A stretch of DNA of 64,000 bases from Penicillus capitatus (taxonomy: Eukaryota > Plantae > Chlorophyta), in the NCBI GenBank assembly GCA_965649825.1, contig OZ287700.1, forward strand, positions 868,001 through 932,000. The letters are read 5' to 3'. The notes beneath the pieces were generated by a model that saw only the letters and a list, made by a program, of their open reading frames with translations, was not told the DNA's origin and searched no databases. Shown piece after piece: positions 1 to 64,000 of the stretch. Position 1 is the first letter of the stretch. Each line of letters opens with the position of its first letter. The translations under genes and the position numbers were made by a program.

Positions 1-1400
1 CGGTGATGCACACACGCAGGGTAATCGTGTCGGGATGTCAGACCAGAAACTGAGACGCCAATGCATCGTATCTGACATTTCTATACTGGACTGCAGCTGG
101 AAACTCAGATTCATCTGACTGCGTTGCTGTTCTATGTCGAAGGCGACTGCCCTGAAAGAATCGTTATGTTGCCCTGCTGGATCTGGATCGTCCATTCAGC
201 TGTCGGATTTTTCAAAGGAAGAGGGTGTCGCCATCCATAAGAAGGCATGCCAAGTTGGATGTTGCATGCAGCACATGCGTTCCGAATCCTCTGCGGCCAA
301 AGAACGGCGAGCAGGTGTAAGAGTTTGTTGAAGAGAGTCCATGCGAGGAGACCAAGAAACGGATAACGGAATGCCGCGCTCGCTGCCTCTAAAACAGTAA
401 GCGTAATCTGCTATACTGAGCTGGAGTGGGTCAGTCGTCGCCGCAGAAGAGGTCGTTCAAGGCGAAGCGTGTAAATTCGGTATACGGAACCGTGGATTCC
501 ATAGACCGTTGATGATTTTGCCCGTCTCTCCCGTACGACAAGGGCCAAGATGAACATAGGTTACACTCGAAGGCTGCATCGCGACGGTCGATTCGTTGTT
601 CAAGGAGACATCGGACGTTTCCGCGCTCGTGACTACGCTTTTAAGGAGCAGCGGAGTGTGTTTACCCCACACAGAAGCCGAGCAGAAGGCACTCGTTGTC
701 TCGTCGTTCGGCTGACCCAAAACTGGACTGGAACCGTTTTGGAAACTTACTTGTGTCCAAATCCTCTTGATTTATGATGCTTCGACTACATGCTTGTCTT
801 GTCGATGAGCAGAGCATTCGGATCTACAAACAGGTTTGAGCTTGATGCAGCGAAGTCAGTGATCTTTCCCTCCACGATCCCTGCCTTCTTCATGACTGAT
901 CTGACACTGGAGATAAAAGTGTGAGACACCATGAGTGATCAGATGCTAAAATGACCAACAGGCTGTAAGGATACTTTTTCTGTGCAGTAGACGAGCAGAG
1001 CTGGTGGTAGATGGGTGAGACGAAGAGGACGATCGAGTCATTCATCTGTCTAGTGGATACTTCTCCCGATGCGTGGTATCGAGTGACAGTTCATGTGACT
1101 GTTCACCTTCGTGCAACCCTTTTCGATATTCCGAAACGTATTAGAACTTCACAAACTGTTTCGCTTTACATTTGTATTACAAACAGTGACTGTTACAGCT
1201 TTAATTTGATCTTGCTGCTTGGAAGCCGGTGTAAAATCATTCCTTCCTGTGTCGAGGTCAATCCAAGTGTAAAACTATGTGCGCCTTGGTCGGTGGTCTT
1301 TCTGGAGCTCTTAGACATCCTCTCATACGTTTTCGAGAGACAAAGTTCTGCCAACCGAGGTTCAACGGTTGGTCATCATCCCGACGTGTTGCCAGACAGT
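1..1400 (-). pseudogene. Diverged, apparently disrupted copy of the uncharacterised gene region at ~26214-27640
   Basis: Colinear similarity by eye (e.g. ggaaactgagacgccaatgca / ggaactgagacgccaatgca; gcatgcagcacatgcgttccgaatcctctgcggcc shared). This copy has indels, an in-frame TAA after LNGRSRSSR and a lost splice donor relative to the 26-27 kb copy. Confidence 0.55.
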
Positions 1401-2805
1401 CACAAAGTCTTCATGCGGTTCGATCCTTCTTCCTTGAGATTCGATCTCTTCTTCCCTGACCCGTTTTTACCATACTATGGTTTTCGTCCTCGTTGACGGT
1501 TTCTCTCCTCGGAGTCGGTGAACGGAGACGACCATCTTGGCAGATATGGCATCTGTATGTTCTCTTGTCTCGGACCTCCTTAGTCTGTCAGTCTGGATAT
1601 CAGGATGCTGGCTTGTATTGCGGTGAAAACGCAACGCTTTCGCAGTTGCATCGCAGAAAGACGACATTGGCTCGCTGAGGAAGGCGGAACGGATGGGCAC
1701 AGCTCGACACAATCCGGTAAGCGAAGCTTCGTTAGTAGGATTACGCCACGCCCCTAAAGCGTAGTACCGAGATCTGTTTCAATGACGATCTGCGACGATT
1801 TTAGGTCCAGCTCTATGAGTGTGTCGCAGAAGAAAACGGAAGTGACGACCTTCTCGCCGTATGGGCTACGATGGGGATGCCCAGATCCGACTGGCCAATC
1901 GCCGACATCAGTTTCGCTGTAGATCACTGCGCGGGAGAATGACTGCATCTCTCGAAAGCAGAAAGCAAGCTCGTTCTTAGTGGAAGCAAACAAAGAATCT
2001 CTACGACGCGGCTCATGCGCCGAGAGCATCTATCTATACTTGCTGGTGGCGGACATCTTCCAACGTGGCGCTGAGGAACGCGAAACTTCCGGCTCGTCTC
2101 TACTGTGCATATCCTCAGCAGCCAGCAAACAAGACGTCAGTCACAACTCATCTGTTTATTTAGAGTAGAGCACAACAGCGAGACATTCAGAACAGTCCAC
2201 ACCCTTGACCCTTGATGATCATGCAAAGATCGTCAAGTGTGTCTAGACAAGAATTTGATCGCGTCGACATTTTTTGAGCAGGCGACTGGGCGTTCTCTCG
2301 ACGATATCTACTCGACCGGTGGTCATCGAATGCGAGAACGATTTGGCGCGCAGGAATGGATGTCACTCTTTCGTTAAAGGCAGATCGTTTCGTTGGAACA
2401 TGAAATGACACTGGACATGCTTTTGACAATGTCATATGACGAGGTATTAGATTTGACTTTGTGAGTATAAAAGGAGCCTGATGGGCTGCCTCGTGTAATT
2501 GATGGTTTGCGTGTTTCGATGTAACCGGTCCTCGACAGTTCCATCTTCTTTCTAGCCTCCGGCGAACATGTGTGCTTCTCGGTCGCTGTTCAGTCTCTCT
2601 TCGCGACGAGCTCCGCCAGTCGAAATACTTCTTAAAAGCCTCAGGGAAGAACGAATATCGACATGGCACCCTCTTCGTCGCACACGCCGACGTGGTCAAC
2701 GCATCTCGACCAAGTAGATCGCCATTTTAGCAGACGAAGAATAAACGCTGTTTCTTGGTCAGGCGCGTCGTCGAGGAGCTCGGTGCTCTGAGCGAAGGCA
2801 ACGTT

Positions 2806-4545
2806 ATGAGCAAAGAGTCCGTCACATCAGAGCACAGGTGAGTAGCACGGAGTCTGCACGAACCCCTTTGGGCGACTACTCTTCTGGAACCGGCAGCGAG
2901 GAAGACACGAGGCAGTGCAAGTATGTTGGAAAGAAAGCGGTCGTCATCGGCGCCGGGCCAGCTGGAGCTACGGCCGCAGCATTTCTCGCCAAAAACGGAT
3001 TCGCCGTCAAAGTCTGCATTCGATCACTTGATGAGGAAGGATCTTGAATGGAGCCGAGGATTAGGTTTATGAAGGCCGCAGCGATCCGCTGAAACACGCG
3101 TACTCTTTGAAGCGTGTGAACGGAATCCGACTGACATCGAACACGGTTAATGTGATGCGAGAAGCAGGAGTCGATCTTCCCATTGATGGCCACAGAAACG
3201 GAGTTCAGAGACACAAAGGTCTGACGATCAGCGCGTCTTGGCCGATCATTCCTTCCGTAGGGACATCAGTAATATCGTCTGCCGGCGTTCGCACGATTTC
3301 CTACCCGAACAGTCCGGATTCCTCAGCTTACGTCGGCCTTCGAAACCAGTTTGCCGAGATCATCTCCGAGGATGTGCAGAAAAAGCACGGAGACAGAGTC
3401 GCTTTCTTCTACAATCATAGATGCACCGTCTGTCTCTTTTACTTGATCGCAGTTCTATGTGTCCACTGCTCTATTTTGCAGGAGGTGCTGTTCGATGAGA
3501 AGCAACTGACGATAGAAGACAGTGATGGAAATATCGTTAAAGAGGGATACGATTTATTGATTGCTGCTGATGGTGTCAACTCGATCGTGAGACAAAAGCT
3601 GCAAGAGTACGACCACACTTATGGAGTAGAGAGCTTTGCACATAGCAATGTCTACAGTGTGATACATGATCTCTCGTGTCTTGCCGATGAAAGTATGGCA
3701 TTCCTTTGATGATGGTACTGGTGTTTAAAGAACGACTGCAGAGGAATTTATGAAAGCGACGAAGCCTGGAATGATAACGCTCGTGGATAGAACGCTGCTC
3801 AGATATCGCGAAGACGGAAAACCAGCTCTGTCGTTTATTATTATCTTATATCCGCCGTCCGAGACGAACACCGTCACCGTTAATATGACGTCGACGCAGA
3901 AAGCTTTCGACAGCATAAAGGACAAAGAATACGAATTTGTTGAGCAGTGTTTCCCTCCTTACCTTCCGAAGGTAATGGAATGATTCACTGCAGAATGCTT
4001 CGGGTGACTGAGTGTCCTTTCTTGCACAGCAATGGCTAAGAGAATTTAGCTTGAGGCTGGCAAATGCGCCGCAAGCAAAACTTCCCACAATCCATGCAGT
4101 TTCGCGTCTGTATGGTCCCTCAATGATCCTCGTTGGCGATGCTGGTCACAGTGCAACGAACTTCATGGGACTGGGGTGATTCTGACAGTTCTCGATTTCA
4201 ACCTTCACCTGAACGACGATGTGCAGGGCCAACGCGGCGATCACAGATTCGGCAGTCCTCGATGATGCGCTGGATCGCGCCGATGGAGACTTGGATGCAG
4301 TTGGGAAGATTTTTAACGATCTTCGTTTCGAAGACGTACGAGCACTTCAGGACATGCAGATGGTAACACCTCCCTCGCTGCCCAGAATCCAGAATCGAGA
4401 CAACGGGGAGTTCTGTGAATTAGACTCTGGATTACAAGGCCTACACGGTGCCGTTCTACAAAAATTGGCGTGGATTCGTTGGATGGGTGCATCTGTCCGT
4501 GCTCGGATCTCTGAGGAAGCTTTTGCCGAAGCTCATGCCCCCTGA
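2806..4545 (+). CDS. FAD-dependent monooxygenase (UbiH/kynurenine 3-monooxygenase-like), multi-exon
   Basis: Rossmann motif AVVIGAGPAGATAA, DLLIAADGVNSIVR and ILVGDAGH motifs, joined by GT-AG introns (first exon MSKESVTSEH from ATG 2806). Confidence 0.8.
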
Positions 4546-4996
4546 TATGATATCTATTGCCGCAAGAGGACAGTGCACTCCAAGGCAAGGAATGCAAAAA
4601 CTGAAGCGCGATGCCGCCGTGTTCTCAAGTGCGTTGCATTCCGAGTCTTCGAGTTTCGCCGATCTTGCCTGCAGTGGTGTCAGCGGTTGCACTCGGTCTG
4701 CTGTTGAAGTACCTCGTCATGCCGGCGGTTAAATTGCTTCTTGGACAACTTTGACAAAACTGAGGGTCTACAGGAAATGCATGAGATCGATCTTCTAAGC
4801 CTCCCTTGCACGACAAGATTGCTCTCGGAGTGTCGTTTTGTAGGAAACAATATGGATATATATATATAATTCCATATTTACATGGCGTTTGCTTTCACAT
4901 GTGCCATGAGCAGACAGAAAAAACATACAAAAACGAAACAAAGAAGCGTTCATTAAGAGATTCACAAAATGATAGGCGCACGTTTGAGCGAATTGC

Positions 4997-7900
4997 TTAT
5001 GCTAGACGAGATTGCAGAGAAGTCGCGAATTCTGCCATTTGAACTCGTAATTTCTTCGACGACCAAACAGACGGCCAATCGGGAACTGAGAACTTCCAGT
5101 CTGTAGGCAGGATGTGTCGGCATGCTGAGCATTTCAGGAGATGATCTCTTGTCTCTGGCACGCGGCCGCAAAAGCGGCAAAGAATTGAGTCTCCATCGGC
5201 GGTATTAAGCAGATTAAACCTGTTGAGATAAACACGGGTTGCCATGTGGCCTGATAGGAATCTGCAGAGGGCTGTGAACTGTCTTCTGCTGTGTGCTTTC
5301 CACCATTTCAACCGAGTCATCTTAACCTTGTCAAAGCACGTGGCTTTCAGAGAGCTTGCACGATCCGTCGATTCCCAAGCGATCTTCCCCTTCGAGTCTG
5401 CAAATAATGAGGCTTCAAAACGCAGTAACTTGAAGCCAGCTTGATCGTCGCCATTCATGGATTCTAGAGTGATCTTTTCCCATCTATCCAGTTTTTCTTG
5501 CGACAGGAACTCTTCGTAACGGTTACTGATGAGAAACAGCGGCGAGTCATAAGTTCCAGCCAATGCAGGATGAAGATCGTAGAAGGACAAATCTTCCAGT
5601 TTGACCTTAGCAAGAAGAGAGCGTCGAGTGATTTCATCATCGGGGAGCCTTAGGCCCGCTAGGGCTAATACTGCTGCTGTTGATGTGGTGCGAAGAGCCC
5701 CAGTGATGAGGAGGGCACCAGACCGAATGACCGACATCAAGGACTTCCTCTTCTGCGTTAGGGCTCTACTACCGGATGACCAGATCAGGGCTCCGTAGTA
5801 GAGGACTGGTGCAACGCATGCCTGGAACAGTGTACGCAGGACGCCAGGAGTGGCACCCCATAAACTGTTGCTGATCCGTTTGATGGACTCCAGTCGACGC
5901 TGTGCTTTCATGCAGACTCCCGAGACGTGAGCGCTGAAGTTTAGCTTGCTGTCCATTTTCAGCCCGAGGTAAGTGAATTGTGGTTCTTCTTGCAATAGGG
6001 AGCCGTCCAGATTCACTTGGATCGATGTGGCCTTTCGGAGTCTTGAGAAGCGTACCAGATGGCTTTTGCTGGCATTAAACTGCATTCCGTTGAGTGTTGC
6101 CCACTGGACGGCCTTCTTCAAGGAGGACTCGAGATGTGCTTGGCCTTCGCCCCGTGGGCCAATCTGGCAGTATAGCAGACAGTCATCAGCGAATAGACAG
6201 CATTTCACCTCAGGGGGAACTGAGTTTGCGAGGCTGTTGACAAAGCACAGAAAGAGCGTAGGCGACAGACATGACCCCTGAGGCACACCAGCCACCGGAC
6301 GGCAGTGGATCGAGGACGTCGGGAGGGAGATGGTAGCTTCCCTTTCCACTAGGAAACTGTCTACCATGCTCCACAGGTAGGCTGGAATGTTGAGCTGCCC
6401 CAATCTGTACATTAGGATCGGATGGGGGACGGTATCAAAGGCTGCAGTGAGATCTAGGCTCACGGCGCCGATCTGACTGCGAGAGTTGAAAGCATGAATG
6501 ATGTCTTCCGCAAACCAGGTTAACGCCGATTCTGTACTGCGAGCTCTTCTGAAACCGAACTGTTGATCGACCAGGCATCCATGCTCTTCGAGAAAGCTGT
6601 ACAGGCGACGCTGTAGAACTCTTTCTAGGACCTTTCCTAGAGTGTTCAAAAGGCAGATTGGCCTCCAGCTGGACACGAGGGAGAGATCTTTGTCAGGTTT
6701 GGGCAGTGGGATGACGGAAGCTTTCTTCCAGGCCTTCGGGAAGTATGCCAAGGAAAGCGCTGCGTTCAGAATTGGAAGGAGGACTTGGCCGGTCACACCT
6801 AGGGTGTTGCGAAGACACAAAGATGGTATCGAGTCCGGGCCAGGCGCTCCATCCTTTGACCGGGTGATTGCTTCTACGAGCTCCTTCCATGTGATCTCTT
6901 CTCCCGGGGAGAAGTCTAGGCGTCTTCTGGCTATTCTGAAGTCTTCCGCGAACTTCCCCAAAACAGACTTTCCTTCATTTGGAAAGAAACGGGCTTCCAA
7001 TGATTTGTAATCCTCTGGTGGCTGGGCGGGTTGGCTACGTTTCCGAGATCTGTCGATTTTTGCAAAGCCATTCCACATGTCCGATTTCATGTCACTGCAG
7101 AATTTGACAAAGGATTTTTTCTTCTGTAGCCGAACTTCTTTCTTGAATGAGGCTCTGGCTTCGCGTGCTTCCTTCCAGCGTGTGGCCAATTCGACTTCGA
7201 GTTGGGCAGACATAGGGTGACTCTTGGCCTTTTGGACCGCTCGTATGTACCTATTCCGAGCACGCTTCATATCCTTCCATTTAAACTTGACAGACTGTGT
7301 GAACCAAGGCTTCGAATCGTTCTGGATTGACTTTGTCCTTGTAAATTGAGAGGCCGTATTCTGTAGAGCACTTGTCAGCATATCGATGCGTTCATCGATT
7401 TGATCTTGGGTCTCCATGGGCAATGAGAACTCAGGCCGGCTGAGTGTCTTTTCGAGGTGCTCATTGAAGGCAGGCCAGTCCACGTCCCTCCAGTTAGTGA
7501 ATCTTCGGGGAGTGATCTTTTGGTACCCGAGGTTGAGCGTTGTTTTAACGAGCGAATGATCGGAAACTGGAATGGCTGAGTGCACTACTCTCCATTCTAC
7601 TATCGACTTTGATAGCGGCGCTGTGGCCAAAGTAATATCAAGCCAATGTGGTCTGTGATCTTGATCGAAGAAAGTAGGAGGGCCTGAGGGGTCGTTAGCG
7701 ATGACCAGCTGGTTTGCACTTATAAAGTCTTCCCATAAACGGCCAATCTCGTTCGGGTGCTCCGGACCCCACAGATAGGAGTGACCATTTCCGTCTCCTA
7801 ACAGTAATATGCGGTCGGTTTTTCTCTTCAATAGGTTGAATGCTTCGTCGACCGCTTCAAGACCGTTTCCGGAGGTGTGTCGCACGTAGAATGAGATCAC

Positions 7901-8290
7901 CCCGATCAATCCGGCAGGGGTATAGACAGTGATTGCTATGACCCTCGGGGAAGGACTGGACAGGGACACCACAGAGTAGTTGATATCTTCCCTGATGAAT
8001 AGTCCACACAGCGATTCACCTTGTGGAGATGATCTCAGCCAGATGTGACGATTTGAGCGAAATTCATTGTTCCTTAGGTACCACGGAGCTTCGCTGACTG
8101 CCACCAGACAAGGCGCCGAGTCGTTCATCCAGAGTTCCAAAGCGGGTAGACTCAAGCTGCGGGAGGCAAGATTTATTTGCTCAAACGTAAGAAAACTTGT
8201 TGACTGATCTATGTGACGGGGGGGGGGTAGGATTGAGCTGTATCGTCGAAACTGAATCGCTTCTTGAGAAAAAACTTGAGGATGGATCAC
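4997..8290 (-). CDS. LINE ORF2: APE endonuclease + reverse transcriptase + C-terminal CCHC finger (1097 aa)
   Basis: APE motifs QINL, SEAPW, GDGNGH, LDITLA, SDH; RT motifs APGPDSI, WRPICLL, QFGFR, LDLTAAFDTV, GVPQGSCLSP, LFADD, YLG; terminal CRFCG..ETRDHLLKC. Confidence 0.95.
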   Translation of the reverse strand: MIHPQVFSQEAIQFRRYSSILPPPRHIDQSTSFLTFEQINLASRSLSLPALELWMNDSAPCLVAVSEAPWYLRNNEFRSNRHIWLRSSPQGESLCGLFIREDINYSVVSLSSPSPRVIAITVYTPAGLIGVISFYVRHTSGNGLEAVDEAFNLLKRKTDRILLLGDGNGHSYLWGPEHPNEIGRLWEDFISANQLVIANDPSGPPTFFDQDHRPHWLDITLATAPLSKSIVEWRVVHSAIPVSDHSLVKTTLNLGYQKITPRRFTNWRDVDWPAFNEHLEKTLSRPEFSLPMETQDQIDERIDMLTSALQNTASQFTRTKSIQNDSKPWFTQSVKFKWKDMKRARNRYIRAVQKAKSHPMSAQLEVELATRWKEAREARASFKKEVRLQKKKSFVKFCSDMKSDMWNGFAKIDRSRKRSQPAQPPEDYKSLEARFFPNEGKSVLGKFAEDFRIARRRLDFSPGEEITWKELVEAITRSKDGAPGPDSIPSLCLRNTLGVTGQVLLPILNAALSLAYFPKAWKKASVIPLPKPDKDLSLVSSWRPICLLNTLGKVLERVLQRRLYSFLEEHGCLVDQQFGFRRARSTESALTWFAEDIIHAFNSRSQIGAVSLDLTAAFDTVPHPILMYRLGQLNIPAYLWSMVDSFLVEREATISLPTSSIHCRPVAGVPQGSCLSPTLFLCFVNSLANSVPPEVKCCLFADDCLLYCQIGPRGEGQAHLESSLKKAVQWATLNGMQFNASKSHLVRFSRLRKATSIQVNLDGSLLQEEPQFTYLGLKMDSKLNFSAHVSGVCMKAQRRLESIKRISNSLWGATPGVLRTLFQACVAPVLYYGALIWSSGSRALTQKRKSLMSVIRSGALLITGALRTTSTAAVLALAGLRLPDDEITRRSLLAKVKLEDLSFYDLHPALAGTYDSPLFLISNRYEEFLSQEKLDRWEKITLESMNGDDQAGFKLLRFEASLFADSKGKIAWESTDRASSLKATCFDKVKMTRLKWWKAHSRRQFTALCRFLSGHMATRVYLNRFNLLNTADGDSILCRFCGRVPETRDHLLKCSACRHILPTDWKFSVPDWPSVWSSKKLRVQMAEFATSLQSRLA

Positions 8291-8307
8291 TGGAAGAAAA
8301 CGAGTAT

Positions 8308-9837
8308 TTACTGTTCTTCATGTTGCATTAACGGTGACGTTTGCTGGACAGGGTGGGGAGCTGCATCTACTGCCATGGCAGCGTCTTCCTCTTCGACGTC
8401 TGAACCCCAGCTGCTTACTCGGTTTTGCTCAAGAGGAGCTGATTGTGCCGACGGCTGCTCCGAAGCCTTGCGGGATGGGCATTCGGAGGACAAGTGTGAC
8501 TGTTTGCAATAAGAGCAGAGGGGAGGGTTGGGACAGTCTACTGCTTTGTGATGCCCCACGCACCCGCATTTCATGCATCGATAGGAAACTGGCTCGAATC
8601 TGCGACAGTAACGCGCGCTCAAATTGACGAAGCAGCCCCCTTGGTTGATCAGGATCTCCAGTAGATCGTGTTCCGCAAAAAGGCGGATTCCACGTCCTTC
8701 GCCCCATGATCCGTCTGGAAGACGACGTTTGAGGCGTGTGGCGCCTTTTATCATCTTTTGGATTTCTTCTGGTCGCAGTCCAATCACGGAATAGTTTTTC
8801 CATACGAGGTCTTCGATAAGTTCGTCTGTAGAGACCTCCGGAACGTTTTCGATGACGACAGATGGGCCAGATGGTCCACTGGGAGGTGGTAATCTCTTCC
8901 AAGTACCGAGGGTTTCTAGTGCCACTGCGTTTTGGTTCAGGTCGCTGAGCTTCGACCACGCTGGCTCTGAGATTTGGATGAGAAATCCGCCTCTGTCGAG
9001 GCGATTCGAGCAGCGCTCTATACAACGACTGCTGCCACAGATCCTGTGCAGGGCTTGTTCGAGCTCGGTCTTGAATTTCAGTCTATCAACGGGCACCTGG
9101 TTGTAGGAGCGAAACTCCGGTTCCCAAATGCGCGTCCTTTCAGGATCTCGACCACCGGCTCCTATCTTAGCGAGATTGGCAAGGGCAGATTTCTTGTCAG
9201 AGCGCTGTCGATCTCTGAGGTTCGCGACGGAAGCTTTCGGGATCTGACTCCAGTTTTGCCCTTCCCGTCGGGCCACAGCTGCATAGGACAGCGCAGCCTT
9301 TGGAGGTGCGCGGCGAGTCTCTAACGTGCTGGTAGGTTCTTTGGGCAGAGTCTTCGCTCCAAGAAGAAAGCCCGCTCGAATACCATCAACATAGGCACCG
9401 GCGACTTGGGCAAAGAAATCGCGGTCCAACTGCTGGTCAGCCATTCTCATTTTGTCAAGGATAGCGGCAAGCTTCTCGCAGGTCTCTATGACTGGATTGG
9501 TGACAGAGGATGCGACTGATGGAACATTCGTAGCTTCCGTTACGGGCGGAGGCTGAGAGGCCGAGGAGGCCTGCTGAGCTTCGGCAGGGTGGCGAAGCTG
9601 AACCTCGGATTCGTCGATAAGAGACGATAGCATGCTGCGTAGTTCGGAGACAGGTGCCTGGCTGCGAAATGAGCAACCTCGCTGTTTGAGCAACCGTTTG
9701 AGTTCTTTTGCCGGAGCACGCGCTATGCCCTCCCTAGAGAGGAGGGGACGCATATCAGAACGTAGATCTGAAGTCTTCCGAACCTTCCCCGACCCTGGGT
9801 CAAGCTTGTCCGACGCCACGCGAGGAGAACGAATCAT
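8308..9837 (-). CDS. LINE ORF1, gag-like nucleic-acid-binding protein with two zinc knuckles (509 aa)
   Basis: CMKCGCVGHHKAVDC (CX2CX4HX5C) and CSYCKQSHLSSEC (CX2CX3HX4C); ends 17 nt before ORF2. Confidence 0.9.
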   Translation of the reverse strand: MIRSPRVASDKLDPGSGKVRKTSDLRSDMRPLLSREGIARAPAKELKRLLKQRGCSFRSQAPVSELRSMLSSLIDESEVQLRHPAEAQQASSASQPPPVTEATNVPSVASSVTNPVIETCEKLAAILDKMRMADQQLDRDFFAQVAGAYVDGIRAGFLLGAKTLPKEPTSTLETRRAPPKAALSYAAVARREGQNWSQIPKASVANLRDRQRSDKKSALANLAKIGAGGRDPERTRIWEPEFRSYNQVPVDRLKFKTELEQALHRICGSSRCIERCSNRLDRGGFLIQISEPAWSKLSDLNQNAVALETLGTWKRLPPPSGPSGPSVVIENVPEVSTDELIEDLVWKNYSVIGLRPEEIQKMIKGATRLKRRLPDGSWGEGRGIRLFAEHDLLEILINQGGCFVNLSARYCRRFEPVSYRCMKCGCVGHHKAVDCPNPPLCSYCKQSHLSSECPSRKASEQPSAQSAPLEQNRVSSWGSDVEEEDAAMAVDAAPHPVQQTSPLMQHEEQ

Positions 9838-9899
9838 GACGTGACAGAATTTTTCGCAGGCATGGATGTTCGATACTAAGTATCATTTGACGAGAATCA

Positions 9900-10310
9900 A
9901 ATGATGTAACTCAAATGACAAGGCATGTTAGACCCACGTATGCTCTCGCTCTCATCGCTGTTCATTAAACATGGCCATCCGTTCGCAAATGCAATCTGCC
10001 TGCCGCCGTCGTTCGGATATGAGCTTAAGCATTCAGTCTCGCGCAATAGAAGAATGCATGAGACACGGTAAGCAAGTGTGTCTGTCGCATCAGCTGTCCC
10101 CTTCACCGTTGATATCGTCACGTCCAATGTGGCTATGTTCGATTCCCGTGTCGTTAAAGCATGATACTAGATTAAACATCTCAATCACTGATCTCACTGC
10201 TCTTGTCATCTGTTGCATCGAGAGGTCACTCAGAGACAACGAACATCTGAACAGTCTTCGTCGGTCATGCATGTCCTTAATACGTCTTCATTCTTTTCAT
10301 CGAATTCCGC
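9900..10310. repeat. Segment present as an inverted diverged copy at ~55445-55900; coding status unclear
   Basis: Shared translated blocks such as KGTADAT / LLLxETEC / QIAFAN and VLRTxxTDEDC; frameshifting indels between copies. Confidence 0.7.
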
Positions 10311-11125
10311 GCACATGGTTTCAAGGTAAGGTGCGAGAATGGGGGGAGATCTACTCAGAAGTGTAGAACTTTTGACAGACCAACTGTCCCTCCGCGCTTG
10401 AGAACTCTTCAGCTGGATCGCATTCACATCTCGAAGATGCGCTCCACGCACTCAACGTACTAAGAGTCAACAACATGTCAAGTGATAACGCGTCTTAAAC
10501 TCCATTCACTGTGTCAGAAGATAAGAACTCCAATAGAGAATGGAACAGGGGATCTCTTCGACTGGTCGTGGATTCCTCCGATCCACTGCAACCTATAGAA
10601 CGCTAAACAGTTTCGAATGCTTAGTCTTTTAGTTCCTCAGGCATTCCTCTGACGGCGCGCCGTCGACTATTCAACTGTCAAATGATATTGATAGGTCTGT
10701 CAGATGTCAAGGAGCTGTTTGGCCCTCTGCCCTATCTTTCCAGCGAGAAATTGCGGCAGTCCACGTACGAGAAGCTTCTTCGTCCATGCGTTCTACCGTC
10801 GAGATACAGGATGCCAGTTCTGAGCTAAGATTCGAAGAAGTGCCATCTGCTCTTCCGAATCTCGTGTGACGGCTACGTTGACAGCGCAGGGTTTTGTACG
10901 ACCGTATAGTTTGAACCTCATTTGAGCTCGTTTAGCAGATCCGTGACCCGTCTACCAACACAACGAATATTTTGAAATTCAGATCGGTTTTGTAGCGGTG
11001 AAATCCAGCCATTAATGATCAAGGAGGTATGAGGGTGTCCTTATAGAATAACATGATTACGCGAGTGCGACCATAGACAATTGAAACGAATGAAATATGA
11101 TCCTGGATCCATTCACGTGTGTATG

Positions 11126-24062: not shown

Positions 24063-24821
24063 TCAGCTACAAACACACAAAATGAGAATAGAGAGAACAG
24101 AAATGGCAGGACTTACACAACGGAGAGTCTGGCAGTACATAAGGGCATCGGTCTGCGTAGTAGCAGCCGATGCCCAGTCCATCGAGGAGCATGGATCGGG
24201 AGCGAACTCCCAATCCATGTCCTCATCACATTCGGGCCCTTGGGACCCGAATGTGTGGACTTGCACACTCGGAGTAGGCTGAGACGGCCACTCTGGGTAG
24301 GGGGCCGGCGACGAGAATAGAGAAGGCCGCGTCGGAAATAGCCGCTGCGCCGGGCCGGATGTCTGCGGTGGTGGCGCCGGGCCGGATGTCTGCGGTGGTG
24401 GCGCCGGGCCGGATGTCTGCGGTGGTGGCGCCGGGCCGGATGTCTGCGGTGGTGGCGCCGGGCCGGATGTCTGCGGTGGTGGCGGCGGCTGCACAAATGG
24501 CGGTAGGGAAGTAGCCTACGAAAGAAAACACACCATTCAAGAGCTCGCCAAGGGATTTAATCTTACCTCAGCGCCCCCGCTGCGTCTTTGGGACTGGCGT
24601 GATGCCAGTCCGTCGTCACTTTCCTGAGCGGAAAGGCGATAGGGGCGCCTGCTGGATGGCTGCCCGGTTTGGCCCGCAGGATTGCCAAACCGGGCGCGGG
24701 ACTCTGCGTCCCTCACCGCCATTTGGGCCGGTGTCTTCGCCCTGAGGGCCCTCTGCAGCGCCTCTTTCTGCGCAGGCGACATGTTCTTGAAGCCATAGAA
24801 CGTGTCTAGGGCTTCCTCCAT
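24063..24821 (-). CDS. Small proline-rich protein with (QTSGPAPPP)n repeat, unknown function
   Basis: MEEALDTFYGFKNMSPAQKEALQRAL...GGAE spliced in frame (gtaaga...cgtag) to ATSLPPFVQPPPPPQTSGPAPPP...; 3' end uncertain. Confidence 0.45.
24348..24482. repeat. Perfect 27-bp tandem repeat x5
   Basis: cgccgggccggatgtctgcggtggtgg repeated five times. Confidence 0.97.
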
Positions 24822-25531
24822 CCTGTGTTTCACAGGCAAACAGCACAAAAGGGTTAGTAGTGTTCATAGATAAGGCCATAGCCTTGATCACGGACGCTGG
24901 AAAGACAGGAAAAGAGAAGCCGCATGTTGAACGACAGGAAAGACGAATTCCGTTCCATGCGCATGCAACAGCCAGAGCGGCCGAGGACTCGCATAAAGCG
25001 CGTAGGAACGCGGAAACGCGACGCGCGGCTGAGAGAACGTAGTAACGCGTTGGGCCGGCGACAGCAACAAGGAGATTGGCTCACTTCTGCCATGGATTGC
25101 TATTGCCGGAGTTGTTCGAGCGTTCAGCCATCTTCTTGAAGTTCGCTTCGGAAGGAAACGTGCACCAAAACGAAAATACGAACAAACTCAACCGCAGATC
25201 AGCTGGAATCCGCGGGGGTACAGGTAAACGGTCAAGAGGTGCCTGTCATGGGGTCTCGGGCCGTTGCATGACGGATGCCCAGGCCAACAGGCCAGGGGAG
25301 CTGTGTGCAGAAGCGTCACGACACGGAGCAGTCATGCTGATGTTGTACGCGCATATAGACCAAGTCTATAGAGAATCTGTTGAGGTTTGCAGTCGACTGC
25401 AGACATCTATCTCTCTCTGAAAAGTCCGTCTCTAGGAGTGGCCCTCGGATCGCGTGCCACCGCTCTGGAGATAGAGGCCGTTGGTTAACAGTTCGGATTG
25501 CCTGGATGAATTAAGAGAGATGACTGAGCGA

Positions 25532-27154
25532 TTAGGAGGTGTCAACGACAGCAAGGAATGGAGCGGGCGTCGCGCGTGCCATTGCGGAGGTCGGCAGCTG
25601 CGCTATCCTGGCTGAGGGAAGTGAGATCCTTGGAGGATATATCAGTTTGAGGCAGATCTGAAGTGCTTGTGTGTTCAAGGAACTACATGCGTGTCCATGG
25701 GCGATCTGGAGCAAGGCCTTTCGAGCGTTCTTCTCGGAAGATGTGCTCGGTGCATAATGGAAGCTGTGACGCGTGGACAAGAGCAAGCCCTGAAGAGCAA
25801 TGTTATGATGGTCTAAGGCTAGGTCGATGAGGCGGTGATGCCTGTACGACGAAGAAGGCGTGCAGTCGCATTTCAGCGATGGCGAATAAAGATACGCTGC
25901 CTGCGAGCATCTTTTCATTCGAGATCCAGTTTCCTGGACAGGTCTCGGAATGCAGTCGAACACTTCGATGAAAATGTGGATGATGCGATGTTGGCATCAC
26001 CGTATTGAATCGTGCCGCCGATACCTGGAACGACTTCATCATTGTCGCTGCGAAGAAAAGGATAGTAAAAGAGAGTTTATTAGGTTCTTGAGGACATTGA
26101 TGTTCATTTGTGTTACACATATGATATTCCAGACTGCATGCTTGTGTAGAAGGTGGCTTAATACTTTATCCATTTTCTCATAAGATAAAGAGCAGAGCTC
26201 TACGCAATACGATCGCTGACGCACACACGAAGAGGAATCGCGTCGGGTGTCAGAATCGGAACTGAGACGCCAATGCACCTGTCTGACATTTTCATACAGA
26301 TCTGCAGCTGGAGACTCAGATTCGTCTGTCTGTGTCGCTGTTCTATGTCGAAGACGGCGGCCCTGAAAAATCGTCATGTTGCCCCTGCTGGATCTGGATC
26401 GTCCATTCAGCTATCGGATCTTTCAAAGGAAGAGGCTGTCGTCGTTCGTAAGAGGGCAGACCAAGTTGGATGTTGCATGCAGCACATGCGTTCCGAATCC
26501 TCTGCGGCCAGAAAACGGCGAACAGGTGTCAGAGTCGGTTGAAGAGAGTCCATGCGTGGAGACCGAGAAAAAGGACAACCGAATGGCTCGTTCGCTGCCT
26601 CCAAAACAGTGAGAGCATTCTGCTGAAGCGAGCTGGAATGGGTCAGTCGTCATCTCAGAAGAGGTCGTTGGAGGCGAAGCGTACGGATTCGGTATACGGA
26701 ACCGTGAATTCCATAGACCGTTGGTGATTTGTCCTTCTATCCCGTACGACAAGGGCCAAGATGAAGATAGGTTACACTTGAAGGCTACAGCGCGACGGTC
26801 GACTCGTTGTTCAAGAAGGCGCCGGACGTTTCGGCGACTCGCAGGATCGCTTTTACGGGGCGGCGGAGTGCGTCGGTCCGACACAGAAGCCAAGCGAGAA
26901 GGATTCGTTGTCTCTTCGTTCGGCCGACCCGAAAATGGTATGGAAACTTTTTGGAAGCTGACTTCTGTCCCAGTTCTGCTCATTAGTGAAGCCTGGAGTT
27001 CATTTGTGCCTGTCTTGTCGATGCACGGAACATTGAGAGCAGCAAAAAAGTGTGAACGTCGATACAGCGAAGTCAGTGATCTCTTCCTCGAGGATTCTCT
27101 GCCTTTTCCATGGCTGATCCGACACGGGAGATAAAAGTGTGAGACGCTCGCCAT
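25532..27154 (-). CDS. Uncharacterised multi-exon gene (Ser/Arg-rich exon plus helical C-terminal exons); source of the copy at 1-1400
   Basis: The 243-aa ORF splices in frame (gtctgc...gatag, 51 nt) to LNGRSRSS...YENVRQ, then to RSYCVELCSLSYEKMDKVL; both ends uncertain. Confidence 0.35.
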
Positions 27155-28207
27155 GAGTGATAAGATCCTGAAATGACCAACAGGTTGCGAGGATGCTCTT
27201 CGTGTGCAGTAGCCGAGCAGAGCTGTGTGGTATATGGATCAGACGAAGAGGAAGATCAAGTCATTCGTCTGTGATGTGTCTAAATCACGCGATGTGTGGT
27301 GTCGAGTGACAGTTAATGCGACTGTTCGCCTCCGTGCAACCCTTTTTGAATGTCCGAATGCAGCGCTAGTGGAGAATTTCACAAACTGTCTCGCTTTACA
27401 ATTGTATTACAGACAGTGACTGTCACAGCTGTAGTTTGATATTACTGCAAAGAAGCGGGTGTAAAACCATACCTTCCTGTGTCGAGGTCAATCCAATTGT
27501 GAATGAAGGTCGTGCCTTTGGTCGGTAGTTCTTCCTGAAGCTCTTAGACGTCCTTGCGTATGTTTTCGAGAGCATAGTTCTGCTAAGGGAGGTTCAAGCG
27601 GTTGGTCATAACGCGGATGGGTTGCCTGACTGCCCCGAAGCTATGGTTTCATCGGACCCCGCTGCCGCCTGCAAGCACATCGCCGACCAGAGGCACTATC
27701 GCGGATTGCGTTTTACTGCTGCGATTGCTTTTGGCAACGCAACTCGTTCGAGGAAGACTCTCCGGACGTCTCATCTTCGCGAATCGTCGCCAGGCGCGTC
27801 TTCGACACCTGGTAAGAAATTCCAGCTCATTCTTTTTCTATTGCGGCTCAACTCAGCACAGTCCAGGCGCAGACGGGACACGAGCGTTCTCCTTGCGTCG
27901 CACTCTACCTGTTGCTCCGGTCGGCTCGATGAGAGAGTACTCATTTCGCTTGTAGATACCTCTGCGACACGATCGCGGTGAGCATGTCGTGCAAGACGTG
28001 CAGGGATTCCAAAGGTCCGTGCGGTAGAGTCCTACGAGATCAGGAGAAATGCAGAACTGGAGACGGGCGTGCTTAAGGCGCGTCGAAATCCTGTAAGCTG
28101 CCTCTGTATCCACGTATACAAGACATAGCTGCGGCAACGTGCATTTCTTGATTGTGTGTTTCACACGTAATTCTCTTATCTGAGATAACCGTCCTCATCC
28201 TTAACTT

Positions 28208-28300
28208 CCAGGACAACATGTCCTTCTTCAACCTTGACCCAGGACAAGGCGCCCTTTTTCGACGTGAACCCAGGACAATATGTTCTTCTTCGACCTTAAC
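28208..28300 (+). repeat. 31-bp unit x3 in the 5' region of BI-1 copy A
   Basis: ccaggacaa at 28208, 28239 and 28270; only one unit upstream of copy B. Confidence 0.85.
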
Positions 28301-28333
28301 TCTTCGGCGTCATTTTCATTGTGCTTGTCGACG

Positions 28334-29372
28334 ATGGCGTTCTTCATCGACCTCTCTATCAGAGCCATGTCCTTGGATGCCTTGCTGAAGTTTACAGACC
28401 TGTAAGACAGCGCATTCCCTTAACACGCTATTCAGATATGTTTGTTTGTTCAGGGACCGTCGTGTACAGGAGCATATTCACGAAGTCTGTTCCGTTTTCG
28501 AAAGCGTCGGTCGATCATGCATCTCTCAGGTCTACGCCATGTTGGCGGTTTCCTTCATCGTCTTCCTCTGGGGCGTTGCAATAAACGGATTGGGGAGAAT
28601 TGATGGTATACTACCTACTCTACTGGGTTTAGGATGCCTCCTCATTATGAGGATCCTGCAGCCCATACCGCAGAACCTTGTCTCTTGCCTCTATCCTCAC
28701 TCTATCCACCCTCAACCTTTCTGTCCTACAGAGCAAACGGACAAGCTTGTTTACTGCGTTTTCCTTCTTCGAAGGTCTGTCTATCGGACCGGAAATCAAT
28801 GTTGTCCTGGGAGCCTACCCATCTGTCGTACTTACGGCCTTCTGCGCAACACTGATCGTTTTCGCTTCGTTCTCTGCCTTGGCATTGGTAGCCAAGCGAC
28901 GTTCCATGCTCTATCTCACAGGTGCGTGTGAGCAATGAAAGAAGACAGCTGCGGACTGCCTTGCCGATTCTAGGATTCTGTTCCACTGGACTGCTGGCTT
29001 TGGCCTTTTGGAGTTTTTTTTCTATTTGCCGCTCCAGGTGGTCGCATTTGCCTGAGATACTCTTTGGCCTCGTCCTTCTCTCAGTTTGCATCCTGGTTGC
29101 CACTCAGGCAATGACTGCTTAACATGATGTGACGTTTTCGTGAGAAAACATGCTCTGACTTTACAGATGATGATCGAACGGGCGACTGCTGGAGATGTCG
29201 ATCCGATCGATGGTGCCGAGAGGCTGCTGTTTGGTTTCATTGACATCCTCCCCCGCATTCTGTACATCTTAGTAATTACTCCTCACTTTTTTGAAATGGT
29301 CATTGCCGCGATGCTTTTCAGTTGGATAAGAAGAACGAGGAGGAAAGAAACAAAAGAAAACGTCGGAACTGA
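28334..29372 (+). CDS. BI-1: Bax inhibitor-1 family protein, divergent copy A
   Basis: 7 exons splice to an open frame: MAFFIDLS...VYAMLAV...EGLSIGP...FASFSALALVAKRRSMLYL...ATQ|MMIERATAGDVDPI...LDKKNEEERNKRKRRN*. Confidence 0.85.
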
Positions 29373-30283
29373 CGGATGAAATCGATCGAAGCCGTTCCTT
29401 TCACATCCATCAAACTTTTGAACAGACCCAACACTCTTTCCTATATCATTGACGTGTCCAGTCCTGTGAAAGAAGTCTCAGAAACTGTTAGACTGATGCA
29501 TCTCGATGCACGAGGTTGTCAAAATGAAGAAGCCCTTTTTGAGGAAAGAAGACCTGGTGGAGAGCTTCGCTATTGGCCGTTTTGTTTTCTTCTCTTTTTC
29601 GTCGATCAGTTGCCCCACAGACATAGCTCGATGGGTTCTGACAGGATGATCGTCTTCGCTGGAACGTGGATTCGAGTAAGGAAGACAGGGCCAAGCTTCA
29701 GTCGTATCTCTTGAAAGATGCTCACCGTCGTTTGATTGACACGACGACGTCGCGCCTCTTCGCTGGGCTCCTGGTTGAGATGCCACGCTCGTTCCCTTCT
29801 CAATTCTAATCCCCATTCGGCCTCGAGAAGAATAAAGACTGCAACACGATCATTTAAACTGGAAGAGAGTCCTCATGTCTGCCTTCGCACAGAGGAGCCA
29901 AGAGACCTAGCTGATGTACACAAGCACAACAGAAACTGGCCCGGAAGAATCATCTCCTTCCATTCACCCCGCATCTTCATACACTAGACTTTTCGCGTCA
30001 ACATGAAATCACATCCAACATCAAGGTCTTTGTCTAGACACTGTCCTTCGAAACAAAGGCACTGTTAAACAAGTCGCCACAGCAATCTCTGCGCGTGTCA
30101 AAGTCTCTGTACGTCTCTCCAACAGTAGACAGACAGATCATTGGTCTGACGGGCTGAAGCATCGTCGTCTGCATCAACTGGCGTCAAATCTTCCGCGGAG
30201 AGACAGGGATGCATGTGCGCGCAGTCAAAGGATCCTTCTGTTAAAGCAACTACTGTTCTACTATGGCTTATGGCACCATCCGT

Positions 30284-30751
30284 CTATCTTCTCGCTCGAA
30301 ATTGAGACAAGGGACCGTTCGAAAAAGCGAATCCCACATGAATCTGCTTTCCCAGTATCTCGACACCATCCATACGTTCCACCGCGCACTGGGCCTCTGC
30401 TAACTCTCCATACTCGATCACAGCATACCCCTAATCATCCATTCTCGATTCGGCAGCCATTCGACATAGGACCCTCCACTTTGACAAATCCTGTCTGTCG
30501 ATCGAGGTTGAGATAGAGATTCTTGACATTTCCAAACTCGGCAAACGGTTCGTATATATCTTCATCTTGTGCCTCTTCGTGGACGCCCGTTATCATCAAC
30601 ACCCAACCTTCCACAGCTACAAACGCACATTTCTAACGCTGGGAGATTCGAAAGAGGTCAAACATCGCGCAGGCTGAACGGTCACGCTACGACGAGGACG
30701 AACCCCATCGACTTCCATGTCATCGCTCATGCCAGTCGGGAAAGCGGCCAT
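30284..30751 (-). CDS. RBM8A: RNA-binding protein 8A / Y14 (exon junction complex)
   Basis: [49 protein letters not shown]|GYAVIEY, 3 exons. Confidence 0.93.
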
Positions 30752-30815
30752 CTCAGAAGAGGGGTCAAATCACTGAAGTACAATTGTCACGCGGTAAGGT
30801 TTCTGAACGGCACGG

Positions 30816-32271
30816 ATGATCGACGCCTGGTCGCCACGCGTTTCCCACTCAAGGAGGGGACCATCGCTCTCTGCTTCCACCTACGAGCCTCTCCGCACCG
30901 GCATCTCGCCAAACGTCTGCGACCGTGGGAGACATCACGTCGTCGTCGCTGCCTATCCATACCGCCCTCCCCCGCAGCGATGGACTGCTGGATATCGACC
31001 CCCTTCGCCTCAGCACCTGGGAGACGATTACAGACGCCGTGTGCGATCACCCAGTCCAGTTGGTCGTCGCCCCTCCGCATCACATCCTTCCATTTCTTCA
31101 GAGACAGAACAGGCGTTAGAGAAACTGATCATGCGATTCCACCTGCGTAGCTCGCACAAGAGACAGGTCCGTCTTCTGCGAGATCGTCTGGCTAGGGATG
31201 CATCGCATGGATAGATGCGACTGTTTTTGGAGTTGGGTTTGAGCATCGATGACCTGGCAAAGCTCGCGAAGCGACGTCCAGAGGTGTTGAACTATCGGCC
31301 GTCGACCATGAAGAAGAAAATTGCGTTCCTCGTCGAGCAGACCGGAATGACCCGAGCGCAATTCAACAAGGCATGACGTACTGTGCCCCTGTGCTCAATG
31401 AAGGGCACCTCTCTCCTGTCTTGTCAGTTTCTCCTGAAGTTTCCGAGGATTCTGGAGTACAGTATGAAGAAGACGGTCCTTCCTCGGCTCAATTTCCTGC
31501 TCTCTATCGGTTTCCAACGAGAGGATCTCGCCAAAGTGTGACCTTCAAATGCGCGACCTCGACTGAAGGATGGACTGGTGGTGTTTAGATCCTGATCCAG
31601 GCGCCAGCCGTGACAGAACTGAGTGTGGAGAACACCCTTGCCCCTCGCGTTGAGTTCTTGCGAGACGTGATCGGCATTCGATCGGATCTCCTCATCAAAA
31701 CCCTCCGAAAGAAGCCGCAGCTTCTGACCTTCAGCCGAGAGAGCATGAGTGCACGGATTGCTTTTTTACAGGAGTGGAACATGAGTGCCACCGATATCAC
31801 ACACGTAATCGCCCGTCATCCTCAGATCTTACACTACAGTGTGCAGAGCATGTCGGAACATATCCGTTACCTTCTCCACGTCGGTATCGAACGTGCCAAC
31901 ATCCAACGCATCATTGCGCGTTTTCCTCAGATCTTGTCTCTGGACTTGAAAGTGAGCCCTCACTCTTCTCACTCTTTTTGTCGTTAACTGTCCCGCAGGT
32001 CAATTTGATCCCTAAGGTGCGTTACCTGTGCCATCAGCTTGGAGGAAACACGCAGACACTCGAGCAGTATCCTGTCTTTGTTGGTCTGTCTCTGAAGAAA
32101 CGCATCATTCCTCGGCATCGATTTCTCTCGTCCTTGGGTTCTGTGGACGTTCGAATGCCCGTCCCGATCAACTGGTTCAAATGCAGCGACGCTGTTTTTG
32201 CCAGCAGCATTGCAAAAGTGCCATTGGAAGAGTTTATCGCGTTCAAGGAGCGTTGTTTTCATCAGTCCTAA
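30816..32271 (+). CDS. mTERF family protein, organelle-targeted
   Basis: Repeated mTERF motifs (PEVLNY, KFPRILEYS...LPRLNFL, LAPRVEFL, HPQILHYS, LIPKVRYL, RIIPRHRFL) after a transit-peptide-like N-terminus. Confidence 0.88.
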
Positions 32272-32509
32272 ACGTTTTGCCGCGGGGGATTCTTATTCAA
32301 CAGATGATTAGTGAGAGATATCCATCGACGATTCCAGGAGTGCTGTGTCGTACAACGTCACATCACTCAGGAATGTAAAGAGAGAAGCGACGCTTTCGAG
32401 CGTCCGTCCTTATAGAAACACCCGTCCCATCCGTCACATCACGCCTTTCCAGGGATCCGCACCCTCTTCGGTATTGTTTCGTCCATCCATCAATTCAACA
32501 CGACGAGGC

Positions 32510-33286
32510 ATGAGCGAGACATCCGACCCGGCGAGTCTCATCGTATCGGATACGTTCTTGATACTCTTCCTATCGTTTTTGACATACCTTCTGGTCATTC
32601 TTGGTGGCATCTATATCGTCTGGCTCTTTCCCGTTGTGCGAAATGGCTCCACCAGTCCCAGTGCCGATGTGCACATTCGATGGGCAACCACCGCCGCGTC
32701 CTTTCTCCATTCCGCCCTCATTGCCTCCGTCGGCATTCTGGTTCTGTTCTTCGAAGACTGGCAACAGAAGTCAATGGTCGATGGCAAGTCGCCTCTGGTC
32801 CCCATCTTTGTGACGTGGGAATTGGGTCATCTCTTGCAGCAGACGATGTTCAAGTGTTATCTCCTCATGGACGTCACCAGTCACCGATCGCACGGTTTGC
32901 TCTCTCTTCTGCGCCATTTGGTGATGATCTCTTTCTTGCCTTGGTACGAACCGCTCGGTATTGGTCATTTTTTTCTCGGTCTCTATTTTATCTCGCACTT
33001 CAGTTCTGCCTTCTGGAATCTGCGTAGTCTATTGGCTAAGGGCGGTAAGGAGCAATCGGGTATCTATCAGTTTGTCTCGATCATGTGTCCCTTCTCTTTT
33101 GTGCTCTGCCGTTTTGTCCCTCTCTTTACCATTCCTCTGACGGACCCTGCTGGTTTTAGAGGTCTTCTTGATCAGTTTTCTGTTCTGCATTTGGCATTGG
33201 TTGTTGCTGTCACCATCTACAACTCGATAGGTTTCATTCAGATCATACAAACGAAATCGATTCTCAAGCGATTCAAACTTGCTTAG
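32510..33286 (+). CDS. TLC (TRAM/LAG1/CLN8) domain membrane protein, intronless
   Basis: Multiple TM segments; SFLHSAL, SHFSSAFWNLRSLL..G...SGIY, FSFVLCRF resemble the TLC consensus. Confidence 0.65.
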   Translation: MSETSDPASLIVSDTFLILFLSFLTYLLVILGGIYIVWLFPVVRNGSTSPSADVHIRWATTAASFLHSALIASVGILVLFFEDWQQKSMVDGKSPLVPIFVTWELGHLLQQTMFKCYLLMDVTSHRSHGLLSLLRHLVMISFLPWYEPLGIGHFFLGLYFISHFSSAFWNLRSLLAKGGKEQSGIYQFVSIMCPFSFVLCRFVPLFTIPLTDPAGFRGLLDQFSVLHLALVVAVTIYNSIGFIQIIQTKSILKRFKLA

Positions 33287-33340
33287 CGTCTGTCTGCTGT
33301 CACCCTTCTATCATACATTGTTCTTTTCTGTGGCCTATTA

Positions 33341-35442
33341 TTACAAAACGGGTGACGACTTGTTAAATGAGTGCGATAAAGAGTGATGTAACGTCCATCG
33401 TTCGACTGAGCGTTTCTGCTCCCTGCCTTTCTCAAGACTCGAATAAAAGACAAATGGCAGTCCGGCGATCATGAAGACCTCAAGCGCAAAGAGACTGAAG
33501 CGGAGGGAATCGGTGACATCTAGCAGTCCTCCGACAACAAGGGGACCCATCCACGTCGTGCAGTTTTCCAGCAATCCTTCGAAGGACATGATGGTCGCAC
33601 TGAATCCCTGCGGAATCATATCTGCCATCATCGCACGGACCATAGCTGGAAAGGGCGCAACGAAGAAGGCTGACAGACACATCAGAATATAAATCTCATA
33701 ACGGTTGCGCACGCCGATCCAGATGTAGAGAGGAAGACACATGACGAGGACGCAATAGACCTACGCCGTTCGTTGTACACCAAAGGGGTAGTAGTAGATA
33801 CACGTGTATATGGACCTGGAAGATTCGGAGGATGTTGCCGGAGTATTTCTGGATCAACAGAGAAGTGCCGACGGCGGATGGCACACCGACGGCCAGATAC
33901 AACAAAATGATGGGTGCCAGCTCCGTCGCCGTCATGGCAAATTCGCGTTCGAAGAAGAGGGTGGACATTGCCAGGACGGTCTGGATGGCAAGCCAGAAAA
34001 GCATGCGACCAATCATCAAGGCCAGCAAACGCGGAAGCTTCTGATAAAGCAATTTCAATGTCTTGATCGACCTCTTTGCACCAATCATAAATTTATTGCC
34101 TGTACACGCACAAAGGCATCGCTGTAGTCATAAAGACATGTGTGTATCGGTTTCGATCGTGCCTGGTGGAAAGGGTGGGCCGTCTCTGTTCTTGAGCCGC
34201 GTGATGCCCAGGTAACAGAAGATGGCACCCCATAACGTCGAGACGAGAACAGCGCTGCGTTCGCCGAGGGTGTCTTTGGGATCGTCCTCGTCCGATAGCC
34301 ACAGCAGCAGGCCGAACTGAATCATGAGACAGACAAACTGCCCGGCGATGAAGAAAGCGGATTCGCCGATGGCCGTCCTTCCGGCCACGGCTTCGTAGAG
34401 CCGCTGATACTCGTCCATCAGCTGCACGGTATCGTGCATGTCCGAAGGGTAGTAGTCTGCTCCGGACAGCAATAGATTGCCGGCCGGGTGACTGGCATCG
34501 GAGTCCACTGAGTGCATCGTGGGCGAGGCCACTTCGACGTACATCGGCACGGCGTCTGGTTTCGTAGGGTCTTTGGTGGCAAAGTCGTCGCTGGCGACAC
34601 TGGTCGAAGGTAGCAACAGATCTGGAGAGCTGACCAGGCCTCCTTCGGCCACAGGCGTTCGATCCATCATGTGACGATGGGCCATCTCAATAGAAATGCT
34701 CCCTGGCGAAGGGATCTCGTGCTTCTCCTCGGAATGCAGTTTGTGTTCGAGTTCGACCACTTCACGAGTGGCATTGATAATGAGTGGCAGGTAAGAAGCC
34801 AACGGCGACTTCAGTCCAAAAACAAAAGCCACAGTGCCTGCCACGGTCAGCGCCAGTCCAATGCCATAGAGGTCAGGATTGCTGACGAAGAACATCGCAG
34901 AGAAGACAGGAATCCAAACGAAAACGCAGCCAACGAGAAGCTGCCTACGGTAATGGCCATAGTCACTGAAGGGGCCCACAATGACAAACAACACGCCTAC
35001 AAAGCAGCTCGATGACCTGTCACATCATCACGAGATGGCGCCAGATGTGACCTGTGAGAAAGAGTACGGCAGTGGTGCCGTAGACGATGGCGTTGGTGTA
35101 CTGCACACCGAGTCCAGGTACAGATTTATCGCTGGGGAACCAGACGCAGTCATCTGAATAGCCTTCCGGTCGGGTGTAGGGATCGGGGGCATCTTTGGGA
35201 AACGGTCTGCCTGTTCCGTTGCACAAATCGCCGTCGGCAAACTTCTCACGCCACTCTATCCAGTTCTCTCCCTCGCTGCCCTCAGCCGCCAAGTACTTCG
35301 TTTGCTTGACAATGAGAAGCTGAATAAAGATAATAAGAACGCTCGCCATTGGACCGTGTGCCATCGACGTGAGATAGAGTCCACCGATTTCGCGTTTCTC
35401 GGCGATGGGCGGCGCGTTCGACGTATCGCCGGCGTCAACCAT
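33341..35442 (-). CDS. MFS transporter, Atg22/UMF1-like
   Basis: REIGGLYL, VGPFSDYG.YRRQLL, RAMMADMIPQGFSATIMSF, WMGPLVVG motifs; many TM segments; multi-exon. Confidence 0.8.
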
Positions 35443-35560
35443 ATTGCGAACACGCACTCTGAATACAGGAATGGTAAGATAGGTGGGTGTCACCATGTCG
35501 TCCCACACGTCACATCATGTACAACGACATTGGGTTACGTGAAAGATGGACTGGCGCGAG

Positions 35561-38500
35561 CTATATTCTGTTTCGGAAGGTAATCGACCAGCTTTGGATC
35601 TCTCTCCTGTGCAGATCCTGATCGATGAAAGGCTGATCGATCAGACGCAGCACGATTTCGCCGTTTCTTGGGCACTCGGCTGCGATTTCGGCATCCAACT
35701 GCCTCTGCAATGTCTTGACATCCACCTGCGGCTGTCCGGCCACATCCGGCGCCATTTCGTCGCCGTCATGCACCTAGAAAAGACACCGGCGTCCAGCAGA
35801 AGGCCTCTCGATGTAGGGGATCGCACAGAAGCGAGACGCGTCACGAGATTCGTGATCTTGGTTTGCTTGCGCTCTCCTGCCAGTTCAAGATACTCGGCAC
35901 AGAGACAGGCGCCGTGATAGGCCAATCCACTCGGAAAGATATAGAACGGCGGCAATGCTCCACCCGTCGGCACAGATCGCGTTGCAGGAGGATCGGCAAG
36001 CAAGGCTCCACACCTGAGCATCACTTCAGTCAGAACGGCAGGCGTACGCAGCGAGGGCGTACCGTGCGCAGGTGAGTTCGGTGGTTATGACAGCGGTTCG
36101 CGTTTCCAGTCCCTTGAGGTCGCGCCGCAGCGCATCCGCAATTTCTGTGGCCTTTTCCATCTCTGTATCCAGTTTCATGATCTTCTTATTGTAGTCTTCC
36201 AGCGAGTGCCGAATGGGTCCTTGGAATTTGTCGATCGTGACAAAATCCGGAAAGAAAGGCAGGATGTCTTCGATCCGGATGAGATCTCCAGCCTCCTCCA
36301 GCAAAGCGACGGCCTTGTTGATGCTCACTTCTGGATCGCGTCTCTCTTTCTCTTCGTTCTGTATGACGTGACGGGCAATGGCTAACCAGAGTTTACGCTT
36401 CATGATCTCGTCTTCCAGCTCTGGCGACTGAGCGACGGACTTGGCAAGATCGAGATCCATACTGAGAGCGAGATGCACGGCGTCTTCATACAGGCCCAGG
36501 ACACAGAGCATGACCACACAGGCACGATGTCGGCCGCGTTCCCGAATCAAACGCAGCGCATACTTTCCGTCGAAGCACAGATCGCCCACAGCCTCCTTGG
36601 CCGATTTCTCAATGAAGCCCGCCAGGAGGGACTCGTTTGGATCCTGGCTGTATAGAGCGATGGCCAGATTGTGAATGGCGCTAGAAGAGACGTGTACATT
36701 CGATTTGGAAGAGACGACGGTGCGTTACCTGTCTAGACAGCCTAGTTCGTTAATACTGTACTCGACGTAGCGCAGGGCATATTTCCACGAATCGTTTTTG
36801 GATCCCTGCTCTCCATAGGCGACCAATGCCGGCAGCAATCGCCTTTGCAAGACGCACGACGGTTAAGTAGATGATCATACAGAGCGAATGTACCTGGGAT
36901 CGAGTGGCGGCTCTTTTTTGGCCATCCAAAATGCCACGGCCTGTTCAGGGGCGTGCGTCATGAGATCCGGCGCAAATTTGTAAATGATTTCTCTGGACAG
37001 AGAGGGCGAGCTCATCACACGCAACGCCCCACGCACATCGCGTCGTTGCATCAGACATTCGAGCAGAGCCTCGTGATCGTGGCGGCTCTCGGCGAAGAAC
37101 ATGAGATCGTCCAGACGACCATAACCAGCCAGCAGTCCGACAGTGGTATTCACATCCAGAATCGCCACGTTGCTCTTCAGGAACTGCCGCAGCTGCTCCA
37201 CGTGTTCCACATACTCCTGACCCTCTTCGCCTTCGTCCTACACATACCGCTTCCTGCGATGCATACCTCTGATCGCGTTTCCAGTCGATTACCTCCATCA
37301 GCGCACGATTGATTTTGTCCAAGTACAGTTCGGTGAGCCAAGACGCGACCATTGTCTTCTGAGCTCTGTCTTCGCTTCCAAGTGACTCGAGCTTCGTACT
37401 GAGGTAGGCGTGAAGCGCATCGCTGTCTTCCAGTTCGATGAACTTGAGCGTGATCTCTTCGAATGTCGGCGAGCCGCCCATCACCTGCCACACCCAAAAA
37501 ATCAAACGGGGTGCGAAAGGACGCAGTAGACTTTGGCATAGAGTCGGGCTGCCTTGACATTGGCCAACGAATTCAATGCCTGTTCTGCTTGAGTGATATA
37601 CACTTCATCTCTTTGCGCCTGTGTACGGCAAACGCTCAACGCACTGGCAAAATCCTGCACCATCGTTCATCAGGCGAGACAATGCAGCTGGGGACATGAC
37701 CTGCATATCCATATAGACTCTCCACACGTCTTTGTCTTCGTTCTTCGATCCGACGTCGATCAGCGAATCCGAAGTAAACAGATAAACAGTACCCGTCGTC
37801 CGATCCGTTGCCAAACCCATCGGCGTTCCTGGACACCACACCTGAGCCGATGCTGCACACCATGTCTGGATCTTCACTAACCTGACAGTCTGTCCATCGA
37901 CTGGTAGGGGAGTTTCTGAGCGACTTTGCCGTTGATGCGATTCACGATGAGCAGAAACTGCTCGAACATCAACACAAAATGAAATTCTGTGGTTGCCTGT
38001 CCACACCGACGACCCGTTTGGTCTGTTGGGTTTTATGGCGCGATGGGAGGCTGTGTACCATGGCCACGGGTTTGTTTGTCTCTTCGGCACGTTCCAGTCC
38101 CCACAGATGCACACGTTCGACCAGATCAGACGATTCAGTGGTGATGGGATTGCTCAGATTGAGGGAACCGTGATAGACACCCGTATCCACCATCCATGCA
38201 AAACGCTTCGGCCAACCGTCCATTCCCCAACTCAGCAGCAGATGTGACCCGGTACACGGCACGGGCAAATCCCAGAAGGGCTCCAGAGGGGTGTTGCCGT
38301 TGTAGACAGAAAAGAGCGCCTCGAGCGTGGGACCACCCGCACAAACATACAGGGCGATGTTGGTGGAGATCAGGACAAAGATGTTGCCATCCCTCAACGT
38401 CTGTTGAGCCACGCCGCAGATCTCGGAGACTTGGTCCTTGAATTCGAAGACGCGTTTGAACATGGTCATTCCACTTCTCTCCTCCGAATCCACGATGCAT

Positions 38501-39318
38501 GCGTACAATGTGTTGCCCAGATTGCCGATCAATGTCTCCCTGATCATTAAGATCTATCACTCTTTTGACATGAAGAAGTGATGTGACACCTGCTTGTCTT
38601 TTCGGTGGAAGCATCCTGTAAGAAACGCAGATCGGCTTCTTCCATTCCCGGTTCTCGTTGGGGCGGTGGCGGCTGTCCCCATCCGACGGTTGTTATCTGC
38701 ACGCCCTTTAGCTTTGACAGCATCCTGTATCGCACATGAATTTAGTCACACTTTTCAAAGGAGTGACTTGGATTTGGTCCAACTGGAGTGGACATAGTGT
38801 GTTTCGAATCCCGTCGCCGAGTACTGGAGATTGACAAAGAGGTGATGTGTGGAAGGACACAGGAAGATGCTTTGGATCTTGGAATCTGGAGTGGGACGCA
38901 CCAGTTCCACTTCACGCTGGAAACTCGAAGTAAAATCTACAAAAGAGTGAGAAATATGGCTATTGCTCGAAAAGTGTGACCAACACCTGTGTAGTCATAG
39001 CGCAAGATGAAGTTCCGTGAAGTGGCTACCACCACGACATCTCGAGCGCAATCGATCGCCACGACGCGTCCCCGTCCCCTAAGCACGCTCATTTAGCTTC
39101 TTCTCAGCTTCCTGTCAAAAGTGTGACCTGGTCACGTTGCGTTCCCATGTTCCGAGTCCCAACGCGAAGAGAGGCTTCGTTTCGGCAGTCGTTGGAGAAG
39201 CCGACGCATCCACAGGGAAATCGGCATCGAAGCGATCCAAAGTAAACGAGTCGCGAAAGCTTTTCGCCGCAAAATCGTGCGACGAGCCATAGCCTTTGAA
39301 ATCATCGAGCATTGACAT
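35561..39318 (-). CDS. VPS18: Vacuolar protein sorting 18 (Pep3)
   Basis: MSMLDDF start; FKRVFEF beta-propeller region; FEEITLKFI, QKTMVASWLTELYLDKIN, LKIEDILPFFPDFVTID-like RIEDILPFFPDFVTID, PFYIFPSGLAYHGAC, ECPRNGE. Confidence 0.93.
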
Positions 39319-39467
39319 CTTGCCTTCACTGGACGAAAGGGCAACGTTCGATCACGCCTCGTCCTTTCTCGAATACGGTCGTCTACGGTTTCATAACGAC
39401 GATAGCATCGACGTACGGTCTCAGAAACGCGACGCGACGGCGTGTGTCCAAACGATTCCGTCGTTCA

Positions 39468-39850
39468 ATGGATCGAGCTATCCCGCATGTCAATCACAGC
39501 TTGCTGCAGCAGTGCATCCAGCAACGGGTGCGCGTGGTGGGCGAGGTCACCAATATCGAATCCGGATGCGTCAAGCTTCGAACGAGTGACGACGTCGAAG
39601 TGATCGTAAGAACGCGACCAGGCTCGATGCAGTACGGCCGTTTCGCGTGTTTCACCGGAACGTGGACGGAAGAGGGTATCCTCGAGGAAGAGTCGCACAT
39701 CACGCTGAGCGACAACACAGGTGAGAGATCACTGCCGCTCGCTTCGCACTTGAACGCACGACGTTTCTGTCATCGACAGATCTGCATCTCTGGGACCAAA
39801 TGCTCCATCTGATGTACAGCACGTATAGGCATCTCTTCGTCGGAGAGTAG
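39468..39850 (+). CDS. RPA3: Replication protein A 14 kDa subunit
   Basis: MDRAIPHVNHSLLQQCIQQRVRVVGEV... OB fold, 2 exons, ending DLHLWDQMLHLM...GE*. Confidence 0.8.
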
Positions 39851-39935
39851 TACAGAGCATCGTTCTCACACATTTGAAAGGTGTTATGTACAATGGATTG
39901 GCGGCGGGCGTCTCATAGGCGTCGTGGGTGTTGTA

Positions 39936-40997
39936 TTACGTGGGGGTGTCATCGCCGGTCGGTTCGGAGTGTGCGTGTAAGAGAATGCGTTGGATCGATG
40001 GATTGTCCAGAGAATAGAGATCTCGTGGCGGCTCGCTTTCGGGCGTGGCGTCACACTGCGTGTCCGTTTTGCGAAATTCGAGCAGCGAAGGGTACAGCGT
40101 TTCGAACGCCGTGACCAAATGACTGTACTGCTTCGCGCCCACCAGCACCACCTGACGGACACACAACGTCGACGCTCAAACTGAATGTGTGAGAAAGAGT
40201 GACTTTTCCAGAAACGAACACCATGAGTGTCACTTTGGGGTGCTGCATTCGGTAGACCAGCCCTGGGAAGACCTCAGGCTCGTAGTAAGAGCAGAAGGCA
40301 TGCTTGAAGTAGATCCCTGTCAAACGGCCCGGTCAAGGAATGATGAGTGAGACCGGACAGGAGATCTATGAGTGCGTGACCTTCGATGCGGACAGGAAAG
40401 CGCGTGTCGCACGTCGCCAACATGTTCACCACTTTGAAATCGTGGAACTGAACAGGGAATCCAATTCTCATGATGATCTTGGCACAACGTCGCGCCGCCA
40501 GTTTGAGACGTGCTTCTGTTGGCGTGCCCATGACCACCATTTTCCCTGCCAACACGTCACATCACTCCTGCCGCGATGTGTGACCAAAAAGAGTGACCAG
40601 AATCAAAGATGAGCGCCACCGATTTCGGATCCACGAGACGCATGATGGCCCCTGGCAAGCCGTTTGGATTGTACTCTGTGTTTCGCGTCGAGCAGGCGAG
40701 ACGTGGGAGATCCAACGCGCATCCGAGATTGCACGTCGCTGTCATGTTCTGAAAACAAAAGAGTGACTTCTGATCTTCCAAGTGTGAGGGCATGTGCGTC
40801 ACGTGGACGTGTGGGATGCACCCGGAAGGATGACGCTGTCGGTTTACGAGGGAATGGGTGTCAGCAGAGGGGGCGCTTTGACGCGGTGGAGTGGGTGTCA
40901 TCTGGAAGACGCGTTCGGCATCGTCTCCGGAAAAACGCACGAGAGCATCTTCGTGGCTGCTATCCCCTCCAGCCGTCCGCTCTTCTGACCAGCTCAT
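39936..40997 (-). CDS. Divergent TATA-binding protein-like factor
   Basis: Two TBP repeats: NMTATCNLGCALDL..EYNP..IMRLVDPKSVALIFDSGKMV and [34 protein letters not shown]. Confidence 0.88.
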
Positions 40998-41067
40998 CTG
41001 CAATGCGATGACGCCATTAAGGACGATCCGCGACGTCATGCGTCGACATTAGGACGAGACGTCAAGA

Positions 41068-42348
41068 ATGATGTATGCAGCACGCGGAACGGCCGAGGCA
41101 TTCGGCAGACGGTGCATACCCAAGGCAAGGGAACACGCATCACGCCGTCATTCGAGATGACGTTGATGTGACCCGTCGGGACGGGCAGATTCTCAACGTA
41201 CTGGGAAAGGCAGACGCAGATGGGCAACGGCAGGATGCGCTTGCGCTGTTGCTCGATCGAATGCGACACCCCGTGAGGCAACTGAATGCGCCGATCGATA
41301 TGGGATCCGTTTTGTGGGCGGCAGACAGTGCGAGAGGAATTGGCAGCAGTGAATGGAGCATCGTCGATTTTGGTGCAGCTCCTAGCCGAGCAGAACAGGA
41401 AGCTGGTGGCTTTGGCGTGCGCCGTCGTGGAATCGCTCTCCCTTTGCATGCTTGGCAGAGAGGAGCTCATTCGGGCAAACGTCCTCCCTGCGTTGCACGC
41501 TGCACTAAAGAGCGTCCCTCGTGCAGCGACGACAGCTCTAGGGGTATCCCCCTCTACAGTGTTCCGAGGTGCCCTCTGAAAGGACCGTTTCTCAGCGTTT
41601 GCTCAGCAGCCGCGAAGGCAAAGCGGCTGTCGTTTTTCACACGCCCGTAATCCTTCGTGCGCTCAGAGATCTTCTGAACGAGCACGAGCCGTTAGACGTG
41701 GCAACGCATTGCGTACAGTGTTTGGCGTCACTATGTGAAACGCCTGAAGGTGGGGCGTCCGTCTCTTCGCACCTCGTCATGACGGCTGGGTACCCTAGGA
41801 TGTCGGTTATCTCTCAAATACGGCCTGCCGGATCTTGTGTCCAACACTGTGAAAGAACTGAGAGATTCGGAAGAGGCACAGGATGCCCTCTTTACTGCCT
41901 GTGCTAGGTACTTTCGTATCGTTGCAAGCACACCTACTGGCAGGACAGCCATCCGTGAAGCAGATGCCATCCAAGGTGTGCCTCGCCGGTCGCGTTTCTT
42001 TCTGCGCTTACTCTTTGTCGTTCCTGGCCTTCAGCGCTCGACGCTTTGCTGCATAGAGGCATTTCGTCGACGTGCATTTCTCAGACTGTGACGGCGCTGA
42101 TGCTGTTAAGTATTGATGTCCCTTCCAAGCAGGCTATTGTGGATCATTGCCTAGAACGCTTGGCGTCTTTGCTGGAAGCGCATCCAGATTCTGTCGAGAG
42201 CGGTCACATCAAAGCAGCGTTGGCATGCTGTTGCGAGGATCGCGCCGCCAGTCAGGCCATCAAGAAGAGACTGGGTTTCGAAGCGACCACCTCAGTGTTG
42301 GGATCATTGCCCCGATTTGCACCACACATGTACTCCGTGCAGTCCTGA
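41068..42348 (+). CDS. Armadillo-repeat protein, radial spoke protein 14 / RTDR1-like
   Basis: N-terminal AEAFGRR.IPK followed by ARM-like helical repeats; multi-exon. Confidence 0.6.
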
Positions 42349-42458
42349 CGGCGAAGGTCCTCAAAAAATCTGCGCTTACAAGGACAGAAAGAAATGTTAT
42401 CAAAAAATTCAATCCATTGAGCAGACACGCTCCTTTGCCGCTCCTCATGAACTAGAAT

Positions 42459-45400
42459 TCACTGTGAGTGTTCTTTGCTCGATAAGACATGGTAGAAAGC
42501 ACCGGAAAGCATTCTCCGGATATTCCATGCCGCCAAGAAGAAAACTGAGAAGAGCACTAACCAATAAGCCCCGTAAGAAAAGAAAATAATTCTGTGAGAG
42601 ATCAGGGCATAGAGCACACACAACTGTGGAAGCAACCTATATGCACACATAGATGAGCCATGGGCTCTCTTGGCTACGGTTAGGAGAGCAGACGTACTGG
42701 AAACAAAGGAAGGAGGTTTTCTCCATAAGAGATAGGCTGCGCATCGCAAGTGAACTTGGAGAAGCGCCTGCGCACAGAGCGATGCGCATGAACTGATGGA
42801 TGAATGCATTCCATTCAGATAACAGGAGACAGGAAATGAGACCCACTTTCTCAACCTGCAGCAGCGATGGTCTAGGCAGACAGAGGACATAGAGGCCTTA
42901 CCTTAAACGCTGCAATCCCCAGCAACATGAGCATCAAGGTATAGCGAGCAAGGAGAAACGGTTTGGAGACATAGAGACGGTGGTACACCACGTTCCATAC
43001 TTGGAATCCACAGAAGCCTACGGTTATCATTATTGGCCAGACGACTGCCAGAAGAGCGCTGTTACCTAATGTGATGCAAACAGGGGAGCAGTAGAGAGTC
43101 ATGGCCCACGGATCTGCATTGTTTAAGGTAGGCAGCATTCCGTAGATCGAGATGTGGAGCGTTGAGAGCAGCGCCATGAAACCGGCATAGAACAAACGTA
43201 CCATATATGTTGTCCACCACACTTTTGCATTTCCTTGCATTTCGCGGTAGAAGCTGAAAGCATCGGAGACCGTCTTCCAGAAAGCAAAGACCAAAACGAG
43301 GACGGCAGATGCGATGGGGGTCAAGCACATGTAAGGTCGATTGGTGACGACCACTCCGGCGAGGAAAAAGTAGATGGCCAACAATGCCTGTTAGCAACAC
43401 CATGAGAAAGAGCAGAGAGTCGAGGGCACCTGTACCTGAGTAAAGTGATCGGCTGTCTGCGTCTGCTCGATCGCGGCAACCGGTGCGGCATGGGTCGTCT
43501 TCTGTAAGGTGATTTGATAGTTTTGGATATACCCAGTGTCGAATCCCGCCTCGCAGTAAGCAAAGTAGATCTCGAATTTGCGATGGAGAACGGGAGAACA
43601 TCCTTCAGAGAGTAACTGCTGTTTGTTTGTTGTCCAATTGCGCCGCCACTGTCTGAGCGTGACGGCGTAGTCCAAACCGATGTCCACGGCCGATGTGATC
43701 GACAGGTTGTGCGTGGCGGCGTAGGAGCTGATGACTTCCATGCTTGGCAAATGGCCGCCAGGAAAGATGTGCTCCCGAATGAAGTCGGACGATGCGCAGT
43801 AAGCAGCATACCTACAAGCGCACATCCCTCTCTTGCCCAGCAGGTATGAATAAAGGCAACGACCGTTCATCTGGGACGGTGATGGACTGGACAAAAATCT
43901 TTCCTCCGGGTTTCACCAAACGGGCAATGGTGGCGAAGTAGAGGTCGAGATACTCATGTCCCACCGCTTCGATCATCTCGATGCTCACGATTTTGTCAAA
44001 GACAGAGATCCCTGATGTGACAGATCTCACTCTTTTGTGGTCGATATGTGTGATATCTTGCCTGAGACGTGGCGGAAATCGCAGATGAGGAGCTGAACGA
44101 GGTCCTCCAATTCAGCTGCCTTGACACGTTCGCGTCCCTCTGCAAGTTGTTCATGGCTCAGCGTCAGTCCAGTCACTCGGCATCCCGTCTTCTGTGCAGC
44201 TCGAATGGCAAAGGAGCCCCAGCCGCAACCAATTTCCAATACATGATCGCCTCTACGAAGATCCAGAGCAGAAATGGCAGCATCCAGTTTTCGCAGCTGA
44301 GCTTCGTACAGGCTGCTACAGGGAGTGTGCAGTCCACAGGAATAGGTCATCGTTGAGTCCAAGAACAGCCTGGAAGCCACGCTGCACTGTGGGTGTAGCG
44401 TAGAGGGTCGTTACTTGTAGTAGGCGTTTCCAATATCGTAGTGTTCTTTGATGTGACGTCTGCTTCCTTCGATGGTGTTGACTCGAAGAGATTTTGTCAA
44501 GAACAGGAGGACGTTGCCATAGCAACCCCAGATTCCGAGAAATCTTTGACTCTTTGTCAGACGGGCAGCATTGACAGCAGCAATGGCCATCAAGCCTCCT
44601 ATGTCATCGACAGCAAAGTCATCATCCATGTAGCCCTCTGCCAGTCCTGTGTCTGCCTTGAAAGCAATCTTCTTAAACAGAGACATGTTGAAGACACGCA
44701 TCGTTGCACGGCACTTGGGAGAATGGCGCCACTCTTCTGACGATACTGGACCGGAACAGCCGTCTCCGTATTGCAGCTCGCTTCCGTTCGGTAAGATCAC
44801 TCTGAGCTGTCCCTTCTGCAGGCCTCTCTGGGCAAAGGTGTGAAATGTCTTCAACCAGAGCGCGTCCATCAATGATGTCTTTGGATTGAGTGCCCGGGGC
44901 ACCCAGGGGAGTGTGCAGCCCAGTTGTTGGACAACGCGTACGCTGGTACGTATACCATCCTCGTGAAATCCATAACCACACCATGCGCCAGTGTAATAGA
45001 TACCTCTCACTCCCTGAATCGATGCGAGCTTCTCCTGGGCTTCCATGCTGGCCATACTGAAAAGACGTCACAGATAGGAGATGCTTTGTGTCTGTGGTAT
45101 CACCTGAACACTGGATGGTGCAACGGCACACGGTGAATAATGGATTCTGCCTTGGGCAGCCCTTCAGGTGGATTGAGGGTCACAAAGAGTGGAGCAACCG
45201 ACGGATCCAAGTTCTGCAACGTGTTCAGCCAATAGGAAACGCAAACGGCATCCGAAGCTGTATCGACGGCTGAGGAGGCCACAAAGCTCCATGCGGCCCA
45301 AGCCGATTTCAGCTTTGGCATGAGAGCATCATCTGCATAGACGCCACAGCCTTGGCGGGGAGAAAATCAGTTATCCTTCGTGACCTGTATGAAGATAGAC

Positions 45401-46535
45401 GTCATTGCTTTCGTACGGAATAGCCCCGAGGATGCTCTTCTCCTCTGCAGAGGCAGATGGGCCCAGGATCTTCAAAGTCACATCGGAGTGCGTCGCCATG
45501 ACGACGGAATCGAACCACTCAGCATCCATTGACGATTTGACGAGGACACGATTCCCTTCGGATGTGACACATTGCACTTCGCATCCGAGTCTCACATCTT
45601 CCAGATCTGCACGATGTGACTTGAAGAGGGATGCAGAGCAGAGCAATGTGTGGTTGAGTGAACCTTGCCGTACGCGATTGACATACTGAACACCTCTTCC
45701 CTTGACCACGCGCCAAACCGGACGCTGAAAGAGATCTAGAAGATGGTGATTCACCCAGAAACGCACCAAAACCACAATAGGAAACTTCAGGACGGTTTCA
45801 AATGGAACACTCCATACGGCAGCGCACATCGGCAACAGGTAATACCTGCACTATGCACTTCACCGTACGGCATTTCTCTCCTTGGCGGCGCACTTTTTGA
45901 AGAACTCTCCGTAGCCTTCTCTGTCAATGTACTCTCCGAGTGTCATCCTTCGATATTTGGAAGCATTCTTGGGCAGCAAGACCTAGGCAATGAATGCCAG
46001 GCGTCTTCGTCTGGGCGAAAGGATTGATGTGACACCTCCGGTGCCCTCCGGCCGAAACGCACGACATGATAGAGCATCATCCAGAACTGTGGACGTGCGA
46101 GATTCCTTCTTTGTGCAAAGATGGTATCGAGTCCATGACTGGCCCATTCCAGTGTTCCTTGATCCAGCGATAAGGCAAAGGACATATCGGATGGTTCCGT
46201 GTCAACGCCAAGACAGTCCAGAAATCCCACGAAGTGCGGATACGTTGTCAAATTGTACACCTTAGCCCATGCATTCGCTCATGTCCTCTTAATTGTGTGA
46301 TCGATCACTGTACTTGAAATCCTAGATCGACTGGGACGTCCCCCGACGTATGTGTCATCGTATGACCTCCGAGTGTCGTCTCTTTCTCGTACAGGGTAAC
46401 AGAGTAACCGTTTCTGACAGGGAAGAGGTCAGGAGAGGCAGTCATGTATGTTGTTTCGCACTTTGTGAGCAGCCATGCTGCACTCAAGCCACTGATACCG
46501 GATCCCACAACGGCAATGCGTTTCTTGTGCTCCAT
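42459..46535 (-). CDS. FAD oxidoreductase + cyclopropane-fatty-acyl-phospholipid synthase + C-terminal TLC-like membrane domain
   Basis: RIAVVGSGISGLSAAW, LGGH, VDLGFQV, YYTGAWCGYGFHEDG; HYDIGN, MTYSC, VLEIGCGWG, VSIEMIEAVG, HIFPGG, FAYCEAGF; then in-frame intron (gtacag...ctaacag) to a multi-TM exon set ending SKEHSQ*. Confidence 0.88.
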
Positions 46536-46667
46536 GCCGAAGAATCGACGAAGTCTTTCGCTGGCCACACACCAGATCCTAAGCCCTGAGTAAACTGTAC
46601 GAGTGTTGTACGAATGCTTAGCAAACGGACGATGATGTGACGTCTGACAGAAGAAATCGTCGGGATT

Positions 46668-48717
46668 ATGGACGCCACGTCCGTGCAGCGTGAAAACTGC
46701 GATTTCGGCGATGAAGACGTTTTCTTGCAGACGCATTTCGACACGTTTGAAAGAAGTCTGGCTGCAGCCAGACGTGCGTGTTTGGATCAAGTAGATCGGA
46801 ATCGATATCGTCTCAGACAAGAATCCCACCTCCAGCGGGATGTTCTCTTTTCGGAGGATGGAGTCGTGGACGGCGAGAAGCCGATCGATCCTCGAAACGA
46901 AGCGGCGGCGCTCTCTCTTCTCCTGAAGAAAATCCACACAACAGAATCACCAACTTCATCTATGAAGCAATACAGTATGCCTTCTACTTGGTATGAGCTT
47001 TTCTCTGATGTTCTGTTTTTAGCCGAGGCTGTTCTGAAGAGTGATGTTCTTTACGGGACCGACGAAGCGTGTGCGAAAATGCCGCCGGAGTGTCAACCTG
47101 ATACGGACGACCTGGAACGATTGAAAGCGTTTGCCATCGGATATGTACTTTGCCAAAACGAGAAGCGTGGTGTGCAGATGGGTGATAGCGAAAGGGGCGC
47201 AGTGTCGATGCTCCGCTGCGTATTTTGAAGATGAGAGAGGCTTAAGTCTGAGGGGACTGTGTTCTGATAGCGATATCCAAGCGGGAAGCTGTGTTCTCTC
47301 CCTTCCTTCGGATCTTCTTATTAGCTACAAGACGGCACAGACATCGGATCTGGTACAAGACGCGGCTAAGTCTACTATTCACTTTATGGAGGGAGGTCTT
47401 CAAACCTTCAGGGACGTGCTCTGACGGCCATCGGCGTCACGTCTGAAGATCTCTTTGCTGTTGTTTGGACAATGATCGAATGTCGAGATCCAGAAAGCGA
47501 ATGGCGAATCGTCTGGGATACCCTTCCGAAGAATCTCAGCACCGGTCCACCTCCTTTTGTGCAGAGCAAACAAGAACACATAGGTTGCTTGTGCAGGTCT
47601 CTCCTTCGGAGAAGAGCACGTGGAATTGCTGAGAGGTACCGATGCTTACGAGGAAATTCGATCTGCACAAAAAGTGGGGTGTGTTGTGTCTAACGCCCCG
47701 GATCATGACAGCATGTGTCTGATCAGCACATCGCTAGCAGCTATGAAGATATACAGCCGTTCCTGCATTCCCTGCACGTGACCTATCCAGATGAAGTGCC
47801 TTTGGAGACAATCTCTTATGCCTCTTATCTCTGGGCAGTCCAAATCTGGTATGCCTATGCCATGGAGGTATGTCTGCCTGCCTGTATGAAAGCACAAACA
47901 CACGCGCTTTGCCTGAAGGTTCAGTTTCCTGAAGGAGAGATAAGAAGCTGTCTGGTGCCGTTTGCCTGTCTAATGAATCATTCCTCCTGGCCTCATATCG
48001 TGCGTTACGGCCGAATCGACCCTTCTACCAATTCCTTGAGGTGAGAAGGTCTTGCATAGAATCCTTGAATGCCCATTTTTGCAGCAGATTCTCCACATTT
48101 CGGCCCTGCCGTGCAAACGAACAGCTCACTCTTTCCTATGGACCTCTGTCAAATCGGAAACTTCTCATCTTTTATGGCTTCCTTCTGAAGAAGAATCCAT
48201 TTGATGCACTAACCGTCGATATCTCTGTAAGATTAGGAACTGCATGACTGGTCTCTGAATGTAAGCGAGTGCAGATGGAGGAGGACAATGCGCAACAACA
48301 TGATGGGGAAATCAAATCTCGACTCGATGCAATGGGCATTGCTTCCGAGATCAAACTCAGAGATGGCCCTTTTACACAGCATCTCGTATTGAGCTGCAAT
48401 GCCCTTGCTGCTCCAGAAGCGTTCTTGCGGGAATCCGTTGCAGAGATCCAACAAAGAAAGGTCCACCCAATCATCGCATTTGAGGCCGAAGCTCAAATCA
48501 CTATGTGTTTTTTTGTTTAAAGGGCCCAGAAATGCTGAACCCGCTGGGCGCCGAGTTGCTTCGAAGGATTCTGCAGCACATGAAGGCTTCCTTGGTACAA
48601 CCAACGGCAGAACAGCCAACTAACATAAACCCCATCGCAGATCTCTGTTTGCAGTATCGGTCGCAGCAGCGGCAAATCATTGAGAGAAATGAACAGAACG
48701 TATCGATCGTCTTATAA
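46668..48717 (+). CDS. SET-domain lysine methyltransferase (Rubisco LSMT/SETD3-like)
   Basis: RGL, YLWAVQIW, LVPFACLMNHS, EQLTLSYGPLSNRKLLIFYGF motifs. Confidence 0.85.
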
Positions 48718-48832
48718 AAACTATTCGTCAAAGCCATTGGTTCACACGATGGACAGATGTGTCACAACATTGGATCTATCTGTTCATATGTTTGATGGAT
48801 CTGAAAGGAATGGCTTCGAGCGTTCGCATCAG

Positions 48833-49870
48833 TCAGTTCCGACGTCTTCTTTCGTTTCTTTCCTCCTTGCTCTTCTTATCCAACTGAAAAGCACCTCGGT
48901 GATTACCGTTGCCGAAAGATGAAAGGTGCTTACCAAGATGTACAGAATACGGAGGAAGATGTTAATGAAATCAAGCAGCAGCTCTGCGGCGCCATCGATC
49001 GGATCGACGTCTCCGGCAGACGCCCGTTCGACCATCATCTGCGAAGACAGAGCATGTTTTCTCACGAAAACGTCACATCACGTTGAGCAGTCATTGCCTG
49101 AGTGTCCACCAGGATGTAAACTGAGAAGAGGATGAGGCCAAAGTATGTCTCAGGCAAATGCGACCACGTGGAGCGACCGAAGATGGCAGAGCCAAAACTC
49201 CAAAAGGTCAAGGCCATCAATCCAGTAGAACAGAATCCTAGAATCAGCAAGGCATTCCACAGCTGTCTTCTTCAGATGGTCAGCCGTACCTGTGAGATAG
49301 AGCATGGAGCGTCGCTTGGCTACCAATGCCGCGGCAGAGAACGAAGCGAAAATGGTCAGTGTAGTGAAGAAGGCCATCAGGACGACAGATGGATAGGTGT
49401 CTATGACAAGGTTAATTGCCGGTCCAATAGACAGACCTTCCAAGAAAGAGAAAGCAGCAAACAAGCCCATCCTTTTTTTCTGTCGGACAGAAAGAGTGAG
49501 AAAGGAGTGAGGATAGAGGCACGAGACAAGGTTCTGCGGTATGGGCTGCACGGTCTTCATGCTGATGAGGCATCCTAAGCCGAGCAAAGCGGTCAGCATA
49601 CCCCCAATGTTCACCAATCCGTCCACGTAAACGCCCAAGGCGCAGACCATCATCGAAATCGCCAGAATGGCGTAGACCTGAGAAACGCATCGTCGGCTGA
49701 CTCTTTTGTCGACGGAACACACCTTTTGAACATGCTTCTGTACACGACGGTCCCTGAACGAACAAACAGTGAGCAACGCGTTAAAGGAATGTGTCGTCTT
49801 ACAGGTCTGTGAACTTCAACAAGGCATCCAAGGTCATGCCTCTCGTAGAAAGGTCGTTGAAGAACTGCAT
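48833..49870 (-). CDS. BI-1: Bax inhibitor-1, canonical copy B
   Basis: 7 exons; VQKHVQKVY, EGLSIGP, YILVDTQ|MMVERA, LLLDFINIFLRIL, basic C-terminal tail. Confidence 0.93.
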
Positions 49871-49969
49871 CGTGGACAAGAACAATGAAAATGACTCGGT
49901 GGAGAATCGATCGAAGAAAGACACGTTGTCCTGGATGTTACGGATGAGAATGATGATGGTTATTGACGT

Positions 49970-50042
49970 GCTCGTGTAGCTCAGAGGATAGAGCGGTCGT
50001 TTCCTAAGCGACAGGTCGCAGGTTCGAACCCTGTCTCGGGCG
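49970..50042 (+). tRNA. tRNA-Arg (anticodon CCT)
   Basis: GCTCGTG acceptor pairing with CTCGGGC (one U:U mismatch), D-arm TAGCTCAGAGGATAGAGC, anticodon stem GTCGT/GCGAC around TTCCTAA, T-loop GGTTCGAACC. Confidence 0.95.
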
Positions 50043-50121
50043 TCATGTCATACATAGCGATGCTGACGAAGCTGCCGTGCATTTTAAACGAGTCACTGTC
50101 AAAATCTGCGAACATCATTCG

Positions 50122-51232
50122 TTACACAACTGAATCTGGCTGTTCTTCGTCCTCGGCGCTCATTGCTTGACCATTCATCCCACTCAGACGCGCATCCAGC
50201 GCCTTCTGACCCCGCTCCCTGTAAAGAACCCCATCCATACATGTGGGTGAACGTTGCGATAGTGAGCACCTTCGCCGAGCTTGATCATTCGTGTCCTGCA
50301 GAGTGGGATGACCAGTGGATGGCGGATAGGCAGGAGTGCTCGGTTCTTTGTTCTTTATGTGGGAGACTTTCGAGCAGAAGACAGCGACAGCATTGGCCAT
50401 CGGTCTCAAGATTTCGGGGAAGAAGGAAGCGAAGTTGAAGGAAGGACTGGGATCTCCTTTGAGCTGTGTACGAGGATCGGTCTGGAAGAAGCGAAGGTAG
50501 AACCATCCAAAGTACGTACCGAAAAGGAGGAAGGGATAAAAATTCAATGGCCGGTAGAGCAATCCAATCGGCAAGCCCAAAAGCACATAGATGCTCGGCA
50601 GCCACTGCATCAGGAACATACACACCAGTAGACATCGACCATGTTCTCACCTCTGCTTTGATTTTAAAGACGTCAAAAAAGATGAGAACGTGATCCGGTG
50701 CCACTTGCTTAAAAGCGACCAGCATTGCCCCCAGCAGTCCATGAAATCCAGCGATTGGTGTGTAACTGCAAAAGAGTGAGAAACTCGCGTCATTCATTTA
50801 TGCGCATTGTATGCTGTAGGTACAGTGCCGAGACAGTGCGTCGGATGACAAAAGTGGTGTAGGCGACGGCGAAGGTGGCAAATCCAGTGACAGCGGCCAC
50901 TGCCAGAAGATACTTCAACAGCTCGAACGATCCATAGACTGGTTCAACAATCTGCCCCACGAACAGCAGCACGACGATATCGACCATCACCTAATGCTCT
51001 GTTTCGCTCAGCGTCTCAAGAGAAGGAGCATTTTCACTTCGAGCGGGTTCAGGACGACGAAAGAAGACGTCAGGCAACACCATATGGCGTAGGATGCTCT
51101 TCCTGGCACCAAGACGATATAGCGCTTGAGGTGAGGAGCGCATAGCGTCAGCAGATATCCAGAAAGGACGAGAAAGGACAGGGCCAACGAAAGGGGCGTA
51201 AACTGCGAGAGCGATTGACGCAGAGATTGCAT
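50122..51232 (-). CDS. TMEM115 / DUF1751 rhomboid-like membrane protein
   Basis: EPVYGSFELLKY, GFHGLLGAMLVAFKQVAPD, GTYFGWFYLRFFQ, KGDPSPSFNFASFFPE, RRRERGQKALDARL. Confidence 0.88.
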
Positions 51233-51283
51233 TCTGGCGTGCAATGGGTCAGAGGCGTTCATTAAAACAACGCTGTCGTACAA

Positions 51284-53090
51284 TTACTCTCTCCACCATG
51301 CATTCGGTCTCTCGTTATGTGTCTCGGAAGGATGGGCTTTGGGAGTGGCGCCAAACTCGTTGACGAGGAGGTCTCTGAGTTTGGGCCCCAGAATGTCTTC
51401 TTGCACAGGAATGCCAGTCTCGAACTCTTTTGCCAGTTGGGGATTCTCCCCGATCTTGCCGCCGAGGAAAATCTTGACGCCTTCGACTGCTTTGCCGTTC
51501 AGTTTTGCCGGAGCACCCATCAATCCGATATCACCCACTTGTGCCTGACCGCAAGAATTGGGACATCCAGTGAAATGAATTCGCACGCCTTTGGGGAAAT
51601 CGAGCTCAGATTCGAGCTTCTCAATTAATCTCATGGCGCGATTCTTTGTTTCGTAAAGCGCCAAGCCACAGAACTGGGAGCCTGTACACGAAACCAGATT
51701 CCGTTCTAACGGCCCTGGATCGATCCGGTACTTCTGAAAAAATGGCTCCTGCAGACAAGCGTCCACTTTGTCGCTTGGGATGTTAATGAAAAGAAGGTGC
51801 ATATCACACGTAATGCGTACAAAGCCGTCTCCATACTTCTCAGCAATCTCAGCAGCTTCAAAGAAGTCCATCGCTTGGAGACGACCCACAGGGACATGCG
51901 CTCCGATCCATTTCAAGCCTTCCTGTTTCTGATCATGGATGCCCAGGAGATCGCGTCTCTCCCAGGGATCCGCGTCGTGCACTTCCACAGCTCTCGGCAA
52001 TTCGAAACCCATTTTCTCGCCAAGCATCTCTCTGAATCGCTCCGTTCCCATCTCTTCGACCATCCAGATGATACGAGCCTTCTGTCGATTGCCACGAGGA
52101 CCGTGATCTCTGAAGATTTCCAGCAGGGCTTTGGAAAAGGGAACGATCTGTTCTTGGGTCACACTTGCATCGATGGGAAAAGACATGGTGTTGCGTTTGA
52201 TCGAAAAATACCCACCGATCAATACATTGAATCTCACATCATTGCTCAGAGGGTCTTTGACTGCCTCAAACGCAACGTCATTAATGTGTGTGTGCGGAAA
52301 ATCATCTCGGGTGCTGGAGACGCAGAAATTGATCTTTCGTGGCAGATTGGCCAATTCTGGATTGCCCTGATTGTTGTCCGTAATCATGGCCTGCAGCGCA
52401 TAGCAAATCGGACGTGTATCCACCAGTTCATGCGGATCCAGTCCAGCGATTGGATTCCCTGTCAAGTTACGCACATTGTCCATTCCCGTTTGAAAGGACG
52501 TCATGCCGACACCATTCAACTTATCGATGATGCCGGGCGCTGTCTCCATAGTCACCCCACGCAACTGGATCGCAGCACGAGTCGTGATATCGGCACATCC
52601 CTCCTGTCCAAACGGTTCGATACACTCTCCCAGGCATCTCAATTGCGCAGCCGACAGTTCACCATTCGGCACCTGTCACATCATCATGGGTCTTTACTTG
52701 AAAAGGCGAATGACATCCAACCTTGATGCGCATCATGAAGGTACCGGGAACGCGTTTTCGGCGATGGAAGAGTCCAGCCCATTTCATACGGATGTCGATG
52801 TCATCCAGTGCCAGCTCTTCCCACGTCGTCTTGCCTTCGCGGATGAGCTGGGAGAGCTCATACACTTCGGTCCACATACGCGAGCCGCATTTCTTCACTT
52901 TCACTTTCTCGAATTTATTGGCCTTAGGATTCGTCGCCTTCTCGCGCGCCTCATCCGAAAGATATCTCAATCCCGACACATCGACATCGATCTCATGTGA
53001 CGTCGCAGCACGACGCAAACGCGGCGCCTTCACACGGGAGCGATGTGTTTGCACACCGATGGGCACGGAGGAGAACAGAGCGAAGGCCAT
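51284..53090 (-). CDS. NII1: Ferredoxin-nitrite reductase, plastid-targeted, 2 exons
   Basis: DIRMKWAGLFHR, ADITTRAAIQLRG, NLPRKIN, siroheme/4Fe-4S motifs CTGSQFCG and TGCPNSCG. Confidence 0.97.
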
Positions 53091-53304
53091 GTCGATCGTG
53101 GAATAACGACGCGATGGTCCATTTGCGATTCGGCCCACATAAGTGGATACTGGAGACGACCATTGGCGCAGTGGACCATCGTCGAAGGGCCCCTTGTTCG
53201 CTGCACCTTTTGATGGGACGTCGTTTGCTCGACGCATCCATCATCCGTCAACTCAGGGTCCAATCGTCTCGAAATCAACGTCGAGGCGGCGGACGGAATA
53301 CGAG

Positions 53305-54990
53305 ATGTTATCGGAAGTGTGGGATGCTGTAAGCAACCGTGATGTCTCGTGCTGCCCGCCTCTCTTCCCTTTAGGGCGTACATGAACACTATGCTCGGGC
53401 ATTCGATCGATTCGAAACTTACATCCCGTTCCGCCCCACGGATCTGTGTCTCTTGATCATTCAGGAAGTGACATCGACCCAAGACAGGCGTTGGTTGGAA
53501 AAGGACATCGGAGCATTGGTCGAATTGAATCGCCGATTGGCCTACATCACGAAACTCATGTGACATGACTATCTATTGTTGTATGCCATGATCTGCAAGG
53601 GAATGGATGTATGTGATGCAGGGTGGCACAGAGATTTGACGAATGGCAAGATTCTTACGTCATGCTCGATCCTGATGTCGATGTCATTCTTCACGAATCG
53701 CATACGGAGAGAGGGTGAAGATGCATCCGTCTTACTGATGAGACGTCACATCCGTGGTGCGCTTAGTGACGAGAAGGAAAGACATAGCATCCGATTTCAG
53801 CAGAACTTACAGAAGGCGCTGGAGCATGGCGGGTTTGAGAAACTGACTGAACGAGATTTCGAAGAAGCGCTGAATGCTCGGTCGGTTTTGGGATTGGATG
53901 TGGCTCTGCCAAGCAAGACAGAAATCCAGACGGTCATGTTTTCAAGAGGCCGTCGTCTCACTACGGCATGACCACTGACTGCTCTCGTGCCTCCTCGGCA
54001 TCTCGGCACGCATCTTAGGTCGAAATCCCTGACTGGAGGATGCTGTGGCTGACGATGAAAGAAGTGGAGTTGAGGACGTATCAGCGCGTGGTGCTACTGC
54101 TCCAGAGAGAAGAACAGGAAACGAAGCACAGTTGTTTGGCACCGTATCTGCCATGGAATGCTGAACCGCCGTATCTGCCATGGAATGCCGAACCGTCCCT
54201 GTGCAAGGCGATCAAACCGGGAAAGATGTATTTTAAGATTTTTAAGGATATCGAAGTCAGCGATGTGGACATGCTGATCCCTGGATCGAAAGTGCAGTTC
54301 ACCAGACTGGATTTCATCCTGCTCGTGGTCCCGTTAATGGTGGGAATCATTTCGGCATGCTGGAAGGCAGCAAATGGAACATTGCATTTTGATACGGCAA
54401 CGCATACCATGACATCTACTTTCCTCGTTATTCTGCCATTGATCTATGCGACACGGGCTTACATTCAGTTCTGCCAGAAACGCAATGCCTATCAGTCCAA
54501 TCTGGTCAAGAAGCTTTCCCTTCAGACCATCGCTAACAATGCAGGCAGGGCGTATCTCTGCATCCCTTAAGGCTGAATGCCGTTTTCAGGTGCACTGACA
54601 GCCATTTTGGATGAAGTGGCCGATCAGGAGACCATGGATGTTTTGCTGGCCTATGCTTTCTTATGGAAAGGGCGACGCATTCCGCATGGGATGACACGTT
54701 CTCAGCTGACTAAAGAGATCGAAGCTTTTCTGAATGGCTTGCTGGAAGCACATGGTGTCGAAACGCAGATTGTTTTCAATGCACGAGGAGCCTGTGAACG
54801 GTTGGAGACGATGGGACTCTTTCAGAGATATATGGACTCGCCTGGAGAACCGTGGATGCAGGTTGTCGATAAAGACACCGCCCTGCAGAAACTATCCAGT
54901 GTTGATCTGACAAAGAGGCTGAGACAAGACAGTTTTGGATTCAAACATGTGACCCCCGAATATGAAGAACTGGACATTCATGTGTCTTAG
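53305..54990 (+). CDS. DUF3754 / TMEM143-like protein
   Basis: KIFKDIEVSDVDMLIPG, two TM segments, TIANNAGALTAILDEVADQETMDVLLAYAFL, IVFNARGACERLETMGL; start uncertain. Confidence 0.78.
54142..54195 (+). repeat. 27-bp in-frame tandem duplication (PYLPWNAEP x2)
   Basis: ccgtatctgccatggaatgc(t/c)gaaccg twice with one mismatch. Confidence 0.95.
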
Positions 54991-55229
54991 TTCCCTGCCG
55001 TTCTTATTTGACCCCTTCCAATACCAATTCGGCATTCTTGATCACACATTGTTGATTTCACTCAAAACATCGCTGCATTATGTAATCTATACCTGTACAT
55101 GCCTAAACTGGAAATCATTCAGGTTTGTCATTGTCTCTAGGGCTGGGGCGGGTTTGTATACAAGGACCGGTTTCTGAAGCTCGATTATGTGGTTTCTTCA
55201 TCGAATAGCCTTCGTGTTAGCTCGACTGT

Positions 55230-55445
55230 CGCTTGCAGGATAAGGTGTATTCCTTTCGTCTTTCTCGGTGTGCAGCAAAACCTGTACCCGTGCAAAGCGG
55301 TGAAGCGTCGAAGACAAGGCGTTGCAATGATAGCGATCCTATCTGTCGCCAGAAAATTGTGGAAGCGCCGTTAATGATCCTCTCTTCCAGTCATCTCTGC
55401 CGATTTAGAAAACCTGCTGCTCAAGATCATGAACAAGGATCGAAG
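55230..55445 (+). pseudogene. Frameshifted fragment paralogous to the C-terminal part of the 11-13 kb pseudokinase
   Basis: PVISADLENLLLKIMNKDRRQRI versus PVISADLKDLLHKMMEKNPTQRI; 2-nt deletion upstream; joined directly to the 9.9-10.3 kb-like segment. Confidence 0.75.
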
Positions 55446-56091
55446 GCAACGCATTAGAGCACAAAGAACGAAGCCCGTATTAAGGACATCCTTGACGGAT
55501 GAAGATTGTTTAGATGTTCGTTGCCTCCTGAGTGACCTCACAATGCAATAGATGACAAGAGCACTGAGATCGATGATTTCTCGGACGTCGCGAACACGTA
55601 TTGAAATGTTTAATCTCATATATGCGTTAACAGCACAGAAATCAAACATGGCCACATTCGACGCGACAATCCAAGATTCGAAGGGGACAGCTGATGCAAC
55701 ATATTTGCTTTCCTGCATCCCACGCATTCTTTTATTATACGAGACTGAATGCGCATGCTCATATCTGAACGATGGTGACATGCAGATTGCATTTGCGAAC
55801 CGATAACCATGTTTAATGGACAGCGACGAGCGAGAGCATACGAGGTCAAACATCCCTTGTCTTTCGAATTACGTCATTTGCTTTTATTCAAATGGATGTG
55901 GTATAGCGCATCCATGCCTGCAGACAATTACATGGATGTTGTCTTCACAATCACAATCACATCTCGAGGCTCGAAGCAAGAATGAAATAAAAAACGATGG
56001 ATGATGGATGAGCAGCGCAAATAAAAAACAACAACAAGAATTACGATCCCTCTTTCTTCCCCCATGTGTACGTTCCTTCAGAGCGAAGCAC

Positions 56092-56875
56092 TTAGCAAAT
56101 ACCTCCATCCTCCACCAGCGTACGGTTGTTCTGTTTGATGATCTGTAGACACAAAGAGATCGTGATAGCGTTGTAGAGAAATGGACCTTACGTCTTTCAC
56201 AATCTTGTTGACTGCCATATCGAATGGCAATGTCCCATTGCACTTTCTGCAGATGTCCGCGCCATTCTCGACCAGATGAATGACAACGCCAGCACAGTTC
56301 GGATCGTCTGTGGATGCGGCCACACACATTGGTGTATATCCATCATCATTCTCAAGTTCGACATCGGCATTGGCCTCCAAGAAGACCTGAACAAGGCAGT
56401 CTCCGGCAAACTGAAAAGCCAGACGAAGGTCGCACGTATGCCATGGGTGGAATGCATGCTGCCGCGGCGTCATGCAGCGGCGCGTTCTTCTTTGCGTCCA
56501 GCACATCGACCGAACAGTTCGGAGGTGTGTCGAGCATCAAATTGGCGTAGGCTACGGATTCGTATGTGGCGGCCATATGGAGGAGTGTTTTGTTTGTGAC
56601 CGGCACGAGGTCAGGGTCACACGTGCAGTTGCAAATATTGGGCGTCCCTCTCTTAATGGCGCGTCTAATCTTTCCTTCGTCGCGTTTGGCGGCAGCTTTG
56701 CAAAGACTTGCCGAACAGGAATCGGGATTGTCCGGGTTGGGCGGACGAGTTCTCGGACTTGCCGTGACTACAGTACGATAGATAGCGGTGGAATGCTTTC
56801 AAATTGGGGTGACTTACCTAAGCTCGTCGCCACGGCGAGGAACAAAACCAAGGCGCGGATGCGCAGGGAAGACAT
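56092..56875 (-). CDS. Small Cys-rich ankyrin-repeat protein with a signal-peptide-like N-terminus, 4 exons
   Basis: MSSLRIRALVLFLAVATSL|VTASP; TLLHMAA, APLHDAAA, EANADVELENDDGYTPMCVAA, LVENGADI. Confidence 0.82.
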
Positions 56876-58524
56876 ATCGCTTCTCGTTGCTGAAGTGGCA
56901 CGTCAACAAGGATGGAAAACTCGACAATACTAGAGGCCAATGTGAGAACTCTGTTACAGGTTGGCCTTTTGTATGTCAACGCAGACCGTTGCTACTAGGC
57001 GTCACGGCAACGACTGGCTCGGGCGTTAAATACAGCGGCTCCGTCGGAGAATTTTCAGAGCGAATTTCATATCGGCCTATCCGTATACTTACGATTGTTG
57101 TAACGTGATGTCCTGCTTCACCTTCCTATGTCAGTCAGGCCATGCCTTTGCTATTCATCCCATGCAGTTCATATGCTTTATTCAAGAAGAATGTTAACAA
57201 TTTACGCCAGAGAGTGACACAGCGACTGACAAATCGGCGGCACCCTCAGTCTTTGGAGCCTTTGCGAGCCGAGTGAAGAGGGCCTGAGATGTCAGAACAA
57301 TGTCTTTGTGCCTTCTCATTTGTTGGTCTACTTTATTCTGTAACTAACATGCGCTCTGTTCCATGAATGCTGATAGAAGCCGATAACGTCATTCAGTTCT
57401 GCCATTCGGACGCGACTCCCTCCCAACGAAAGTTTTATCGAAATCTCTGCAAGTATCTCAGTTGTCGAATAACAATGGCCTCAATTATTGAGCAAGCGTG
57501 AATTCCAGACACGGGATGGTAGTGGAGAACGGGTAGAAGATCTCGAGCGTTCTGAAGAAAAACTGAGAAATCTCTTCGTCATTTACAAGACGATGTACTG
57601 CAGGAATCTCGTATTGCAGCACTCAGATTCACTAATACAGGTGATTGATTCTGCTTCCGTCGGTGCAACCAGATAAGCAACAGTCTTCTGGCGGGATGAG
57701 CGGCAAAGCTGCCGGAATTTTCTCAGTCGTCGTATTCCATCTACGCAGCCTTCCAATGCCTGAGTTGCGAGAACACTACTGGGAGTGTCCCATTTCTTGC
57801 AACGGACGCGTCAGCGCTTCGGCTAATAAACAAAACTCATCGTACATACATCGATGTGCTCACTCTGGCGTCGAATCTGGAAACACATAGCTGCATTTCG
57901 GGTGGAGGTTGTTCGCTTTCAAGATCTAATGAACCTTGGTATATATCATGCATCCAATTGAAAATTCAAATTTTGCGAGTCCCCTAGGATTCTGGAATTT
58001 TAGCAATATCGCGCCGAGGCTCTCGTACAACTGCATGTTTCCAGTGAAAATCGCATCTGGAGCTAGAAAATGCATAGTAATGACATCACGTTCTTCAGCA
58101 GGCATCGATGGGATACCGCTTTTTTAACACAGCACAAACGTTGTAAGAGTATACAGATACGCCGGCGAAACGTCGTAATCAATAGGTCGATTAAAGTCAG
58201 AAGACCTACCTTGTAGGGAATAACGATTGGCTTCTTCGATCCATCCGGCATGGAAGCACCGCCACCACTTCTTTGGCCATACGTTTGGGGATTGAGGAGG
58301 GATGCATGAATACACGGCGTCGTCTCGATCGGGGCCATGCGTCGCAGAAAACTCTTCTTTCGTTAAAAGTGGGTATCCTAGCTACCCACTCACCCAATCA
58401 TACAGCATAACAGACACTTGCAAGTTCTTAGGCAAAATCATCATCTAATGTAAATCAAAGCGATAGAAAACTTAGCCGTCTGCTTCCTCAGCTCTTCGGC
58501 AGCAGACTTTTTCGCAATGGCGTT

Positions 58525-61500
58525 TCAGTTGGAATCGGAAAGGAGATCTTCCAAGGACTGGCGGCTTTTCTCCGTGCAGCGGTTTCGGTAATTTCGGCAC
58601 ATAACGCTAAACGGATTCCTTCCTTTCTTGTCACTGGCGTTCACTTCTGCTCCTTCGGCGGCCAGAAACTATTAATCACCATCTCACAAAAGAAGGAGTC
58701 ATAGGGGAAGACCCTGCCTCGGCGATCTCTGGATGACCGTGCTTTGATGCCTCGTGCAGTGGAGTCCATCCATTCTTGTCGGCAACATTCACTTGCGCTC
58801 CCTCTCTGATGAGCAGCTGAGAATATCAAGAGCATGAGAAAGGGGGTGGTGTTCGATGGACTGAGACGCACTCTTGCTATTTTGATGTATCCAGAATGTG
58901 CAGCAGCATACAATGGCGTCCGTCCGTTTTCATCCGTGGCGTCCACTTCTGCCCCTTCCTCAACGAGCACCTGTCAACCATGACAATTGAATTTGTGACG
59001 ATGCAAGGGTCTGTTGGAGTCCCACCTCGGCGATCTCCAATCGACCGTTTTCCGCGGCCGAATGCAGAGGCGTTATCCCGGTTTTGTCCGCCGCCGCCAC
59101 TTCCGCTCCGTTTGCAACGAACAGCTAAGAGCACCATTTGATCCATACGGCTACTATAGCTCGACGCACCTCGACGATCTCCAGCTGGCCAGCTGTCACG
59201 GCTGTATGCAGAACTGTCCAACCATTCTCGTCCTCGGCATCGGCTTCCGCTCCTTCTCGGATAAGCAGCTACAGATCATCAGCGATGAGATCAGACGTAG
59301 ATCTACGAGAATCGACGCGCCTTTGCCATTTCAAACTGTCCCTGTCTCGAAGCCACGTGCAGCGGCGTCCATCCGCTTTCGTCTCCTTCACCCGCATCGG
59401 CTCCGTTCGATAGAAGCAGCTGCCAAAACGCAAATCCGTTTTAGAAATCGTGACAGAATGAAGCGCACCGTGGCGAGTTTCAGATAGCCATTCATCACCG
59501 CCGAGTGCAACGGTGTCCATCCACTTTTGTCTGCTGCGTCGACGGCGGCTCCTTCCGCGATGAGCAACTGAGAATCGCACGCCATCGATGCAGCAACGCC
59601 CAAGAGTCGAGAATCTCACATTCGCGATTTCCAACTCTCCGTTGCCCGCTGCCACGTGGAGTGGTGTCCATCCTCCCTCGTCAGCGACATCTGCTCTGGC
59701 GCCTTCCTCGATGAGCAACTAACAACCACGCTCGTTCGCATGCGTTCATCCCGTGAGCGGATCGAGACACACTTGCACCATATCCAAGTGACCTCGTCGC
59801 GTTGCTGTGTGCAGCGTCGTCCATCCACCTTCAGCTACGGCACCAGCCTTTGCCCCTTCTTCGATCAGCAACTGCCGAACGACGCTGCATTTGACAGAGC
59901 GCCGCCTGTAACGAGATCCACCTTTGCGATCTCCACGTTGCCATTCAGCGATGCCGAATGCAAAGGTGTCCATCCGCTCTTGTCTGCAGCACTGACCTTG
60001 GCCCCTTCCGCGATGAGCAGCTGCGATGATCGTGCCTCAGTGCGTGTATTGCTGCAGTGTCCCCACCTTTACGATGTCGATGTGTCCGCCAAACACAGCC
60101 GAGTTTATCGGAGCGGAACCTTCTTCGTCTCTGGCATTCACAGCAGCTCCGTCTTCGATTAGAAGCTGCAAGACGGTTATTGACAACGGAAGCTGAATCG
60201 CCTGGGCTTGCCTGTGCAACACCGTAGTGTCCGTTTTGACAGGCAACATGCAAGAGACTCCTCCCCTCTTCGTCAGTGTTAGTCACATCAGCACCAGAGG
60301 ATATGAGAAACTAGAAGAAACAAAAGCACATGTCACATCTCCGTCATCGGCAAATGGACTGCAGCTGTAGGACAAGCAAGGAGGCCGTGATGTTTTTGTG
60401 CAACGTCGAACTCGGGACCGATTCGCGTTGGAAGACGAACGAACCTTTACTGTCCTCTCAGATCCCCTCCATGTAGCAACATACAGTGGGGTGACCGACG
60501 CCTTGTTCACCGAATCGATCTTCACCTCGTTGTTTACGAGAATCTGTGTACAGCGTATCATCTTTTAGCGATCGGAACGAGAGAGAGAAAGCGGCGAAAA
60601 TCTCATACCTCGGCACAATGGACAGAATCGTACGCAGCTGCTCTGTGTAGCAGACCGGATCCCTTTTCCAGCGGGTATTCGTCTCTACTTTTATTGTAGT
60701 ATCCTTCATCGACATCGACACCTGCCAACAAGAGTGCCTCTGCCAGAATTGGGTCGTTTCTTTCGACGACAGAAACCATCTCCTGCGCCATTTTGTGAGG
60801 GACAGGGAAAGATTTCGAGGCTGCCCACCAGGAACAGCTCGGTGGACGAGAGATCTCCAAGGCCTTCGCTGATCTCTGCAATTGCCGCATCTCTGCGCTT
60901 CTTTCTCTGGGAATCCTGTTCGACGATGTAGCGCGGAAGAATAAAGTACGTGATCGCACTTCAGCCTTTCCTTTGATGACAAGCGATATCCATTTCGAGG
61001 AAAATGCAACGCCTGTGTGAATCCCGGGTGTCTCTATGTCACATACGTAGGATCCGTCTTTCGTCTGTTGACCAGCAGAGAAGACACCGACGACCACATC
61101 GCGTGAAGCATCTCCTTTTGCCATACTGCCACGCAAGTCATCCGCCACAATCAGAGGACCTCCGATGTCTCCTAGAACCGATTGTTCGCTATCTGGTTTT
61201 GTGATTGTATAGAAGGCATCTTGGACAACTCACCCAGGCAATCCTTTGAATTGGCGGGTGCTGCACAAATCGCATGCTCCTCCAGTTCAGTATCGAAGAT
61301 ATCCTGACAGTCCTCCAATGGTGCAGATGTCAAGTGATGCATCATCTCCTCGACGGTGACCGGTTTTCCAGCATCATCGAAGCTCAGTCCAAAGGCGACG
61401 AAGTCGACACCTTCGAGGGAGCCTTTCTTATCGAGTCCTGGAATCGAAGCATCGATGTCTCTGTTTAACTGAAGCATGGCGATATCAAAAATCCCGTCGA

Positions 61501-62033
61501 TTTCGCCTGTCCAGTTTTCGTGTGTAATAGAATCAATTGTGCTATACATCTAGACAGAGAGATGTCGAGCACCGTCTGCCGATGCCGTCACCTCACCAAA
61601 TTTTCATGTGAATCATTTGTGTCGTCGATTCCGCACTGAATGAGGGGATAGTAGCCAATCGCTTCATCATTCTCAGTTTCCAAGCAATGTGCGGCAGTCA
61701 AGACCCACGATCTGTCGATCAATGTACCGCTGCACACATGGGCCTCCGATCCTCGGCTTCGCATACGGCACAGATATGGGAATCTCTGGGAAGAGATACC
61801 GGTTTCTTCCTGTACCGAAGAGAGAGGCGACGCGTAAGGTCGCGTAGCGTTCACGATCTTGTACCAACCTTTTCTCCGTCGGCCGCTTTGTCCAAACTCT
61901 GAGCATCTCCTTCTGCATTAAACAGACGAACATTTCATTCGGCTTTCGTTCTCGTAATGCTGAGTTTCGGACTTGCGATTGCGAAGATGAGGAGTAGTAT
62001 CCAGGTCATGGCCTGTCGGGCGGCGTTCTTCAT
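58525..62033 (-). CDS. Signal peptide + trypsin-like (S1) pseudoprotease + ~13 ankyrin repeats
   Basis: MKNAARQAMTWILLLIFAIA; CSGTLI..WVLTAAHC; FDIAML; DCLGDIGGPL; in-frame splicing through a linker to twelve 33-aa ankyrin exons and a terminal exon ending LLSDSN*. Confidence 0.88.
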
Positions 62034-63291
62034 GTTTGGACGACGCTTTGATGCTAACGTGGTGCGTTGATTGGCGTCGTGGAGCTGGAACGAACACAGA
62101 GAAACGTGTCGTGTCTTTTGACAGTTGAACGCCGAGAACAAAAAGTGTGACGTCGAATACAGCGACGCAGTTGTGAAAATGATAGGCGTAAAGTCAGACC
62201 GCCTACTGTTTGTCCCCTTTCATCTCTAATCGTTCGTTCTATGATGACCCGATAAACGATGATGAGGCAGCGAATCTAAGTGATTAAAATACTCGCTTTG
62301 TTTGGAGATATCGAGTGCTCATCGTGATAAGTGACAGCCGATCTCTTCTCTGTCCATATAACGATCTCGATCACAAATGGCTACAGAATGAGGAAATACA
62401 TTCATTGCTTAAGGCGCGTTTATGTAGACGGCCAGAGTAGTAGGTGCTTTTGGAGTGCAGCATAATCTTCGGCGGTGACAATGGTCATCGCGGGAGGCAC
62501 CAATACGCGCTTTGCCAACAACGCCGATGAAGATCTTCAAAGCGCTGAGTGAGTCCTTTCACCAGCGATGCGGAGAAGTGCCAAGTGCGATTGGCGGCAT
62601 CGAGGTAGCTTCTCTACTCTGTTCTGTCAGGAAGCATTCGTAATCTAGACAGCAACCAATGATAACCTTCTTGTATGATCCTGTTTCTCCGTAAGACCTT
62701 CATCTTCTGGGTCCAAATCTACTGTAACCGTCATCCGCGTCTTCCTCTTCTCTTTGGATTAAACGTCGACGTGTCTAGGATTGTTTACGGACAGCGGAGT
62801 GTAAGCGCGTCTTGCGCGAACGTCTATAAGAGGAAGCCTACAGGCGAATCCATCCTTCCTGGGTCATTCCCATTTTTTGTTGTCGCGATTGTCCCGTGTG
62901 GCGCTTTCTTAATAGATATGATGTTGAGAACAGAGCCACAAGCAGAAAACACAGGAGCAGAAATAAACGAAACACTGCAGTCATGGTCTCGGTCGAAAAC
63001 AACATGAAGCTGCTTGTTCTGTATGACTCAGCTTTTCCTTGGAACTTCCGTAACCGTTGCAACAGATTAACAGAGGGCGTTATTCTGCGTGTCTTGAGGT
63101 TATTTCGTGTGTAATCCGTTTGTCGAAGAACTGACTAACGCTCTTTTGCGTGACGTCGTTTTACATTTACCGTTCACATTTTTACCAGAAAAACTGTCTG
63201 CGGTCGTCGACTCACGATGCATGGACCGCGCCGTCGAGACATAAAAAGACACAGAACTGCTGTGGCAACGAATAAAGGGACCGATACGATT

Positions 63292-64000
63292 ATGAACGAC
63301 AGTAAGACGAAAACACAATACGCATCTCAAAAAGCAAGGCTGTTTCACTGTTGTAGAATCGCTGAACGCAACGGACACAGAAACGGAATGGCAAGGAACG
63401 TACACAGTGAGCTAAAGGCTCTATGGAAAGTATACTCCAACGGGGTGCTTTCGTTCGCAGTGGCGCGTTGAGAACTTTTTGCGGTTCGGCCTGCGAGAAC
63501 ACTGCTCACCTGAATTCGATATCGGCACATACACATGGTACGGTCTGTCACTCGGTCACAGATGCTATAAAAGGATGAACTTAGGCGATTGCTTATCCTT
63601 CCAAGGGTCGGTGAAAGTGTGCGCTGGAGCGGCTTCCTGGCTGTCTACCTGGATTTCCCAGAAGCACGATTCACTCCATGCGGGCTCTGTCCTAATGCGC
63701 ATTTTGAAATATTGGCCGTCAATCAGAAACAAGAATCGAAGTCCATTAAACGCGGTTTGTAGTTTCTATCATTACGAGCTCTCAGTCTTCTGCGTCCAGA
63801 GGCGAGCCATGTGTTTGCAAGCAAGTTTACAGATTGTGGTTTTACTCAATTTCTGTCTCTGCGCGACAGGCAGAATCCATTAACCAATTTTGTGGTCAAC
63901 GACACGCTGATATTGATCGTCAACATTACAGTGCAGAAAGACATAATTTTGGACAGACTGACGCGCAGACAGACTGGATTTGTGGGTTTGGAAAGTGGGG
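63292..64000 (+). CDS. MATH-domain ubiquitin-specific protease (USP7/UBP12-like), 5' part, runs off the window
   Basis: WQGTYT|WRVENF, SPEFDIGTYTW, LAVYLDFPEA, NFVVNDTLIL, RQTGFVGL. Confidence 0.78.

What the first reader, a model, noticed from the sequence alone, without database searches (positions are those of the whole stretch)
58525..62033. Secreted trypsin-fold decoy (catalytic Ser to Ile) fused to a long ankyrin array
Seen: signal-peptide-like start and an S1 protease fold with His (TAAHC) and Asp (FDIAML) kept but GDSGGP changed to GDIGGP (ATC codon at 61164-61166). Canonical splice sites join it in frame to about 13 ankyrin repeats; no TM segment is evident. Known: ankyrin repeats are normally intracellular, and Ser-less S1 homologues act as recognition or cofactor proteins in invertebrate immunity. 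Inference: an extracellular or vacuolar sensor/scaffold with a bait domain for proteases, inhibitors or substrates plus a variable binding surface. I do not recognise this architecture as described.
Basis: partly seen in the sequence, partly recalled or inferred. Interest (0 to 1): 0.8.

Follow-up and report, generated by a model that had tools for sequence, protein, structure and literature searches.

The report
Serine-less trypsin-ankyrin protein of a green alga
This is a real, conserved green-alga gene for a secreted-type trypsin-fold protein that has lost its catalytic serine and carries 14 ankyrin repeats; it is one inactive member of an unstudied gene family of siphonous green algae whose other members mostly keep the serine.

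Summary
On the minus strand (ATG 62033, stop 58525) an 18-exon gene encodes 842 aa. It has a signal-peptide-like start, an S1A (trypsin) fold with His and Asp kept and Ser195 replaced by Ile (ATC, 61166-61164), a 72-aa linker, 14 ankyrin repeats and no TM segment.

The fusion needs no splice: the end of the trypsin fold, the linker and the first ankyrin repeat share exon 5. A syntenic orthologue at about 78% nucleotide identity has the same 18 exons and the same GDIGGP. dN/dS is about 0.2 for both domains, so this is neither a pseudogene nor a mis-join.

The architecture is not unique. The same signal peptide, S1, ankyrin and Cys-tail layout occurs in Ostreobium and Caulerpa gene models, in transcript-like contigs, and in at least four paralogous loci of the two genomes compared. 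Most copies keep GDSGGP, including the closest paralogue. Six other domains lost the serine.

I found no paper describing the family. The "decoy/sensor with a variable surface" reading is unsupported, because the repeats are one-to-one between species and their binding face is not hypervariable.

Best reading: a non-catalytic binding or regulatory derivative of a lineage-specific secreted protease family. Moderate interest.

The parts
58525..62033 (-). Whole coding region: 18 exons, 842 aa, with 17 introns of 45-134 nt (14 GT-AG, 3 GC-AG)
   Evidence: The orthologue in L001 has the same 18 exons.
61973..62033 (-). Exon 1: start codon and signal-peptide-like segment MKNAARQAMTWILLLIFAIA
   Evidence: A 2-nt indel against the orthologue about 50 nt upstream of the ATG shows that the upstream sequence is not coding.
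61869..61912 (-). Exon 2: short propeptide-like segment KGDAQSLDKAADGEK
   Evidence: Introns 1 and 2 differ from the orthologue by 2 nt each, which marks them as non-coding.
61597..61809 (-). Exon 3: first part of the S1 fold. His57 codon CAT lies at 61689-61687 (TAAHC). The fold begins EETG where active relatives have IVGG/IGGG.
61234..61549 (-). Exon 4: middle of the S1 fold. Asp102 codon GAT lies at 61486-61484 (FDIAML). The exon ends ...KDCLG.
60987..61171 (-). Exon 5, first part: end of the S1 fold, starting (G)DIGGP. Ile codon ATC at 61166-61164 stands in place of Ser195.
60771..60986 (-). Exon 5, middle: 72-aa linker with no hydrophobic segment. It differs from the orthologue by two in-frame codon indels.
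60609..60770 (-). Exon 5, end: atypical first ankyrin repeat with an inserted loop (…LLLAGVDVDEGYYNKSRDEYPLEKGSGLLHRAAAYDSVHCAE). The same repeat is found in relatives P0176 and P0184.
58718..60543 (-). Exons 6-17: twelve ankyrin repeats, one 99-nt phase-0 exon each. Exons: 60543-60445, 60310-60212, 60165-60067, 60020-59922, 59871-59773, 59718-59620, 59567-59469, 59419-59321, 59268-59170, 59124-59026, 58970-58872, 58816-58718.
58525..58668 (-). Exon 18: last (capping) ankyrin repeat, the family-typical tail NPFSVMCRNYRNRC…LEDLL with two Cys, and the stop codon

Best explanation
The gene encodes a catalytically dead member (a non-peptidase homologue) of a lineage-specific family of secretory-pathway proteins of siphonous (bryopsidalean-type) green algae. 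The family layout is: signal peptide, S1A trypsin fold, linker, ankyrin array, and a short tail with two Cys.

**Shown.**
- The gene is intact, conserved and under purifying selection in two diverged genomes.
- It has lost the Ser195 nucleophile (Ile).
- It has lost the Ile16-type activation N-terminus (EETG instead of IVGG).
- It keeps the S1 disulfide cysteines and all 14 ankyrin repeats.
- Its closest paralogue keeps the active-site Ser (GDSGGP) and is followed by at least 11 ankyrin exons.

**Inferred.**
- The protein enters the ER, loses its signal peptide, and ends up wholly luminal, that is, vacuolar or extracellular.
- It cannot cleave peptide bonds.
- It arose by duplication of an active S1-ankyrin protease, so it most likely still binds the partners that the family's ankyrin array and protease cleft recognise.
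- It would then act as a non-cleaving binder: a competitor, regulator or cofactor of its active paralogues, which is how Ser-less S1 homologues work in animals.
For: **Gene model and fusion.**
- Exon 5 carries the end of the trypsin fold, the linker and the first ankyrin repeat in one open frame.
- The orthologue L001 is collinear with window 63990-57910 at 76-80% nucleotide identity, with a USP7/UCH gene upstream in both. It has the same 18 exons and the same GDIGGP.
- Exon 5 differs from the orthologue by 6 nt, in frame, while 9 of 17 introns differ in length by a non-multiple of 3.

**Constraint.**
- dN/dS is 0.20 for the trypsin fold, 0.20 for the ankyrin array, 0.61 for the linker and 0.94 for the signal-peptide region; dS is 0.44.
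- All 13 Cys and three N-x-S/T sequons are conserved, two of them in ankyrin repeats.

**Fold and residues.**

**Family.**
- An exhaustive HMMER search gave only 53 hits. They include full-length signal-peptide, S1 (GDSGGP) and ankyrin proteins from Ostreobium and Caulerpa, and uninterrupted ORFs on 2.7-3.1 kb Logan contigs.
- Single collinear BLASTP alignments run through S1, linker and ankyrin to P0184 (E 2e-37) and to Caulerpa g8885.t1 (E 2e-42).
- Paralogous loci have a trypsin fold followed by exon-per-repeat ankyrin arrays: L004 (9 exons), L005 (3 or more), L006 (9 or more) and L007 (11 or more).
- In the neighbour-joining tree the window gene and its orthologue sit next to the Ser-bearing L007 paralogue.
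- Tally across relatives: 52 domains keep Ser and 6 do not.
- The full-length relatives whose N-terminus is read mostly start with signal-peptide-like segments.
- The Ostreobium genome paper reports an S1 expansion with about 40% predicted secreted.
Against: - There is no transcript or protein evidence for this gene itself. The search found no spliced product.
- The signal peptide and the absence of a TM segment were judged by simple rules, not by a dedicated predictor.
- Ankyrin repeats outside the cytosol are unusual.
- One Ostreobium gene model (P0194) has a hydrophobic stretch between the S1 fold and the ankyrin repeats. Some relatives may therefore place the array in the cytosol.
- Neutral divergence is uncertain. 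Introns are 83% identical and flanks 76-80%, against dS 0.44, so the true dN/dS may be nearer 0.3-0.5.
- The competitor or cofactor role is by analogy only.
Confidence: 0.65

Rival explanations
1. One reading: an extracellular or vacuolar immune-type sensor or decoy. The dead protease would be bait for foreign proteases or inhibitors, and the ankyrin array would be a fast-changing recognition surface.
For: - It is a Ser-less protease fold joined to a repeat array.
- The family is expanded, and the Ser was lost repeatedly within it.
- One paralogue lies next to a NACHT/HEAT gene.
Against: - dN/dS is 0.20 for both domains.
- Repeat number and order are identical in the two species, and the binding-face positions are not markedly more variable: 25% against 17%.
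- There is no signalling domain in the gene.
- No neighbouring gene in the window suggests a guard.
Confidence: 0.12
2. The topology is not fully luminal. The N-terminal hydrophobic stretch is not a cleaved signal peptide, or the protein is otherwise held so that the ankyrin array faces the cytosol, where such repeats normally work.
For: - Ankyrin repeats are overwhelmingly cytosolic (general knowledge).
- The Ostreobium model P0194 has a TM-like stretch between the S1 fold and the ankyrin repeats, and P0190 is an S1-TM-kinase protein.
Against: - No segment of the window protein or its orthologue reaches TM-like hydrophobicity, and the N-terminal core is only about 12 residues.
- The S1 disulfide cysteines are kept.
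- Active relatives have Pro/Ser/Thr-rich linkers and a conserved Cys pair after the last repeat, as extracellular proteins typically do.
- Sequons in two ankyrin repeats are conserved.
Confidence: 0.1
3. It is a decaying or neutral relic of an active protease gene, with no function of its own.
For: - The catalytic Ser and the activation N-terminus are both lost.
- The protein is less conserved (80% aa identity) than the nearby nitrite reductase (97%).
Against: - The 842/844-codon frame is intact.
- 16 of 17 introns have GT or GC donors and all have AG acceptors in both genomes, at dS 0.44.
- dN/dS is about 0.2 in both domains.
Confidence: 0.04
4. It is two adjacent genes, or an assembly or annotation mis-join, rather than one fusion protein.
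For: - An ATG (HKMAQEM) lies just before the first ankyrin repeat.
- No RNA data exist for this gene.
Against: - There is no in-frame stop between the domains in either species.
- That Met is Val in the orthologue.
- Linker indels are in frame.
- The same junction is seen in Ostreobium and Caulerpa models and in uninterrupted transcript-like ORFs.
Confidence: 0.03

Closest known systems
Uncharacterised S1-ankyrin gene models of Bryopsidales: Ostreobium quekettii CAD7703549.1 / A0A8S1JBT6 and CAD7698941.1 / A0A8S1IV79; Caulerpa lentillifera g8885.t1. They form part of the S1 expansion noted in the Ostreobium genome paper (10.1101/2020.07.21.211367).
   Same: - The whole layout matches: signal peptide, S1A fold with the family-typical insertion after GDxGGPL (…A.AP.G….G.P..D..VGI.S.G), linker, ankyrin repeats, and a tail with two Cys and LE.LL.
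- Genomic copies share the intron just before the GDSGGP codons and the one-exon-per-repeat structure.
   Different: - They keep Ser195 and an I-V/G-G-G N-terminus.
- The annotated models show 3-5 detectable repeats, against 14 here.
- Their linkers are Pro/Ser/Thr-rich, while the window's is basic.
- Identity in the S1 fold is only 25-38%.
Arthropod serine protease homologues (clip-domain SPHs such as PPAF-II, Manduca SPH1/2 and masquerade). This comparison is from my own knowledge.
   Same: They are secreted S1A folds whose catalytic Ser is replaced. They act as binding proteins or cofactors of active paralogues in extracellular cascades.
   Different: - Clip domains sit N-terminal and there are no ankyrin repeats; no clip domain was found here.
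- The Ser is usually replaced by Gly, not by a bulky Ile.
- They are animal proteins.
- They are still cleaved at an activation site, which is absent here.
Vertebrate non-catalytic S1 homologues (haptoglobin, HGF/MSP, azurocidin, protein Z). This comparison is from my own knowledge.
   Same: The S1A fold is re-used as a pure binding module after triad loss, under purifying selection.
   Different: - The partner domains differ (kringle, CCP, Gla/EGF).
- Usually more than one triad residue is changed.
- They are unrelated to this lineage.
Ankyrin-repeat proteins that act outside their producer's cytosol (bacterial type IV secreted Ank effectors; spider latrotoxins). Named only, from my own knowledge.
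   Same: Long ankyrin arrays are exported from the producing cell.
   Different: - They lack a classical ER signal peptide plus S1 fold.
- They act in another cell's cytosol or membrane.
- There is no homology beyond the repeat itself.

Membership tests
Peptidase family S1A (chymotrypsin fold, Pfam PF00089) | Sequence match to the Trypsin profile above the curated cutoff | tested here: met
   72.1 bits against a cutoff of 20.6, over aa 43-273. 340 PDB S1 sequences matched at E<=0.001.
Peptidase family S1A (chymotrypsin fold, Pfam PF00089) | Catalytic His57 (TAAHC) and Asp102 (DIAL-type motif) | tested here: met
   TAAHC with CAT at 61689-61687 and FDIAML with GAT at 61486-61484; both align.
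Peptidase family S1A (chymotrypsin fold, Pfam PF00089) | Catalytic Ser195 in GDSGGP | tested here: not met
   GDIGGP, with ATC at 61166-61164. It is the same in L008 and in the orthologue. The protein is therefore a non-peptidase homologue, not an active member.
Peptidase family S1A (chymotrypsin fold, Pfam PF00089) | Ile16-type new N-terminus (IVGG) created by activation cleavage | tested here: not met
   The window has K|EETG and the orthologue K|DETG, where active relatives have K|IVGG or K|IGGG. The 'IVNATRP' seen in another frame lies in intron 2, which differs by 2 nt in the orthologue.
Peptidase family S1A (chymotrypsin fold, Pfam PF00089) | Conserved disulfide cysteines (42-58, 168-182, 191-220) | tested here: met
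   C61/C77, C187/C201 and C210/C255 sit at the aligned positions, and all are conserved in the orthologue. The pairing itself is inferred.
Ankyrin repeat (Pfam PF00023 / PF12796) | Tandem 33-residue repeats matching the profile | tested here: met
   Ank_2 E 3.1e-162; Ank E 1.4e-103 with 12 stretches. There are 13 exons in register.
Bryopsidalean S1-ankyrin family (provisional; defined here) | Signal peptide, S1 fold, linker and ankyrin repeats in one polypeptide | tested here: met
   Collinear alignments to P0184 and P0174.
Bryopsidalean S1-ankyrin family (provisional; defined here) | Family-typical insertion after GDxGGPL, atypical first repeat with an inserted loop, and a C-terminal tail with two Cys | tested here: met
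Bryopsidalean S1-ankyrin family (provisional; defined here) | Intron immediately before the GD(S)GGP codons, and one 99-nt exon per repeat in genomic copies | tested here: met
   Seen in the window and L001 and in L004-L007. There, ORF fragments read through an intron at the same place, and the ankyrin exons are about 150 nt apart.
Arthropod clip-domain serine protease homologues | N-terminal clip domain(s) | tested here: not met
   No CLIP (PF12032) match. The segment before the S1 fold is only about 22 aa.
NLR-type or guard/decoy immune receptors | A signalling or nucleotide-binding domain (NACHT, NB-ARC, TIR, kinase) in the protein, or a dedicated guard next to it | tested here: not met
   Only Trypsin and Ank families were found. 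Neighbouring ORFs carry no such domain.

The most novel reading that the evidence does not exclude
The S1-ankyrin family, with its active members and its Ser-less members such as this one, could be a truly extracytosolic (vacuolar or extracellular) ankyrin-based proteolytic system peculiar to giant single-celled green algae. One example would be a clotting-like wound-plug cascade in which ankyrin arrays capture partners once compartments mix, and dead paralogues serve as cofactors or brakes. At one paralogous locus the S1-ankyrin gene sits between two VWA + C-type-lectin genes, which fits an extracellular adhesion or clotting theme but proves nothing.
Probability: 0.12. Interest if true: 0.8.

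Novelty: new variant of a known kind. Interest (0 to 1): 0.45.

Why it matters
Ser-less S1 homologues are well known in animals, but I know of none described in green algae. Ankyrin arrays behind a signal peptide with no membrane anchor are rare anywhere.

The finding points to a whole unstudied family in Bryopsidales. These organisms are single giant cells that must seal wounds within seconds, and their S1 protease expansion has so far been read only as extracellular digestion.

If the ankyrin arrays really work in the lumen, vacuole or wall, that widens where this repeat is known to operate. The family also offers natural active/inactive pairs for studying how pseudo-proteases arise.

For annotation, the result shows that these genes are single fusions. 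Prokaryote-style gene callers fragment them.

Tried and rejected
1. I did not work around this. I searched with the permitted fragment P0001 instead and made no structure model.
2. **Profile search.** A search with a family alignment mostly returned generic animal and bacterial trypsins. None of its 120 listed hits carried an Ank Pfam domain, and it added only a few fragments.
3. **Literature.** Searches on trypsin/S1 plus ankyrin in green or siphonous algae found no description of the fusion. One search was malformed. The Ostreobium paper mentions only the S1 expansion.
4. **'KIVNATRP' as an activation site.** I rejected this other-frame reading. It lies in intron 2 (59 nt against 57 nt in the orthologue), and no donor in exon 1 fits that frame.
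5. **Possible short introns inside exon 5.** Candidates of 34 and 44 nt break the frame. They are also contradicted by the S1 alignment and by the in-frame conservation.
6. **An upstream coding exon.** A 2-nt indel against the orthologue just upstream of the ATG argues against it.
7. **Rate comparison with an active paralogue.** The pairs P0143/P0196 and P0145/P0197 are near-identical; P0196 traced to the same assembly as P0143 (P0197 was not traced), so neither was used as a between-species pair.
8. **Other scans.** Tandem Repeats Finder does not see the ankyrin exon array because it is too diverged. Rfam and tRNA scans found nothing near the gene.
9. **Paralogues in the window.** None were found.
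Full report
**1. What is there**

The feature lies on the minus strand. Three-frame translation and inspection of splice sites give a clean 18-exon model from ATG 62033 to TGA 58525. The coding sequence is 2529 nt and encodes 842 aa.
- The 17 introns are 45-134 nt long. Fourteen are GT-AG and three are GC-AG.
- Exon 1 encodes MKNAARQAMTWILLLIFAIA.
- Exons 3-5 encode a trypsin fold. Pfam Trypsin covers aa 43-273 with 72.1 bits against a cutoff of 20.6.
- The last part of exon 5 and exons 6-18 encode ankyrin repeats (Ank_2 E 3e-162).
- A sequence search of the PDB aligns TAAHC, DIAML and GD-GGP with TMPRSS13, kallikrein-6 and factor D. The Ser195 column is the one mismatch in the motif.
- Read directly, the codons are CAT (His) 61689-61687, GAT (Asp) 61486-61484 and ATC (Ile) 61166-61164.

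The trypsin-ankyrin junction needs no splice, because the end of the fold, a 72-aa linker and the first ankyrin repeat all lie in exon 5 (61171-60609).

**2. Whose genome**

A 462-aa ORF at 51284-52672 (minus strand) is a ferredoxin-nitrite reductase. Its best named relatives are Ostreobium quekettii (66%) and Bryopsis sp. (64%), followed by other green algae. Together with the family hits described below, this suggests a bryopsidalean-type (siphonous) green alga. The exact taxon is unresolved, and the margin over Volvocales (64%) is small.

The window is 99.96% identical to an ENA contig (ERZ25074695, 1.17 Mb).

**3. Is it one real gene?**

A second assembly (ERZ26696514, locus L001) is collinear with window 63990-57910 at 76-80% nucleotide identity. 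A USP7/UCH gene lies upstream in both. I treat this copy as the orthologue in a sister lineage. The following points support one real, functional gene.
- The orthologue has the same 18 exons, an intact 844-codon frame and GDIGGP.
- Exon 5 differs by 6 nt, as two in-frame codon indels.
- Nine of 17 introns differ in length by a non-multiple of 3, and two donors switch between GT and GC.
- The Met before the first ankyrin repeat is Val in the orthologue, so it is not a conserved start codon.
- Nei-Gojobori dN/dS is 0.20 for the trypsin fold, 0.20 for the ankyrin array, 0.61 for the linker and 0.94 for the signal-peptide region. dS is 0.44.
- Introns (83% identical) and flanks suggest a somewhat lower neutral rate, so the true ratio may be 0.3-0.5. 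It remains clearly below 1.

A pseudogene and a two-gene artefact are therefore both unlikely. No transcript of this gene was found in the protein collection.

**4. Topology**

- The N-terminus has the build of a cleaved signal peptide in both species.
- No 19-residue window exceeds a Kyte-Doolittle mean of 1.34, so no TM helix is evident.
- The cysteines at the three classical S1 disulfide positions are present. All 13 Cys are conserved between the two species.
- Three N-x-S/T sequons are conserved, two of them in ankyrin repeats.

The inference is that the whole polypeptide is made in the ER lumen. That inference has not been tested.

**5. Catalysis**

Two things are lost: Ser195 (now Ile), and the activation N-terminus. 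Active relatives have K|IVGG or K|IGGG at the exon 2/3 boundary, while the window has K|EETG and the orthologue K|DETG. An 'IVNATRP' visible in another frame lies in intron 2. His57, Asp102 and Gly193 remain. I infer that the protein has no serine-protease activity.

**6. It belongs to a family**

An exhaustive HMMER scan of 1.84 billion representatives, using the orthologue's ORF fragment P0001 as query, gave only 53 hits at E<=0.001.

Full-length relatives with the same layout:
- Signal peptide, S1 with GDSGGP, linker and ankyrin repeats occur in Ostreobium CAD7698941.1 and CAD7703549.1, two further Ostreobium models, and Caulerpa lentillifera g8885.t1.
- The same layout occurs as uninterrupted ORFs on short contigs: 2.7-3.1 kb Logan contigs (P0160, P0170/P0195) and a 1.3 kb JGI contig (P0184). 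These are most simply spliced transcripts.
- BLASTP gives single collinear alignments through S1, linker and ankyrin to P0184 (E 2e-37) and to the Caulerpa protein (E 2e-42).

Shared hallmarks:
- an insertion after GDxGGPL;
- an atypical first repeat with an inserted loop;
- a tail [TN]P[FLY]D.[IV]C…C…LE.LL.

Genomic loci where a trypsin fold is followed on the same strand by exon-per-repeat ankyrin arrays:

| Locus | Genome | Active-site motif | Ankyrin exons |
|---|---|---|---|
| L004 | sister | GDSGGP | 9 |
| L005 | the window's own | GDSGGP | 3 or more |
| L006 (second gene) | sister | GDSGGP | 9 or more |
| L007 | sister | GDSGGP | 11 or more |

L007 is the closest paralogue, at 38% identity. 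It shares the GYYP..CGI and SAG.QT..GS.VCD features and groups with the window gene in a rough neighbour-joining tree.

Across the relatives collected, 52 S1 domains keep Ser and six do not: Leu three times, and Phe, Gly and Ala once each. Ankyrin-bearing members are scattered over the tree. The fusion is therefore old in this lineage, and loss of the Ser has recurred.

**7. The ankyrin array is stable**

- All 13 single-exon repeats are one-to-one between the species, with 22-32 of 33 residues identical. Repeats within the protein share only 5-24 of 33.
- Differences concentrate at exon-register positions 3-5, 14 and 33.
- The six positions usually forming the binding face differ at 18 of 72 sites (25%), against 55 of 324 (17%) elsewhere.

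This is not an arms-race pattern.

**8. How it most likely works**

Shown: a conserved, constrained, secretory-type S1-ankyrin protein that lacks both the nucleophile and the activation N-terminus. It descends from a family whose other members look active.

Inferred: it binds rather than cuts, through a crippled protease cleft and a 14-repeat platform. It probably acts on the same partners as its active paralogues, as a competitor, brake or cofactor. This rests on analogy with animal serine protease homologues (my own knowledge), not on a test.

**9. Known or new**

Non-catalytic S1 homologues are a known kind. The Ostreobium genome paper reports an S1 expansion: 159-189 genes there and 57 in Caulerpa, with about 40% predicted secreted. 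It does not mention ankyrin. Seven literature searches found no description of an S1-ankyrin fusion (for one paper).

The gene is thus a new variant of a known kind, inside a family that is visible in databases but uncharacterised.

**10. Limits**

- There are no RNA or protein data for this gene.
- The taxon is only approximate.
- The tree and the dN/dS values are rough.
- One Ostreobium model (P0194) may carry a TM segment between the two halves.

Noticed in passing
window 60867, 60931, 61026: The only three differences between the window and the public contig of the same species (L008) in 7.4 kb all fall inside exon 5 of this gene. They are synonymous P260, A292D in the linker, and synonymous A313. 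The clustering is unexplained; allelic variation or a patch of polishing differences are possible.
   Followed up: partly
window 57910 / 15889-22115; L001 13759-19092: Synteny with the sister genome breaks just downstream of the gene. L001 continues with sequence matching window 15889-22115 in the opposite orientation, which implies an inversion or rearrangement of about 42 kb between the two genomes.
   Followed up: no
window 4997-9837 (minus strand): A 1097-aa open frame carries endonuclease and reverse-transcriptase domains (Exo_endo_phos_2, RVT_1). It is preceded by a 509-aa ORF with no Pfam match. This looks like an apparently intact non-LTR (LINE-like) retrotransposon.
   Followed up: no
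window 51284-52672 (minus strand): This is a ferredoxin-nitrite reductase in a single long exon. It is 97% identical to the sister genome's copy, with best named relatives Ostreobium (66%) and Bryopsis (64%). It was used here only for placing the taxon.
   Followed up: partly
window introns at 60211, 59320 and 58717 (donors); L001 11595 and 12494: GC-AG introns are frequent in this gene (3 of 17), and donors switch between GT and GC across the two species. One orthologue donor reads GA (intron 14, L001 12494). That is either a non-canonical site, a sequencing error, or use of a GT 6 nt upstream.
   Followed up: partly
L004 2634-11482 and L009 (sister genome): An active S1-ankyrin paralogue sits between two genes encoding VWA + C-type lectin proteins; in L004 another trypsin-like gene also lies nearby. 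The arrangement is present twice at about 97% identity on two contigs of one assembly, either as haplotypes or as a recent duplication.
   Followed up: partly
L007 11844-14552 (minus strand): A large NACHT + HEAT-repeat gene lies next to the closest Ser-bearing paralogue. L007 7-558 holds a further trypsin-like ORF with GDAGSP, where Ser is replaced by Ala.
   Followed up: no
L006 6001-6537 versus P0199: P0150 (GDLGSP, TTG) and P0199 (GDSGSP) share a 90%-identity cluster, so this Ser-to-Leu loss looks very recent. No ankyrin exons were detected directly after P0150.
   Followed up: partly
P0190 (Ostreobium CAD7699372.1) and P0194: Some relatives are membrane proteins. P0190 has S1 domains, a TM helix and two kinase-like regions (1572 aa). 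P0194 has a TM-like stretch between the S1 fold and the ankyrin repeats, though this may be a gene-model artefact.
   Followed up: no
Family-wide (window 61166-61164; L002-L007): The Ser195 codon is TCN in the genomic paralogues but AGY in the two transcript-like contigs. The window's ATC is one step from AGC but at least two steps from TCN. The Leu (TTG) variant is one step from TCG.
   Followed up: partly
window 49969-50044 (plus strand); 54040-54570; 32345-33286; 34128-34994; 49150-49776: Other genes noticed in the window are a tRNA-Arg(CCU) and ORFs with DUF3754, TLC, Atg22-like and Bax-inhibitor-1 domains. None has an evident link to the finding.
   Followed up: no
window 59500-60000 (exons 9, 10, 11, 12, 13, 14 and 17): Seven of the 14 repeats have Trp just before TPLH/TTLH/TVLH (GWTPLH), conserved in the orthologue. 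This would form an aromatic ridge on the concave face. GW-TPLH is common in ankyrin proteins generally, so it may mean nothing.
   Followed up: no
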